The position numbers and the translations under genes were made by a program. This document shows positions 1 through 64,000 of a DNA stretch of 64,000 nucleotides, one piece after another (within the stretch, counting starts at the first letter, position 1; each line of letters begins with the position of its first letter). The DNA is from an uncultured Holophagales bacterium (GTDB lineage Bacteria; Acidobacteriota; Thermoanaerobaculia; Multivoradales; UBA5704), in the NCBI GenBank assembly GCA_963842525.1, contig CAWJGT010000004.1:192001-256000 (forward strand). Reading direction: 5' to 3'. The notes under the pieces are model-generated. The model did not search any database and was not told where the DNA came from. It saw nothing but the letters and a program-made list of their open reading frames with translations.

Positions 1-1321
1 GCCTATCACCTGGTGGTGCGCCACGGCCTGCGCGACGTGGTGCTGGTGGACGACCAGCCGCCACTGTCGGTGACCAGCGACAAGTCCACCGAGTGCTACC
101 GCAACTGGTGGCCCGGACCGGGCGACACCATGGTGCGCTTCATGGGCCGGAGCATCGATCTCCTCGAGGAGCTGGAAGAGGAGAGCGGCCACCGGTTGGC
201 GATGAACCGCAACGGCTACGCCTACCTGACCGCCGACCCCGCCCGGGCGGCCGAGATGGAACGCGGCGCGCGGGAAGTCTCCGCTCTCGGTGCCGGGGAG
301 CTGCGCGTCCATTCTGGGAGGAGCGGCGCTCCGGAGTATCCGGAGGCGCCCTTCGACGCGCTCGATCGCTCGCTGACGGGGGCCGACCTGGTGCTCGACC
401 GCGCAGCGATCTTGCGCCGTTTCCCGTTCGTCGTGCCGGACGTGGTCGCCATGCTCCATCTGCGCCGTTGCGGCTGGCTCTCCGCCCAGCAGCTCGGCAT
501 GTACCTCCTGGAGCAGGCCCGGGAGCGGGGGTTGCGCCGGATCGCCGGGAGAATCGAGGAGGTCGTGGTGCGGGACGGTCGCGTCGAGGCGGTCCGCCTG
601 GAGCCGGGGGCCGAGGTCCGGGAGATCTCCACCCGGTGCTTCGTCAACGCTGCGGGCCCCCTCGCTTCCGAGGTGGGCCGCAGGAGCGGCGTCGAGCTCC
701 CGCTCTTCAACGAGCTGCACGGCAAGGTGACGTTCGACGACTACCTCGGGCTCCTGCCGCGCGAGCTGCCGCTGATGCTGTGGAGCGACCCGGTGACCCT
801 CGCCTGGAGCGACGAAGAGCGGGCCGAGCTCGCCGCCGATCCGGAAGCTCCGCTGGCTCACCGGGACCCTGCCGGCCGGAGTCCACTTCCGGCCCGAGGG
901 CGGCCACGGCAGCCGCATGCTGCTCCTTCTCTGGACCTACCACATCGAGCCCCTGGCGCCGGCCTTCCCGCCGGCTTTCGACTCCTGGTATCCGGAGGTG
1001 GTCCTGCGCGGCCTCGTGCAGATGGTGCCGGCCCTCGGCGAGTACCTGACGCGCATGCGCCGTCCCTATGTGGACGGCGGCTACTACTGCAAGACGCGCG
1101 AGAACCGGGCGCTGATCGGCCCGACGCCGGTGGAAGGCAACCACCTGTTCTGCGGCCTGTCCGGCTACGGCATCATGGCCTCCCAGGCCGGGGCCGAGCT
1201 GCTGGCCGCCCACATCATGGGGACGGAGCTGCCCTCGTACGCCGGCGACTTCCTGCTGTCTCGCTACCAGGACCCCTCCTACCTGGCGGGCCTGGAGAGG
1301 CTGGCCTCGGGGCAGTTGTAA
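1..1321 (+). CDS. FAD-dependent oxidoreductase (DAO/sarcosine oxidase-like), 5' truncated by window, frameshift near 846
   Basis: FVNAAGP and the C-terminal CGLSGYGIMASQAGAELLA motif; removing one A in GAAGCTC (844-850) joins ORF 13.. to ORF 917..1321 via PELRWLTGTLPAGVHFRPEG. Confidence 0.85.
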
Positions 1322-1434
1322 GCCCGGAAACCCGTCTCCTCCCCGCCCCGTAGGGATCCCGGGCAGGGTATCCTGCTCCCCAACCTTTATCCCACAGGCC
1401 GCCGGGCTCCGGTCCGCCGGCTGGAGGTGGCCTC

Positions 1435-2598
1435 ATGCGCCGTACGTTGTTCTTGACGTCGTTCCTGCTGTCCGCCTTGCCGCTGCACGCTCTGGAAGTC
1501 CGCTTCCACCCCAAAGACTTCGTCTACTCCTACGAGATGTACCCCGAGAAGGGGCTCTCCTCCGTCATGCTCCAGAACATGGCGTTCGTGCAGACCGGCG
1601 GCGAGCCGGTGACCCTCGAATCTGTCGAGATCCGAGTGATGGCCGGAGGGGAGGCGGTCCAGACGGTAGTCCTCCCCGCCCGGATGCTCGAAGGCAGCGC
1701 GCAGCAGATGAGCGCCCTGGAGGCGGAGGGCGTTTTGAAAGCCTATGACTTCTACTTCCAGACCAGCCGGTACCTGGGGGAGGGCATCCGCCTGGCGCCC
1801 AACCGGACGCTCGCCCCGGGGACGGCGCTCATCGTTTTCGGCAAGCCGCTTCTCCTGCTCGCGCCCGCCGAGGCCGTCGAGGTCGTCGCCCGCGGCCGCG
1901 GCGCCGCCGGGCCTGTCGAGGCCCGCGCCAGCCTGAAGGTCGTCAGCCACAAATCCGGGAACGAGTACCACTTGCCCGTGGCCGGGACCTGGTACGTCGG
2001 CGTGGGGCCGAGCCTGGACGCCCCCCACCGCTGGGTCACCAACGAGGAGTTCGCCATCGACCTCGGCGTCGCGGGAGGTGACGGCAGGACCCACAAGGGA
2101 GACGGCTCCAAGGTCGAGGACTACTACGGCTATGGCCGGGATGTCCTGGCCGTGGGGGATGGCGAGGTGGTGGCGGCGGTCACCGATGCGGTGGAGGATC
2201 CCGCCCGCATGCCGCGGCCGGGAGAGAGCTACGCCGATTTCGAGAAGCGAACCCTGGCGGGACAGAATGCGCTGCTGGCGAAGGGGCCCACGGTACCGCT
2301 CGGCAACTACGTCGTCATCCGCCACGGCGGGAACGAGCACTCCCACTACGCGCACCTGAAGCCCGGGAGCGTGCGGGTGAAGGTGGGGGAGGCGGTCAAG
2401 CGCGGCCAGGTCATCGGCCAGCTCGGCCACAGCGGCAACAGCACCGAGCCGCACCTCCATTTCCAGATGACCGACGGCCCGGACCCCCTGTACTCGCGCG
2501 GCATCCCGGTGGTCTTCCGCAATACCTACGTCGAGGGGTTTGGCTACCAGGGGCGTCCGCTGCAGTCGGGCTGGATCGTGACGACCCGGCAGCAGTAG
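1435..2598 (+). CDS. M23 family metallopeptidase, secreted
   Basis: Signal peptide, SD GGAGG, YAHLKPGS...GQVIGQLGHSGNSTEPHLHF. Confidence 0.9.
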   Translation: MRRTLFLTSFLLSALPLHALEVRFHPKDFVYSYEMYPEKGLSSVMLQNMAFVQTGGEPVTLESVEIRVMAGGEAVQTVVLPARMLEGSAQQMSALEAEGVLKAYDFYFQTSRYLGEGIRLAPNRTLAPGTALIVFGKPLLLLAPAEAVEVVARGRGAAGPVEARASLKVVSHKSGNEYHLPVAGTWYVGVGPSLDAPHRWVTNEEFAIDLGVAGGDGRTHKGDGSKVEDYYGYGRDVLAVGDGEVVAAVTDAVEDPARMPRPGESYADFEKRTLAGQNALLAKGPTVPLGNYVVIRHGGNEHSHYAHLKPGSVRVKVGEAVKRGQVIGQLGHSGNSTEPHLHFQMTDGPDPLYSRGIPVVFRNTYVEGFGYQGRPLQSGWIVTTRQQ

Positions 2599-2604
2599 AG
2601 CACC

Positions 2605-3195
2605 TCAGCGTTTTCCGAACAGGCCTCCGAGCAGATCGCCGCCCATGCCGGCGATCTCGTCCATGGCGCTGCCGTCGCCATCGCGGTCGAGGATCTTCGT
2701 CAGCATGCCGCCGATGCCGGAGCCGCTCTGGGCCTGCGCGGAGCCGAGGACATCGGCGAGACCGCCGGAATCCAGCCCCTTCTGGCGGTTCATCCGCCCG
2801 AGGGCGCTGAGCACGAGCGGGGCGAGCATGGCGAGGAGCTGGCCCGCCTTGCCGGCTTCGAGCCCGGTGGCCTGGCCCAGGCCGGCCGAGGCGCGGGGCG
2901 TGGAGCCGCCGAAGATATGCCCCAGAATGGCCGCGCCCGGGCCGGTGTCTCCCATGCCCAGGAAGCCTGCGGCCTGGTCGAGCAGACTGCCGTCGTGGTC
3001 GCGGCTTACAGCGTTGTGGAGCGCCGCGGCACCCTCCGGCTGCGCGGCGTTGCGGGCCAGCGCACCGGTGAGCAGAGGAAGCGCTCCGTCGACGGCTCGC
3101 TGCGCCGTGGCATGGTCGATGCCCAACTGGTCGCTGATGGCCTGGATGCCCTGCGGGCCGAGTTGGGCCGAGACGAGATCATTGATGGAAGTCAT
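2605..3195 (-). CDS. DUF937 family protein
   Basis: GAAALHNAVSRDHDGSLLD, GAAILGHIFG, LDRDGDGSAMD pattern. Confidence 0.8.
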   Translation of the reverse strand: MTSINDLVSAQLGPQGIQAISDQLGIDHATAQRAVDGALPLLTGALARNAAQPEGAAALHNAVSRDHDGSLLDQAAGFLGMGDTGPGAAILGHIFGGSTPRASAGLGQATGLEAGKAGQLLAMLAPLVLSALGRMNRQKGLDSGGLADVLGSAQAQSGSGIGGMLTKILDRDGDGSAMDEIAGMGGDLLGGLFGKR

Positions 3196-3252
3196 GACAG
3201 TTCCTTTCTGGTTCGAGGTGGCGAGTCTAGGTGTGGAGGCTTACGCCCCGCA

Positions 3253-3477
3253 TTACGCGTCGACCACCTTCAGGGCGTCGACCGGACAGACGGTGCAGGC
3301 TTCGATCAGCCGGTCGCGATCGATGTCCGGGGCGTCCTCCCGGAAGATGACGATTCCCTCCGCGTCGAGCTCGAAGACCTCGGGGGCCAGCTTGATGCAA
3401 TTGCTGCTGCCGATGCAGGTCATGCGGTCGATGACGACGGTCAGTCCGCTGAGGCGGCGCTCAATTGTTTCGGCCAT
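3253..3477 (-). CDS. Ferredoxin (single cluster, probably 3Fe-4S)
   Basis: CIGSSNC...APEVF...CPVDAL. Confidence 0.9.
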   Translation of the reverse strand: MAETIERRLSGLTVVIDRMTCIGSSNCIKLAPEVFELDAEGIVIFREDAPDIDRDRLIEACTVCPVDALKVVDA

Positions 3478-3507
3478 GGTGCAAGTATAGGCCCGGAGTA
3501 GGCCCCC

Positions 3508-4125
3508 TCAGCCCGCCTCCCCGGCATACAGATACGTACCGACCTTCGGCCCTGGAATGTAGAAGCGATCGATCCGCTCCAGACGGAGCCCTGCGCCCTC
3601 GATCAGGCGATCGATCTCGCGGTTCAGATGACAGCCGCCGGCGAGCCTTTTCTGGAGAGGGGTGAGCCGGTCCTGCCAGCGGGCCACGCGCGGCTCGGGG
3701 GAGCGGCCGTGCTCGACGAAGTGGAAGGCGCCGCCGGGTTTCAGGACCCGCCGCACCTCGCGCAACGCGTTTTCCACATCCGGGATTGTGCAGAGGGTCC
3801 AGGTGGAGGCGACCGCGTCGACCGAGGCGTCGGATAGCGGGAGGGTCTCCGCGGTGCTCCCGATGCGCTCCACCGGGAACGGGGCCGCCTCGATCGCCTG
3901 GCGCGCCATCCTCCAGGCCTCATCCGAGGGTTCGACGGCGTAGAGCCGCGCCACCCCTGCCGGCCCCGGCGGATACCAGGGCAGGTTCAGACCGGAGCCG
4001 AAGCCGATCTCGAGGACATCTCCTGAAACACCCTGCAGGTATCTCTGCCGCAGGTCAGCGAATTCACGGCCTCCCAGCACCCAGTGGACGAGGTGGGGGA
4101 GGAGGCGGTCCGTGTAGAGGGGCAT
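3508..4125 (-). CDS. Class I SAM-dependent methyltransferase
   Basis: VLEIGFGSG, LREVRRVLKPGG, GGCHLNR. Confidence 0.9.
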   Translation of the reverse strand: MPLYTDRLLPHLVHWVLGGREFADLRQRYLQGVSGDVLEIGFGSGLNLPWYPPGPAGVARLYAVEPSDEAWRMARQAIEAAPFPVERIGSTAETLPLSDASVDAVASTWTLCTIPDVENALREVRRVLKPGGAFHFVEHGRSPEPRVARWQDRLTPLQKRLAGGCHLNREIDRLIEGAGLRLERIDRFYIPGPKVGTYLYAGEAG

Positions 4126-4250
4126 GCCGGGATGCTACCCGAGCGCCAGGAATTTATCCCCGGCGTTTCACCCTTACGTGTACAATCGCCCGGTTGCGGC
4201 GGGCTCCGCGAGCCGCCCTGCGCGGTATCACCCTACTCTGGAGAATGGAT

Positions 4251-5114
4251 ATGAAGAAGCTTTCCGCCCTTGCCGCCTTGCTGCTCCTCTCGGCAGTTAC
4301 GGCTCGCGCCGCTGAGCAGAACCAGGGCCAGCCGGCCCAGCAGGCCCCGAAGGCCGCGCCCGCCCAGCCGGGCAACAAGCCCGAGTCGCTCGACGACAAG
4401 GCCAGCTACATCATCGGCCTGAACCTCGGGTCGAACCTCAAGCAGAACGAGGTCCCGGTCAATCTCGATCTCATCGTCCGCGGCCTCCGGGACGGCCTCG
4501 CCGGCTCCCAGGCGCTGACCAACGAGGAGGTCCAGGCTGCCATGCAGGAGTTCCAGCAGAAGATGGTGGCCGCGCAGCAGGCGAAGGCGAAGGTTGCCGG
4601 AGAGACGAACAAGAAGGCGGCCGACGAGTTCCTGACCGCCAACAAGGCCCAGCAGGGCGTGGTCACCACGGCGAGCGGGCTGCAGTACCAGGTGCTCCAG
4701 CAGGGCACCGGCCCAAAGCCGAAGGCGGATGACAAGGTGACGGTCAACTACAAGGGCACGCTGCTCGACGGCACGGTATTCGACAGCTCCTACGACCGCG
4801 GCGAGCCGGCCACCTTCGGGGTGAGCCAGGTGATCCCCGGCTGGGTCGAGGCCCTGCAGCTCATGCCGGTGGGCTCCAAGTACAAGCTCTTCATCCCGCC
4901 GAACCTGGCGTATGGCGAGTCCGGCGCCGGCCGCGACATCGGCCCCAACTCGGCCCTGGTCTTCGAGGTCGAGCTTCTGAAGATCGAGCCGCCGGCCGCG
5001 GCGGGGCAGACTCCGCCGGCGGACGGCCATGCCGGCCATGCGCACGGCGAGCAGCCGCAGCTCCAGCAGGAACAGAAGCCGCCGCAAGAAGAGCAGAAGC
5101 CGCCCCAGCAGTAA
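4251..5114 (+). CDS. fkpA: FKBP-type peptidyl-prolyl isomerase (FkpA/Mip-like)
   Basis: Signal peptide MKKLSALAALL after SD GGAGA; VNYKGTLLDGTVFDSSYDRGEP, VIPGWVEAL, LVFEVELL. Confidence 0.92.
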   Translation: MKKLSALAALLLLSAVTARAAEQNQGQPAQQAPKAAPAQPGNKPESLDDKASYIIGLNLGSNLKQNEVPVNLDLIVRGLRDGLAGSQALTNEEVQAAMQEFQQKMVAAQQAKAKVAGETNKKAADEFLTANKAQQGVVTTASGLQYQVLQQGTGPKPKADDKVTVNYKGTLLDGTVFDSSYDRGEPATFGVSQVIPGWVEALQLMPVGSKYKLFIPPNLAYGESGAGRDIGPNSALVFEVELLKIEPPAAAGQTPPADGHAGHAHGEQPQLQQEQKPPQEEQKPPQQ

Positions 5115-5156
5115 CCCCCACTTGTCAGGACAAAGGGCGCAGCATGCTGCGCCCGC

Positions 5157-5729
5157 TCAGTCCGTAAGTTGGCCCGCACCCTCGGGCACGAGCCAGTCGA
5201 GATCGTCGCGGTGGCTGACGAGGTGGGGCTTGGCGCGACAGTTTCTGGTGAAGATGGCCAGCTCGCTCCACCTCGAATAAGGCCCGCTCCACTCGGAAAA
5301 TCCCATCCTCCAGAGTGAGGCGCTTCGGCAGGCGACTCCCTGATCACCTTGCTGATGCCACTCCGAGGCCGCCCTACGCGTAAGGTCCTTCGGGACACCA
5401 TCAGGATAGGCGACTGCGAACCCTGCCGCCGTGATCCCTTCGACGGATACGACATCGACCACCTCGCCGGTCCAATCCACCTCCACGAGGCGCGGCCGGT
5501 AGGCAGGCAGGAGGTCTTCCATCTCGACGCCTGCGAACCGCAGGATGTCGCGTGTCACCGCCCGTGCGACGAGTTGGCTGCAGCAGCAGTAGAGAGCCGG
5601 AAACTCCAGCGAGTTCCAGCGATTGTCAGCCGCCGTTCGGCTGAAGGAGGCATCCAGGGGATCTTTCCAACCGGCCCGGACGACACGATAGAGGGGACGG
5701 TGGACGTGAGATATAAGGAGGCGGCTCAT
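5157..5729 (-). CDS. RES domain toxin
   Basis: LYRV, NRWN...ALYC, GVACRSA; overlaps stop of the upstream HTH gene (ATGA). Confidence 0.75.
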   Translation of the reverse strand: MSRLLISHVHRPLYRVVRAGWKDPLDASFSRTAADNRWNSLEFPALYCCCSQLVARAVTRDILRFAGVEMEDLLPAYRPRLVEVDWTGEVVDVVSVEGITAAGFAVAYPDGVPKDLTRRAASEWHQQGDQGVACRSASLWRMGFSEWSGPYSRWSELAIFTRNCRAKPHLVSHRDDLDWLVPEGAGQLTD

Positions 5730-6523
5730 CCCTGATAGGCGAGGGCTACCTCGTAGCGGTCCGCTGCCTCCGCGATCCGCCCTCGCAAGATCCAGTCGAG
5801 AGCGCTCTCGCCGGTGAAGAGGCCGGCTTTCCTCCGGATCCCAGAGGCGAGACGCTCCGGCTGAAAGATCTCCAGCAGCCGGCGCAGCCCGGCATCAGCC
5901 TGGACCAGATCGGCCATCCTTTCGGCGGGAATCTCATGGCTGCCCCGCTCCCAGCGCCGGACTGTTTCGCCGGAGGTGCCGAGGACACGGCCGAGGAGGT
6001 CGTAGCTCAGGTCGAGCTGTGCCATGAGGCGCCTCAGGATATCCCGGCCCCGAACATTCCTCTCGGAGTCGCGCAGAACCTCGAAGATTGCCGTGTTGAA
6101 GACGGACAGAAACTCGTGCTCGGTGGCCTGCTCGACAGGGAGGTCCGGGAAGGACGCCTCCAACTCCTCCGGCGTATCGATCATGGCGCAGGGAAGTCCT
6201 AGAGCTTCCGCCACCCGGGCCCAGGTGAGCAGGAGGAATCGCAAGGCCGCCTCGGGCTCGCCGTGGCGGAGGAAGCGCAGGGACGGGAAGCAGGCCTGGA
6301 GCGAGCTGTGGCGCACCAACGTGGCCAAATCACCCTCGAATCCCGCAAGCTCATTGAGATCGGCCAGGCACCGATCCAAGAGATGGACGATTTCCCGAAC
6401 GCTGCCGAGGTCCGGCGTATCCGGCCGCAGTCGTTTCGGAGACTGTGCGTCGATCCGTACGCTCAGGCTCTGCAGGGCACGTTCCAGGACAATGGGATGC
6501 GGCAAAGAATCACCATGCCTCAT
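5726..6523 (-). CDS. Xre/MbcA/ParS-type antitoxin with long N-terminal extension
   Basis: HTH LSYDLLGRVLGTSGETVRRWERG plus C-terminal LFTGESALDWILRG; start placed at ATG after CACAAT -10. Confidence 0.7.
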   Translation of the reverse strand: MRHGDSLPHPIVLERALQSLSVRIDAQSPKRLRPDTPDLGSVREIVHLLDRCLADLNELAGFEGDLATLVRHSSLQACFPSLRFLRHGEPEAALRFLLLTWARVAEALGLPCAMIDTPEELEASFPDLPVEQATEHEFLSVFNTAIFEVLRDSERNVRGRDILRRLMAQLDLSYDLLGRVLGTSGETVRRWERGSHEIPAERMADLVQADAGLRRLLEIFQPERLASGIRRKAGLFTGESALDWILRGRIAEAADRYEVALAYQG

Positions 6524-6553
6524 GCCTCTATTGTGCCACACTGTTGCCACACG

Positions 6554-7966
6554 TCAAGTCTCCCCGAGCGCTTCCCGGATGTCCTCCAGCGCCATCTCCA
6601 TGCGGTCGTGGTGGGTGCGGAAGGAGAGGACGCAGATCCGCAGGGCGAAACGGCCGCGGAGGAGGGTGCCGGTCAGCATGACCCTCTGGCGGTCGTTGAT
6701 GCGGTCGAGGAGCTTCCGGTTGAGACGGTTGAGCTCGTCGTCGCCGGCGTCCTCGCGGCCCGGGGGGACGTAGCGGAAGGCGAAGAGCGAGAGGTCGGGC
6801 TCGGCCAGGACCTCGATCCCTTCGATCCGCCGCAGCTCCTCCAGCGCCCAGGACGTCAGGTCGAGCTTCTCGTCCAGCGCCTCGCGGAAGGGGCCGATGC
6901 CGTGCATCTTCATAGGGAGCCAGACCCGCAGGCCGCGGTAGGGCCGGCTCAGCTCGGGGGACATCTCGCAGAAATCGACCGGGTTGTCCTGCATCGCCGG
7001 CATGTAGTCGGCGGCGGCGCTGTGGGCGCGCTTCAAGGCGGCGCCGTCCCGTACGAGGAGGGCGCCGGTGCCGTACGGGAGGAACAGGCTCTTGTGCGGG
7101 TCGAGGATCAGCGAATCGGCGAGCTCCATGCCCGCGAGGGCCTGCCGCCCGCGTTCCGTCATGCGGAAGAAGGCGCCATAGGCGCCGTCGACGTGGAACC
7201 AGAGGTTTTCGCGGTGGCAGATCGCGGCGAGCCCCGGCAGTGGATCGACCGCGCCGCTGTTGGTCGTCCCGGCGTTGCCCACCACCAGGAACGGGGTGAG
7301 CCTCTGCCGGCGGTCCTCCTCGATCATCGACTCCAGGGCGTCGAGGCGGATGCGGAAGCGCTCGTCCGTGGGCACCTCGCGGACGTTCCGCGGCGGGAAC
7401 CCGGCGAGGACGGCGCTCTTGGCGATCGAGTGATGGGTCTGGTCCGAAGCATAGAGGATGCCGCGGAGGAAGTCCTCGGGGAGGCGCTCCCGCCGGGCGG
7501 TGACCAGGGCGATGAGGCTGGAGACCGAGCCGCCGCTGGTCAGCAATCCCCTGGTCTCGGGCGGCATGCCGGCGATCTCGCGGAACCAGGAGAGGACGTT
7601 CGCCTCGAGCTGCACCAGGGCCGGCGCGGCGGCGAAGACGCCGGTGTAGCGGTTGATCGTATCGGCGATCAGGTCGGCCACGGCGGAGTGGAACAGCCCG
7701 CCGCCGGGGATGTAGGCGAGGTAGCCCGGACCGGCGGCGTTGAAGGAGCTCGGGGCGGCCTTGCGGAAAAGGAGGTCCAGCAGCTTTGGGTAGGGCGTTC
7801 CCTGCTCGGGAGGGAGGGGCTCCTCCAGGGACCGCGCCAGCTTCATGCCTCCCTTCGTGCGGGAGGCGGGTTGCTCCGGAAGGGTCTCGATGTGATGGAC
7901 GATCCGTTCCAGGGCTGCGAGCACGAGGCTCCGCATCTCGTCGGCAGTGGGCTCCAGGGGTGCCAT
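6554..7966 (-). CDS. PLP-dependent group II (aromatic amino acid-type) decarboxylase
   Basis: YLAYIPGGG, TSGGS, AGTTNSGAVD, HVDGAYG, LDPHKSLFLPY. Confidence 0.93.
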   Translation of the reverse strand: MAPLEPTADEMRSLVLAALERIVHHIETLPEQPASRTKGGMKLARSLEEPLPPEQGTPYPKLLDLLFRKAAPSSFNAAGPGYLAYIPGGGLFHSAVADLIADTINRYTGVFAAAPALVQLEANVLSWFREIAGMPPETRGLLTSGGSVSSLIALVTARRERLPEDFLRGILYASDQTHHSIAKSAVLAGFPPRNVREVPTDERFRIRLDALESMIEEDRRQRLTPFLVVGNAGTTNSGAVDPLPGLAAICHRENLWFHVDGAYGAFFRMTERGRQALAGMELADSLILDPHKSLFLPYGTGALLVRDGAALKRAHSAAADYMPAMQDNPVDFCEMSPELSRPYRGLRVWLPMKMHGIGPFREALDEKLDLTSWALEELRRIEGIEVLAEPDLSLFAFRYVPPGREDAGDDELNRLNRKLLDRINDRQRVMLTGTLLRGRFALRICVLSFRTHHDRMEMALEDIREALGET

Positions 7967-7990
7967 GGCGGGAAAGAGTACACTCCGCCC

Positions 7991-9680
7991 GTGCTCCGGC
8001 GGAACCATCTTGCGGACGCCGCGGTCGCCCTGGGGCTCGCGGCCGCGGCCTGGCTCCTCTACCGCCCGGTCCTGAAGCTCTGGTGGACGCACGACGATTT
8101 TTTCCATCTGCGCTATCTGCTCACGCATCCACCGGGCTGGTACCTCTTCGACGCCTCGGCGTTCCGGCAGTTCCCGGCGCGGGTGTTCACGCCGCTGCTC
8201 TTCCTTTCCCTGGATGCCGACCGCCGGCTCTTCGGGCTGCAGCAAGCCGAGCCCTTCTACCTCCACCAGCTCGTTGCCGCGGTGCTCTGCCCCGTGGCGC
8301 TGTATGTGCTCCTGCGTCTCTGGTTGTCCCGCGGTTGGGCGGCGGCCGGGGCTTTCGTCTTCCTCACCGGTCCGGTGTTCACCTCCCTGACGCTGCTCCT
8401 GATGGTGCGCCACTACCTGGAAGCGATCCTGCTCGCGACGCTGGCCGTGGGCGCCTGGGCCGTGGCTTTGCGGAGATGGCCGGAGCGAGGTGCCTGGGTA
8501 TTCTCTGTGCTCTCGGCCATCGCCTGTTTCATGGCCTCGATGGCGAAGGAGGTCGCGGTACCGCTCGCCGTCTTCCTTCCCCTGCTGTCCCCAACGGGAG
8601 CCGCGCCGCCGTGGCGGGACAGGCTGCGGCTGGCGGTGCCGCACGGCGTGGCGCTCGGCCTCTATCTCGCCTGCCGTGCCGCTGCGCTGGGGACGCTCCT
8701 CGGGGGCTATGGCTTCACCGTGACTCCGCCAGATCTCCCTCGCCTCGCCCTGGCCCTGCCGGGCAAAATCGGGAAGGAGCTCCTGGGTGGGGAATGGACG
8801 CTGCCGGGCGTGTTGCTGGCCGCCGCACTGTCCGCCGGGGTCCTGGTGCTCCTGCGCCGGCGCCGGGCCGCGCTCGTGCTGCTGGCCGCGCTCCTCTTCG
8901 CCGCCCTTCCGGTCCTGCCGGTGTCGACCCACATGGAGCCGCGGTATGCAGTCGCGGCCTGGACCGTCCTCGTGGTCGCCTTCGCGGTGGGGGCCAGCCT
9001 GCTGGCGGTGGGAGGAGGAGCCGGGCGGTCCGCGGCGGTTGCGCTCGCCGTGGTCGCCTGCGCGGCGGGCCTGTGGCTCAACCGGCGGGATTGGGACGAA
9101 CGCTTCGCCCGGATGGAGCGGATGAGCGCCGAGAACCGGTTCCTCCTGGGGATGGGGGAGGGGGAGCTGCTCCGGCAGCCGCTCGCGCCGCCGGCTTCGC
9201 TCCGAGAGATGCGCTGGCTGAAGGAGGCGGTCTACCGCCGGCCGCCGGGCGGCGGATGGTTCCAGGACGACCTCTATCTATGTCTGCACCAGGGGGACGT
9301 CGGGCGGGTGTGGGGCTGGGACCCCGCCGCGCGCCGGATGATCGACCTCACGAGCCGGGTGCCGTTCCTGCGGGCCCGGCACTGCGGGTCCATCCGCCGC
9401 GATGTCCCTTTGAGCGTGGCGCTCCGCGTCTCCGGCTCGGACCTCTTCTGGGAACTCGGGCCCTACCGCGAAGGCCGGTACCTCTTCGTCGCGGACGGCG
9501 GGATCGGAGCCGTCGAGATGCCGCGCAGCGCCGGCTTCCAGATCGGAGGGCTGGAGGAGCTGTCGCTGCGGATCGGGTACCGGTCGCCCGCGGGGTGGGC
9601 CACCTACTCGCCCGAGCTGCGGATCGAGCTGGTGGACGGCCGGGAAGCTCCGCTGGTCGAGGCCCGCGGAGCAGTCCCAC
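7991..9680 (+). CDS. Polytopic membrane protein, GT-C glycosyltransferase-like; 3' end uncertain
   Basis: WWTHDDFFHL after first TM helix, MAKE motif, many TM helices; no stop at the expected end, frame runs into convergent genes. Confidence 0.65.
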
Positions 9681-9685
9681 TCACG

Positions 9686-9838
9686 TCAGCCGAGGATGGA
9701 GTCGACGGGGGACATGACATCAGGGAATGCTTCCACGGCGACCGTCTCGCCACGGCGGAACCGGCGGACGTCCCCTGCCTCCGCCATCCGGTGGTATTCA
9801 TCGATCGAGAAGAGCCGTCGCGAAATTTGGACTGCCAT
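9686..9838 (-). pseudogene. Uma2/DUF820 endonuclease remnant (internal deletion)
   Basis: N-terminus MAVQISRRLFSIDEYHRMAEAG fused directly to C-terminus RRGETVAVEAFPD...VDSILG; SD GGAGGT retained. Confidence 0.75.
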
Positions 9839-9945
9839 CGGGGTACCTCCGCCGGTCATTCTATCCGAAGCGCCCGTTGCCCCGTCTCCGAAAAGGATAA
9901 TCGGGATTCCGGCTCGGCGCAACCAACCTGCGCCGCCAGGCCGCA

Positions 9946-11376
9946 TCAACTGCTCCGGGCGATGTCCACGTTGGTCAGCCAGCCCTGGACCGGCTCAGCC
10001 CTGCCGCCTCCGGCCGTCACGAACACGTCGCCGCATCCGGGCTTCGTGAGCATCGCACTCCTCGCTTCGGCGATGGTCGCTTGCCTTTTGACCAGGACGA
10101 AGGTGTTCTCGAAGATGTCCTTCATCTCGGGATCGGCAAGCAGGTCGGCGAGCGTCAGGTCGCCCGGGTTCTTGCCGTCAGCGGCGGCCAGCACGTGCTT
10201 GACGATGAATTTGTCGATCATGCTGCGGTGGACGATGTACAGAGGATGCCCCTCGCCATTGAGCATGGGGATGCGGTTCAATCTCTGCAGATCGAGCTCT
10301 CCGACCAGGTCCTTCAGCCTGAACGATTCAGGCTTGATCTCGCCCAGGTTCTTGTAGAAGAACTCTCCAATCGGGATCATTCTCGAGGTGACCGGCACTG
10401 CCCGCGGATCGGACAGATTGTAGAAATAGAGGTCGAACTGCACGACCTCGCTGAAGGGGACCCGCCGGATCCGGCTGAGCACGGGAGTGAATTCAGCATC
10501 GCCCCCGATTTGACGGACAGGCGTCCAGCGGATGATCGGGAAGCCCCTCCCGGCGCCCAACATGATCTGCTCGCAGCAGGAATCGAACCAGGCCGTCTCC
10601 GCACCCGGAAATTTGTTCTGCCAGGCGCCGAGCAGGTTCGAGAGCTTCAATCGAGGGGGGAGGACAGCCTGCCCGAACAACTGGGCGGCGCGCGCATCGC
10701 TGTCGACCACTTCCCCGAAGCTCTTGATGATCTGTTGCGTGACTCCCGGGCGCTCACTCTCGCTCGCTTGCTCGATACGGTCGACCTCCGACCTCGGCAG
10801 CTCGATTCGCAGGTAGGGCCAGGTCGGCCACTCCTCGACCAGCCCCTCGTCAAGGGGCGGCAAGACTGCGCTGAGAGCTTCGTGAAGCTCCTTCGCCGCC
10901 TGCTCCAGGTAGACCTCCCTGAGCGCGGGAGCGAGGGCCCGATTCAGGGTGGGGAAGAAATCAGGCTCGTGCAGGAACTGCTGCACGAACCGCTTGAGGT
11001 TTTCGTAGCTGCGCGCATTGACCCGCAGATCGTCGTGGAAAGGGGCGGGGATGTCCGATCCGCACTGGAACACGATGATGTTTGTTTCCGGGCTTTGCGA
11101 GTCGTTGGCGACGCCGCACTCCCACATGCAGTACGACCAGTCCTGATCGGCGGAGGTATAGACCAGGATCAGAACATCCGAATTCCAGAGCGCCTGTTTG
11201 AGCTGGTTGTTCAGGCTGCCCTTGGCGAACCTGGGGCCCTGGAAGTCAGGATTGGAGGAGAGGTGGACCTTGACGCCGCCGTTGCTCCATGTTTCGACGA
11301 ACGCGGCGATGGCTTGGGCGATCCTGTTATCGGGAGATTTGTGCTTGTGACTGATGAAAAGCAGCGGATCCGTCAT
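9946..11376 (-). CDS. TIR domain protein with C-terminal CBS pair
   Basis: LFISHKH...LKQALWNSDVLILVYT...SYCMWECGVA (TIR); NRIPMLNGEGHPLYIVHRSMI and ATIAEARSAM...DVFVT...VQGWLTNVDI (CBS-like). Confidence 0.75.
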   Translation of the reverse strand: MTDPLLFISHKHKSPDNRIAQAIAAFVETWSNGGVKVHLSSNPDFQGPRFAKGSLNNQLKQALWNSDVLILVYTSADQDWSYCMWECGVANDSQSPETNIIVFQCGSDIPAPFHDDLRVNARSYENLKRFVQQFLHEPDFFPTLNRALAPALREVYLEQAAKELHEALSAVLPPLDEGLVEEWPTWPYLRIELPRSEVDRIEQASESERPGVTQQIIKSFGEVVDSDARAAQLFGQAVLPPRLKLSNLLGAWQNKFPGAETAWFDSCCEQIMLGAGRGFPIIRWTPVRQIGGDAEFTPVLSRIRRVPFSEVVQFDLYFYNLSDPRAVPVTSRMIPIGEFFYKNLGEIKPESFRLKDLVGELDLQRLNRIPMLNGEGHPLYIVHRSMIDKFIVKHVLAAADGKNPGDLTLADLLADPEMKDIFENTFVLVKRQATIAEARSAMLTKPGCGDVFVTAGGGRAEPVQGWLTNVDIARSS

Positions 11377-11541
11377 CGATTCATCTCCGACTGATGTCCC
11401 GAGGATGTTCCCCCTGTAGACGGAACCGGAAGGAGGAATCCCGAGCAAGAGTGTTCACTGCCGCAAGCCTCTTTCATTTGAGTGTTCTCGGGAACATCCT
11501 ACAATAACCCGCCGCAACAAGGCGCGGCATCAAGGCAGCCG

Positions 11542-12834
11542 TTACTTGCTCCGCACCCATCCGATCGTCCGCCGCTCGCCGGGGCGCAGGGGGCGGTCCC
11601 AGGGCGAGGTGTCGCGCGCGAAGCGGACCCGTCCCGGCCCGGCGCGGAGCACCCGGTAGCCGGCGAGGCCGTCGGCGGCCACTGGCTCGCCGGAGCCCCA
11701 GCGGACGTCTACCGAAGGCGGCCAACCGGCGTCCGCCTCCCCGGTGTTCACCAACTCGACGTCGATCAGCCCCGGCCCGGCCGCGCGCTGGACGACCCGC
11801 AGCTCGCGGTGCGGCGCGCGCCCCTGCCGGACCGCTTGAAAGGCGAGCCAGGGCCAGTTGAGCCGGTCCGACGCGGTGGGGAGGCGGTACCAGATCAAAC
11901 CCGCCAGCTCGACCGGCCGGTCCGTGGTCCAGGCGCGCACCAGGCCGGCCATGGTCTCCGGGTCGCTCTGCACCACGCGGACCACCGCGTTGCGCGGCCA
12001 GGAGAGGACCGGCCCCTCGGCGGAGAGGCCGAGGATCTCTCCCTTGGGGCTGAAGGCCACGACATAGCCGTAGGTCGGCAGGGCCACCTGGAAGGGCCGG
12101 CCGAACCGTGCCGCCGCCTCGACCGCCCGCCGGGCGGCCGCCGGATCGCACAGCTCGACCCGTGCATCGGCGCTCCGCGGCGCCTCCAGGGAGTGGACCT
12201 GGAGCACGTAGCCGTCCGCGGCCTTGGCCAGCGCCCCGAAGGCCCGCCGGTGGCGCAGCCAGCTCGGCAGGGCCGTGACCGTCACGGGGATCGGTGCGAC
12301 CTTTTCCTGCACAGCGCGGACGAGGGGCGGATATTCGTCCAGGCGCGACTCGGGGCAGTCATAGTCGAGCTGGACCTCGCGGACGGGGACGCCCCGTGCG
12401 CGGGCTTCCTGGGCGAGCTTCCCGGCCAGGGCAGGCAGCCAGCGGAGCAGAGCGTCATCGTTCGCGAAAGCTCGGGTAGAATCCTGCCTTCGTCCGAAGC
12501 TCCCGATCCGGAGGGCCAGCCCCACGGGGCGTCGAAGCTCCCGGAGAGCGGCGAAGTCGACGCCGGCGCGGGCCACCCGCGGCGGCTGGACAGAGAGGTC
12601 CACCTCGGCGGCGAGGACGACCAGACCGCCGAAATCGTATGCCTGCTGGACCGCGGTGATTGCGGCAAGCACCTCGGGGGTCCAGCTCCGCTGCCAGACG
12701 TAGGCCTCCTGGACGAGGGGACCGGACGCACGCTCTCTCGTCTTCAGCCGGAGGGCGAGGAGGGCGGCCAGGCCCAGCAGCACGGCGCCAGCGAGGGCAA
12801 GGAGCAGGACGGATCGGCGGTTCAGCCGTTTCAC
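11542..12834 (-). CDS. DUF3142 family protein
   Basis: EAYVWQRSW, VQLDYDCPESRL, TALPSWL, YVLQVHS, IWYRLP..SDRLNW. Confidence 0.8.
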   Translation of the reverse strand: MKRLNRRSVLLLALAGAVLLGLAALLALRLKTRERASGPLVQEAYVWQRSWTPEVLAAITAVQQAYDFGGLVVLAAEVDLSVQPPRVARAGVDFAALRELRRPVGLALRIGSFGRRQDSTRAFANDDALLRWLPALAGKLAQEARARGVPVREVQLDYDCPESRLDEYPPLVRAVQEKVAPIPVTVTALPSWLRHRRAFGALAKAADGYVLQVHSLEAPRSADARVELCDPAAARRAVEAAARFGRPFQVALPTYGYVVAFSPKGEILGLSAEGPVLSWPRNAVVRVVQSDPETMAGLVRAWTTDRPVELAGLIWYRLPTASDRLNWPWLAFQAVRQGRAPHRELRVVQRAAGPGLIDVELVNTGEADAGWPPSVDVRWGSGEPVAADGLAGYRVLRAGPGRVRFARDTSPWDRPLRPGERRTIGWVRSK

Positions 12835-12854
12835 GAGGAGGAGAGGATAGACCG

Positions 12855-14520
12855 ATGCGCTCTCCCGGAGACAGCACGCCCCGGTTGGGCCGGAAACGCG
12901 GGCGCCTCGCCCTGGCGCTCGCCGGCTCGGTGCTGGCAGGCCTGGGGCTCCGTCTGTGGAACCTCCAGGACCAGGTCCTGGGCGGGGACGAGCTGCACCT
13001 GGCTAGAACCATCCTCCGCTGGCCGGTCCACAAGATCCTCACCACCTATGGGCTCGCCGACACCTCGATCCCGCTGACGGCCTTGTATCGCTGCCTGCTC
13101 GATTCCGGCGCCGTGCTCTCGGAGATCGACTTCCGCCTCCCCGCGCTCCTGTGCGGCTGCCTCGCCCTGGCGGCGCTGCCCTGGGTCTTCGCGGGACGGC
13201 TGGACCCGCCCACCGTCCTGCTGTACGGCTGGCTCCTGGCGATCTCGCCCGCCCTGGTGCTCTACAGCCGGATCGCGCGCTCGTACCTGCCCATGGTGCT
13301 CTGTGGCTGCGGCGCCGTCCTGGCCTTCGAGGCCTGGTGGCGGACCCGGGCGCGGAGGTACGCGCTCCTTTATGTGGGGCTCGGCGCGCTGGCCGTCTGG
13401 ATCCACCTGGGAGCGGCGCCGCTCGTGGCAGCCCCCTTCCTCTTCGCCGCCGGCGACCTGGTCATCCGCCGCGAAGGTTGGAGACGACTGCGGAACCTGG
13501 TGGCCGTGGGCATCGGCCTGGCGCTCGCCTGCGCGGTGTTCCTCGTGCCGGCCCGTCAGTCGCTCGTCCGGCTCGTCGCCGCCAAGCACGTGGAGCAGAC
13601 CCTCGCGCCGTCCCTGGCCGGAGGCATCCTCCGGCTCGAAGCGGGAACCGCTTCGTGGGCGGCCACCGCTGTCTTCTGGGCCGCGGCCCTGCTCGGGCTC
13701 ATCCTGCTCCTTCACGACCAGCCCCGGCTCGGCGCCTTCACGCTGACGGTGGCCGCGAGCCAGGTGGCCGGCATCCTCCTGCTTTCGCCCAAGGGGATGC
13801 GCCACACCGTAATCTTCCACCGCTACCTGCTCCCGACCCTCCCATTCCTCCTCCTTTGGGCGGCGTACGGGCTGGGGCGCCTGTGGAGCCGGCCGGCGGC
13901 GGGTCCCGGGGGCCGGGCAGCGCAACGCTCCGCGGTCGTCCTCTTCCTTCTCGTACTGGCCGGGGCGGGGCCGCTCCTCTCGCGTGGCATCCTGGGCAGC
14001 TCGTTCGTGCATCACAACCACTTTGTCGACTTCTCCCTCCCTCGGGTCAGCCTGCCGGAGGAAGCCGTGCCGGCGATCTACCGCCGCCTGCCTCCCGGGC
14101 CGGTCCTGGAGCTTCCCCTGGCACACGACTTGGGAGCTGGCGCGCTCCTTCTACGTCTACCAGCAGATCCATGGCCACAGGGTCCTGGTCTCGGCTCCCT
14201 ACGACTTTCCCCGGTATCCACAAATCCGCTTTCGTAATGAGATCCCTCCCGAGCCGGAGGCGATCCTGAAGAGCCCGGCCCGCACCCTGATCGTCCACCG
14301 CGAGCCCTCCCTGGAGGAAGAGGCCGCTCAGGGGCCCGGGAGGCCGCCGCGGCGCGCGGCTCCACGCCACCGCCGGCGGTACCACCGCGCCGCCCTGGTG
14401 ACGGCGGAGATCCTCACGAGCACCTGGGGTCCGCCGGACTACGCCGACCCCCTGGTGCAGGCCTGGGACCTGGAGAAGGTACGGCGGAGCCGGCTGGCCG
14501 GTATACGCTTCCGCGGATGA
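12855..14520 (+). CDS. Glycosyltransferase family 39 (ArnT/PMT-like), frameshift near 14113
   Basis: GGDELH, FRLPALLCG, LYSRIARSY; alignment with the downstream paralog (VEYPWPAIWE) shows one extra base in GAGCTTC. Confidence 0.8.
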
Positions 14521-16199
14521 TCGGAGAGAGACCTGGACTGGACCCCGCGACGGCCTCCCGGCGCGCCCGGCGGCAGCGCTTTTTCCTCGCCCTGTCGCTC
14601 GCCGGCTCGGTGCTGGCGGGCCTGGGGCTCCGGCTCTGGAACCTCCGCAATCAGGTGATGGGCGGCGACGAGCTGCACCTGGTGCGCTCGATCCTCGCCC
14701 GGACGCTGCCGGAGATCCTGACCACCTATCCGCCGGTCGATACCTCGATCCCCCTGACCGCGCTCTACCGGGTGCTCTTCGCGGCGGGGACGCAGCTCTC
14801 GGAGATCGACTTCCGCCTGCCGGCGCTGCTCTGCGGCTGCCTGGCCGTGATCGTCCTGCCCTGGACCTTCGCGCACCGGCTGGACCGCCCGGTCGTGCTG
14901 ATGTACGCCTGGCTCCTCGCGATCTCCCCCTGCCTGGTTCTCTACAGCCGGATTGCCCGTTCGTACCTGCCCATGGTGCTCTGCGGCTTCGGCGCCGTGA
15001 TGGCCTTCGAGGCCTGGTGGCGGACCCGCGCGTGGAAATTCGCCGCTCTCTACGTCGGGCTCGGCGCGCTGGCCGCCTGGATTCACCTGGGAGCCGCGCC
15101 GCTCGTGGCCGCGCCGTGCCTCTTCGCCGCCGGCGACCTGATCGTCCGCCGCGGGGAGCGGTGGCAGCGCCTGCGCGACCTGGTGGTCGTGGGGATCGGG
15201 CTGACCCTCGGCTTCGCCGCCTTCCTGCTGCCGGCCCGCGAGTCGCTCCTGCGGCTGATCGCCCTCAAGCACCGGGATGTGCGCATCCCGAAGCACGCGA
15301 TCTGGAACGTCCTCCGGCTGGAGGCGGGGACCCCGTCGACGACCATCGCCATCCTGTTCTGGATCGCGGCCCTCGCCGGGCTGGTGCTCCTGCTGCGCGA
15401 TCCACTGCGGGACCATCGCCGGCTCGGCGCCTTCACCGCGACGGTGGCCGCCGGCCAGATCCTGGGCATCCGCCTCCTCTCGCCGCTGGGGGCGAACAGC
15501 CCGCTGATCCTCAACCGCTATCTGCTGCCGGTCCTCCCCTTCGTCCTCCTCTGGGTGGCCTATGGGCTCGGCCGGCTGTGGAACCGGAAAGCCGCCGGGT
15601 GCGCGGGCTGGGCCGCGCAACGCTATGCGGTGCGGATCTTCGTCCTCCTCCTGTTCTGGACCGGGCCGTTCCTCTCTCCCGGGTTCCGGGACAGCTCGTT
15701 CATGCATCACAACGATTTCGTGGGTTTCTGGGCACCGCGCGCCTCGCTGCCGGACGCGCTGGTGCCGGAGGCCTACCGCCATCTGCCGCGCGGGCCGGTG
15801 GTGGAGTACCCCTGGCCCGCAATCTGGGAGTTCGGGCGTACCTTCTACATCTACCAGCGCGTTCACGACCGGCGGGTGATCGGCGCTTCGACCGAGATCC
15901 CGTGGCATCCGCAGATCCGCTTCCGCAATGCGCTGCCTCCTGATCCCCAGGCTTTTCTGGCGAGCCCGGCCCGCACGCTCGTCGTCCACGTCCGCCTCCC
16001 CTGGGAGGAGGACCGCGTGCAGACCCCCGGCCGGCGGCCCTGGCGCATTCCCGCGGGAAGGCGGCGCGCCAACTACCGCCGTGCCGGCGAGCGGCTCGCC
16101 AGGCGCCTCACCGCGGAATGGGGGCCGCCGGATGCGGGCGATGACACGGTGCGGGTGTGGGATCTGGAGAGGGTCAGAAAAGGACAACAAGGACAGTAA
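14517..16199 (+). CDS. Glycosyltransferase family 39 (ArnT/PMT-like), tandem paralog
   Basis: Same motifs, high similarity to upstream gene, ATGA overlap. Confidence 0.82.
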   Translation: MIGERPGLDPATASRRARRQRFFLALSLAGSVLAGLGLRLWNLRNQVMGGDELHLVRSILARTLPEILTTYPPVDTSIPLTALYRVLFAAGTQLSEIDFRLPALLCGCLAVIVLPWTFAHRLDRPVVLMYAWLLAISPCLVLYSRIARSYLPMVLCGFGAVMAFEAWWRTRAWKFAALYVGLGALAAWIHLGAAPLVAAPCLFAAGDLIVRRGERWQRLRDLVVVGIGLTLGFAAFLLPARESLLRLIALKHRDVRIPKHAIWNVLRLEAGTPSTTIAILFWIAALAGLVLLLRDPLRDHRRLGAFTATVAAGQILGIRLLSPLGANSPLILNRYLLPVLPFVLLWVAYGLGRLWNRKAAGCAGWAAQRYAVRIFVLLLFWTGPFLSPGFRDSSFMHHNDFVGFWAPRASLPDALVPEAYRHLPRGPVVEYPWPAIWEFGRTFYIYQRVHDRRVIGASTEIPWHPQIRFRNALPPDPQAFLASPARTLVVHVRLPWEEDRVQTPGRRPWRIPAGRRRANYRRAGERLARRLTAEWGPPDAGDDTVRVWDLERVRKGQQGQ

Positions 16200-18680
16200 G
16201 GACAATAAGGACGGCAAGGACGAGCGGCTTTTTGGGGTCCTTGGAGTCCTTGTTGTCCTTTGAGTCCTTTCCGGGCCTCGGCAACCACAGCACCAGCGCA
16301 GCCGCCAGCGCGCCAGCCGCCAGCAGCGCCCCCGCCACCAGCCCCCGCGGCCGGTAGAGCAGCTCGACCGCGCGCTCGCCCGCCGGCAGCCAGGCGGCCA
16401 CGAAAGGTCCGTTGGCGACGAGGGTCGGATGGCGCTCGCCGTCCACCAGGAGCCGCCAGCCGCCGTCCTGGTAGACGCTGGAGGCGAGGAGGCGGGGCTC
16501 GAGTCAGCCGTGCCCGGGCGCGGATCCACGCCGGGTGGAGCTCCCGGAGGTCGAGCGCAGAGTCCCGCGGGGCCGCGGCCTCCCAGGGGTCTTCTGTGGA
16601 CAGCAGCGCGCTCCGGCGCCGGAAGTTGCCGATCGGCTGTGTACACCGGTTCCAGGTCAGCCCGGGCCGGCAGGGGATGGCGGAGCGCGGCAGGAACAGG
16701 CGCGGCAGCGCGCGCTGGTCCTCCCAGACCCAGGCGCTCCGGTGGCGGAGGACCGGCCGCATCGGTCGCGAGAGCCGGGTCCTCGGCGTGGTCACGAAGT
16801 ACCGCACGCCCAGGAGCTGATAGAGCGCGTCCTGCGGCAGGATGAAAGCCGTCCGTCGCCCGGAAGGGGAAGCCATGGATGCGCCGGATCGCCTGGACGA
16901 CCGCGGTCGGCTTGGCCGGATTGGAGGTCCGCGGGTCGGCGAGGCCGTAGACCGACGGGATGTTGGCGCGCAGGGCCGGGCCCAGTCCCACCATCCGATG
17001 CCAGGGATCGAGGTGCTGGCGCACGAATTCGATGGGACGCACCGCGGGATAGAAGAGCCGCGCCGGCACCGCCGCATTGACCGGTCCATGGATGAAGAGG
17101 AGCTCGGCACCCACGCAGGCCGCGACTGCCCAGCCGGCGAGGCGGGGCCGGCGCGATCCAAGAGCCGAGAGCAGGACCGCCGTGGCGGCCAGCGCCGTGA
17201 GCTGGACCGCCAGCGAAGCCTTCCGCAGCCCCTCGAATGCCGCGCTCGCTTCCGGGTCCGGATAAGCCAGATAGGTCCACACGATCAGGGCACCCAGGCC
17301 GGCCGCCGCTAAGCCGGCGCGCCAGAGGCGCATTTCTCCCCGCAGCCACCGTTCCCAGGCGCAGGCAGCGAGGTAGGCCACGCAGAATCCGAGGGTCAGC
17401 AGGATGCGCCGGTGCAGCGTGAGCGAGTCGCGCAGCACGGGCACGGCGAGGAGAGCCCGGGCGACCCACGGCGCGCGGGTGAGCACGACCACCGCGAGGA
17501 GGCTGGCGCCGAGCACCACGCGCTCCTGCCGGAACCGCCGGCCGCCCCCGGGCAGCAGCGTCAGGAAGGCGGCGAGCAGGGCGGCGGTGCCCACGAAGGC
17601 CGTCGCGTCCTCGTTGCTGTTGCCCTCGCCCCAGTAGGCGCCGAACCTGCTGTCGCCGAAGGCGCGGGGCGCGACGACGGGCAGCATGCGCTCCCCGAGG
17701 CCCGTGCCGCCCGGCGCGAGCTGCTCCTCCGACATGCTCGCCCGCACGATCCGGGCGCGGCGGGATTCGAGGAGCTGCACCCGCAGGCTCGCCGGCAGGT
17801 ACCCGGCCGCCGTCAGCAGCCCGGGTCCGGCCAGGCCGGCGCCGATCGCCACGGCCACGGCCCAGCCGAGCAGCGGCTTTTTCCTCGTGCCGGCCGGACG
17901 CGCCGCCAGGCGGGAGAGGGCGAAGGCCGCCGCGAGGAGCGCGAGGTGGAGGATCGTCTCCGGGTGCCCGGCGCCGAGGACGGCGAAGGTCGCCAGGGCG
18001 AGCAGGGCCTGGTCGCGCCGGGTCCCAGGGTCGTCGACCCGGACGACCGCGTAGAGCAGCAGCGGCAGGAGCGCCGCTGTATTCGCCATCGGCCAGTTGA
18101 GCCAGAGGAGGAGCCCGCCGCCGAGCCCGTAGGCCAGACTGGCGGCCAGGGAGGGCGCCTCCGAGATCCCCTGCCGGCGCAGCAAAAGGAAGGAGAAAAC
18201 GAAGGCGATCAGCACGCGCACCGCGGCCGTGACCGCTACCCCTGCGGCCACGGGGAAGGGGAGGGCGAGCCAGACCAGCGGCTGGAGCGCCTGCGTCTGC
18301 GGGTTGCCCAGCAGCGGCTCGCCGGCCCCGGCCAGATGGTTCCAGAGCGGCCACTCGCCGGCCACCACCGCCTCCCGCACCCGGATCAGCCAGGGGGTGA
18401 TCTGGAGGATCAGATCGGTCTGCAGGAGGTTGCCCGGTGGCGGTCCGGCGCCGGCCGGCCAGATCTCGCGAAACGGCGGAATCCGGGTCAGGGCCCCGAG
18501 AGGGAGCAGGACGCGGCCGGCGAAGAGCGCCGGACCGAAGAGGACCAGCAGCGCGGCCCCCCACACCGCCCAGCAGCGGACCGGGACCGGGTCGTACCAG
18601 CGCCGCAGCGCCACGGCGAGCAGCGTTGCGAGGAGGGCCACCCAGAGCCCGGGCAGGAGACAGAGGGGGAAGTCGTGCAC
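16174..18680 (-). CDS. YfhO family membrane protein, frameshifts near 16846 and 16500
   Basis: PLWNHLAGAGEPLLGNPQ, GHPET, LLGVRYFV, ALPRLFL, YQDGGWRLLVDG...ANGPFVAAWLPAGERAVELLYRP spread over three frames. Confidence 0.8.
16180..16269. repeat. Inverted array of 9-bp units (AAGGACNNN x5 / GTCCTTNNN x4)
   Basis: AAGGAC at 16180, 16189, 16198, 16207, 16216; GTCCTT at 16237, 16246, 16255, 16264. Confidence 0.9.
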
Positions 18681-18731
18681 GACGGGGCGAATCCTAAACC
18701 AGAGCCGCTGGTCGTGGTTGCCCGGCCAGGA

Positions 18732-18802
18732 TCCTCACCCCCTGACCCCCTCTCCCATCTCCCTTCCACCCCCCGCCGGGAGAGGGGGACAGGGGGTGAG
18801 GA
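18732..18802. repeat. REP-like palindrome (CCTCACCCC...CTCTCCC / GGGAGAG...GGGGTGAGG)
   Basis: Near-perfect 25-bp stem between divergent genes; related to cores at 33010 and 54410. Confidence 0.85.
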
Positions 18803-18872
18803 CTCCGCGCGTCCTGCGCTAGAGTTCCCGGACCGCTCGGGGCAGACGCTCCGGGCTTGAAAAGGGGAATCC

Positions 18873-20961
18873 ATGCGCCAGCCGCTCTTCGCTTTTGCCT
18901 GCCTCCTCTGCCTCGCCGCCTCCGCGGTCCGGGCCGCGGAGCCTCATCCGTTCACCGCCCGCGACCTGAATGCGATGCAGCGGATCAGCGATCCGCAGGC
19001 CTCTCCCGATGGCCGCTGGGTGGCCTTCGTGGTGCGGACCACCGACTTCGAGGCCAACCGGGGCCGCAACGACATCTGGGTGGTGGGGGTCGACGGCAAG
19101 GGGCTCTTCCAGCTCACCACCGACCCGGCCGGCGACACCAGCCCGCGCTGGTCGGCCGACGGCAAGAGCCTCTACTACCTCTCGACCCGCTCCGGCTCCA
19201 GCCAGGTCTGGCGGGTCCCGGTCCCGGGCACGGACAAGGCGGCGGTCCAGGTGACCGATCTCCCGCTCGACGTGGCGAACCTCACGCTCGCGCCCGGCGA
19301 CTCCCGCCTGGCCTTCAGCCTCGAGGTCTTTCCGCACTGCCCGGACCTCGCCTGCACCAGCGCAGCGTCTCGACGACAAGGCGAAGAGCAAGAGCTCGGG
19401 GCAGCTCTACGACGGCGGCTTCGTCCGCCACTGGGACACCTGGAGCGACGGGCGCCGCAACCACCTGTTCGTGGCGCCGCTCGCGGCGGGCAGGATCGGC
19501 ACGCCGGTGGACATCAGCCGGACGCTGGCCGATGCCGACGTCCCCTCGCGGCCGTTCGGCGGTGCCGAAGAGTGGACCTTCTCTCCGGACGGCAGGACGC
19601 TGGTCTTCACCGCCCGCCTCGCCGGCGAGAAGAACCGCGAGGAGCCCTGGTCCACCAATTTCGACCTCTGGGAGGTGCCGGTGGACGGCTCCCGGCCGCC
19701 GCGCAACATGACCTCGGCCAACCCGGCCTGGGACGCGCAGCCGGTCTTTGCGCCGGACGGCAAGACCCTGGCCTACCTGCGGATGGCGCGCCCGGGCTTC
19801 GAGGCCGACCGTTTCCGCATCGTCCTGCGCGACCTCGCCACCGGCCGCGAGCGGGTCGTCGCCGAGGAGTGGGACCGCTCGCCCGCCGGCGTCTTCTTCT
19901 CGGCCGACGGCCGCACCCTCTACGCGACCGCGACGGATACCGGCCAGACGCCGCTCTTCGCCATCGACGCCGCCTCCGGCAAGGTGCGCAAGCTGGTCGC
20001 GGAGGGGCATGCGCGCTCGCCGGTGCCGGCCGGCGACCGGATCGTCTTCGGGCTCGATCACCTGCGCGCACCGGTGGACCTGCACACGGTCCGCGCCGAC
20101 GGCTCGGACCTGCGCAAGATCACCGACTTCAACCGCGATCTGCTGGCGGCGGTCCGCTTCGGCGAGCCCGAGCAATTCAGCTTCGAGGGGGCCGGCGGCG
20201 ACAAGGTCTGGGGCTGGGTGACGAAGCCCGCCGGGTTCCGGCAAGGAGGCAAATATCCCGTCGCCCTGTTCATCCACGGCGGCCCGCAGGGCTCCTTCAG
20301 CAACGAAATGCACTATCGCTGGAACCCCCAGGTCTTTGCCGGCGCCGGTTACGGCGTGGTCTCCATCGACTTCCACGGCTCGACCGGCTATGGCCAGGCT
20401 TTCACCGATGCCATCCGTGAGGACTGGGGAGGCAAGCCGCTGGTCGACCTCCAGAAAGGGCTGGCCGCGGCCGTCGAGCGCCATCCCTGGCTCGACGGCG
20501 ACCGCGCCTGCGCCCTCGGCGCCTCCTACGGCGGCTACATGGTGGCCTGGATCGCCGGCCACTGGCCCGAGCGCTTCCGCTGCCTGGTCAATCACGACGG
20601 GATCCTCGATCAGCGGATGATGTATTACGGCACCGAAGAGATCTGGTTTCCCGAGTGGGAGCAAGGCGGGCCGCATTGGGAGAACCCCGAGGGCTACGAG
20701 GCGCAAAACCCGGTGAATTTCGTCGCGCGCTGGAAGACGCCCATGCTCGTCATCCATGGCGGCCTCGACTACCGCATCCCCGACAACCAGGGTTTCGCCA
20801 CCTTCAACGCCCTGCAGCGCCGCGGCATCCCCAGCCGCTTCCTCTACTTCCCGGACGAGAACCACTGGGTGCTCAAACCCGGCAACGCCCTGCTCTGGCA
20901 CGAGGTCGTCCTGGGCTGGCTCGACCGCTGGCTGAAGGAGGAGAAGCAGACGTCCAGGTAG
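18873..20961 (+). CDS. S9 family (prolyl oligopeptidase/acylaminoacyl) peptidase, frameshift near 19360
   Basis: Signal peptide, PD40 repeats, FVRHWDTW, IHGGPQG, GASYGG, DENHW. Confidence 0.92.
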
Positions 20962-21186
20962 CCCGAGCGAAAGCTTTATCGCGGATTCGTCACATTTTTA
21001 TGGGAGGAGAAGCCGTCGAATTTTCACCTTTTCTGTGGGCTCGCGGGTTGTCCAGGTTTCTTCCATGATTTTGTCCCGCGAAACGGCCCAGCGGCAACGT
21101 TGTCTATAGAGGGCAGTGCCATTTCTCGTTTAGCTGTAAAGAGATAGCACGGCATAGCTGCCCTCGCAGTAGCAGGAGGACGTTGG

Positions 21187-22512
21187 ATGAACACCGCCGC
21201 TTTCCCGATGCCGGGCGCCCTGCGCTGGCGCGCCATGATCCCTTTGATCAATGGAGATGGTTCGTGCAGCCTGGTCTACGACCTGGAGCGCGCCGCCGTC
21301 CTGGAAGTCCCCGAAGAGCTCCAGTTCCATGTCGCTCTGGCTCTCGAGACCGGCGACCCGGACGACGGCCTGCTGACCTGGCTGGTCAACGAAGACCTCC
21401 TCACCGCGGAAGGCTGGGCAGGCTGGAGCGGGGACACGGCAGATGGGAGCTGGTGGGGCCCTGGCTCCGGATCGGCCTGGCGGGGCTGCGACGAGGTCCG
21501 CGCCTGCCTCGGCCCGGTCGCGGACGACGAGGTGGGCACGGCCCTGGAGGCGGTCTTCAAGCAGAGCGCCGGCGCCTCCCGCCTGCACCTGTCCCTGGAC
21601 TGGAACGGCGCCTTCCCCGGCAGCCCCTGCCTGGAGCGGATCGTCGTCGAGGCCGGCCGCCTGGCGTCCCTCGCAAAGCAGGAGGCCTCCTTTACCCTGA
21701 CCCTGGACGTCCGGCAGGTGACGCCGGTCGCCACGGCGTGCGCGGGCGACTACCCGATCCACCTGCGGGTGCGCTGCGGCGCCTTCCCGGCGCGGGAGAG
21801 CGATCCGGCGAGCCGCCGGGCCTGGGCCTCGGTCACCGCCCTCCTTCTCCGGCTCGCGGGCCTGGAGGAGCGCGTCACCGTGAGCTGCACCCTCGGCGAG
21901 GGAGCGCGGCTGCTCGACCTCTGGAGCTGGGCCAAGCGGGCCGGCATCCGCCACCTGGACGCGGTCCGCCTGTCGGGCAGCCAGGTCCACGAATACCGCA
22001 ACGACCTCCTCGCGGTCTCGCAGGAGATGTCGGCAGACCTCGAGGCACGGCGCACCCCGACCGGCTACCTGCCCCTGACCCGGATCGTCCGCCGGCTCAT
22101 GAACAGCGAGCCGCTGACCCGGTTCCGCGAGGCTGCCAGCGGCTGGGGCCTGGGAGTGGGTGTCAGCCGGCTGGAGAGCCTGGCGCTCGATCCGTGGACG
22201 AGCACCGAAGACGACGACGAGGCGCCAGGAGAGGCCGCCGCCGGTGCCGCGCCCTGCCTCGGCTGCTGGGCCCGCCAGATCTGCAACCACAGCTCGCTTC
22301 TCGCCACCGCTGTCGAGGAGGACCCGCGGGCGCCCTCCCGCGAGAGCTGTGCCGTCTGGCTCGCCGAGGTCGAGGTGGCTCTCCGCTTCTACCACCGTCT
22401 CGCCCAGTGCGAGCCCATCGAGGTGCTCCGGTTCCTCGGCGAATCGGCCCGCATGGCCACGGAGCCCCTGGGCTGGCGCGAGGACCTGGGATTCACGAAG
22501 CAGCCGAGCTGA
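21187..22512 (+). CDS. Degenerate radical SAM/SPASM-like protein lacking CxxxCxxC
   Basis: SD AGGAGG; RRE-like N-terminus; barrel pattern with GGEP, TNG and SIDG motifs replaced; C-terminal CLGCWARQIC-x21-C. Confidence 0.65.
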   Translation: MNTAAFPMPGALRWRAMIPLINGDGSCSLVYDLERAAVLEVPEELQFHVALALETGDPDDGLLTWLVNEDLLTAEGWAGWSGDTADGSWWGPGSGSAWRGCDEVRACLGPVADDEVGTALEAVFKQSAGASRLHLSLDWNGAFPGSPCLERIVVEAGRLASLAKQEASFTLTLDVRQVTPVATACAGDYPIHLRVRCGAFPARESDPASRRAWASVTALLLRLAGLEERVTVSCTLGEGARLLDLWSWAKRAGIRHLDAVRLSGSQVHEYRNDLLAVSQEMSADLEARRTPTGYLPLTRIVRRLMNSEPLTRFREAASGWGLGVGVSRLESLALDPWTSTEDDDEAPGEAAAGAAPCLGCWARQICNHSSLLATAVEEDPRAPSRESCAVWLAEVEVALRFYHRLAQCEPIEVLRFLGESARMATEPLGWREDLGFTKQPS

Positions 22513-22569
22513 GCCCTCTTCCGCTCGCCCGCACAGACCCGACTCCAACCAGGTCAGGAGTGTTGGCCG

Positions 22570-25500
22570 ATGCCCGAATCATCCAGAGACAGGTCGTTCC
22601 GCGCGCTGGAGCTCCTCGCCTACAAGCTGCCGTTGAGGCCGGGGAGGGAGACGCGGGAGGATCGCAGCCGGAGCATGCTGCTGCGGGCGCTCGACCAGGG
22701 GACGGCTGTCGCCTTCATCGGCAGCGGGATCTCGCGCCCTTTCGGATATCCGAGCTGGACCGGGCTCTCCCTGGAGGTGCTCCGGCGCACCGTACGAGCG
22801 CTCGAGCAGGCGGACCATGTCGCTCCCGGATCCCTGGAGTACATCACGGAGCTGCGCGAGGGTGCCCGTCGCATCGGAAAGAAGCTGCCGCCCAATGCTC
22901 TGATGTTCATGATCGGAGCCTGCAAGAAGGTGCTCGCGCAGAACGATCTGAGCCTCGTCTACGACAGCCTGTTCGAGAAGCGTTTCGCCCAGGCACCGCG
23001 CTCCAACTGCGAAGCCCATGTGTTCCAGGCGCTTCTCGCCATGCCGATCCAAAGGTTCGTGACCACGAATTACGATTGCGAGATCGAGCGGGCTCTGGCA
23101 CGTTTCCGCCAGGGTGCGGTGACCCCAAAGGATTTCGGTCTCGGATCGAAGCAGGACAGGCCGGATCGCAAGGGCCGGCTCTCCTTTACGCAGCACACTG
23201 AAAACCTGGGGCGGCTCGCGCTCTTCGCTCTCGCGGGAGCCCGGGGCAATGAGAACATGGTCTTTCACTGCCACGGACGTTTCGACGATCCGGCATCCAT
23301 CATCGCGACCGAGGCCGACTATCAGCAGTGGTACCTCGGGCAGGAGGATGGCGCCTTCCGCTCGTTCCAGCAGAGCATCGAGTTCCTCCTCGGCTCGAAC
23401 CCGCTCCTCTTCATCGGTTACAGCCTGAGCGACGAGGATCTTTTGCACCCCCTGCGCCAGCTCGGCGTCCTCGATCCGACGCGCAAGGACTCGCGGCCCA
23501 TCTTCGCGCTTCTCAAGTGCTCCGCGAAGAATCCGGAGGTGGATAGATACCACCACGACGCATTGTTCGAGCGGTATGGATTGCACGTCATCTCCTACCC
23601 GCTGGGGGAGAAACCCGACAACGAGACCGATGCGCTGCGCCGGGAGCTCGTGCAGATCCAGGACGACTTGAAAGCGGCGCACCGCCGATGGTCCCAGAAG
23701 CCTTTTCTGAAGAGGCCGGAGCGTCGTCCGGACGACAGCGAGCCGTACTGCGAGATCCAGGACGCCACGGAAGTTCCAGTGAAGCGTCTGGACCGCCTGG
23801 AGGACGAGGTCCACCGTCCGGGCATTCTGGTCCTGACCGGTCCTTCCGGCGCCGGCAAATCCCTCCATGCGATCCGTCTGGCGCGGGACTCGGGCTTCCC
23901 CAAGGCGTTCTACTGGAATGCCCACTATGCCCACGAGGCGGTGACCGCGATCGACAATGCCCTCGAATACTTCGGCTTCGGTCCGGCGCCGGAGATCCAG
24001 GGCTCGCGGTACGATCGGATCGCCGAGTGCCTGCAGAAGAACCGCTACCTGTTGATCATCGACGGCTGTGAGAGGCTGCTGCGCAAGGGGGAGAAACCGG
24101 GTGAAGGGGTCTCCTACAGCGTCACCTTCCGCCGTCTGCTGAGAGCTTTTGCCGATCCGAAAAGCCAGAGCACGGTGGTCCTGACGAGCCGGCTGTGGCC
24201 GGCCGACCTCGACCAGCTCCGCTGGGAGGATGGGGGCAGGCCCATCATCCGGCGCCTCCCGGTCCTGCGTGTGGAGGCGCGCGACCTCGTGAGCAACGAG
24301 CTCTTTGCCGGCCTGCCGGAGCCCGATCTCTCGGCCCTCTGCTCGCTCTTGCGGGGACACAACTACGGGTTGTTCCTCGCGGGCAGGTATCTGCGGGCCC
24401 AGGAGGGGAACGAGGAGCGGCGGCAAGCCCTGCGAGAGCTCAATCAGCAGCTCGCCGACCAGCTCCGCGACGAAAGGCTCCAGGAGATGGTCTGCCGGCA
24501 GATGAGGTGGATTGACGAGCACATGGGCGGAGGAGTGGTGCTGGCCTTCCTGGAGAGGCTCTCGCTTTTCCTCGGCGCGGTTTGTCAGGAGACCCTCGAC
24601 CTCTGCTACGAGGAGGCCTGCCCGGCGGCGTTGTCGCAGGAGAAGCGGTCGTGCAACGTCGTGCGCGACCGCCTGATCGAAGCCGGTCTGCTCTTCCGGA
24701 TGCGTCCGCGGGACTCCGGGGAAATTGCCGAGGCCTACACGGTGCACTCGACGGCCCGTGAAGCCTTGTTCCGCCGCTGGCACGGCCTTGCCTCCGAGTC
24801 GCTTCCTGCCTTCGGTCTGTCCGGATTCACCTCGGGGCGCGTCGGCGTCGATCCGGATCGGGCTCGTGGCCCCCTGATTCAAAGGCTTTTCAACCGCCTG
24901 ATCGAAGTCGCCGAGCTGCGGCTCGACAGGGCGGAGAAGGCGAAGGAGGAGGGCCAGGGGAACGCGGAAGAGGACGCGAGGAGAGTGGCCCGCGGCCTCT
25001 GCCGTGACGCCTTCGGTCTGGTGCGGACCCGGATGGAAGCGAACACGGCGCCGCGGTGGACCACGTACGACAAATACGTTCAGCTCCCGCTCGCCGTCGC
25101 GGTGCTGGCGAAGCGGGCGGCGCCGGGCTTCTGGAGCTACTGCGAGCACGCCGATGCATACGACCTCGCCGAAAGGGAGAACGCGCCTCTCTATCCGGCC
25201 GAGTTGGCCTGGCTCTACAACGATATCGCTCTCGCGCTGAGCGCCTCGGGGGATGTCCTCGATGCTTGCTCGTTCTGGGAGCAGGCCTACGAGATCAGCC
25301 GCCTCATCGAGCACCCCGGTACAGGCGGCGGGTTTCACCTGGAGATCCTGTTGAGCCTCGCCTTCACCACCATCGAAAGCGGGCGGATTCCCGCAGCCAT
25401 GAGATACCTGGATGACGCCGAGCGCCTCCTGCGTGAGTTTCATGACGAGGATTACGCGGCGCGGCTCCTCGGTCTTCGCGGCCTCATCCTCCATCTCCGC

Positions 25501-26115
25501 GGCGACCTGCAAGGGGCCGACGACCTGTACGATCGGTGTCTCGACCTGCTCCGCAGAGGGAGCAACCTCCGCGCCCAGAGCGTCTTCCTCAAGCACCGTG
25601 CCGACGTGAAGATCTCGATGCAGGCGCTCGAAGAGGCGGACCTCCTGATTCGCAACAGCCGCGCCCTGGCGGAGTCCGGGGTCTTCCCCGAGCTCGTCGC
25701 CAATGCGCGCATGTCCGAAGGGCACCGTCTTGCCCGCAGCGGACAGGCGGTCAAGGCCCGCCTGGAGTACACCGCCGTGCTGCGCGAAGCGCGGCGGATC
25801 GGCTTCCGCAAGCTCGAGGTGAGGGCGATGACCGCGCTCGCCCGTCTCGCCTTGGATCAAAAGGACGCCGATGGTGCCCGCGACCAGGCGATGAGAGCTC
25901 TCAGCATCGCCAACGAGCTCGGCCTGGGGTTGCGACAGAGCCATGCCCTCGTCGTGCTGGGGCTTGCCACTCTGGAGGCGGGGCAGAAGGATCTGGGCGT
26001 CGCCTATCTCCGGCGCGCCAAACGGCTCGCCGACGACCAGGAGTACTGGTCCCGCAGCCGCGAGGCCGAGAACAAGCTGCTGGAGCTGGGTGTGAATCCG
26101 GCTCTCGAAGACTGA
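22570..26115 (+). CDS. SIR2-like NADase + STAND/P-loop ATPase + TPR protein (NLR/Avs-like)
   Basis: AFIGSGIS..FGYPSW, FVTTNYD, FHCHG, LLFIGYSLSD; Walker A GPSGAGKS, Walker B LLIIDGCE; C-terminal TPR helices. Confidence 0.88.
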   Translation: MPESSRDRSFRALELLAYKLPLRPGRETREDRSRSMLLRALDQGTAVAFIGSGISRPFGYPSWTGLSLEVLRRTVRALEQADHVAPGSLEYITELREGARRIGKKLPPNALMFMIGACKKVLAQNDLSLVYDSLFEKRFAQAPRSNCEAHVFQALLAMPIQRFVTTNYDCEIERALARFRQGAVTPKDFGLGSKQDRPDRKGRLSFTQHTENLGRLALFALAGARGNENMVFHCHGRFDDPASIIATEADYQQWYLGQEDGAFRSFQQSIEFLLGSNPLLFIGYSLSDEDLLHPLRQLGVLDPTRKDSRPIFALLKCSAKNPEVDRYHHDALFERYGLHVISYPLGEKPDNETDALRRELVQIQDDLKAAHRRWSQKPFLKRPERRPDDSEPYCEIQDATEVPVKRLDRLEDEVHRPGILVLTGPSGAGKSLHAIRLARDSGFPKAFYWNAHYAHEAVTAIDNALEYFGFGPAPEIQGSRYDRIAECLQKNRYLLIIDGCERLLRKGEKPGEGVSYSVTFRRLLRAFADPKSQSTVVLTSRLWPADLDQLRWEDGGRPIIRRLPVLRVEARDLVSNELFAGLPEPDLSALCSLLRGHNYGLFLAGRYLRAQEGNEERRQALRELNQQLADQLRDERLQEMVCRQMRWIDEHMGGGVVLAFLERLSLFLGAVCQETLDLCYEEACPAALSQEKRSCNVVRDRLIEAGLLFRMRPRDSGEIAEAYTVHSTAREALFRRWHGLASESLPAFGLSGFTSGRVGVDPDRARGPLIQRLFNRLIEVAELRLDRAEKAKEEGQGNAEEDARRVARGLCRDAFGLVRTRMEANTAPRWTTYDKYVQLPLAVAVLAKRAAPGFWSYCEHADAYDLAERENAPLYPAELAWLYNDIALALSASGDVLDACSFWEQAYEISRLIEHPGTGGGFHLEILLSLAFTTIESGRIPAAMRYLDDAERLLREFHDEDYAARLLGLRGLILHLRGDLQGADDLYDRCLDLLRRGSNLRAQSVFLKHRADVKISMQALEEADLLIRNSRALAESGVFPELVANARMSEGHRLARSGQAVKARLEYTAVLREARRIGFRKLEVRAMTALARLALDQKDADGARDQAMRALSIANELGLGLRQSHALVVLGLATLEAGQKDLGVAYLRRAKRLADDQEYWSRSREAENKLLELGVNPALED

Positions 26116-26160
26116 GACTGTGCGCTATCCTGGCACCCGGCGACGGCGCCTTTCCTCATC

Positions 26161-26763
26161 ATGCCTCCGAACCCCTGGCAACGCCTCCGCTACACGATCT
26201 GGGCTCCCCATTACGACCGGGTTACGAAGCTCCACCGCGAGCGCCGGCGATCGATCGAGCTGCTCGCTCCGCAACGCGGGGAGCGGCTGCTGATCGTCGG
26301 CTGCGGGACGGGGGCGGATATTCCGTTGATTCCGGAGGGGGTCGAGGTGCTGGCGATCGATCTGACGCCGGCGATGCTGCGGCAGGCCCGGGCGCACGCG
26401 CGGCCCGGCGTTGAATTCCGGGTGATGGACGGCCATGCCCTGGAGCTGCCGGACGGCTCCTACGACTGCGCCATCCTCCATATGGTCCTGGAGGTGATCC
26501 CGGAGCCGGCGCGCTGCCTGCGCGAGACCGCGCGGGTCCTGCGGCCGGGAGGACGCATCGCCGTCTTCGACAAGTTCCTGCCCGATGGGGCCCGGCCGGG
26601 GCCGCTCCAGCGCGCCGGCCTCGCGCTGCTCGACCTCGTCTACACGAGCACGAACCGGCGGATGGGGGAGATCCTGGAGGAATCCGGGGCGCCCCTCGAG
26701 GTCGCTTGCGACGAGCCCTCCGTCGGGTCCTACCGCCACCTGATCCTGCGCAAGGCGCGATAG
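26161..26763 (+). CDS. Class I SAM methyltransferase (PmtA-like)
   Basis: YTIWAPHYD, LIVGCGTGAD, RVLRPGGRIAVFDKF. Confidence 0.88.
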   Translation: MPPNPWQRLRYTIWAPHYDRVTKLHRERRRSIELLAPQRGERLLIVGCGTGADIPLIPEGVEVLAIDLTPAMLRQARAHARPGVEFRVMDGHALELPDGSYDCAILHMVLEVIPEPARCLRETARVLRPGGRIAVFDKFLPDGARPGPLQRAGLALLDLVYTSTNRRMGEILEESGAPLEVACDEPSVGSYRHLILRKAR

Positions 26764-26817
26764 ACTCTCCCGCGCGGAAGCGACGACGGGCGCCGCGGGC
26801 GCCGGGAGGGCACCATC

Positions 26818-27213
26818 ATGGAGGGTACGGGCCTGCGCGGGCCGGGTGGCACGCCGGGAGGTCTGGGACAGTTCCTCTTCGGGCTGGCCATGGCGGCCGC
26901 CGGCGGTTACATGCTCACCAGCCGGGTCTCGGTCACGAGCGGTTTCTGGCACTTCTGGGGCTACAACGCCTTCGGGCTCACCCTGGTGCCGTTCATCCTG
27001 GGGATCGTCCTCCTCTTCTTCAATGGCCGGTCGCTCGCGGGATGGCTGCTGCTGTTCGTCGGGGTCGTGCTGATCCTGGCCGGCGTGATCCTCAACCTCC
27101 AGATCTATTTCCAGCACACCAGCCTGTTCGAGCTGATCGTCATGCTGGTGCTTCTCTTCGGCGGCATCGGGCTGCTGGCCCGGTCTCTCAAGTCCCACGG
27201 AAGGACGGCATGA
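26818..27213 (+). CDS. Conserved small membrane protein (4 TM)
   Basis: GGTPGGLGQFLFG start, four hydrophobic segments, SD GGAGG. Confidence 0.75.
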   Translation: MEGTGLRGPGGTPGGLGQFLFGLAMAAAGGYMLTSRVSVTSGFWHFWGYNAFGLTLVPFILGIVLLFFNGRSLAGWLLLFVGVVLILAGVILNLQIYFQHTSLFELIVMLVLLFGGIGLLARSLKSHGRTA

Positions 27214-28598
27214 ACCGGCGCACTTTTCTCAAGACCGTGACCCAGACCGCCGCGGTGGCCGCGGCGGCGCGCTATCTCCCGCAGCCGGCCGCGGCGGCGT
27301 CCGGCCGCCTCACGCTGGCGCTGTTGGGCGACTGCATCGTTTCCCGCCGCATCTCGGACCTGCGCGATCCGGATTTCCTCGCGGTCGTCGAGCTGCTGCG
27401 CGGCACCGACTGCGTCTGGGGCAACTGCGAGGTGGTCCTGGCCGATCCCGACGAAGTCCACCCCGCCCCGAAAGATATCGATCCCCACGCCATCTGCGAG
27501 CCCTGGGGCGCGGACGAGCTGGCTTGGATGGGCATCCGGTTCGTCGGCACGGCCAACAACCACATCATGGACTTCGGCAGCGAAGGGTTGGAGTCGACCC
27601 TGCGCAACCTGGAGCGGGTCGGCATCCGCCACGCCGGGTCCGGGGCCGACCTGGCGCAGGCGGCACGGCCGGCCTATTTCGATGGCCCAACGGGCCGGGT
27701 GGGCCAGGTCAACTGCGCCTCCACCTTCCCCCGGTTCTTCGCGGCCGGGCCGGACCACCCCTATCTCCAGGGCCGGCCGGGGCTCAACCCCCTACGCGTG
27801 GAGGAGATGGTCCAGGTCGAGCCGAAGCTGTTCGAGGAGCTCAAGAAGGTCCAGGCCGAGCTCGTACAACTGATGGGCTGGGGCGAGTTCAGCGACTTCC
27901 TGGAAGACCTGGATGCCGGCAAGCCGCAGAACACGACCCTGTTCTTCGAGACCATGGTCGCCTCGGGGCCGGAGACCGACATCCTGATGACCGCCGTCCC
28001 CGAGGACGTGGCGCGGATCACCGAGGCGATCCAGGTCGCCCGCAACGGCTCCCGCGTCGTGATCGCCTCGATCCACTCCCACGAGTCGCGGCGCAAGCTC
28101 GACCTCAATGCGCCGTTCCTGCAGCCGTTCGCGCGGGCCTGCATCGACGCGGGAGCGGATGTCTTCGTCAGCACCGGGCCCCATGTGCTGCGCGGCATCG
28201 AGATCTACAAGGGGAAGCCGATCTTCTACAGCCTGAGCAACTTCCTCTTCCAGTACGAGACCCTCCAGCCGATCCCCCCCGAGGCCCTCGCCGGCCTGGG
28301 CATGGACCCGCGGACGATCGACCCCTGGCTGTACTACAAGAAGATCCCCTACCACCGCAACAAGCGCTTCTGGCAGACCGTGGTTCCACGGCTGACCTAT
28401 GAGGGGGACGCCCTCGCCGCGGTCGAGCTCCACCCGGCCACGCTCGGCTTCGGGGAGCCGCAGTACGCGCGGGGCGTGCCGGTCCTGGCCCGCGGCGAGG
28501 AGGCGCGCGAGATCCTGGACGGGCTTGCCCGGCTCTCGCAGCCGTTCGGCACGGCGATCGAGGTGCAGGACGGGATCGGGAAGATCCGGCTCGGCTGA
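27210..28598 (+). CDS. CapA/PGA_cap family metallophosphatase, Tat-exported
   Basis: MNRRTFLK Tat signal; GD, GNCE, ANNHIMDFG, SIHSHE, GPHVLRGIEIYKGKPIFYSLSNF. Confidence 0.92.
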   Translation: MNRRTFLKTVTQTAAVAAAARYLPQPAAAASGRLTLALLGDCIVSRRISDLRDPDFLAVVELLRGTDCVWGNCEVVLADPDEVHPAPKDIDPHAICEPWGADELAWMGIRFVGTANNHIMDFGSEGLESTLRNLERVGIRHAGSGADLAQAARPAYFDGPTGRVGQVNCASTFPRFFAAGPDHPYLQGRPGLNPLRVEEMVQVEPKLFEELKKVQAELVQLMGWGEFSDFLEDLDAGKPQNTTLFFETMVASGPETDILMTAVPEDVARITEAIQVARNGSRVVIASIHSHESRRKLDLNAPFLQPFARACIDAGADVFVSTGPHVLRGIEIYKGKPIFYSLSNFLFQYETLQPIPPEALAGLGMDPRTIDPWLYYKKIPYHRNKRFWQTVVPRLTYEGDALAAVELHPATLGFGEPQYARGVPVLARGEEAREILDGLARLSQPFGTAIEVQDGIGKIRLG

Positions 28599-28600
28599 GG

Positions 28601-28661
28601 CTGCTGCAGAGGATCAGAACCAGAGATGTCGGTCGAGGGTAGACATCCCCCGCCGAATCAA
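28601..28661 (-). pseudogene. Possible MazF/PemK toxin remnant
   Basis: TTG start overlapping the antitoxin stop; reads IRRG/DVY..RP..LVL with a frameshift; only about 60 bp left. Confidence 0.4.
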
Positions 28662-28879
28662 AGCCCGTCGAGCTCCACGCTCGTCCAGTCCTCGTCCAAC
28701 GAAGAGGACTCGGCTTCCGCCCGATAACCGGCTTCCATCTCCCGAGCGAGGCTCTCCCGCTTGAGCTGCTCCAGCCTCTCCCGGATCGCCTCGCCGGCAA
28801 AGTCGCTGAACGCCCTCTCTCCCAGCATCGCCTTAATCTCCGTAAAGAGCTCGTCGGGTATCGAGATTGTGGTGCGCAT
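28658..28879 (-). CDS. Ribbon-helix-helix antitoxin-like protein
   Basis: MRTTISIPDEL, acidic tail MEAGYRAEAE..LDEDW; SD GGAGG and TATGAT upstream. Confidence 0.75.
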   Translation of the reverse strand: MRTTISIPDELFTEIKAMLGERAFSDFAGEAIRERLEQLKRESLAREMEAGYRAEAESSSLDEDWTSVELDGL

Positions 28880-29007
28880 ACTGCACCTCCTACTGCATCA
28901 GTAGAATCATACGATGAAGCCTAGGGGCTGTAAAATCTCCGTCCTGGCTGGAGACAAGCCTAGCCATAGAATGGCGCCCGCGGCCGCGCGAGCGGACCGG
29001 AGGAGCC

Positions 29008-29193
29008 GTGACAGCGGTCGACGGCATCTCCTTCGACCTCCGGCGCGGCGAGATTCTTGGCCTGCTCGGCCCAACGGCGCCGGCAAGACCACGACGAGCC
29101 AGCGCCACGATCCAGCTCCTGATCGGCTGCCTCACCACACCCACCGCGGGAGAGGTCCGCATCTTTGGCCTCGACCTTGAAACGCATCGGCGC
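29008..29193 (+). pseudogene. ABC transporter ATP-binding N-terminal fragment
   Basis: AVDGISFDLRRGEILGLLG, frameshifted NGAGKTT, TPTAGEVRIFGLD; stops abruptly. Confidence 0.8.
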
Positions 29194-29264
29194 TGGGACC
29201 TAGATCTTGTAGGCCTAGACCCGTGGTCGGCTTGGACGAAACCCCGGGCTCTGGCCAAGGAAAG

Positions 29265-29465
29265 CTACTTCTTGCCGGTCCCTGATCCGTTGCGCGTACG
29301 ATCAACCAGCCGGTATGTACTGCCAGTGTTAGGGGTCGGGGGCAGAGTGGACCCTGCCGGTACGGTACGCTCTGGGCCGCGCCCTCCGCGCGGGCCTTCA
29401 ATCTGATACTGACCGGAGAACGGGGCTGGCTGCCCCGGGCGGAGGCCGGAAGTTGGCTTGGACAT
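29265..29465 (-). CDS. YjzC-like small protein
   Basis: RPGQPAPFSGQY...GPRGG...LPPTP...YRLVD; SD AAGGAG. Confidence 0.8.
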   Translation of the reverse strand: MSKPTSGLRPGQPAPFSGQYQIEGPRGGRGPERTVPAGSTLPPTPNTGSTYRLVDRTRNGSGTGKK

Positions 29466-29489
29466 GTGTTATCTCCTTGAATAACTGCG

Positions 29490-29684
29490 TTACCGATACG
29501 CTGCCTGCACGGTTAGGTCGTACACCGGAGCCGTAGCAGCATGGGCCTTGAGGAGCTGAATGGCATATAGGCAGCTTTGTTTGGTGGTGTACCCCTCGCC
29601 AACGGCCACAATCTCGCCATTGGGGGCCTTAAAGCGCCAACGGTACTCCTGGATACGGTCTTGGTAGATCTCGAACGAATACAT
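29490..29684 (-). CDS. DUF1508/YegP family small protein
   Basis: FEIYQD...YRWRFKAPNGEIVAVGEGYTTK; SD AAGGAG. Confidence 0.85.
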   Translation of the reverse strand: MYSFEIYQDRIQEYRWRFKAPNGEIVAVGEGYTTKQSCLYAIQLLKAHAATAPVYDLTVQAAYR

Positions 29685-29744
29685 GGCCTTTGACTCCTTT
29701 GGGCTGTCCCGCTTTGCCCGGGTTACACCACCTTACCGGTTAGC

Positions 29745-29816
29745 AGCACCGCTCTTGCAACTGCGGTGCTACACTCGAACTGGGAGGAGTATGCCAAAGA
29801 TCGAACTGGATTGCAA
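29745..29816. promoter_or_regulatory. Candidate operator region between divergent genes
   Basis: AGCACCGC-N10-GCGGTGCT (29745-29770), TCGAACTGG at 29775 and 29801, TTGCAA at 29755 and 29811. Confidence 0.5.
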
Positions 29817-29840
29817 TAGTCAAATTGGAGGAGGTTAGCT

Positions 29841-30239
29841 ATGTCTCGGGGTACCTTTGATGCCGAGGCGTTCTACGCCGCACTCGATGCCGAACGGGGG
29901 TCTCGGAAGAAGACTTGGAAGCAGGTGGCGCGGGAGGCAGGAATCAGCGCGTCTACCCTGACCCGAATGGCCCAGGGCAAGCGCCCGGACGTGGACAGTC
30001 TTGCCGCACTGGTAAGTTGGTCAGGGCTGCGGTCAGACAACTACATGGCCCGTGCAAAAGGAGCCCCCGAGGCTCCTAACACACTGACCCAGATCGTTGG
30101 CTATCTTCGCGCTGATGCCCACCTGTCGCCCGAGGCGGCGGACGCTATTGAGCAGGTGCTCCGGGTCACGTACAATGTTTTGGTGAAAGGTGAACCGAGC
30201 GATGCCAAGAGCACTACTACGGAGGGGGTTCAAGACTGA
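29841..30239 (+). CDS. XRE family HTH regulator
   Basis: TWKQVAREAGISASTLTRMAQGKRPDVD; SD GGAGG. Confidence 0.9.
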   Translation: MSRGTFDAEAFYAALDAERGSRKKTWKQVAREAGISASTLTRMAQGKRPDVDSLAALVSWSGLRSDNYMARAKGAPEAPNTLTQIVGYLRADAHLSPEAADAIEQVLRVTYNVLVKGEPSDAKSTTTEGVQD

Positions 30240-30810
30240 CGCCGAGGAGTACGCGTTGGAGTTCCGTGCTGAACTGGATCTAGAAGATGACGCACCGCTC
30301 TCCCCTCGGCGGCTCGCCGAACATCTAGCCATTCCGGTTTACCCCTTGAGCTTGCACCGGAAGAATATCCCGGAGGCAGTCAACTGCCTCTTCGGGATCG
30401 AACGGCATGCCTTCTCGGCAGCCACAGTTTTCGACGGTTGCCGTAGAGCGATCATCTATAACGACGGCAACAGCCCGAATCGCCAGACGAGCGATATTGC
30501 GCACGAGTTGGCACATGGAATCCTTGGACACCCGCTGTGTCCACTCCTTTCAGAGGAAGGATGCCGCAACTTTGATCCTGAGTTGGAAGCTGAGGCGGAC
30601 TGGCTTGGCCCCACTCTTTTGGTGTCAAGACCTGCTGCGCTGCGGATCGCGTGGCGGGGACTGACGGTACCGCAAGCAGCGTTGGAATACGAAGTAAGCG
30701 AAGCCGTTGTTCAAATGCGTCTCAACTTAACCGGCGCACTTCGAGTGGTCAATCGGACGCTGGCGCGACGATCGGACGCCCGATTCAGGCAGTCGGCCGG
30801 TCGTCGCTAA
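30202..30810 (+). CDS. ImmA/IrrE family metallopeptidase
   Basis: RRGFK, RQTSDIAHELAH (HExxH), EAEADWLG. Confidence 0.9.
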   Translation: MPRALLRRGFKTDAEEYALEFRAELDLEDDAPLSPRRLAEHLAIPVYPLSLHRKNIPEAVNCLFGIERHAFSAATVFDGCRRAIIYNDGNSPNRQTSDIAHELAHGILGHPLCPLLSEEGCRNFDPELEAEADWLGPTLLVSRPAALRIAWRGLTVPQAALEYEVSEAVVQMRLNLTGALRVVNRTLARRSDARFRQSAGRR

Positions 30811-30856
30811 CTGCCCTCTGCCTCAAGTCCTCGCTTCCTGCCAAACGGGCTGGTCG

Positions 30857-31195
30857 CTACAACTCTTTCACGTACTTCTCAAAGAGACGGAATACCGCGG
30901 CCACGGTCGCCGCAGCTTGCCCGCCTCCCATGCCCAGATCGTCGTCGGGTCAAGGCCGAGCCTCCGGCCAAGCTCCTGCTGGCTTATCCCCTGCCGCTGC
31001 CGTGTCCTCTTGATGCGCTCTCCCAAAGAGGCGGCCGGATTTGCCTCTACCGGGTCGTACCCGAGGAAGTCGATGATGGCGGGAAAGAAGCGTAGCTCCG
31101 GCTCGCTCCTTCCCCTCTCCCAGTTGCAGAGCGTCCCGTGCTTGCCCCGAGCCTTGGAGCCACGTCCCGCTGAAGCAGTCGAAGGTCAAACGAGG
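30857..31195 (-). pseudogene. Tandem XRE-HTH regulator, decayed (not in ORF track)
   Basis: LLQRDVAPRLG/GTLCNWERGRSEPELRFFPAIIDFLGYDP...LGERIKRTRQRQGISQQELGRRLGLDPTTIWAWEAG; two frameshifts, no start. Confidence 0.75.
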
Positions 31196-31489
31196 AGGCA
31201 GGGACTCTTTCCGAGATTGCCCTCGGGCTCAAGATCGGGATGCCCGGTCGTCTATCTCAAGGCCTGGGAATTCCTCCATGCCCAGCCCGCCTTCACCGCA
31301 GACTGGGCCTCTGCTCCGGAAGAGGCGGTGGAGATCGTTTTCCGGAGGATCGGTGCCGAGCCGGGCGCTCTCCTTGACCGGCCTCTCCGCTATCCCGCTC
31401 TGACTGATCAGACGGACCAACGGAGGACTCTCGAAGACTCTCTGGCAAGTCCTAACCAGCGAACAAGATCGGCCGGCTGGTGATCCGAG

Positions 31490-31619
31490 CCCGTCGTGTC
31501 ATCCTGAGCGCAGCGAAGGATCTGGGCGGTGGAAACGGCCGGAGTCCAAGACCAGAGCGGGCTCGCGGGCGGCCTCCTTCCCCCAGATCCTTCGCTTCCG
31601 CTCAGGATGACACGACGGG
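31490..31619. repeat. Palindromic element TGTCATCCTGAGCG..GCGAAGGATCT / AGATCCTTCGC..CGCTCAGGATGACA
   Basis: About 37-bp inverted arms at 31490-31526 and 31582-31619. Confidence 0.9.
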
Positions 31620-31623
31620 GCCT

Positions 31624-32081
31624 CAGCGTAACGCTCCGCAAAACCAGCGTGAGCTCACGCTGGCGCAGCGTGTCGGGACGCTGGCTCAGCGTATGCTCCG
31701 CAAAACCAGCGTGAGGTCACGCTGGCGCAGCGTGTCGGGACACTGGTCCAGCGTACGCTCCGCAAACCCAGCGTGAGCTCACGCTGGCGCAGCGTGTCGG
31801 GACGCTGGCCCAGCGTACGCTCCGCAAAACCAGCGTGAGCTCACGCTGGCGCAGCGTGTCGGGACGCTGGCCCAGCGTACGCTCCGCAAAACCAGCGTGA
31901 GCTCACGCTGGCGCAGCGTGTCGGGACACTGGCCCAGCGTCCGCTCCGCAAAACCAGCGTGAGCTCACGCTGGCGCAGCGTGTCGGGACACTGGCCCAGC
32001 GTACGCTCCGCAAAACCAGCGTGAGCTCACGCTGGAGCAGCGTGTCGGGACACTGGCTCAGCGTACGCTCCGCAAAACCAG
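31624..32081. repeat. 62-bp tandem repeat, about 7.4 copies, built from three palindromic CAGCGT subunits
   Basis: CTCCGCAAA recurs at 31634, 31696, 31758, 31820, 31882, 31944, 32006, 32068. Confidence 0.97.
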
Positions 32082-32110
32082 TGCGACAGCCGCCGGCTAC
32101 AATCCCTATC

Positions 32111-32974
32111 ATGCGCAGGCTTCTGATCCTCCTCCTCCTCCTCTGGCCCGCCCTCGCCGCGGCGCAGGCCGACCCGACGTCGCGTTCCTGGAACCAGCCC
32201 GTCGAGCCCTTCCGGATCGCCGGCAACCTCTACTATGTAGGTGCAAGCGACATCACCTCCTACCTCATCGCGACGCCGGAGGGGCACATCCTCCTCGACA
32301 GCGGCTTCGAAGAGACGGTGCCGCTGATCCGCGAGAGCGTGAAAAAGCTCGGGTTCCGGCTGGAGGATGTGAAGGTCCTCTTGAACAGCCACGCCCATTA
32401 CGACCACGCCGGCGGTCTCGCCACCCTGAAGGAGCTGACCGGCGCGAAGCTGGCGGCGAGCGAGAAGGACGCCCCGCTCCTCGCCCGCGGCGGCAAGGGC
32501 GACCCGGCCCTCGGCGACACCTTCCTCTTCAAGCCCGTCCAGGCGGACCGCATCGTCAAAGATGGGGAGAAAATCACGCTCGGCGGCTCTACGCTGACCG
32601 CCCACCTCACGCCGGGCCACACGCCCGGGTGCACCTCCTGGACGATGCAGGTCGAGGACGAGGGGAAGCGCCGCGATGTGGTCTTCGTGTGCAGCACCAC
32701 CGTCCTTCCAGGCGTCAGCCTGACGGCCAACCCGAAGTACCCGGAGATCGCGAGCGACTTCGCCCATACCTTTGAGGTGCTCAAGGCCCTCCCCTGTGAC
32801 ATCTTCCTGGCCGCGCACGGCGCGTTCTTCAACCTGTCGGAGAAGAGCGAGCGCCTGCGGAAGGGGGGCGGATCGAACCCGTTCGTCGATCCCGCGGCCT
32901 ACCGGGCCTATGTGGAGCGCAAGGAGGGGGATTTCCGGAAGCAGCTTGCGGAGGAGAAGGCGAAGAAGCCGTAA
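32111..32974 (+). CDS. bla: Subclass B3 metallo-beta-lactamase
   Basis: Signal peptide, WNQPVEPFRIAGNLYYVG, SHAHYDHAGG, TPGHTPGCT, CDIFLAAHG. Confidence 0.93.
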   Translation: MRRLLILLLLLWPALAAAQADPTSRSWNQPVEPFRIAGNLYYVGASDITSYLIATPEGHILLDSGFEETVPLIRESVKKLGFRLEDVKVLLNSHAHYDHAGGLATLKELTGAKLAASEKDAPLLARGGKGDPALGDTFLFKPVQADRIVKDGEKITLGGSTLTAHLTPGHTPGCTSWTMQVEDEGKRRDVVFVCSTTVLPGVSLTANPKYPEIASDFAHTFEVLKALPCDIFLAAHGAFFNLSEKSERLRKGGGSNPFVDPAAYRAYVERKEGDFRKQLAEEKAKKP

Positions 32975-33185
32975 GAGGGTGTCTCGAAAGGTTGAGGCGG
33001 CCCAGGAAGGCCCTCACCCCCGGCCCCTCTCCCATCCGCCCTCCCTTCCCCCGGGAGAGGGGAGAAAAGCATGATCAGGAAGCTCCTGGGTGGAGGCTCC
33101 CCTCGCCCGGGCGGGTGTGAGTGCGGATGGGAGAGGGGTCGGGGGTGAGGGGCCAGGGCTCGCGCAGGAATTTCCAGACACCCTC
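32975..33185. mobile_element. 211-bp MITE with 15-bp terminal inverted repeats and TAA duplication
   Basis: GAGGGTGTCTCGAAA...TTTCCAGACACCCTC (14/15), TAA at 32972-32974 and 33186-33188, internal REP-like hairpins. Confidence 0.8.
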
Positions 33186-33200
33186 TAAGTGCTCACGGGT

Positions 33201-35192
33201 TCAACGTTGCAGCCGCAGCCCGATCCGCACCATCCGCGGCGGCCCCAGGGTCGTGAGCGGGGTCTTGCCGATCTCGTAGCGCTCGTCCGTCAGGTTCTCT
33301 CCGGCCAGGAAGGCGGTGAGCCCGTGCCCGACAGCGCGGGAGGCGACAGCGTCGAGCGTGGCGAAGCTGTCCAGCCGGAAGCGGTTCTGGTCGTCGTCGG
33401 GCTGCTCGCCGGTCCAGCGCGCCTGGAGGCCCAGCGAGGCGATCCGCGGATCGTCGAAGCGGAGCTGGAAAGTGACCTGGTGCCGTGGCACCTGGGGAAT
33501 GCGGAGTCCCACCAGGCCGGGCTCTCCCGGCGCGCTTGCCACTTTGGCGTCGGCCAGGAGATAGCCGCCGGAGAGCGTCCAGCGGTCGCCGGCGCGGGCG
33601 GTCAGCTCCGCCTCGATCCCCCGCGAACGGGTTTTCCCCAGGTTGCGCCGCTGCCGGGTGATCAGGCCCGGCGCCGTCGAGAGGGTGACATTGGCGATCG
33701 TCCGGTTGACGTCCATCCAGAAGAGCGTGCCGCGCGCAGTGAGCCTGCTACCTGATGAGGTGAAGAGGCCGCCGGTCTCGCCGCCGGCCAGCCGCTCGGC
33801 CCGCAGCTCCTCGTTGGCCAGGGTCAGCACGTCGCCGACCCGGAAGGCGCGGTAGAGCTCGTTGAGGGTGGGAGCCCGGAAGCCGCGGTACGCCGAGGCG
33901 GTCCAGGCCCAGCGGTCGGTGGCCTGGAAGAGGAGGGAGGCCCGGGGGCTGAACGCGGACTCTTCGCGCTCGGGACGCTGCCCTCCGGCGTTGCGCCAGA
34001 GGTCGAACCGCCCGCCCACGGTGAAAGACAGGCGTGGCGTGGCGCGGACCACGTCCTCCAGATAGGAGCCCGCGGCCCGTTGCTCTCCACCGGCCGAAGT
34101 GAAGGTCGAGCCGCCGGTCGCCGTGAACGCGGTCTCGTCGCTCGACCCCTGCACCTCGCGCAGATCGAGCCCAACGACCAGCGCGTGCAGCGCGTGCCGG
34201 TCTCCGAAAGGATGCGACGCCTGGACGCTGCCGCCCAGCGACTCGGCCGGAACGTGCTGGTCCCGGATCAACCGCTCGCTCGCCCGGTCGCCCGCCACGG
34301 CCGTAAAGGTCTGATGGAAGTCCTGGTCGGAGCCATAGGCCCGGACAGCGAGGGAGCCTCCGCCCAGGGGGCGGTCGAGCCCCGCGCTCCACTGGCGGAC
34401 CTCGGTGTCGTTGTCCTGGAGCCGGGTGCCGTTGTCCCGCGTTTCGTCGAAGATGGAGCCGCGGACGAACGCCCGTCCTCCTTCCTGGCTTCGGTGCTCC
34501 ACGGTGGCGTCGGCCGTGGTGTGGCGCGAGGCGACCGGTGTGTCGACGGGGCCGCGCTCGGCCGGGTCGATCTGGACATAGCCGTCCGTGCTGAACCCTT
34601 CGGCGGCGAGGCGCGCGCCCCAGGACCCCCAGTCGTGCGCGGCGAAGAGAGAAGCCTCGGGAGTCTCGAGCTCGCCGTACGACGCCTCGGCAACCAGGCG
34701 CGGCCCGCGAGCGCCATGGGTGAGGAGCTGGACCACGCCGCCCAGGGCCGCGCTACCGTAGAGGTCCGAGCCGGCGCCCCGCAGCACCTCGATGCGTTCG
34801 AGCGAGGCCCGCGGCACCCGTCCCCAATAGATCCATCCGCCGAAAGGATCGTTGAGCGGGATGCCGTCGGCGAGGACGAGCGCCCGGCTCGCTCCGCTCG
34901 CTCCCAGGCCCCGCAGCGAAACGCCCTGGGAGGTCGGATTGGCGAAGCGGCTGCCCGAGCGCCGGAACAGGCTGAACCCCGGCACCTGGCGCAGGGCATC
35001 GTCCACGGTCGGAGCCGCGGTCGCCGCGAGCTCCTCGGACGAGAGGACCACCACGCTGGCCGGCGTCTCGCCCAGCCGCCGCTCGGTCCGGGTGGCGGTG
35101 ACGGTCAGCTCTTCGGCGACCGTTGGCAGGGGAGCTTGGGGAGGTGGGTCGGCCGGCGCGAAGGACAGCAGGAGAGCTACGAAGACCGTCAA
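33201..35192 (-). CDS. TonB-dependent receptor
   Basis: TonB box ELTVTATR, plug LERIEVLRGAGSDLYGSAALGGVV, FRAPTLNELYR, GENLTDERY; TTG start after SD GGAGAGG. Confidence 0.9.
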   Translation of the reverse strand: MTVFVALLLSFAPADPPPQAPLPTVAEELTVTATRTERRLGETPASVVVLSSEELAATAAPTVDDALRQVPGFSLFRRSGSRFANPTSQGVSLRGLGASGASRALVLADGIPLNDPFGGWIYWGRVPRASLERIEVLRGAGSDLYGSAALGGVVQLLTHGARGPRLVAEASYGELETPEASLFAAHDWGSWGARLAAEGFSTDGYVQIDPAERGPVDTPVASRHTTADATVEHRSQEGGRAFVRGSIFDETRDNGTRLQDNDTEVRQWSAGLDRPLGGGSLAVRAYGSDQDFHQTFTAVAGDRASERLIRDQHVPAESLGGSVQASHPFGDRHALHALVVGLDLREVQGSSDETAFTATGGSTFTSAGGEQRAAGSYLEDVVRATPRLSFTVGGRFDLWRNAGGQRPEREESAFSPRASLLFQATDRWAWTASAYRGFRAPTLNELYRAFRVGDVLTLANEELRAERLAGGETGGLFTSSGSRLTARGTLFWMDVNRTIANVTLSTAPGLITRQRRNLGKTRSRGIEAELTARAGDRWTLSGGYLLADAKVASAPGEPGLVGLRIPQVPRHQVTFQLRFDDPRIASLGLQARWTGEQPDDDQNRFRLDSFATLDAVASRAVGHGLTAFLAGENLTDERYEIGKTPLTTLGPPRMVRIGLRLQR

Positions 35193-35877
35193 CGTTGCCC
35201 CTCTCCAGGCAATCCCGCCAGCTTCGCATCGAGCTCCGTGACAAGCCGCTCGATCGCATGCGCAGCCGTGCGGCCGATCTTCAGGTTGCGGGGCAGCTTG
35301 TGGCCGGGCTGGACGCGCCAGATCTCGCCATGCAGACGCGCGAACTCCTCGTCCACCAGGCCGCCGTTGTAGACGTACAGGTCGCGCATGGCGAGATAGG
35401 CGTGGGCCTGGCGGCCGGCGTCCGGATCGAGCTCGATGCCGGTCGCCTCGAGGATCCGGCCCACGAGCTCGTCCGCGCCGTCTCTTCCCTTCGAACCGCT
35501 GGACGATCTGCTCCCAGGAGACTCCGTTTTCCGCTCCCCCGGTGAGGGTGTGGAGAGGATGGCGCAGGTGGACATCGACCAGCACCGTGCGCAGGTACTC
35601 CAGGAAATGGACATGGAAAGCGAGGAGGGCGAGCTCCAGGTTTTCACCCCGCGAGAAGTTGCAGACCTGGCCTGCCTGCCGGGCCGGGACCTGGAGGGTC
35701 TCAGGCTTGCCGGTCACCCCAGCGCTTTGAGAAGCGGTTGCTTCGGGTCCGGGGGCGTTTCGCGGTTTCCTCGACCAGACTCAAGGCAGCGTCGACCAGC
35801 TCCAGATGCTGGAGGCTCGACCGCAGCCGCGTGCGCAACGTGCGCAGGGCCGGTGTCTCGGTATCGACTTTCGCCAC
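35189..35877 (-). CDS. HEPN-like helical protein, split by about three frameshifts
   Basis: Reconstructed VAKVDTETPALRTLR...ENLELALLAFHVHFLEYL...AYLAMRDLYVYNGGLVD; RxxxxH motif appears as RDLYVY. Confidence 0.45.
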
Positions 35878-35896
35878 GGGGCGCTCAAGCCTCTGT

Positions 35897-36890
35897 TCAG
35901 TCTTGAAGGCTGCCGAACAGGGTCCCTGAGCCGGCGGCGACGCGACGGCCAGTGCTTTGAAGCCGCGGTAGCAGTCCAGAACCGCCTCACTGTAGCCGCC
36001 AATGGCGCCGTCGGCAGGCCGCAGGAGGAACATGGGCTTGCGGGCGTCCCTGGCTAGCGCCAGAAGACTGCGGTAGCTCTTGAGGGTAGCCAGGTGGTAG
36101 GGATCTGCGTCCGGCAAAGGCGCATCGTTGCGTTGTCCAAGGATCTCGCGATGAAAGGCGGCGGGAATCCGCTCGATCCAGCGCTGAGATTTTTTCCCGG
36201 GGCGATCGGAAAAAACGACATAGCCGATCGATCGCATTTCGCCGAAGGGGCTCGACAGATCCATCGAGACGTCTTCCAACCGCGCCTTCCAGCCATGGCG
36301 CCACTCGGAGAGCGTGGGGCCAATCGTTTGCAGGCTCTGGAGCGAGTAGAAGTCGGCTTCCAGCGGCATCACGATCGCATCGCAAGCGACCAAGGCTGCT
36401 CTGGTGAGCCCATCCAGGCTCGCTCCACAGTCGATCAGCACGAGCTCGGCATTGCGAGCCCGTGCCGCCCGTTCGGCGGCCTGGTAGAACGCGGTCATGA
36501 GGCGGAATGCTTCAGAGCTGCCGAGCTCGGTCTTCCCACTGGCAACGAGCCCAGGCCTCGGCGAAACGTTCCTCGAACCGGCCCAGAGCGAGATTTCCTG
36601 GTAGCAGAGCCAAGCGGTCACCAACGACCTGCAATTCCGGCTCGGCGAGATCGCCCAGAGGTTCGAGCAGGGGTTGGATCACCTCGACGACGGTCCGGGG
36701 GCCGCTCCCGCCGAGCCATGAATCCACCAGAGCCTCCTCTTCCAGGAAGGAGGCTGTCAGATCTGCCTGCGGATCGAGATCCATCGCCACGACGCTGATC
36801 CCGAGACTCCTGATACATCCAGGCGAGGTTGTACACGAGGGTGGTCTTGCCAACACCTGCCTTGTTGTTGAAAAACGCCACCGCCTTCAT
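35897..36890 (-). CDS. ParA/Soj-like ATPase, three frameshifts (near 36806, 36535, 35950)
   Basis: FFNNKAGVGKTT, DLDPQADLT, LIDCGASL, ARKPMFLLRPADGAIG. Confidence 0.85.
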
Positions 36891-38072
36891 GGCCGTCTCG
36901 GAACCCTGACCAGGAAGTGATTGGAGCCGATCTCGAAAGCCGGCGGCGGCGAGTCATTTCGCGTGAGCTCGGCTTGGGCGATGGCAATTCCCCGCCCGTA
37001 CCGGTTGACGAAGCCAAGGGTCTTCGCCGCTTCGGCGAGGACTGGATTTCGGTAGGCGGTACCGCGGGGAAACTGTTCGAACAGTAAGGTCACCAAAGAG
37101 CCCGCCCGGGCTGAGGATCTCGATCCGATCCTCGAAGTGGTTGACCAGGATCGGAGTGTTCGAACCGTCATAGCTTCGGTGGATCACGGCATTGACGAAC
37201 AGCTCATGCAGGGCGCGCGGCGGATAGTCGTAGATCATGCGCTCCGACAGGCCTTCGCCGGGAGCCGGGCGGGCGTCGGCAACGTCTTCGGCCAACTGAT
37301 CAAGGCCGCGGAGGACCGAGAGAAGGTCGCCCGAAAAGCGGCGGTCCCGCAAGGGCTCATCGACCTGGGTCATCCCCCCATACCGTACGTATTGGACATA
37401 GGCGCCGGGCACAAAGAAAAGAGGATCCCTGCCGAATAGGAGGACTGCTGCGTGGGTCGGGCAACCGCGCTTCAAATCAAAAAAGCGGAGAGCCGCGAGT
37501 TGCTCGGTCGTGCTCCGATTGTTTTCCTCAATGACCTCCGGAGCGACAGCGAATTGCCGATAGCCCACCAGGAAGAGGTCGAGGACGAGGTCGCCGAGCC
37601 CTGCCTCGTGGCAGGGGCGTGCATCCCAGGTGCGGGCGAGGGCCAGCCGGCGCTCCGCGAGAATCCGCTCCTCGGTCTCGCTGGCAATCGCACGCCGCGG
37701 ACCGACCCGTATCCAGATCTGGCCTTTGTAACGCACGGGCGGCAGGTCGGACGGAAGCACCTCGACCACTGCGACATCCCCTCCGGGAGCCACAAGGCGC
37801 TGCACGGCCATGGCAGGGAGCGGCTGGATGTTGCCGTCCGCCCGAATAGCCGCAAGGTTCTGCAGAAGCTGGTCCGTGATGGCGGCCCCGGACGGTACTC
37901 CGTCGTCGCGCACTCCTACGAAGAGGTAGCCGGGCTGGCGGTTTTGCGGCATATCGTTGGCGAACGCACAGATCGCCTTTGCGAATTTGTCGGTATCCGT
38001 AAGAGAGGTGGTGCGCTCGACCCGATCGGATTCCAGATCCTCCATCAGCCGCAGGGCTTCGTCGCGATCCAT
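36887..38072 (-). CDS. AlbA_2 (Schlafen-like) + HATPase_c_4 protein, frameshift near 37077
   Basis: ESDRVER, AICAFAND, LFVGVRDDG; ALHELFVNAVIHRSY, EILSPGGL, YRNPVLAEA...GFVNRYGRGI. Confidence 0.85.
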
Positions 38073-38123
38073 GGGCTGAGCCTAACATGCCCTATTCACC
38101 CTCCCGCGGATGTCGAACCAGCG

Positions 38124-40853
38124 TCACAATCCGGCGAGAGGGAGCGCCCACAGCTCGCGGCCGTGGGTCCCGTCGTCGGCGCCGAAGAACAGCAGCTTGT
38201 CCGTGGCCGTGAAGCTGGACGGTGAGGAGGCATCCGGCCCGGGAGCGAGATCGCCGAGACGGCGGGTGCCGCCGGGCGTGCCGTTGCTGATCCAGGGCTC
38301 CAGGCCGGCCTCGCCGTCGTCCGCGGCGAAGAGCAGCCTGCCGCCGATCGCCGTCAGAGCCTGCGGGTAGGAGCCCTTGGGACCCGGCCGCAGCTCCAGA
38401 AGGCGGGTGCCGCGGAAGGTGCCATCGCTGACGAACAGCTCCGGGCCGGTCGTCTCGTTGTCCACGACGAAGAAGAGCAGGTTGCCGGCCACGGTCAGGT
38501 CGTGTCCTCGCGAGGGCACGCCCTGCAAGGCCAGGCGGCGGATCAGGACGGTCCCGGCCGCGGTGCCGTCCGTGCGCCAGAGCCCCTCCCCGGTGCCGGT
38601 CTCCGCGAGGAAATAGACCTTGCCGCCAAGCGCGACCAGCTCGCGGGGCGAGGAGCCGGCGGCCCCGGGCAGCAGGTCGCGGACGAGCCGCGTTCCCGCG
38701 GGCGTGCCGTCGCTTCGCCAGAGCTCGCGGCCGGCTGTTTCCTCTCCCGCGGCGAAGAGCACGGTGTTGCCGAGGCGCAGCAGGAATTCGGGATTGGAGC
38801 TGTGGGTCGACGTCTCGCCATCCTGCGCATCGACGCGCGGGTCGATGTCGAGCACCGGCCGGGTGCCGGGGGCGGTGCCGTCGGTGGCCCACAGCTCGCG
38901 GCCGGTGAGGCCGTCGTCGGCCGCGAAGAGGAGCTGCGAGCCGATCCGTACGGCTCCGCTGGGGCTGGACGAGCCGATGACGGGCGGAGAGGTGATCGGC
39001 GGCTGATAGATCTGCCGATTGAGGTCGTCTAGGAGGTGGGTTCCGGCGGGCGTGCCGTTGCTGATCCACGGCTCGTGCCCGCTGCCCCTGAAGTGGCTGT
39101 CCTCCGTGCTGGCGCTGAAAAAGGCTCCGGTGCCGTCGGGCGTGATCTCTTCGATGTTGAAGACCTCGGTCATCCGTGCGGTCCCATGGGCCGTTCCATC
39201 GGTCCGCCAGAGGCCCTGGTGCAATCCCGGTTGTTGCGGGTTTGCGCCGCTGAACCAGAGGCGGCCCCCGCCACGCGCAAAGGCCTGCGGCCAGGCCACC
39301 TGGCGGTTCACCGGCCTGGTCCGCGCGGCAGTGCCGTCGCTGCGCCAGAGAAACGCGGCTTCGTCGCCGCTGCGGGCCGAAAACATCGCCCAACGCCCCA
39401 GAGCCGCGATGTCCGACACGGCAGACCCGGGGCCCGCATGGATGTCGCGGACCAGCGCGGTGCCGGCCTCGGTGCCGTCCGAGCACCAGAGCTCTGCGCC
39501 GGTCTCCGCGAGACGCAGGTTGAAGCACACCCTGGCGCCTGTTGCGATCAGGCGGCTTCCTTCGGAGTAGCCGGTGTAGAAAGGCGGTCCGGGCGAGAGG
39601 CAGCTCCGTTGAGCTCCGCACAAAGCGGCAGCGTTCCGCGCCTGGCAGGTGTCGCCCGCGATCTCCCACAGGTCCACGGAGCTGCCTTCGCGGAAGAGGA
39701 AAAAGGCGCGGTCGGCGACGCTCTGCAGATCGAAGATCCAGCCTTCTGAGCCGGATTGCCAGACCTGCCGGGTCGTGGCCGTCGTCCCCTGGCTGGACCA
39801 GATGGAGAAGCGGCCGGTCGCAGGCTCTCGCATCCAGAGAAGAGCGCCGCAGCCCGAGGAGGCGATCCGGTCCACCCAAAAACCCGGCCCGAAATGGTGC
39901 ACCATGGAGGTTCCCGCCGGGGTGCCGTCCGAGCGCCAGAGATCTCCGTCGTGGAAATAGAACAGCAGGTCGTTCCAGGCCGCAGGCATCCACGGGGCAC
40001 TGTCCGGGCGGACCGCGAAAGTTCCGGCGCGGGTGCCATCCGTCACCCACAGGTCTTTTTTCGCGCTCAACGGTTCTTCCGAAGCCCAGAAGAACGCCCG
40101 GCGGCCCGCTGCCGTGAGATCCAGGAGGTACTTCAGAGTCCCGCCAGGATTGAAGTCGATCCGATAGGTTCCGAGGGATGTGCCGTCGCTGCGCCAGAGC
40201 TGGTAGGAGGAGTAGTCGTAGGTCACTGTGAACAAGAGGGCGTCCGGCAGGGAGACCAGAGGTCCGGCCATGAAGCCAGGCGCCGAAGCGGGATCGAAGG
40301 CGACGCGCGTGCCTTCCCGGGTGCCGTCGGTCACCCAGAGCTTCTCGTTCCCCGAAGCGGGATTGGCGCGGAAAAAGACCCGGCCGCCCGCGGCGGTGAA
40401 CGAGGAGCGATCGAGGTAGGACGAGCAGGGGCCTGGACAGACGTCGCGGAGCATCCGGGTGCCCTGGCGGGTGCCGTCCGAGGTCCAGGCCTCCTGGCCG
40501 AACACACCGTCCGACGCGATGAAATAGAGCCGCTTCCCATCCGAGAAGAGCTCCTGAATGAAGGAGCCTACGGGTCCAGGCCAGATGTCGGCCACCCGCC
40601 GGGTCCCTGCGGCTGTCCCGTCGCTGCGCCACAGCTCGCTGCCATGCGCAGGGTCGGCCGCGGCGAAGTAGAGCACGCCCCCGAGGTCCGCTGCCTGGAC
40701 ATGGCTGAACGACGCCTCCGGGAGCGCGCTGCCGTTGATCGAGGCCTGGTTGAGGTCCGCCACCAGATAGGGAGATTGCGCGCCGGCGGCAGCCATCGCG
40801 CAGAGGACCAGCACCACAGCCAGGGTACAGCTCGACCGCCACAAAGTGCTCAT
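38124..40853 (-). CDS. ELWxxDGT repeat protein, secreted
   Basis: More than 12 ELWRSDGT/LWVTDGT repeats, signal peptide, SD AGGAGG. Confidence 0.93.
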   Translation of the reverse strand: MSTLWRSSCTLAVVLVLCAMAAAGAQSPYLVADLNQASINGSALPEASFSHVQAADLGGVLYFAAADPAHGSELWRSDGTAAGTRRVADIWPGPVGSFIQELFSDGKRLYFIASDGVFGQEAWTSDGTRQGTRMLRDVCPGPCSSYLDRSSFTAAGGRVFFRANPASGNEKLWVTDGTREGTRVAFDPASAPGFMAGPLVSLPDALLFTVTYDYSSYQLWRSDGTSLGTYRIDFNPGGTLKYLLDLTAAGRRAFFWASEEPLSAKKDLWVTDGTRAGTFAVRPDSAPWMPAAWNDLLFYFHDGDLWRSDGTPAGTSMVHHFGPGFWVDRIASSGCGALLWMREPATGRFSIWSSQGTTATTRQVWQSGSEGWIFDLQSVADRAFFLFREGSSVDLWEIAGDTCQARNAAALCGAQRSCLSPGPPFYTGYSEGSRLIATGARVCFNLRLAETGAELWCSDGTEAGTALVRDIHAGPGSAVSDIAALGRWAMFSARSGDEAAFLWRSDGTAARTRPVNRQVAWPQAFARGGGRLWFSGANPQQPGLHQGLWRTDGTAHGTARMTEVFNIEEITPDGTGAFFSASTEDSHFRGSGHEPWISNGTPAGTHLLDDLNRQIYQPPITSPPVIGSSSPSGAVRIGSQLLFAADDGLTGRELWATDGTAPGTRPVLDIDPRVDAQDGETSTHSSNPEFLLRLGNTVLFAAGEETAGRELWRSDGTPAGTRLVRDLLPGAAGSSPRELVALGGKVYFLAETGTGEGLWRTDGTAAGTVLIRRLALQGVPSRGHDLTVAGNLLFFVVDNETTGPELFVSDGTFRGTRLLELRPGPKGSYPQALTAIGGRLLFAADDGEAGLEPWISNGTPGGTRRLGDLAPGPDASSPSSFTATDKLLFFGADDGTHGRELWALPLAGL

Positions 40854-41005
40854 CGGGGCCCTCCTCTTTATGCTGTTATAGCTTAGCACAGTCCAGGGAT
40901 GCCGCGCCGCGTTATCGGCTTGCCGCAGCTTGACGTAATCGCCGTCCTGTGGCACGCTGACCAGCGACCGTCGCCGGGTCTCCGGCGACCTGATGGAGCT
41001 TCAAC

Positions 41006-42571
41006 ATGGCCATCCTCAGCGAAACGATTCCGACCCCCGTCAAGCTGGACGACCTGGCGGCCCGGGTGACGACCGCAGGCCCGCGCGAGGCCCTGGCGGT
41101 CCATGCTCCTGCGACCGGGCAGCTCCTGGGCGAGGTCCCTCTGTGCACCCCTGACGACGTCCGGGAAGCGGTGCGCCGGGCTCGGACTGCGCAGGAGGAT
41201 TGGGCGCACCGCACCTTCGAAGAGCGGGCGGAGGTGTTCGTCCGCTTCCACGACCTGCTGCTCGAGCGCCAGGAGGAGATCCTGGACCTGATCCAGCTCG
41301 AGTCCGGCAAGGCACGGAAGCACGCCTTCGAGGAGGTCGCGGACACGGCCATCGTGGCCCGCTATTACGCCTTGAATGCGGAGGATCACCTGGCGCCGCG
41401 GCGCCGGAGGGGAGCCCTGCCCGGAATCACCGTGGCCTGGGAGCACCACCACCCGGTGGGCGTCGTGGGGATCATCGCGCCCTGGAACTATCCGCTCTCG
41501 ATGGCCGTGACCGACGCCATCCCGGCCCTGATGGCCGGCAATGCCGTCGTCCTCAAGCCGGACCAGAAAACCCCGTTTACGGCGCTCTGGGCCGTGGACC
41601 TGCTGGCCGAGGCGGGGCTCCCTGCCGGGCTCCTCCATGTCGTGACCGGCGAGGGAGCGGTGCTCGGGACCCCCCTGATCGAGAGCTGCGATTTCCTCGG
41701 CTTCACCGGCAGCACCGCGACCGGCCGCAAGGTGGCGCGACAGGCCGGCGAGCGCCTGATCGGCTGCTCGCTGGAGCTGGGTGGCAAGAACCCCATGCTC
41801 GTCCTGGCCGACGCCGACCTCGAAGCGGCGGTCGCCGGGGCGATCCGCGGCTGCTTCAGCAGCGCCGGGCAGCTCTGCATCTCGATCGAGCGGCTGTACG
41901 TCCACGACGCGATCCATCACCGCTTCGTCGACCTCTTCGTGCGCGAGACGAAGGCCCTGCGGCTCGCCGCCAGCCTCGACTACGAGGCCGACATGGGCTG
42001 TCTGATCTCGGTCGACCACCTCGCCAAGGTGGACGGGCACGTGCGCGATGCCGTGGCCAAGGGCGCGACCGTCCTTGCCGGCGGCCAGACGCGGCCTGAC
42101 CTCGGCCCGACTTACTACGAGCCGACCATCCTGACCGGCGTCACACCGGACATGACGGTCTTCGCCGAGGAGACCTTCGGTCCGGTCGTATCGGTCGAGC
42201 GTTTCGAGTCCGTTCACGACGCCATCGAACGGGCGAACGCCAGCCGGTACGGCCTCAACGCCAGCGTCTGGACGCGCGACCTCGACCATGGCCATCGGAT
42301 CGCGACCCGCCTCCAGGCCGGCACGGTCAACGTCAACGAGGCCTATGCCGCGGCCTGGGCCTCGGTCGACGCACCCATGGGCGGCTTCAAGGATTCCGGC
42401 CTGGGCCGCCGTCATGGCGCCCAAGGCATCCTCAAATACACCGAAGCACAGACCGTCGCCATCCAGCGCGGCCTGCCGCTCGCCGCTCCGGCGGGAGTCG
42501 CCGACGAGATCTTCAGCCGGGCGCTCAGCATGACGCTCAAGGCCCTGCGTCACATCCCCGGCCTGCGCTGA
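41006..42571 (+). CDS. Aldehyde dehydrogenase (succinate-semialdehyde dehydrogenase-like)
   Basis: APWNYP, FTGSTATG, LELGGKNP, GQLCISIER, EETFGP. Confidence 0.93.
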   Translation: MAILSETIPTPVKLDDLAARVTTAGPREALAVHAPATGQLLGEVPLCTPDDVREAVRRARTAQEDWAHRTFEERAEVFVRFHDLLLERQEEILDLIQLESGKARKHAFEEVADTAIVARYYALNAEDHLAPRRRRGALPGITVAWEHHHPVGVVGIIAPWNYPLSMAVTDAIPALMAGNAVVLKPDQKTPFTALWAVDLLAEAGLPAGLLHVVTGEGAVLGTPLIESCDFLGFTGSTATGRKVARQAGERLIGCSLELGGKNPMLVLADADLEAAVAGAIRGCFSSAGQLCISIERLYVHDAIHHRFVDLFVRETKALRLAASLDYEADMGCLISVDHLAKVDGHVRDAVAKGATVLAGGQTRPDLGPTYYEPTILTGVTPDMTVFAEETFGPVVSVERFESVHDAIERANASRYGLNASVWTRDLDHGHRIATRLQAGTVNVNEAYAAAWASVDAPMGGFKDSGLGRRHGAQGILKYTEAQTVAIQRGLPLAAPAGVADEIFSRALSMTLKALRHIPGLR

Positions 42572-42588
42572 GGCGGCCGGGAGGAGGG

Positions 42589-43686
42589 ATGTTTCTCATG
42601 CCCACGCACTTCTTCACGGGTTTTCCGGGATTCCTGGGCTCGGAGCTCGTGCCGCGCGTCCTCGCGCGTTCCGCGGCGGATGACGTCGTCTGCCTCGTCC
42701 AGCCCAAGTTCGCCGACCTCGCCCGCCAGCGCGTGCGGGAGATCGAGGCCCGCGAGCCGCGCTACGCCGGCCGCATCCGCCTCGTCGAAGGGGACATCAC
42801 TCGCCCCGGCCTCGGCCTGGAGAGTCCGAGCGCCCTCCAGCAGGGCATCACCGAGGTCTGGCACCTTGCCGCCGTCTACGACCTGAGCGTCCGCCGCGGC
42901 GTGGGAATGAAGATCAATGTCGAAGGCACCCGCAACGTCCTCGACTTCGCCGAGGGTTGCGACGGGCTGACGCGGTTCCAGTACGTCAGCACCTGCTACG
43001 TATCAGGCCGCTACGCCGGGATCTTCCGCGAGACCGACCTCGCCAAGGGGCAGACCTTCAACAACTTTTACGAGGAGACCAAGTTCCTCGCCGAGGTGGA
43101 GGTCCAGGAGCGGATGAAGAAGGGCCTGCCGGCGACCATCTACCGGCCGGCGATCGTGGTCGGGGACAGCCAGACGGGCGCGACGCAGAAATACGACGGC
43201 CCGTACTTCGCGATCCGTTGGCTCCTGAAACAGCCGGGCCTGGCCCTGATGCCGGTCGTGGGGGATACCCACCGCACGCGCCTGAACCTTGTGCCGCGGG
43301 ACTTCGTGATCGGAGCCATCGCCCATCTGAGCGGCGAGGACAAGTCCCTGGGCAGGGTCTACCAACTCGCCGATCCCGAGCCGTTGACGATCGACGAGAT
43401 CCTCACCGCCGTCGCCCGCGCCACGGGCCGCGTCGTCGTCCGTGTGCCGCTGCCGGTCGGGATCGCCAAGACCGCCATCGACTGGCTGCCCGGGGTCTAC
43501 CGCCTGATGCAGATCCCCTCGGCGGCCATCGACTATTTCGTCCACCCGACCTACTACGACACCTCCCACACCGTCGCCGACCTGGCCGGCAGCGGCCTCC
43601 AGGCGCCGCCGCTGCGCTCGTACCTGCCGACCCTCGTCTCCTTCATGAGAGGGCATCCCGAGCTGAGCTCGGAAGCGATGGTGTGA
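42589..43686 (+). CDS. Extended SDR oxidoreductase (fatty acyl/thioester reductase-like)
   Basis: TGFPGFLG, HLAAVYD, YEETK, YRPAIVVGDS. Confidence 0.9.
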   Translation: MFLMPTHFFTGFPGFLGSELVPRVLARSAADDVVCLVQPKFADLARQRVREIEAREPRYAGRIRLVEGDITRPGLGLESPSALQQGITEVWHLAAVYDLSVRRGVGMKINVEGTRNVLDFAEGCDGLTRFQYVSTCYVSGRYAGIFRETDLAKGQTFNNFYEETKFLAEVEVQERMKKGLPATIYRPAIVVGDSQTGATQKYDGPYFAIRWLLKQPGLALMPVVGDTHRTRLNLVPRDFVIGAIAHLSGEDKSLGRVYQLADPEPLTIDEILTAVARATGRVVVRVPLPVGIAKTAIDWLPGVYRLMQIPSAAIDYFVHPTYYDTSHTVADLAGSGLQAPPLRSYLPTLVSFMRGHPELSSEAMV

Positions 43687-43715
43687 GGGGGGGCGCCCCG
43701 GCCGGGGCAGGTCCG

Positions 43716-45371
43716 TCAAGCCGGCCGGCGGCGCGCCAGCAGCAGCGTCCGGTCATCAGCGAATGGGATGCCGCCAGCGAACGCCTCCAGGTCGTCCGCA
43801 AGAGCCGCTGCGATCTCTTCACAGCTCGCTGACCGGTGCCGGAGACAGGCTGCGGTCAGCCGCTCCAGGCCGTACTCCTCGTCATCAGGATTCACCGCCT
43901 CGACGAGCCCGTCCGTGTAGATCACCAGCATGTCCTCCGGGCCGAGGAGCGTCTCGGCCAGGCGGTACGGCGCGGCGACGAGGAGCGCGATGGGGATGCC
44001 CGTCGGCCCCAGCCGTTCCACCTCGCCCGTAGCGCGGACGAGGAGGGGCGGGTTGTGGCCGGCGTTGGTGTAGCGGACGATGCCGCTCGCCGTCTCGAGC
44101 ACGGCGACGAAGGCGGTGGCGTACTTCTCGGGCGGTGTGCGGCGGTGGAGCTGGCGGGAGAGCCGGTCGCAGATCTGGTCGGGCGGCAGGCCGTCCTCGA
44201 TCGGTCCGGCGGCAAGGGCTTCCAGGCTCGCCGTCAGCAGAGAAGCCGCCATTCCCTTGCCGGCGACGTCGGCCACCAGGAGGACGCACTCCTCGCCGGA
44301 GCGCCGGACGAGGACCTGGTAATAGTCGCCGGACACGCCGCGCGAGGGGACCGTGCCGCCGTGGAGCTCATAGCCGGCGACCTCCGGCAGGTGGTCGGGG
44401 AGCAGGGCGAGCTGGATGCGCCGCGCCAGCGCCACCTCCTCTTCGAAACGTCGCCGCTCGGCTGCTTCGAGCGCGAGGGCCGCGTTGCGCAGGTGGAGAG
44501 CAGCGACCGAAGCGAGAGAGATGAGGAGGTCCATGTCCTCCTCGGTGAACTGCCGTACCAGGAGGCGCGAGTCGAGCGCGATCATTCCCAGCGGACCCTC
44601 CGGGCCGAGCATGGGGGCTGCGACCAGGCTCCGCACGCCGAAGATCCGCAGGCTCTGGGCCTGTGAGAAACGCTGGTCGGTCTGCACGTCGAGGACGAGG
44701 GCCGCCAATCCTTTGTCCGCGACCTCACGGACCAGGCTGCGGGAGCAGGGCAGCTCCTCAAGGGTGCCCACAGCGGAGCGGCTGGCGGCACGCCGGTGCC
44801 CGCCGCCGGCGGTGCGGAGAAAGATGGCGCCGCGCTCGGGCCGCAGGTGGTCGAACACCCGGTCGAGGATCAGCTCCAGGAGCTCGTCAAGGCCGAGCGA
44901 CCGCCCCAGGGCCTGGTGGACCTCGTTGACGAGCCGTAGCCGCTCGGCGTAACGACGCAGGGCCTCCTCACCCTCGACTCGGGAGGGGTCCCGCGAAGCG
45001 TCGTCGAGGATGTCCGCGGCCCGGCGGAACACGGTCGCACCGTCCAGCGGAGTCTCGCTTTCCTCGGCTGTTTCCGGCGCATGGAGCGTGATCGTGAAGT
45101 CGGAGATCCGCACCACGTCTCCCGGACGGACCGGCGTGGCGCTCCGCACAGCCTGGCCGTTGAGCAGCGTGCCGTGCCGGGAGCCCAGGTCCTCGAGGAA
45201 CAGCTCCGACCCGCTGCGAAAAAGCCGCGCGTGCTGGCGGGAGAGCAACGGATCGGCGAGCACCAGCCCGGCATTCGTAGAACGGCCGATGACGAGCGAT
45301 TCGCCGTCGAAGAGCTGCTCAAATGGGGAGCCATGGGCCGGGGCGACCTGGAGACGGAGCATCGGCGTCAC
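43716..45371 (-). CDS. FHA-GAF-SpoIIE (PP2C) phosphatase
   Basis: IGRS...SRQHA...DLGSRHGT (FHA); GAF; SGDYY, ADVAGKG, NAGHNPP, YTDGLVE, DDRT. Confidence 0.93.
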   Translation of the reverse strand: MTPMLRLQVAPAHGSPFEQLFDGESLVIGRSTNAGLVLADPLLSRQHARLFRSGSELFLEDLGSRHGTLLNGQAVRSATPVRPGDVVRISDFTITLHAPETAEESETPLDGATVFRRAADILDDASRDPSRVEGEEALRRYAERLRLVNEVHQALGRSLGLDELLELILDRVFDHLRPERGAIFLRTAGGGHRRAASRSAVGTLEELPCSRSLVREVADKGLAALVLDVQTDQRFSQAQSLRIFGVRSLVAAPMLGPEGPLGMIALDSRLLVRQFTEEDMDLLISLASVAALHLRNAALALEAAERRRFEEEVALARRIQLALLPDHLPEVAGYELHGGTVPSRGVSGDYYQVLVRRSGEECVLLVADVAGKGMAASLLTASLEALAAGPIEDGLPPDQICDRLSRQLHRRTPPEKYATAFVAVLETASGIVRYTNAGHNPPLLVRATGEVERLGPTGIPIALLVAAPYRLAETLLGPEDMLVIYTDGLVEAVNPDDEEYGLERLTAACLRHRSASCEEIAAALADDLEAFAGGIPFADDRTLLLARRRPA

Positions 45372-45529
45372 CGCAACCCTTCGACCAGGTAGAGCTCGGA
45401 AAGCAAACGGCCATAGGTGTAGGCGACCGCCTTGGCCTCGCGGGCGCGGTAGACCTCTCCCATGCCGCCGGAGCCGAGCGGCGCAACGATCTCGTAGCAG
45501 CCGAGACGGGTACCGGGCGAAATGGTCAC
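45368..45529 (-). pseudogene. Ser/Thr protein kinase remnant (N- and C-termini only)
   Basis: PGTRLGCYEIVAPLGSGGMGEVYRAR fused to AYTYGRLLSELYLVEGLR. Confidence 0.8.
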
Positions 45530-45609
45530 AGGGGGCACCGGAAAGAATAAATCAGATGCTAATACGAGGGGGTTGAAGAAGCCGACCCCCTTGGTGACCG
45601 CGGGCGCGG

Positions 45610-45795
45610 CTACCGGCCCGGGTGCGGAGACCGGGTCGGGTCGGGGGGTCGGCGCATCCGCGGAAAGGAATCCCACGGCGATGGCAGGTTCGAACGCGCA
45701 GGGCTCAACCGGAGGTTGAGGTACCCGCGCGCCGGAGTCCGGCGATCGTCCGCCCCCGGCTTGTGCGGGGCCGGAACGACCGGCCATGTATGCAT
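45610..45795 (-). CDS. Putative 61-aa small protein
   Basis: SD AGGAG and a sigma54 promoter immediately upstream; no recognisable domain. Confidence 0.4.
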   Translation of the reverse strand: MHTWPVVPAPHKPGADDRRTPARGYLNLRLSPARSNLPSPWDSFPRMRRPPDPTRSPHPGR

Positions 45796-45818
45796 GGTAC
45801 TCCTATCGCAGAGATCTC

Positions 45819-45835
45819 GCAAATCCCCGTGCCAA
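45819..45835 (-). promoter_or_regulatory. Sigma54 -24/-12 promoter
   Basis: TTGGCACGGGGATTTGC matches TGGCACG-N4-TTGC. Confidence 0.75.
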
Positions 45836-45840
45836 AATTC

Positions 45841-46191
45841 TCAATGGACCCCGACCGCTGACATGTGCCGGCAGGACTCGGCGCACTGGCGGCAGGTCTC
45901 CGCGCACTCCCGCATCCGGGTGTCGTTGCCCAGCCGCTCACAGTCCTCGGCGCAGCGCTCGCAGACCTCCGCGCAGGCGCGGCAGGTCTCGGTGTGCAGC
46001 TCTGAGCCCCGGACCATGAAATTGGCGCTGGTCTGGCAGATCTCGACGCAGTCGAGCAGCAGCCGGATGTGCGCCGGCTCCGCATGGGCTCCCCCCTTCT
46101 GCAGGCAGTAGCCGACGGTCGACAGGCAGACGTCGTGGCACTCCTGGCAGAGCTCGATGCAGCGCCCCATCTCCTGGGATGAATGGGCCAT
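45841..46191 (-). CDS. Four-helix bundle copper-binding protein (Csp3/DUF326)
   Basis: Repeated CxxxCxxC, 116 aa, SD AAGGAGGT. Confidence 0.92.
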   Translation of the reverse strand: MAHSSQEMGRCIELCQECHDVCLSTVGYCLQKGGAHAEPAHIRLLLDCVEICQTSANFMVRGSELHTETCRACAEVCERCAEDCERLGNDTRMRECAETCRQCAESCRHMSAVGVH

Positions 46192-46239
46192 GGTGGTACC
46201 TCCTTTGAATCCTGGCCGGTTTCTTCCGGACGGTTCCAG

Positions 46240-46254
46240 GCACAGAATCTGTGC
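46240..46254. promoter_or_regulatory. 7-1-7 palindrome, candidate metalloregulator operator
   Basis: GCACAGA-A-TCTGTGC between divergent metal genes. Confidence 0.5.
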
Positions 46255-46326
46255 AAGCCGCGAACCACATCCCGGCTGAGGGCCAGGGGTTGCCCGGGAG
46301 CCGAAAGGCACAGGAGAATGCAGGGC

Positions 46327-47235
46327 ATGAGCGCTGGGCACGGGCACCACCACCGGCATCACCACGGCCGGGCGAGCCGGAACCGGCGGCGCCTCCTCCT
46401 GACGCTGGCCCTCACGGCGGTCTACATGCTGGCCGAGTTGGTCGGCGGGCTCGTCAGCGGGTCCCTGGCCCTGCTCGCGGACGCGGGGCACATGCTGTCG
46501 GATACCGCGGCCCTCGGCTTGTCCCTGTTCGCCATGTGGGTGTCGCAACGTCCGCCGACCCCCCGGCGCACCTGGGGCTACTACCGGACCGAGATCCTCG
46601 CCGCTCTCGCCAACGGCGCGACCCTGGTGGCGATCTCCGTGTTCATCCTGCTCGAAGCGTTCGAAAGGCTGCGCAACCCTCCCGAGGTGGACGCCCCCCT
46701 GATGATGGCCATTGCCGGGGGAGGCCTGATCGTCAACCTGCTCGGCCTCTACGTGCTGAGCGGTGGCCGGTCGGAGAGCCTGAACGTGCGGGGGGCCTGG
46801 CTGCACGTGCTGACCGACGCCCTGGGTAGCGTGCAGGCCATCGCCGCCGGTGTCCTGATCTGGGCCTTCGGATGGAGTTGGGCCGACCCCGCCGCCTCGA
46901 TCCTCATCGCGCTGCTGGTCGTCTACTCGGCTTGGGGCCTGCTGCGCGAGACCGTCAGCGTCCTGATGGAGGGGACGCCGCACCACATCGACGTCGACGA
47001 GGTTCGCGACGCGCTGATGGAGGTCCCGGAGGTCATCGGGGTTCATGACCTCCACTGCTGGACGATCACCAGCGGCATGGAGTCGCTGTCCGCCCACGTC
47101 GTCGTGGAGGAGGGATGCGCGGAGTGCGCCAAGCTGGTGGAGGTCCGCGCCCTGCTCCACAACCGCTTTGGGATCGACCACCTGACGATTCAGATCGAGT
47201 CCGAGGAGTTCGAGGAGCACGGGCTGCACGCTTGA
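46327..47235 (+). CDS. czcD: Cation diffusion facilitator (CzcD/ZitB-like)
   Basis: His-rich N-terminus, SLALLADAGHMLSD, LNVRGAWLHVLTDALGS, HDLHCWTI. Confidence 0.9.
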   Translation: MSAGHGHHHRHHHGRASRNRRRLLLTLALTAVYMLAELVGGLVSGSLALLADAGHMLSDTAALGLSLFAMWVSQRPPTPRRTWGYYRTEILAALANGATLVAISVFILLEAFERLRNPPEVDAPLMMAIAGGGLIVNLLGLYVLSGGRSESLNVRGAWLHVLTDALGSVQAIAAGVLIWAFGWSWADPAASILIALLVVYSAWGLLRETVSVLMEGTPHHIDVDEVRDALMEVPEVIGVHDLHCWTITSGMESLSAHVVVEEGCAECAKLVEVRALLHNRFGIDHLTIQIESEEFEEHGLHA

Positions 47236-47257
47236 ACGGTAAGATGGGGACACGCCC

Positions 47258-49216
47258 ATGCGCCCGCGTCTCCAAAGGCACCTGCCCGCCCCGATCCTCC
47301 GGACGCTTGTGATCCTGGCGGTCCTGGCGCCTCCAGCCTTCGCGCAGGAACGGACGCTCTACTGGCCCGAGATCGCCGTCCAGGCCCGCCTGGACGCCGA
47401 CGGGCGCCTGCACGTCGCCGAACGGCAGACCATGGTGTTCACCGGCGACTGGAACGGCGGCGAACGCGAATTCTTCGTAGGGATCGGACCCAAGCTCGAC
47501 TTTCAGAAGCTGTCCCGGATCGACCCCGGGACGGGGGAGGCGGAGCCGCTCGTCGAGGGGGACCTCGACCAGGTCGACCACTACGACTGGACCGACGGCT
47601 CGACGCTGCGCTGGCGGAGCCGTCTGCCTACGGATCCGCCCTTCGACCGCACGCCGATCACCTACCTCCTCGAGTACACGATTTCGAACGCGATCTACCG
47701 GGATGGCGACGTCTACTATCTCCGCCACGACTTCGCCTTTCCGGATCGGGTCGGTGTCATTGAGCGGTTCGTGCTCGACCTCGACTTCGATCCAGTCTGG
47801 CAGCCACGCGCCGGGATTCCCTCGCATCTGGAGAAAAAGAACCTGGAGCCCGGGCAAAGCGTCATCGTGCCGGCGGCCCTGGAGCGGTCTCCGGGAGCGC
47901 CGCGGCTGTTGGCAGTCCGCGCGGTCACCCCGGCGCCGCTCCGCGCCCTCTTCTTCCTCGGAGCCCTGGCGGCCATGGCCTGGCTTTATCTCGACTTCCG
48001 CCGGCACGAGGCGGGCCTCGGCCGGTATGAGTCGCCGGACGTCCCGGAGCGGCCGGACCCGGAGTGGCTGCGGGAGCACCTGTTCGACCTGCGGCCCGAG
48101 GAGGTCGGCGCCCTCTGGGACCGCAAGGTAGGGCCGCCCGAGGTCGCGGCTACCCTGGCGCGCCTGGTCGCGGAGGGGAAGCTCGCGAGCGAGGTCGTGC
48201 GCCGCGGTCTGCTCTTCAAGAAAGAGGCCCTCCGGCTGCGGCGGATCGCGCCACTGCACGAATTCGTGGGCTACGAGCGCCACCTGATCGAAAAGCTGTT
48301 CTTCGGCGGGCGCGCCGAGGTCGACACCGACGAGATTCGGGCGCACTACCGGAAGACGAAGACCGGCCTCGATCCTGCGTCGCTGATCGAGAAGGAGCTG
48401 TGGCAGCGCCTGGAGCGGCAGCCCGACGTCCGCAAGACCACGCCGAAGCCGGGCTGGCGCCGCTCCCTGTTCCTCCTGCTCGCAACGCTGGCTCTGGTGG
48501 GGCTCGACGCGATTCCGCAGTGGAAGCAGACGCTGGTCCTGGCCGCGATCGTGATCTTCGGAGTCACCTGGCTCTACGTCGGAGGCATTCTGGCGGCTTT
48601 CTCCTGGCGCCACCGCACCGAGCGACTCGATGTCGCCTCCCTGGGCTTTCTGCTCCCCGCGCTCGGCGTTTTCGGGCTCGGCGTGCTGGCGAGCTTTTAC
48701 GCCGACTGGTTTTTCGAGCCCGGCAGGATCTTGCCGCGCATGGGCCTCTTCGGCAACCTCGCTCTCGCCCTGCTGCCGGTCACGGTCCTGAGCAGCCTGC
48801 TCCACAACGCGCGGACGCGGGAGAGCCTGGAAGGGATCCGCCACCGGAAGGTCCTGGCCGCGATCCGGCGCTGGCTCCGCCAGGAGCTCGCCCGTTCGGA
48901 GCCCGACCTGCGCGATGAATGGTTCCCCTACCTTCTTGCTTTTGGCCTCCAAAGCGAAGTCGACCGCTGGTTCCGGGCCTTCGGCGGTATGACGCAGAGC
49001 ACAGGTTCTTTCTCTGGAGGCGGCTCCTCTTTCGGCGGCTCGGGAGGAGGGGGCTGGACCGGAGGGGGTGGCTCGTTCGGCGGCGGCGGAGCCACCAGCT
49101 CCTGGGCCGCCGCCGCCACCGGCCTGGCGGCGGGCGTCTCCGCGCCCAGCTCCAGCGGCGGGGGAGGGGGTGGTGGAGGCGGCAGCTCGGGTGGGGGTGG
49201 CGGCGGAGGGTGGTAA
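47258..49216 (+). CDS. DUF2207 family membrane protein
   Basis: Signal peptide, DGRLHVAERQT, FPYLLAFG, Gly-rich tail ending GGGGGGGW. Confidence 0.85.
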   Translation: MRPRLQRHLPAPILRTLVILAVLAPPAFAQERTLYWPEIAVQARLDADGRLHVAERQTMVFTGDWNGGEREFFVGIGPKLDFQKLSRIDPGTGEAEPLVEGDLDQVDHYDWTDGSTLRWRSRLPTDPPFDRTPITYLLEYTISNAIYRDGDVYYLRHDFAFPDRVGVIERFVLDLDFDPVWQPRAGIPSHLEKKNLEPGQSVIVPAALERSPGAPRLLAVRAVTPAPLRALFFLGALAAMAWLYLDFRRHEAGLGRYESPDVPERPDPEWLREHLFDLRPEEVGALWDRKVGPPEVAATLARLVAEGKLASEVVRRGLLFKKEALRLRRIAPLHEFVGYERHLIEKLFFGGRAEVDTDEIRAHYRKTKTGLDPASLIEKELWQRLERQPDVRKTTPKPGWRRSLFLLLATLALVGLDAIPQWKQTLVLAAIVIFGVTWLYVGGILAAFSWRHRTERLDVASLGFLLPALGVFGLGVLASFYADWFFEPGRILPRMGLFGNLALALLPVTVLSSLLHNARTRESLEGIRHRKVLAAIRRWLRQELARSEPDLRDEWFPYLLAFGLQSEVDRWFRAFGGMTQSTGSFSGGGSSFGGSGGGGWTGGGGSFGGGGATSSWAAAATGLAAGVSAPSSSGGGGGGGGGSSGGGGGGGW

Positions 49217-49286
49217 GGAGGACGCAGGGCTCTCCATTCTCGTAGAATGATCGGAAGGGCTGCCTAGCTAGGCGCAGGCCATACCG

Positions 49287-50543
49287 ATGAGCCACCCGAT
49301 TACCGAGGAGAGCCTGAGGCGCTTCGCTGCGAGGACCGCCTCTCCGGAGGAGGGCCGCACAATTGTGGCCCATCTTCTGAAGGGATGTTCGTCTTGTGCG
49401 AAGCGGCTGAGATCCCTCGAACGACCTGGTATACCGGATGGTGCTTACGATGCGATGTTCGCTCGATTGGAGAGAGCTTCTGCTTCTCACGGATCTACGA
49501 AGGTTCCGGGGGCCGCGGGGAATTCGAGAGAGCTGCTGGCCGAGTTGGATGCTCAACCTGAGGCTCGCCAAGAAATCCTGGTACGCAACAGCCGCCGGTA
49601 CTGGTCCCCTGAGCTCGCCGAGTTACTGTGCGAGCGCAGCTACTTTCGACGCTTCGAAGACCCGCGGAGGGTGCTGCATTGGGCTCGGCTGGCCGTGCTG
49701 ATCGGGGAGCATTTCGAAGAGCCGGGCTCCAGCAGAGAGGCACTCGCGGACGTGAGGGCACTCTGCTTCGCTCAATTGGGCACTGCGCTTCGGATTTCGG
49801 GTGATCTAGAGGCCGCTGATCAGTCCATGATGACCGCGCGAAATTGGATGCGTCGAGGGACTGGCAATGCAGAGCTGAGGGCCAAGATCTATGGGCACCT
49901 CGCGTCCTTACGGACTAATCAATTCCGTTGCAATGAAGCCGAGCATCTCTACGCTCAGGCTGCTGAGATCTGGCGGGATCTGGGCAAGCCGCACATGCTA
50001 GCTAAAATCCTGATAGGACAGGCGATCGCTGTTCTCTACCGAGGTGACCCGGATAGTGCCCTCTCGCTCCTCATGGAGGCAATGCCCAAAATCGACGGTT
50101 CCAATGACCCTCGTATGACGTTCGCTGCGTGTCACGCGGTGATTCGATGCCAGATCGAGCTCGGTCAAATAGAGGAGGCCTCGCTCAGATGGGTGGAGTT
50201 GAGGTCCCTTTACAGCAGGCTTAAAGATCCCATCCTGCACACCCGTGGGAAGTGGCTCGAAGGAAGGCTCATGATCGGACAAGGGATGATTTCCGCAGGC
50301 TTGAAACTCCTACAGGATGCGCGCGAGGAGCTGGCGCAGAAGGGACTTGAGTACGATGCTGCCCTCGTCGCCCTTGAAATCGCTGGCAGCTACATGGGAC
50401 TCGGCCGGTCGGAGGAAGTGCGGCGTCTTTTGGCCGAGATTCTCCCGGTTTTCAGGAACCGCAAAGTCGAACGCTCGGCACTCGCCTCGGTCCTCTTTCT
50501 TGGAAGAGTAGTGTCATGCGTTCCTTCAGCCTCTTCTCCCTGA
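49287..50543 (+). CDS. TPR protein with N-terminal zf-HC2-like zinc finger
   Basis: H...LRRF...VAHLLKGCSSC, TPR helices, WLEGRL, YDAALVALE; visibly lower GC. Confidence 0.75.
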   Translation: MSHPITEESLRRFAARTASPEEGRTIVAHLLKGCSSCAKRLRSLERPGIPDGAYDAMFARLERASASHGSTKVPGAAGNSRELLAELDAQPEARQEILVRNSRRYWSPELAELLCERSYFRRFEDPRRVLHWARLAVLIGEHFEEPGSSREALADVRALCFAQLGTALRISGDLEAADQSMMTARNWMRRGTGNAELRAKIYGHLASLRTNQFRCNEAEHLYAQAAEIWRDLGKPHMLAKILIGQAIAVLYRGDPDSALSLLMEAMPKIDGSNDPRMTFAACHAVIRCQIELGQIEEASLRWVELRSLYSRLKDPILHTRGKWLEGRLMIGQGMISAGLKLLQDAREELAQKGLEYDAALVALEIAGSYMGLGRSEEVRRLLAEILPVFRNRKVERSALASVLFLGRVVSCVPSASSP

Positions 50544-50646
50544 TAAGTCGGCAAGCTTCTTGCTCTTATCCCTCTCCGAGACGGAAGCCGCTGGAGGACA
50601 GCGGCTCCGGGAATCGCTGGCGGTGCGGCGCCAGGGGAGGGATGCT

Positions 50647-50922
50647 ATGAATCATCCGGTCTCGGAACACAGTCTGCAACGCTTTGCCGAGGGGACCTCT
50701 TCGTATGCGGAGAGCCGCTCGGTTGTCCTCCATCTGCTACAGGGCTGTCCGGAGTGCGCGGGTGCGGTGCAGTCCTACCTGCGTCCCGAGGTTCCGGCCA
50801 TGGCCTATGACAGGGTCTTCGATCGGCTGCAACGGGTCCAGGAGGGCGCCAAGCTGTTGACCTTCCACAAGCCGCAGGCCCCGGCGCCGCGGCTTGAACG
50901 GCGATCGCGCGTCCGTTCGTGA
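50647..50922 (+). CDS. Stand-alone zf-HC2-like small protein, paralog of the N-terminus of the upstream gene
   Basis: MNHPVSEHSLQRF...VLHLLQGCPEC...AYDRVFDRL; SD GGAGG. Confidence 0.7.
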   Translation: MNHPVSEHSLQRFAEGTSSYAESRSVVLHLLQGCPECAGAVQSYLRPEVPAMAYDRVFDRLQRVQEGAKLLTFHKPQAPAPRLERRSRVRS

Positions 50923-51006
50923 TCTGACACGATCTGACACACCGACGTGACACGTCCGTCAGGTTGGAATCTGGGTTACGATGCGGGCCTGACGGGAGCC
51001 CCTGCC

Positions 51007-51237
51007 ATGGCCCATCTGGTGCTGCACGACGTCGATCCCAAAGTCATCGAGGAGCTGCGCAAGCGGGCTGACCCGCACGGCCGCTCCATTGAGGACGAGG
51101 CGAAGGTTGTCCTCGAAGAGTCTCTCGGCGTGTCGCGGGCACGGGCGCTGCGCGCGGCGCGGCGCATCCGGGCTGAGATCCCCGGCCCGTTCAACGACAG
51201 CGCCGAGCTTCTGCGGCAGGACCGGGACCGCCGCTGA
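51007..51237 (+). CDS. FitA-like ribbon-helix-helix antitoxin
   Basis: LVLHDVDPKVIEELRKRA..HGRSIEDE, DSAELLRQDRDR. Confidence 0.85.
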   Translation: MAHLVLHDVDPKVIEELRKRADPHGRSIEDEAKVVLEESLGVSRARALRAARRIRAEIPGPFNDSAELLRQDRDRR

Positions 51238-51662
51238 TGATCCGCCATTACGTCGTCGACGCCAGCGTGGCGGCCAAGTGGTACTTCCAGGAGGAGCATT
51301 CGGACCGCGCCGATGCCCTCCTCGAGCAGAGCAACGAGATCCTCGCGCCGGACGTCCTGCTCGTCGAGGTCGCCACCTTGGCCTGGAAGCGGGTCCGGCG
51401 CGGCGAGATCAACGAGGCGACGGCGGACCGCATCGTCGCCGAGCTGCGCAAGGTTCCGTTCAACCTCCGGCCCACGGCCGAGCTGGTCTCGGCGGCCCTC
51501 CCCCTGGCTCTCCAGAACAGCCTGACCCTGTTTGACGGCTTCTACATCGCCCTCGCCGTCCAGTCCGGCTGCCCTTGGATCACGGCGGACCGGCGCCTCT
51601 ATGATTCCCTGCGCAACGGTCCGCTCGCCGAGCACGTCCTCTGGATCGGCGACTTCGCCTGA
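51237..51662 (+). CDS. vapC: VapC/FitB PIN domain toxin
   Basis: YVVDASVAAKW, APDVLLVEV, FDGFYIALA, ITADRRL; TGATG coupling. Confidence 0.9.
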   Translation: MIRHYVVDASVAAKWYFQEEHSDRADALLEQSNEILAPDVLLVEVATLAWKRVRRGEINEATADRIVAELRKVPFNLRPTAELVSAALPLALQNSLTLFDGFYIALAVQSGCPWITADRRLYDSLRNGPLAEHVLWIGDFA

Positions 51663-54320
51663 TCAGGCCTCATTCCGCAGCGCGATCATCGGGTCGACCC
51701 GCGTGGCCCGCCAGGCCGGGAGCCAGGAGGACAGCGTGGCGACCGCCATAAGCAGGAGCGGGATGACCGCGAAGGTCACCGGGTCCGCGGCGGTGACGCC
51801 ATAGAGCGAGCTGCGCAGCAGGCGTCCGGTCAGGAACGCCAGGACCAGGCCGGCCCCGGCTCCCACCGCCGCCAGCGTCAGACCCTGCCGCAGGATCAGC
51901 CGCAGCACGCCTTCCCGTTGTGCGCCAAGAGCCATGCGGATTCCGATCTCGTGCGTCCGTTCGGTCACCGCGTAGGAAAGCACACCGTACAGGCCGATCG
52001 CGGCGAGCACCAGGGCCAGCACTGCGAACAGCCCCAGTAGTGTCAGGTTGAACCGCCGGCCGGCCACCGAGCTGGCGAGCCGGTCTTCCATGGTGCTGAT
52101 GTCGAACACCGGCACGTTGCGGTCGAGGGCGAGGATCTCCCGGCGCACCGCGGGAGCGAGCGCGGCGGCATCGCCCTGCGCACGCACCTCCAGGGTGCCG
52201 GAGGGCAGCGGCTGTTGCAGGTAGGGACGGTACATCTGGAGACGCCGCGAGGTGGTCTCGAGGCCGTCCTGCTTGACGTCGGGAACCAGGCCGACCACCA
52301 AGGCACCGTCGCCCAACGGGCCGCCGGTGAGGCGCCGGCCGAGCGGATCCTCCGAGCCCCAGAGCCGCTTGGCCATGCCTTCGCTGACGATCGCCACCGG
52401 CTGGCCGCCTGCGCTGTCGCTCTCCTGGAAAGCCCGGCCGCGCAGCAGACGGATGCCCATGGTTTGGAAGTAGTCGGGACCGACCGCGGCGACGCCGATC
52501 TCCGGGGCCTGCCCCGGCTCGAACGGCGGACGCCCCTGGGCGTTCATGCCCCGCACGATCATGGAAAAGCCGAGGAGCGGCAGGGAATCGGAGTAGGCGA
52601 CCGATTCCACCCCCGGTACCCCGCGCACGCGGCGGGCGAGCTCCTGGAAGAAGGCAGCACGGGAGGCGTCCGACGAGTACCGCTGTGGATCGAGGTCGAG
52701 CCGCAGCGTGAGCAGGCCCTCGGGATCGAAGCCGGGATCGACCGCCTGCAGACGCAGGAAGCTGCGCAGGAGCAGCCCCGCGCCGATCAGCAGGACCGCG
52801 GCGACGGCCACCTCCGCGGCGACGAGGAGACCTCGCGCCACGCCCGAACGGCCGCCGCCCCGCTGCCCCCCTTCCTTGAGCGGGTCCTGGAGGTCGGGCC
52901 GGCTGGCTGCGAGGGCCGGTGCAAGACCGAAGAGCAGGCCGGTCGCCACGGAAAGCCCCAGCGTGAACAGCAGCACGGGAGCGTCGAGGCCGATCTCGGT
53001 CTGGCGGAACACCCCGGCGCCGAGCTCGGCGGGGATCCTGGACACCAAGGGCCGCACCCCTGCGAAGGCCAGCAGCAGGCCGCACACGCCGCCGAGGACG
53101 CCGAGCAGCGTGCTCTCGGTCAGGAGCAGGCGGGCGATGCGCCAACGGTCCGCCCCAAGGGCCGCCCGGACCGCGATCTCCTGGCGTCGCGCCGTGGCCC
53201 GGGCGAGGAGCAGGTTGGCCACGTTGGCGCAGGCGATGAGCAGCACGCATCCGACGGCCCCGAGGAGGAGCAGCAGCTCGAGGCGGACATCCCCGACCAG
53301 CCACTCCCGGACCGGCTTGACCTCGAGCACGGTCTCGGGCAGCCCGGAGGGACCGCCTCCGGGTCCACCGCCCGGTCCGCCGCGGCGAGGCCCTCCTCCC
53401 GGTCCTCCTCGGGGTGGGCCACCAGGCCCTCCAGGACCGCCCGGCCCGCCAACTGCGATGCGGACCATCCGGCCGCCGCCGCCCGGTCCACCCACTCCAG
53501 GCCCACCCTGGGGAGGCTCTCCCGGTCCCGGAACGGCGCCCTCTTGTGCCTGCGGAGCCTCCCGGGCAGCCGCCTCACGCGCGACCGCCTCGGCCCGCTG
53601 GCGGATGCCGTCGAGCTCGGTACGCGCCTGGACCGGCGTGACCCCTGGATTCAGGCGGCCGATCACGTCCACGATCGTCATCCGCTGCCGGCCGCGCTCC
53701 ACTGTCTCGTCGAGCGTCATCGGCACGAGGATTTCGACCTCCGCATCCCGCGGGAAGAGGAAGCCGGGTGGCAGCACGCCCACGATGGGATGGACCTGGC
53801 CGTCGAGCCGGACCGTCTGTCCGTCCAGCCGGGCACCGGTGCCGAGCAGCCGGGTCCAGAAGCGCTGGGTGACGATGGCCGCCGGCCCGCCGTTGAGCTT
53901 CTCCTCCTGCGGCAGGAAGTTCCGTCCCTGCGCGAGCTGGACTCCGAGGGTCGGCAGGAAGCTCGTCGAGACGCGGCCCACGCGGATGCGCTCCGGCTGG
54001 TCCTTGCCCTGCAGCGTGAGCCGGGTGGTGTCGAAGGCCGCGACCGAGGAGAGGAGCTGGCTCTGGTCTCTCCAGTCGAGGTAGTCGGCGCCGGCCGTGA
54101 GCTCGAAGGCGGCTTCCGGGACGACGTTCGTCGCCCGCACGAGCCGGTCGGCGTCCCGGTACGGCAGGGGCCGCAGGAGGATGGCATGGACGACGCTGAA
54201 GATGGCCGTGTTGGCGCCGATGCCCAGAGCCAGCGTGAGGACGGCTACGGCGGTGAAGCCCGGCCGGCCGGCGAGCATCCGGATGGCCGAACGGAGATCC
54301 GACGACAAGCTTCCTGCCAT
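51663..54320 (-). CDS. ABC transporter permease, ADOP/MacB-FtsX duplicated type
   Basis: [51 protein letters not shown]. Confidence 0.93.
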
Positions 54321-54409
54321 GAGGTTCCCTCCTCGAAGACCAGAGCGCAGGGAGCGGTGCTCCCTTTGTGGACCTCTAACGCGTGAGGGGACGGGAAGTT
54401 CCGTGCGGA

Positions 54410-54588
54410 GCCCTCACCCCCGGCCCCTCTCCCATCCGCCCTCCCTTCCCCCGGGAGAGGGGAGAAAAGCATGATCGGGAAACTTCTGGGTGGGGGCTCC
54501 CCTCTCCCGGGCGGGTGTGAGTGCGGATGGGAGAGGGGCCGGGGGTGAGGGGCCAGGGCTCGCGTTGGACTTTCCAGGCACCGTCTAA
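54410..54588. repeat. Second copy of the 33010-33188 element, left terminal repeat missing
   Basis: Near-identical 180 bp; degenerate right end TTTCCAGGCACCGTC-TAA. Confidence 0.9.
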
Positions 54589-54597
54589 GATAGGCCG

Positions 54598-55083
54598 ATG
54601 CGACGGCTCGGTGAAGCCATGACTGGACCCCGACGCGAAGACGTGGAGTCGATCGACGCCATCATCACGGCCATCTACGATGTCATCTCCGGTCCGGCAG
54701 GGGAGAGGGATTGGGAGCGGGAGCGGTATCTCTTCGCGCCCGGCGCCCACCTGATGCCGGCGCGTCCGCGCCCTGGAGGGGGACACGGGCTGGAGGTCTT
54801 CGACGTCGAAGGCTACATCGCCTCACGAACCCCATACTTCGCGGCCAACAACCTGTACGAGCGCGAGATCGCCCGCCGCGAGGAGCGCTTCGGCAACATC
54901 GTCCATGCCTGGAGCACCTACGAGGCGCGGCACTCGCCCGACGGCGAGCCCGCCTTCCGCGGAATCAACAGCATCCAGCTCTTCCACGACGGCGAGCGCT
55001 GGTGGGTCCTCTCAGTCCTCTGGGACAACGAGCGGGAAGAGAATCCGCTGCCGGAGAAGTACCTGCCAGTTGCCGATGGGTAG
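54598..55083 (+). CDS. NTF2-like conserved protein (start 54598 or 54619)
   Basis: DVESIDAIITAIYDVISGPAG, FGNIVHAWSTYE, RGINSIQL. Confidence 0.75.
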   Translation: MRRLGEAMTGPRREDVESIDAIITAIYDVISGPAGERDWERERYLFAPGAHLMPARPRPGGGHGLEVFDVEGYIASRTPYFAANNLYEREIARREERFGNIVHAWSTYEARHSPDGEPAFRGINSIQLFHDGERWWVLSVLWDNEREENPLPEKYLPVADG

Positions 55084-55175
55084 AACGCCGCGTTATGATC
55101 TCCCGCGACCGACGGCACGGGTTGACGGTCTCCGACTGGGGCCGCTAATCTCATCTCTGGAGCAAGGAGGACCCG

Positions 55176-55793
55176 ATGGCCGAGCCGGTGCGACTCATCC
55201 TTCCGGAACGCGAAGATGCCCGATCCTGGCCCAGGCAGGGGCAATGGACATATGCCGACTACTGTCTCCTGCCCGACGACGGGCAGCGCTACGAGGTGAT
55301 CCGAGGTCATCTATACGTGAGCTCTGCCCCCTCGTTCATTCATCAGCTTACCGTGAAGAGATTGTTCCGAAACCTCGACGGCTTTGTTGTCAGCCGCCGC
55401 CTCGGAGAAGTGCTCACGGCGCCCTTTGATGTCCTGCTCCCGTTCGGCATCGGCACGCCGGTGCAGCCGGATGTCATCTTCTTCCGCAAGGGGAACGTGC
55501 CTCGCATCGATGCCTTGAATTTCCAGGGGGTGCCGGACCTGGTGATCGAGGTCCTTTCACCGAGCACTCGCCGGCTCGACAGGATCAAGCTCGCTGCCTA
55601 TCTGGATGCAGGTGTGCCGGAGGTCTGGCACCCCGATCCGAAAGCGCTGACCCTCGTAGTTTATGGCCTGAGCGCCGACCGCAAGAGCTATGAAGTGGTG
55701 TCCCGAGGAGGGGAGGGGGAGTCGGTCGTCTCGCGCATCCTGCCGGGCCTGCGGACCGACGTCAGCGAGATCTTCGCGCCACCGTTGGAATAG
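55176..55793 (+). CDS. Uma2/DUF820 family endonuclease
   Basis: WTYADY..LPDDGQRYEVIRG, VQPDVIF, PDLVIEVLSPST, GVPEVW. Confidence 0.92.
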   Translation: MAEPVRLILPEREDARSWPRQGQWTYADYCLLPDDGQRYEVIRGHLYVSSAPSFIHQLTVKRLFRNLDGFVVSRRLGEVLTAPFDVLLPFGIGTPVQPDVIFFRKGNVPRIDALNFQGVPDLVIEVLSPSTRRLDRIKLAAYLDAGVPEVWHPDPKALTLVVYGLSADRKSYEVVSRGGEGESVVSRILPGLRTDVSEIFAPPLE

Positions 55794-55801
55794 AGGCGAC
55801 C

Positions 55802-58786
55802 CTACGCCACCGGCTTCAAATTCATGATCGGCATTTCCGGCCGGGTCCCACCGGCCACGGAGCCTGCGCAGACTCCGTTCCGCCCGCGGGTCTTGGCCCG
55901 GTAGAGCGCGAGGTCGGCTGCCTGAATGAGGGTTTCCGGCCGCTGGCCCTGCTCCGGGATCACGGCGGCGACGCCGAAGCTTGCGGTGACATGGCCCCGG
56001 GGAGTCGCCTCGTGCGGCAGCGCGAGCGCCTCGATCCCCTGGCGGAGCTGCTCGGCGAGCTCCAGCGCGCCGGGGAGGTTGGTGTCGGGCAGGAGCACCG
56101 CGAACTCCTCGCCGCCATACCGTGCGACCAGATCCCCGGGCCGCTTGATGGCCTCGGCCAGATAGCGCGCCAGGGCCTTCAGGCACAGGTCCCCTTCGGT
56201 ATGGCCCCGGGTATCGTTCAACAGCTTGAAGTGGTCGAGGTCGAGGAGGACGAAGGCGATCGGCAGGCCCTGCCTCCGGGCGCGGCTCCATTCCTCCTCC
56301 AGCACCTGCTGCAGCCGGCGCCGGTTGGCGATGGCGGTGAGCTCATCCTGGTGCGACAGCTCCTGGAGCCGCGCGTTGGCCGCTTCGAGGTCGGTGGAGG
56401 TCCGGCGCAGCTCCTCGACCGTATGCCGCAGCTCTTCAGTCTGCGCGGTAACCCGGGCCTCCAGCCGCGCCGTCCGCAGGGCCAGGGTGCGGCTGCGGAG
56501 ACCGCTGAAGCCGATCATTCCAAGGATCAACAGGAGGGCCCAGAGCGCAATCGCCCAGGACGTCTGGTACCAGGGCGGCAGGACGCGGAACGGCCACGAG
56601 GCCGCTTCGCTCACCTCGCCCAGGGGGCCGACCGTACGCACGTGGAAGGTGTAGTCGTCCGGCGGCAGCCGCGTCAGCTCGGTGAAGGGCTCCGCCGTGG
56701 GCTCGCCCCAGCCGGCATCGAGTGGCTCCAGGCGGGTCTGATAGCGCAGGCCGGCGCGGAAGGAGACCGGTCCGACCTCGATCCGCAGGCGCCGCGCGTT
56801 CGACGGCAGCTCCGCCGCCGCAGGCGCGACACCCGGAGCGCCGCCGAACAGGACAGAGCCGCCACCCACGGTCATCCGCGACAGGAGCGGCGCCGGCAGG
56901 GTCTCTCCCTTGCCGCGGATGCTCCCGGCGAAGCGAACGAGCCCATTTTCCGCCGCCAGCCAGACTACGCCGTCCGGCTCGGCCAGGATTTCGCCGATGC
57001 TGCGCACCGGCACCTCGATCGTGCGCGCCTCCGTCTCCCAGCCGTCGCCCTGGCGGACCGCCACAGACGGGGGGCTGGTATTCAGCCAGAGGTTTCCCTC
57101 GGCGTCCAGGACAGCGAACGAGAATTCCTTGCCGAGAGCCGTAAAGTCCGGATCCTCGGCCAACGTTCCCTTCCGTTCGTCGAGACGAAACGTCTGCTTG
57201 CCGTTCGTCACGATGAGCCGGCTGCCGAGGCGCAGCACGTTCCTTGGCTCGGCCGGTTCGATCCGGCGCACCTGGGAACGCCCCCTCCGGGGCCATCCTG
57301 CCGGGATCTCCACGCGCGCCACGCCGTCGAGCGCGCTGCCCAGCCAGAGAACGCCGTCGTCCCTCTCGATGACCGTGCGCACGTCGCTCGGCGCGCCCTC
57401 GACCTGTCCTTCCACGCGCCACTCCCGGCCTTCGCGGCGCAGCGCGAAGAGCCCCTTGTCCAATCCTGCCCACACGCGCTCCGGATCCTTCCGGGAGCGC
57501 GCGAGGACGTACACCGTGCTCCCCAGGCCGGGCACCTCGACGGCGTTCCCGTCGCGAAGCCAAACGAGCCCATACGCCGTACCGACGAGGAGATCCTCTT
57601 CCATGGAGAGCAGGCTCCAGGCCGAGATCTTCACCTCCGGCACCGCGTGCATCCTGAGAGCCGGGCTCCCCGGAGTGGTGGTGAAGAGGCCGGCCGCGGT
57701 GGCGACCCAGAGCTCCCCCTGGTGCCGGGCCATCGAGTAGACGCTCCCCTGGAGCCCCAGACGCCGGTCGATGATCGACAGGCGCGAAGCGATTTCGATC
57801 CGTGCCAGCCCGTTGTTGAGAGCCAGCCAGAGTGCGCCTTCGCGGTCGATCACCGTGCCGTTCACAAAGTCGTCGGACAGCCCGGCCGACGAATCGATCA
57901 CCTGATCCACCTCGCCATCCGGCTTCAGGAGCAGGAGGCCGCCCAGGATCGACCCCATCGCCAATCGCCCGTCGGCCAGGCGGCTTCCCGCGAGAAGCTT
58001 TTTCTCCGCGGCCCATCGCGACGCCTCGGGGGCGAACGGCACGCTCCGTCCGTTCTCCAGGAGGAAGAGCCCTTCGCCGCGGACGGACACGAGCAGCCTC
58101 TCCGCGTCCGACGGGCCCGTCGGCAGGATCAGGTCCACGCGCCGGTCGTGATACTCCTCTCCGCCGGGCACCGGCTCGAGGCGGGACCCGGCCAGCCGGA
58201 AGATCCCGGCGCGCGTCCAGACATAGACCGACCTCCCGACGTCGAAGCTCATCGCGTAGGGCCGGTCGCCCGGGAACGTGGCCACCGTGGTAAACCGGGC
58301 CCCGTCCCAGAGCAGAAGCCACCGTGTCGTCATGAAGGCGAAGCCCTCGGGCGTGGGATTGATCCGCATCGCCTGGCCGAGCTCCCGCTGCTCCGGAGGG
58401 AGAAGGCCGACGAGCGACTTGTACCGGAGCGCTCCGTCCGGGCCGGGCGTGAGGAGCCCGACCTCGTCGACGCCGCCGACCGCCACCTGTCCTCCCGGAT
58501 TGCTGGCGATCGAGAAGCAGGTGCCTTTCTTCCCGACCGGGATCGTCCGCCACCAGGCGCCGTCGTAGACCAGGGCGCCGCCGGCGTTGGCCACATAGAG
58601 GATGCCTTGCGGATCGCGGGTGATGCCGTAGCTCTGCGTGTACGCGTCGGGAGGAGCGTACGTCTGGATCAGAGGGAATCCGCGCTCCGCGGTGGAGCGG
58701 GGAGCGGCCGCGGCCAGGGGGAGGCAGGCCAGCAGGAGCAGGCCGGCGAGAGAGCCGATGCAACGCGGACGGAAGCCAGGGCGCAT
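55802..58786 (-). CDS. Diguanylate cyclase with periplasmic beta-propeller/Y_Y_Y sensor
   Basis: Signal peptide, propeller repeats, VLPPWYQTSWA + TM, DLDHFKLLND, RPGDLVARYGGEEF. Confidence 0.93.
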   Translation of the reverse strand: MRPGFRPRCIGSLAGLLLLACLPLAAAAPRSTAERGFPLIQTYAPPDAYTQSYGITRDPQGILYVANAGGALVYDGAWWRTIPVGKKGTCFSIASNPGGQVAVGGVDEVGLLTPGPDGALRYKSLVGLLPPEQRELGQAMRINPTPEGFAFMTTRWLLLWDGARFTTVATFPGDRPYAMSFDVGRSVYVWTRAGIFRLAGSRLEPVPGGEEYHDRRVDLILPTGPSDAERLLVSVRGEGLFLLENGRSVPFAPEASRWAAEKKLLAGSRLADGRLAMGSILGGLLLLKPDGEVDQVIDSSAGLSDDFVNGTVIDREGALWLALNNGLARIEIASRLSIIDRRLGLQGSVYSMARHQGELWVATAAGLFTTTPGSPALRMHAVPEVKISAWSLLSMEEDLLVGTAYGLVWLRDGNAVEVPGLGSTVYVLARSRKDPERVWAGLDKGLFALRREGREWRVEGQVEGAPSDVRTVIERDDGVLWLGSALDGVARVEIPAGWPRRGRSQVRRIEPAEPRNVLRLGSRLIVTNGKQTFRLDERKGTLAEDPDFTALGKEFSFAVLDAEGNLWLNTSPPSVAVRQGDGWETEARTIEVPVRSIGEILAEPDGVVWLAAENGLVRFAGSIRGKGETLPAPLLSRMTVGGGSVLFGGAPGVAPAAAELPSNARRLRIEVGPVSFRAGLRYQTRLEPLDAGWGEPTAEPFTELTRLPPDDYTFHVRTVGPLGEVSEAASWPFRVLPPWYQTSWAIALWALLLILGMIGFSGLRSRTLALRTARLEARVTAQTEELRHTVEELRRTSTDLEAANARLQELSHQDELTAIANRRRLQQVLEEEWSRARRQGLPIAFVLLDLDHFKLLNDTRGHTEGDLCLKALARYLAEAIKRPGDLVARYGGEEFAVLLPDTNLPGALELAEQLRQGIEALALPHEATPRGHVTASFGVAAVIPEQGQRPETLIQAADLALYRAKTRGRNGVCAGSVAGGTRPEMPIMNLKPVA

Positions 58787-59054
58787 AGGAATCAGGACTC
58801 GAACCCGGAGTCTACTCTCGCTCTAGAGTGTCGGGGAAGGCGAGAACGTTTCGCGAGGCGTTAGAATCCCGCAGCCGTCCCTGCCTGGCGGCCATGCAAT
58901 GAGCCTCGAAGACGTCGACCTGGCCCTCCGTGAGGAGTTCCCCTTCCTGCACAGCGGCGATCCGACCCGTTGTCGAATCGCGAAACTTCGATTACGCTTC
59001 TCCGGGTCGGGAGGTCCCGGCTCGTAGAAGTATCTCGAACGCCCCGGTTCCAGA

Positions 59055-59083
59055 TTGGATGAAATGGTAGGGTACGCTAAACT
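59055..59083 (+). promoter_or_regulatory. Sigma70-type promoter, probably leaderless
   Basis: TTGGAT-N17-TAAACT, 6 nt before ATG 59090, no SD. Confidence 0.6.
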
Positions 59084-59089
59084 ATTGAT

Positions 59090-59581
59090 ATGACCATCGA
59101 AGACGAGGTACGCCGGGCTACCAAGCTGCTCGAGACCGTCATGCAGGCGGCCGGGCTCACCCGCAAGGATCTCGACCAGCGCCTTGGCGCCGGTCCAGGC
59201 TATATCAGCCAGGTCCTCACCGGCAGGATGGAGCTGAAGTTCCGCCACGTCCTGGCCATCCTTCGCGCTCTCGACGTAGATCCCGGTATCTTCTTCCAGA
59301 CCCTCTATCCCGACTCCCGCCCGGTCAGCGACCAGGCCGTGATGGAGGAGTTCCTGCGCCGGTTCCAGCGCCTCGGCTTCAATAGCAGCGGCCCGGTGCC
59401 GCCGTCTCCTCCGGCTCCCGCCGCGTCCTCGTCGCCTGTAAAGCCGACCGTCGACCCCGGGGAGCTCGAGCGCCTGGTCCGCAAGGCCGTGCGGGAGGCT
59501 CTGTCCGACGAGGATCTGCAGCAGGACAGGGGGGAGTCGAACGTGCCTGAAGGCGACAAGCCGAGACGAAATCGGGGCTGA
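59090..59581 (+). CDS. XRE-like HTH transcriptional regulator
   Basis: GLTRKDLDQRLGAGPGYISQVLTGRMELKFRHVLAILRALDV. Confidence 0.85.
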   Translation: MTIEDEVRRATKLLETVMQAAGLTRKDLDQRLGAGPGYISQVLTGRMELKFRHVLAILRALDVDPGIFFQTLYPDSRPVSDQAVMEEFLRRFQRLGFNSSGPVPPSPPAPAASSSPVKPTVDPGELERLVRKAVREALSDEDLQQDRGESNVPEGDKPRRNRG

Positions 59582-59619
59582 CGAGAGCTAGAGGCCCCAC
59601 GCGATGAGGAGTGCGGAGC

Positions 59620-60966
59620 CTACTTCCGCCGCGCGGGCTCGAGGCGCTCGAGCTCGGCGGCGACGGCTTGGAGCAGCGCTACAGTGGCCTGCTGCTTTTC
59701 GCAGGCCTCGCGCAGCATGAGAAGCGCGCCGATGGCCTCGCGCCGCATCTTGCGTGCCCGGAAGATCGCCACGGTCTGGTCGATCAGCTCCCGGATCTCG
59801 CAGGTCCGGTCCTGGCGCAGCCAAACCGCCGCGAGGTCGAGCGCGACGAGGGCGGCTTCGCAGGGGAGCTCGCCCCTCTCGAAGCCGGCCCGCACTTCGA
59901 GGAACGCCTCCTCGGCCCTAGCGTCGTCCCCCAGGGCCGCCGCGATCCGGCCTTCCACCCAGCGGGCCTTGAGCTGCTCGAAGCGCTCGCCGTACGCCGC
60001 ATAGAGCTCGCGGCTGAGGTCGATCAGCTTGCTTGCCTCGGCGAAGCGCGAGCCGTCGACGAGGAAGTTGATGAGGCTGTGCACGCCGACCAGGACGAGC
60101 CCCGGATCGCGCCGGGGATCGATCAGGCGCAACCCCTCGCCGATCAGGCGGATGGCCGCGTCGGCGTCCAGCGCGTAGCCGGCCGAAATACCCTTGCTGA
60201 TCAAGGTCCGTCCGGCCCAGTGCTCGTCGCCTTGTGCCAGGTAGATCGCATGGGTCCAGTCGAGGAGCCGAAAGGCTTCGTCGAAGCGGCGCTGGCCGGT
60301 GTAGACGGAGGCGCTGAGGTCCATGATGCGGGCGAGGAGCAGCGGGTCTCCCGTGCCCAGTCCGGCCCGCTCGAGGGCGCGGGCGAGGTCGGTCTCCGCA
60401 CCGGGCAGGTCGCCCGCCACGCGGCGGGTGTTGCCGAGCTCGGCCAGAGCGCGGGCCTGGAGGTCGACGATGGCCCCGGCCTCTTCGGCGGTCTCCGCGG
60501 TGAGGCGCTCCGCGACGGTCACCGCCAGCCGCGCCAGGAGCACGGCGCCCTCGGGGTCGTTGTGGCGCAGGCTCCGGCACTGCTCCAGGAACGTCTCGCA
60601 GCGCAGCCGGTCGCGCGCGCTCCGTGCGGCGGGGGAGAGGGGAGCCGGCGGTGGGACTTCCCGCGGCCGGGCCTGCTCGTGCCGCGCCTCGTCCCGCTCC
60701 TGGACACGGGCCGCTGCGAGCCGCCGGACGGCGGCGAAGGCCCGGAAGAGGGGAAAGTCGTACTCCGTGCCACTGCCGGCGGCAGGCTCGGGAAGAGTGC
60801 CACGGCCGAACACCACCCTCGCGAGGGGGGCCATCTGCTCCTTGCAGGCCGCGCAGCCGGCGAGCAGGTGGACGACGATGGGAACCGCCTCGCGGGGCGT
60901 CAGACCTCCCCGCAGAAAACGGTCCAGCGCCGCGGGGGTGGGGTGCTCACGGTCTCCTCCGGCCAT
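59620..60966 (-). CDS. TPR protein with N-terminal zf-HC2-like zinc finger
   Basis: HPTPAALDRF...VVHLLAGCAAC, ELGNTRRVAGDL, WVEGRI, EAALVALDLA; SD GGAGG; paralog of 49287-50543. Confidence 0.8.
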   Translation of the reverse strand: MAGGDREHPTPAALDRFLRGGLTPREAVPIVVHLLAGCAACKEQMAPLARVVFGRGTLPEPAAGSGTEYDFPLFRAFAAVRRLAAARVQERDEARHEQARPREVPPPAPLSPAARSARDRLRCETFLEQCRSLRHNDPEGAVLLARLAVTVAERLTAETAEEAGAIVDLQARALAELGNTRRVAGDLPGAETDLARALERAGLGTGDPLLLARIMDLSASVYTGQRRFDEAFRLLDWTHAIYLAQGDEHWAGRTLISKGISAGYALDADAAIRLIGEGLRLIDPRRDPGLVLVGVHSLINFLVDGSRFAEASKLIDLSRELYAAYGERFEQLKARWVEGRIAAALGDDARAEEAFLEVRAGFERGELPCEAALVALDLAAVWLRQDRTCEIRELIDQTVAIFRARKMRREAIGALLMLREACEKQQATVALLQAVAAELERLEPARRK

Positions 60967-61035
60967 CCCGATTCCCTCCTGAGCTTCAAATGAGACCGCC
61001 TCATTGTCGCACAGAACGTGGTGGACGCCGGAAGA

Positions 61036-61353
61036 TCAGCGCCGGCCGTTGGGATCGAGAGCCGGACCGTAGTCTCTGCCAGAAGCCTGAAGGGACTCCG
61101 GCTCTCCGACTCCATCATGGGAGACATCGGCTGTGGGCGCGGCGCTCACCTGGCTCTGCCCGAGCAGACCGCCCCCGCTCCAGATCTGCCCAATCCATTG
61201 CGAGAGCCCGGACAGCCATCCGATCTCGACGCTCTCGATGGCCGGCGAGGCCCCCTCGCCCTGCGGAGCGGCCGACGCCGGCATGCCCGTCAGGCAGAGC
61301 ACGGCGGCCAGGACGAAGGCGGGGGTCAGGGAGCGAAACGTCTTGTACCGCAT
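61036..61353 (-). CDS. Small secreted protein/peptide precursor ending DYGPALDPNGRR
   Basis: Strong SD GAGGAGG, Sec signal (ASA-A), Trp-rich amphipathic helix, flexible linker. Confidence 0.75.
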   Translation of the reverse strand: MRYKTFRSLTPAFVLAAVLCLTGMPASAAPQGEGASPAIESVEIGWLSGLSQWIGQIWSGGGLLGQSQVSAAPTADVSHDGVGEPESLQASGRDYGPALDPNGRR

Positions 61354-61589
61354 GGATCTCCTCCTCTCCGCGAGCCAACGGGAGCCTCCATGGAGCCCGT
61401 GCTCGCGGAAGTAAACGGATTATGGAGCTAGATTTCACTAGATTCTCAAGCATCCATCTGGAAATAACCTTTCGAAAGAAGAGTAGCATGTGGTGGCGCA
61501 CCCCAGACCTGGCGAGGAGAGGGGATCTGCGGCAAAAGATCTCGGGAGCCGCCCTCTCCAAGACGGACTCGGAGACGGCTTTCACCGCC

Positions 61590-63002
61590 TCAAGGTCGGC
61601 GACGCGCCGGTCCCCTGGGCACCAGCCGCCAGACGAACGCATCGCTCTTGCCCGCCGCCTTGACGGGCTCGGCCCCGGTCTCCGGCAGCGCGTCCGTCTG
61701 CCCCTTGAAGGCGCCGGCGACATAGGGCGTCTCGTCGGCCCCGAGCGCGACGGCCAGCGCCTCGAGGCCGTCCGACGCGCTCAGGCGGAGACTCCAGATC
61801 TCCTGTCCCTGCGGCGAGTACTCGACGGCGAAGGCGAAATCGTCCCTGCCGCCGAGATGGCCGGTGGCCACCACGGTCCCTTCCCGGTTGCCCGCCACCG
61901 CAACCCCCTGGTCGGACCCATTGCCTCCGAGCTGCTGGGCCCAGGCGAGGCGTCCTGTGCCCTCGAGCCGCATCACGAACGCGTCGCCCCCTCCCGCGGC
62001 GGCCCGGGAGAAGGAGCCCGGCCCGGAGTCGAAGTCGACCGTGCCCGCGAACCGGCCGGTCAGCGCGAGGCCGCCCGAGCCCGCGGCGGAAGCCGACCCG
62101 AGAGATTCCTCCTGCGGGCCTCCGATCCGGCCGGAGGAGACGAGCGTGCCGGCGGCGTCGAGCCGCAGCACGAAGATGTCCGACTTCCCCGCGCTCTGCA
62201 GCGCGAGGCTGCCTCCGCCAGGGCCGATCCCTGCTGTCTCCTCGAAGTTGCCGGCCACCCAGACCTCGCCGTTGCGGCCGGCCGCGACCCCGCGCGCGTC
62301 GTCGTCCTTGAACCCGCCGATCCGCCGTGCCCAGGTGAGCGCGCCGGCGGCATCGAAACGGGCGAGGAAGGCGTCGGTCTTCCCGGCGCTGTCGAACAGC
62401 TCCGTCGAGCCCTGGAAGGACCCCGCCACCCATGTCTCACCCTGGGATCCGGCGGCCACCCGCATTCCGGCGTCGCCGAGCTTCCCTCCCAGGCGGCGGG
62501 CCCAGGCGAGGTCCCCGTCCGGCGTCAGGCGGAGGAGGAAGGCGTCGGAGCTGCCGGCGCTCGTGAGCTCGGTGCGGCCCGGGCCCGGGTCGAAGTCCAC
62601 CGTCCCGAAGAAGGCCCCGGTGGCCACGACGCTCCCCGTGCTGTCGACCGCGATGGCGCGCCCCTCGTCCGCACCGGGCCCGCCGAAGGCCCGCGCCCAG
62701 AGGACCTGCCCCTGGCGGTCGAGCTTCGCCACGAAGACGTCCGTCAGCCCGGACCCCGCCAGGGGGATCGTGCCGAAGGCGGTGCTCCCCTGGAAGTGGC
62801 CGGTCACATAGGAGCTGCCCTGGCCGTCCACCGCGATCCCCAGGGCAGTCTCACGATCGGGGCCGCCGAGCGCGCGCGGCCAGGCGCTCACGGGACCGCC
62901 GGCGGTATCTGCAGCAGACAGCGAGGCAGACCCCGCGAGATGCAGGCCGAGGAGCAGGACGATCCCGCCAGTGGTCCATTTTCTGCTTGAAGCTGCGGGC
63001 AT
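61590..63002 (-). CDS. SBBP beta-propeller repeat protein, secreted
   Basis: Repeats GIAVDGQGSSYVTGHFQG, DVFVAKLD..G..LWAR.FGG, GTVDFDPGPG. Confidence 0.85.
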   Translation of the reverse strand: MPAASSRKWTTGGIVLLLGLHLAGSASLSAADTAGGPVSAWPRALGGPDRETALGIAVDGQGSSYVTGHFQGSTAFGTIPLAGSGLTDVFVAKLDRQGQVLWARAFGGPGADEGRAIAVDSTGSVVATGAFFGTVDFDPGPGRTELTSAGSSDAFLLRLTPDGDLAWARRLGGKLGDAGMRVAAGSQGETWVAGSFQGSTELFDSAGKTDAFLARFDAAGALTWARRIGGFKDDDARGVAAGRNGEVWVAGNFEETAGIGPGGGSLALQSAGKSDIFVLRLDAAGTLVSSGRIGGPQEESLGSASAAGSGGLALTGRFAGTVDFDSGPGSFSRAAAGGGDAFVMRLEGTGRLAWAQQLGGNGSDQGVAVAGNREGTVVATGHLGGRDDFAFAVEYSPQGQEIWSLRLSASDGLEALAVALGADETPYVAGAFKGQTDALPETGAEPVKAAGKSDAFVWRLVPRGPARRRP

Positions 63003-63169
63003 CGGTGGCCTCCGGCTGCTGGTTTCTGTACAGAAACTCTAGCAGAGGCTCCCCCGGGGACGCCGGATCGGAATTCCACGAACGGCTCTGGGCGGCCTTC
63101 GCCTTGACACCCTCCCGCCTCCCAGGTATACAGAGCCCGGCCGTTCAGCCGTAGAAGGGAAGGCAGCTC

Positions 63170-64000
63170 ATGAGGATGCCGCAGCCCCCCCGGTTGTGGG
63201 TTCGTGCCCTTCAACGGATCGCTCCGGACGCTGCGCCCTGTCCGATGCCTTTCGTGGTCGGAGTGGCCCGTTCGGGGACGACGCTGCTCCGGTTGATGCT
63301 CGATGCGCATCCGGACCTGGCGATCCCTCATGAAACCCATTTCATCCCGGCGGCCATCGCCCTCGAGGCCTCCGGGTCCGCCAGCCGCGAGGCCTTCCAG
63401 GAGCTGCTCACCACGTATCCGACCTGGAAGGATCTTGCGACGCCGGCGGCGGCGCTGTGGCAGGTTCTTCTGGACGTGGAGCCGTTTTCCGTCGCCGAAG
63501 GGCTGCGGTCGTTCTACCGGCTCTATGCCGGCCGGCGCGGCAAGCGCCGCTTTGGCGACAAGACGCCCCCGTACTGTCTGCACCTGGCCGGCATCCGCCG
63601 CATCCTGCCGGAAGCGTGCGCCGTCCACATCGTCCGGGACGGCCGGGATGTGGCTCTCTCGCTGCGGCCGCTCTGGTTCGCGCCGGGCACAGACATGGCA
63701 AGCCTGGCCCGGCAATGGTCGAGCCAGATCGCCGAAGCGCGGCGGCAGGGCGAGATCGCGGGAGGGTACCTGGAGGTCCGCTTCGAGGAGCTGATCGCCG
63801 ATCCGGAAGGGGAATTACAGCGGATCTGCCGCCACATCGAGCTTTCCTTCCACCGCGGGATGTTGCGGTATCACCGCCGGGCGCGTTCGCGCCTGGAGGA
63901 GGTCGAGAGCCGGTACGCGCCCGATGGCACGCTGATCATCAGCAAAGAAGAGCGGTTGCACCTGCACCGGCTCACCAGCGGACCGCCCGAGCCCGCACGC
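63170..64000 (+). CDS. Sulfotransferase family protein, 3' truncated by window (absent from ORF track)
   Basis: PFVVGVARSGTTLLRLMLDAHP, FGDKTP, HIVRDGRDVALS, VRFEELIADPE. Confidence 0.9.
   Translation, partial: MRMPQPPRLWVRALQRIAPDAAPCPMPFVVGVARSGTTLLRLMLDAHPDLAIPHETHFIPAAIALEASGSASREAFQELLTTYPTWKDLATPAAALWQVLLDVEPFSVAEGLRSFYRLYAGRRGKRRFGDKTPPYCLHLAGIRRILPEACAVHIVRDGRDVALSLRPLWFAPGTDMASLARQWSSQIAEARRQGEIAGGYLEVRFEELIADPEGELQRICRHIELSFHRGMLRYHRRARSRLEEVESRYAPDGTLIISKEERLHLHRLTSGPPEPAR

Follow-up and report, generated by a model that had tools for sequence, protein, structure and literature searches.

The window (the whole 64,000-nucleotide stretch of DNA from an uncultured Holophagales bacterium that was analyzed here) carries a locus of three genes, in which a small gene for an exported peptide with a DPNG motif near its end adjoins the gene for a soluble TPR protein, and the latter converges on a gene of the XRE family. 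In our judgment the chances are about even that this locus represents a single unit of a lineage-specific peptide-sensing system in a diderm bacterium, one that arose independently, has expanded greatly and resembles the RRNPP systems in its layout. A wider reading, which we hold with slightly less assurance and would put just short of an even chance, is that of an order-wide private peptide language in the Thermoanaerobaculia, made up of dozens of often multi-copy DPNG pheromone precursors, each with its own TPR receptor, and of three kinds of output; this would be the first RRNPP-like network for quorum sensing or kin discrimination in a diderm and would include the first anti-sigma factors that are switched by a self-made secreted peptide.

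The locus, whose features are compiled in Table 1, agrees in its main traits with the first-pass annotation of this DNA: both the peptide gene with a strong SD sequence, a Sec signal and a Trp-rich stretch, and a TPR gene that encodes an N-terminal finger, starts 69 bp from the stop codon of the peptide gene and converges on an XRE gene, were recovered. The peptide gene has a GC3 value of 0.81 overall and of at least 0.90 across the first 60 codons, and its SD sequence GGAGAGGAGG is separated from the ATG by 4 nt. In a rule-based reading, the signal peptide consists of the n-region MRYKTFR, a hydrophobic core (h-region with a mean KD of 3.05) and a cleavage site between ASA and AP at residue 28; by the same rules, the K/R-containing n-region, the h-region and the cleavage features each appear in 35 to 37 of the 38 family peptides described below. 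The decamer DYGPALDPNG, which had been taken as the C-terminus, is present yet not terminal, since the protein ends in DYGPALDPNGRR with two Arg residues following DPNG. Four orthologs of the peptide (60-64% identity) keep the signal peptide, the Trp-rich stretch and the decamer, and vary in the middle; G45, Q52, W53, G55, Q56 and W58 of the Trp-rich stretch are invariant across the five orthologous sequences, as are D94, G96 and A98 to G103 of the decamer among the orthologs. A W-x2-3-hydrophobic pattern comparable to the Trp-rich stretch is found in 29/38 family peptides. No Pfam or NCBIfam family matched the 105-aa peptide.

Table 1. Features of the peptide-TPR-XRE locus and of the second TPR paralog (positions in the window).
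Feature	Position	Strand	Description
Exported DPNG pre-peptide gene	61036..61353	-	105 aa; from ORF and sequence
Predicted Sec signal peptide	61270..61353	-	Residues 1-28, cleavage after ASA
Trp-rich amphipathic stretch IGWLSGLSQWIGQIW	61180..61224	-	Residues 44-58
C-terminal decamer DYGPALDPNG	61045..61074	-	One copy of the family unit, then RR and stop
SD stretch and conserved 5' leader of the peptide gene	61358..61411	-	Predicted long hairpin
Gene for protein with ZAS-like finger and TPR sensor	59620..60966	-	448 aa, cytoplasmic
N-terminal anti-sigma-like domain	60709..60960	-	Residues 3-86; putative zinc ligands H8, H33, C38, C41 (60844-60945)
Sensor domain	59623..60702	-	Residues 89-448; pre-TPR helix and TPR superhelix, common to HTH-type paralogs
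Second ZnF-TPR paralog	49287..50543	+	418 aa; N-terminus MSHP...HLLKGCSSC
Convergent XRE-family gene	59090..59581	+	163 aa; HTH at residues 14-66, then 95-aa tail

No TM-like segment was detected in the 448-aa TPR protein, which matches the Pfam model TPR_12 (PF13424) with 31.6 bits (gathering threshold 30.1 bits). It has 210 homologs at E <= 0.001, whose titles read only 'hypothetical' or 'TPR repeat protein' and name Thermoanaerobaculia. The best structural neighbors of an AlphaFold2 model of the protein (mean pLDDT 89.3) include LGN/Pins, Rap and NprR, and the modeled TPR superhelix resembles the kind that wraps extended peptides, that is, a fold of the peptide-binding type. LGN/Pins are eukaryotic scaffold proteins of animals with 14-18% identity, and the likeness to them is one of fold only. 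The second paralog in the window, from which an expansion of the family had been suspected, shares 28.6% identity over 416 aa with the TPR protein of the locus (tblastn), and the 900 bp upstream of its gene contain no motif ORF; the family did prove to be massively expanded. The convergent XRE protein matches HTH_31 (E 8.7e-8; 32.8 bits, gathering threshold 27) and HTH_3 (E 2.2e-7; 31.2 bits, gathering threshold 23), and the stop codons of the XRE and TPR genes are 38 bp apart. One RNA library (X2) yielded contigs that cover pieces of the TPR gene (59806-60104, 60367-60559 and 60606-60866) at approximately 93-97% identity, and none on the peptide or the XRE gene; these contigs are those of a relative and RNA libraries can contain DNA, so that no conclusion on expression was drawn from them.

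Searching the whole genome for [ILMV]DP[ND]G no more than 12 aa from a stop codon returned 42 ORFs, 38 of which possess a signal-peptide-like N-terminus. Position statistics over 72 copies in these 38 peptides define the family unit as [DE]-x-[GR]-x-x-[ILM]-D-P-[ND]-G; each peptide contains one to four decamer copies that end in (I/L/M)-D-P-(N/D)-G and lie at or near the C-terminus, with the last copy forming the exact end of the ORF in 19 of the 38. In many family peptides the motif lies inside a Cys-Cys loop, and the DPNG core is identical in all paralogs. A tblastn search with the peptide did not reveal any paralog at E < 0.1, and the family is detectable only through the motif and through profiles: a profile built from 14 peptides retrieved 2918 cluster representatives at E <= 0.001, none of the 14 family peptides tested matched an NCBIfam model, and a search of the ESM Atlas returned only unnamed acidobacterial clusters. 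The peptides diverge faster than the receptors; within the genus, receptor DNA is 68-72% identical, and the peptides retain little besides the Trp-rich stretch and x-DPNG. The unit also occurs in long secreted proteins (P0126, P0128, P0131, P0213) with dozens of tandem x-G-x-x-(I/L/M)-DPNG-(R/K) units; P0126 found only two weak matches among 401 genomes of the phylum, and a cluster look-up with it returned no names.

The first-pass annotation had stated, as an unverified point, that peptides ending in DPNG recur beside such TPR genes in Thermoanaerobaculia and had proposed a scan for signal-peptide ORFs with a GxxxDP[ND]G end next to this TPR family, along with a check of peptide-receptor covariation. 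This recurrence was borne out. In this genome, an ORF of the TPR family lies within 800 bp of 40 of the 42 motif ORFs, whereas 2000 random placements averaged 1.8 such cases and never exceeded 7; the adjacency of peptide and TPR genes is thus far above chance. Across the order, a family ORF is present within 1500 bp of the best peptide match at 30/30 loci from 30 genomes, and conservation extends to paralogs, orthologs and at least 20 genera, for the linkage as well as for the GxxxDP[ND]G motif. Among 41 related genomes, 33 contain both partners, five the receptor only, one the peptide only (a weak match) and two neither. Seen from the receptors, 14 of 24 ZnF-type paralogs (tblastn set) are preceded at 37-195 bp by a DPNG gene on the same strand, mostly with an SD sequence of the AGGAGG type; the other ten, among them the second paralog of the window, are without an upstream peptide gene. 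The orthologous peptide-TPR pair plus the XRE gene were found in 4/5 genomes of the genus, where the XRE gene beside the TPR ortholog is retained with 82% nucleotide identity; the association with an XRE gene had likewise been pointed out before, and in this genome six peptide-TPR pairs have convergent paralogous XRE genes. Two peptide orthologs from metagenomes reside on contigs that match contigs with receptor orthologs in size (13191 and 9061), and a single-protein search for related loci yielded nothing beyond a weak match to the C-terminal part, in a Bryobacteraceae MAG. The covariation analysis turned out differently: when the distances among receptors and those among peptides were compared in a Mantel test over 12 pairs, r was 0.41 and dropped to -0.07 upon removal of one recent duplicate, so that there is no general covariation signal in these 12 pairs beyond this duplicate.

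The sensor domain is homologous between receptors of the ZnF type and those of the HTH type (E 4.4e-71). Sorted by their N-termini, the 75 large ORFs of the family comprise 27 with a ZAS-like finger, 20 with an XRE HTH and 28 that are unclassified, many of the latter being split or frameshifted; the HTH type was assigned with an iterated profile. Pfam HTH_3/HTH_31 matched 5/5 HTH-type proteins tested from this genome and 5/8 from other genomes (E <= 1e-5), and one homolog (P0347) combines the TPR domain with GGDEF. Judged from these sequence matches, a shared TPR sensor domain is joined to three different output ends, namely a finger, a fused XRE HTH and GGDEF, and one sensor with interchangeable outputs looks like a ligand-binding domain.

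What had been annotated as a zinc finger is best read, from its sequence relationships, as a ZAS-like anti-sigma domain, an output that did not figure in the earlier interpretation. Across 21 paralogs, H8, C38 and C41 never vary, and H33 has a conservation of 90% or higher. With a profile of 24 N-termini as the query, the top PDB match was ChrR (E 0.0035, a marginal score), the His/Cys region aligning over a consistent extent of about 84 residues (query 3-86 with ChrR 4-85), and DdvA came second (E 0.024, marginal as well). Pfam zf-HC2 stayed below threshold in the finger of the window's protein (E 0.027; 15 bits vs. 22.2) and gave E values of 0.017-0.077, below the cut-off, in 4/9 of the family N-termini examined. 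A full-length ZnF-TPR gene directly follows an ECF sigma gene at 14 loci, 13 of which fall among the 30 loci of relatives (L023-L052); upstream of the sigma gene, at least 6/15 such loci (including L024, L043 and L051) have a small exported ORF with a Trp-rich helix and a DPNG-like end. The TPR gene of the window has no adjacent sigma gene upstream and has the convergent XRE gene instead, and PF04542 (ECF sigma) found no match on the 270-kb contig to which the window belongs. In the genome as a whole, 42 proteins bear Sigma70_r2 and are candidate ECF sigma factors.

The likeness to ZAS anti-sigma factors (ChrR, and also RsrA and DdvA of Myxococcus) extends from the marginal domain alignment to the ECF sigma genes directly upstream of many paralogs and relatives, and to the design of a soluble protein with a separate C-terminal sensor domain. 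The canonical ZAS zinc motif is H-x3-C-x2-C with an upstream Cys or His ligand. In the window's protein, the spacing is H33-x4-C38-x2-C41, with one residue more between His and Cys, the first ligand is a His (H8) and not a Cys, and the sensor is a 330-residue TPR superhelix. Actinomycete TPR regulators and MalT (NsdA, the C-terminal TPR of AfsR, domain III of MalT) offer another comparison, in which the window's protein has no NCBIfam match; to our knowledge, regulators of the NsdA, AfsR and MalT type are not paired with genes for exported peptides.

The likeness to the RRNPP systems (Rap-Phr, NprR-NprX, PlcR-PapR, Rgg-SHP, PrgX, AimR-AimP), which the first-pass annotation had proposed, begins with the layout, a small ORF with a secretion signal that adjoins a soluble cytoplasmic TPR receptor. 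As in these systems, a conserved and sometimes repeated motif lies at the C-terminal end of the peptide, a dedicated exporter or maturase is not encoded nearby, the pairs have expanded into many paralogs per genome, and the TPR fold is, in the model, close to those of Rap and NprR. PlcR, NprR, Rgg, PrgX and AimR carry an N-terminal HTH of the XRE type, and Rap is without an HTH. The HTH-type paralogs have this same XRE-HTH and TPR architecture, and an HTH-TPR protein beside a small secreted ORF amounts to the RRNPP layout. The proposal is thus partly supported, as regards linkage, fold and the fused HTH of the paralogs. The window's own receptor has an anti-sigma-like finger and no HTH; an XRE HTH is found in 20/75 paralogs. 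Further differences are that the host is a diderm acidobacterium, that the DPNG peptides share a single core together with a Trp-rich pro-region, and that many of the motifs lie in Cys-Cys loops. Models of Rap, NprR, PlcR, Rgg and AimR were absent from the Pfam and NCBIfam matches of the receptor, and chains of these proteins were absent from the best 60 PDB sequence matches of the HTH-type profile.

On the RRNPP-like reading, the Sec-exported peptide would be trimmed to one or more DPNG-ending peptides, which would accumulate outside the cell, re-enter it, for example via an Opp-type permease, and bind to the matching TPR domain on its concave side, where the invariant DPNG may serve as the anchor and the variable residues preceding it may set the specificity of the pair. 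Binding would then alter the action of the N-terminal output module. The ZAS-like domain of the window's protein could hold or free a transcription factor, either an ECF sigma factor encoded elsewhere or the convergent XRE protein, while in the paralogs the same sensor might act via the fused XRE DNA-binding domain and in one homolog via GGDEF; an autoinducing loop would result if the operon were under its own control. The signaling step itself (trimming of the peptide, its return across two membranes and its binding by the TPR domain) is what we infer from this arrangement, and several traits of the system sit uneasily with it. Dozens of private channels are hard to reconcile with an identical DPNG core, unless the few variable residues that flank it suffice, and a Cys-Cys loop around the motif would be reduced in the cytoplasm. 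Re-entry must also cross the outer membrane, and the genome has three genes for OppA-type binding proteins (SBP_bac_5), with a putative role in DPNG uptake, against at least 40 peptides. Nothing in the pro-peptides of RRNPP systems corresponds to the conserved Trp-rich stretch, and the RRNPP-like model does not explain it. Also speaking against the model are the ten ZnF-type paralogs that no peptide gene precedes, the negative outcome of the Mantel test beyond one duplicate, the failure to find RRNPP families in the sequence searches and, for the window's own finger, the contig on which PF04542 found no match.

Adjacency by itself would fit equally well with the main rival reading, in which each pair consists of a regulator and its target. 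The TPR protein would then sense something else and control a neighboring exported effector that never meets it, such as a surface or matrix protein that is rich in turns or binds Ca, or a Trp-rich peptide that acts on membranes, with its place in the periplasm or outside the cell. Several observations lean this way: the invariant DPNG and the Trp-rich stretch look like modules of a mature protein and not like a discarded pro-region, the long tandem-unit proteins suggest that the unit can be a structural repeat, the Cys-Cys loops suggest a product that is folded outside the cytoplasm, and covariation is absent beyond recent duplicates. We nevertheless consider this explanation unlikely, because it leaves unaccounted for that each small gene has its own sensor paralog, with dozens of pairs per genome and three kinds of output, that the pair is duplicated and retained as a unit, and that the sensor has the form of a peptide-wrapping TPR domain; moreover, no other candidate for a ligand-related gene recurs near the loci.

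The receptor might also meet its partner before export. Much as the TPR class II chaperones of type III secretion do with their substrates, the TPR protein could bind the unexported pre-peptide and change its output once the latter is exported, thereby reporting export capacity or the state of the membrane and not cell density. Re-import across two membranes would be unnecessary, the receptor and the pre-peptide share a compartment and in many cases one operon, the Trp-rich stretch could be a cytoplasmic docking site, and an anti-sigma output fits stress sensing. Such control appears improbable to us, however, since the targeting of Sec substrates is normally a fast process, this reading has difficulty in accounting for the Cys loops and for C-terminal decamers in several copies, and it offers no reason why dozens of copies should exist in parallel; we know of no mechanism of this kind for Sec signal peptides. 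Least of all do we expect the peptides to be precursors of modified natural products or bacteriocins, with the TPR protein as a recognition, scaffold or immunity factor, a very remote prospect even though short ORFs with repeated core-like units and Cys residues resemble multi-core precursor peptides. Around the 42 loci, no modification enzyme, maturase, protease, dedicated or ABC exporter, or immunity-like gene is recurrent, the leader is a Sec-type signal and not a RiPP leader, and the partners bear DNA-binding, anti-sigma or GGDEF modules, which marks them as regulators.

Signaling by genetically encoded peptides through cytoplasmic TPR receptors is regarded as a hallmark of the Firmicutes and their phages. 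PMC10075063 describes Proteobacteria and Actinobacteria as users of small molecules, and its survey with RRNPP_detector is one of complete Firmicutes genomes only. Our literature search for DPNG peptide-TPR systems found no description of them. Should the RRNPP-like reading be true, the Acidobacteriota would possess a non-homologous and much expanded counterpart, implying that such a design has had more than one origin and can function across a double membrane, and a self-made peptide would constitute a new class of input for ECF sigma/anti-sigma signaling. It would also give a handle on the social behavior of an abundant, barely cultured lineage, and the many natural receptor-peptide pairs would be ready-made candidates for orthogonal signaling parts.

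A further trait of the peptide gene concerns its 5' leader, which is conserved across four genus-level orthologous loci. Scans of positions 58800-61800 for Rfam families, promoters and terminators found nothing. The 75-nt leader is predicted to fold with -33.6 kcal/mol into a hairpin with the apical loop AUGGA, the 3' arm of which abuts the SD sequence. Related hairpins with a GC stem and an A[TA][TG] loop are present in 11/38 leaders of the family, compared with 21/864 control leaders.

The three genes that the first-pass annotation had joined into a signalling system were confirmed at their positions by ORF reading, in a source genome of 9.95 Mb in 34 contigs. The Shine-Dalgarno stretch of the peptide gene (GGAGAGGAGG) ends 4 nt before the ATG; the stop codon of this gene lies 69 bp from the start of the receptor gene, which converges with the XRE gene, the two stops being 38 bp apart. 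Third-position GC amounts to 0.81 (peptide), 0.89 (receptor) and 0.83 (XRE) at a window GC of 68%. While Pfam matches bore out the XRE identity proposed for the third gene, the peptide has no Pfam match, neither it nor the TPR protein received a name in an NCBIfam search, and receptor homologs are titled only 'hypothetical protein' or 'TPR repeat protein' (lineage in the titles: Thermoanaerobaculia). The peptide begins with MRYKTFR, a hydrophobic core and ASA/AP, a signal-like N-terminus with a predicted cut after residue 28; IGWLSGLSQWIGQIW, a variable region and the C-terminal DYGPALDPNGRR follow. Of the signal-led peptide with a DYGPALDPNG end described earlier, the signal-like start and a DPNG near the C-terminus are therefore found, and two Arg residues come after DPNG.

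Features of the peptide-receptor locus and its flanks in the window
Feature	Position	Strand	Remarks
Reg_prop/Y_Y_Y + GGDEF gene, 994 aa	55802-58786	-	flank; start signal-like
XRE gene, 163 aa	59090-59581	+	ORF; Pfam HTH_31/HTH_3
finger + TPR receptor gene, 448 aa	59620-60966	-	ORF; Pfam TPR_12 barely above threshold
peptide gene, 105 aa	61036-61353	-	ORF
conserved 5' leader of peptide gene	61358-61411	-	kept in four genus-level orthologous loci, core CCATGGAGGCTCCC
SBBP beta-propeller repeat gene, 470 aa	61590-63002	-	flank; ends 237 bp upstream of peptide gene

Neither flanking gene was found again at paralogous loci. The HTH of the XRE protein matched the HTH part of AimR in NCBIfam far below the cut-off of 70 bits (18.9 bits, E 6.4e-4), a resemblance that, judged from sequence, is one of HTH domains only. 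A short motif in the tail of the XRE protein (EEFLRRFQRLGF), present also in paralogous XRE proteins adjoining other receptors, is a possible docking site.

With the receptor as tblastn query, the genome yielded 110 matches (E below 0.001), 24 of which extend over the N-terminal motif HP...FL.G.L......RHLL.GC..C. Of these finger-type paralogs, 14 are preceded on the same strand, at a distance of 37-195 bp, by a small ORF, mostly with an AGGAGG-type SD site; all 14 ORFs combine a signal-like N-terminus with a Trp-rich stretch (e.g., LWEWIGSLW, VWSWFVELW, IWEWLTAVLAW) and one to four decamers ending (I/L/M)DP(N/D)G. The remaining 10 paralogs have no upstream peptide gene. Family peptides of the genome do not find each other by tblastn. 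When the genome was scanned without reference to the receptor, its six-frame translation showed 147 occurrences of [ILMV]DP[ND]G; in 42 ORFs the motif lies at most 12 residues from the stop, 38 of these ORFs have a signal-like start, and 40 have a receptor-family ORF (profile match) within 800 bp. Chance would produce such adjacency 1.8 times on average and seven times at most (2000 random placements). The first-pass annotation had suggested checks for such linkage and for covariation of peptide and receptor: linkage was recovered genome-wide, and covariation did not extend beyond one recent duplicate.

The 72 motif copies present in 38 peptides define the consensus unit [DE]-x-[GR]-x-x-[ILM]-D-P-[ND]-G, which occurs once in 13 peptides, twice in 17, three times in seven and four times in one; its last Gly is the exact end of the ORF in 19 of the 38. 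By rule-based reading, 35-37 of the 38 carry signal features, and 45 of 47 classified receptors lack a TM-like segment. Maturases, exporters or immunity genes do not recur near family loci of the genome. Five finger-type paralogs stand in tandem at G000:C9:424154-433916 (L012-L015, L023) with no DPNG peptide genes between them, and the highest-scoring receptor loci of relatives resemble this subfamily, peptide-less or sigma-linked. Some paralogs are split across two frames by frameshifts or as pseudogenes (L006, C1:241323-242646; L017, C25:62668-63991; L009:5817-7256), and stand-alone finger ORFs also occur (L007, 98 aa); both are signs of fast family turnover, or of assembly errors.

The window peptide has four orthologs (60-64% identity) in which signal peptide, Trp stretch and D(F/Y)G(P/S)ALDPNG are conserved and the region between is variable; two of them are on contigs equal in size to those bearing receptor orthologs. 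XRE gene (82% nucleotide identity) and receptor (68-72%) occur together in four of five other genomes of the genus. The peptide gene could be read at three of these loci, the sequence of the fourth ending short, and little is kept in these peptides except the Trp stretch and the ends ...GAAIDPNGDN, ...GCAIDPNGGGSY and ...GAFDPNG. Among 41 related genomes, the receptor profile matched 38 (including all 24 of the same family; counts per genome often at least about 41) and the peptide profile 34 (64 matches in the source genome, 30-53 in same-genus genomes): 33 have both, five the receptor only, one a single weak peptide match only and two neither, counts that are descriptive and no test, since these genomes are kin. 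In a phylum-wide sample with the best eight candidates scored per genome, four of 201 genomes, all from the same order, matched the receptor profile at E up to 1e-50. DPNG peptides do recur beside such genes, as the first-pass annotation had supposed: a receptor-family ORF lies within 1500 bp of the best peptide match in all 30 of 30 genomes. A search of 1.84 billion cluster representatives with the peptide profile retrieved 2918 proteins (E up to 0.001), of which 220 have E up to 1e-10; nearly all of the best 150 measure 80-140 aa.

The sensor domain is joined to more than one output. In a subset of family peptides, the motif lies within a Cys-Cys loop, C-x-(I/L/M)-DPNG-x-C, with the frequent end C(L/V)PGS, and next to these peptide genes the opposite strand encodes receptors of 480-510 aa with an N-terminal Pfam HTH_3/HTH_31 domain, found in 5/5 HTH-type receptors tested in the genome; at the extended loci of relatives, a custom profile detected the HTH in 8/9, with Pfam agreement in 5/8 at E up to 1e-5. 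Profile-profile comparison aligned finger-type residues 89-448 with HTH-type residues 129-490 over 361 columns (probability 100%, E 4.4e-71), which identifies them, at the sequence level, as the same domain. The 75 large family ORFs of the genome comprise 27 finger-type, 20 HTH-type and 28 unclassified ones (many split or frameshifted). The receptor HTH subtype is present in 61 ORFs, fused to the sensor in 27, within 1 kb of one in 16 and elsewhere in 18. At least 467 HTH-type homologs were found (E up to 1e-20), the named ones being XRE-family regulators, and XRE genes of the window's type are convergent to six peptide-receptor pairs in the genome. Homolog P0347 shows a third kind of output: here the same TPR domain is joined to a diguanylate cyclase (GGDEF) domain.

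The zinc finger previously ascribed to the receptor stands as to its His and Cys residues (H8, C38 and C41 invariant, H33 nearly so; spacing H-x4-C-x2-C). Pfam zf-HC2 gave only sub-threshold matches, in 4/9 N-termini, and a profile of 24 N-termini found the anti-sigma factor ChrR first among PDB sequences (E 0.0035; query 3-86 on ChrR 4-85) and DdvA next (E 0.024); the domain thus appears to resemble an anti-sigma domain. Two paralogs in the genome follow ECF sigma genes (Pfam Sigma70_r2 + r4) at 19 bp and a few bases, and at 14 of all loci examined a full-length finger-type receptor gene is immediately preceded by a sigma gene, 13 of these loci being among the 30 best-receptor-match loci of relatives. 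At no fewer than 6 of 15 sigma-linked loci (L024, L043 and L051 among them), the genes are arranged as peptide, sigma, anti-sigma/TPR: the sigma gene follows a small exported-type ORF that has a Trp stretch and a terminus resembling DPNG (IDPNG, LDPIGG, LDPTGG, IDGNGG, NPDGRP). The sigma-TPR arrangement occurs twice in tandem in L009 (2759-4820 and 5311-7256) and in relatives at L024, L043, L046, L048, L042 and L050, several peptide-first. The contig of the window's receptor carries no sigma gene; this receptor may have as partner either the conserved XRE neighbor or a sigma factor from another part of the genome.

An AlphaFold2 model of the receptor (74 sequences; mean pLDDT 89.3) predicts three short helices round the finger, disorder at 54-70, a long helix (72-98) and a paired-helix superhelix spanning 112-442. 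In a Foldseek search the leading match was LGN/Pins (E about 3e-7), and RapJ in complex with Phr ranked 26th; among the 60 best PDB sequence matches of the HTH-type profile there is no RRNPP chain. NCBIfam matches to NsdA or AfsR TPR models were weak and limited to some paralogs, the window's receptor having no match.

In our judgement, the most likely reading, with an even chance of being right, is a peptide-sensing module that operates like RRNPP systems, because linkage is near-obligate and the pair is duplicated as a unit, a sensor of peptide-binding type occurs with three output modules unrelated to one another, the conserved decamer is C-terminal and multi-copy while the remainder of the peptide diverges fast, and maturases, exporters and immunity genes are absent nearby. 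Gene anatomy, linkage, domain relations and fold are its observed part; the peptide would further be exported, processed and re-imported, and would then bind the receptor and switch its output. The genome has three OppA-type (SBP_bac_5) genes. Two of them, at C9:403765-404823 and C1:375359-376348, have receptor-family genes no more than about 4 kb away, and for one of the two the distance to the pair at C9:408120-409882 is 3.3 kb; as the genome contains about 170 family ORFs in its 10 Mb, such proximity may be chance.

Several points count against the RRNPP-like reading: all pairs have an identical DPNG core, covariation is limited to the recent duplicate, the Trp-rich stretch is left unexplained, some peptides have Cys loops, the envelope has two membranes, and 10 of the 24 finger-type paralogs lack a peptide gene. 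That the receptors only regulate the adjoining exported protein and sense something else is the main rival, which strikes us as rather improbable. In its favor, P0126, P0128, P0131 and P0213 are secreted proteins of 640-780 aa without a Pfam family, in which dozens of near-tandem x-G-x-x-(I/L/M)-DPNG-(R/K) units are followed by DEWDGEV(V/I/L)KR repeats, which suggests that the DPNG unit can also be a structural repeat; these proteins either are precursors containing many peptide copies and basic cleavage sites, or carry a structural 9-residue repeat. A secretion-coupled mechanism seems unlikely, and a natural-product precursor very unlikely indeed.

The logic of the window's system is that of RRNPP; unlike there, and new here, are the proteins, the host envelope, the common peptide core and the anti-sigma output, peptide binding being presumed. 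Full-text literature on RRNPP-like or peptide signalling with TPR receptors in Acidobacteriota, Thermoanaerobaculia and Gram-negatives yielded no description, and the RRNPP_detector survey, in its own statement of scope, analysed only complete Firmicutes genomes (PMC10075063).

For the leader of the peptide gene, folding predicts a long hairpin that has AUGGA as apical loop and its 3' arm against the SD; the 75-nt fold has an energy of -33.6 kcal/mol. Short hairpins with a GC stem and a loop of the form A[TA][TG], a motif defined after the data were seen, occur in 11/38 family leaders, 4/23 leaders of relatives (L054-L083) and 21/864 control leaders. In the family they lie 30-45 nt upstream of the start (e.g., CGGCC-ATGGA-GGCCG), with a constant loop and different stems across paralogs, and may represent an RNA element or else a palindromic operator specific to each paralog.
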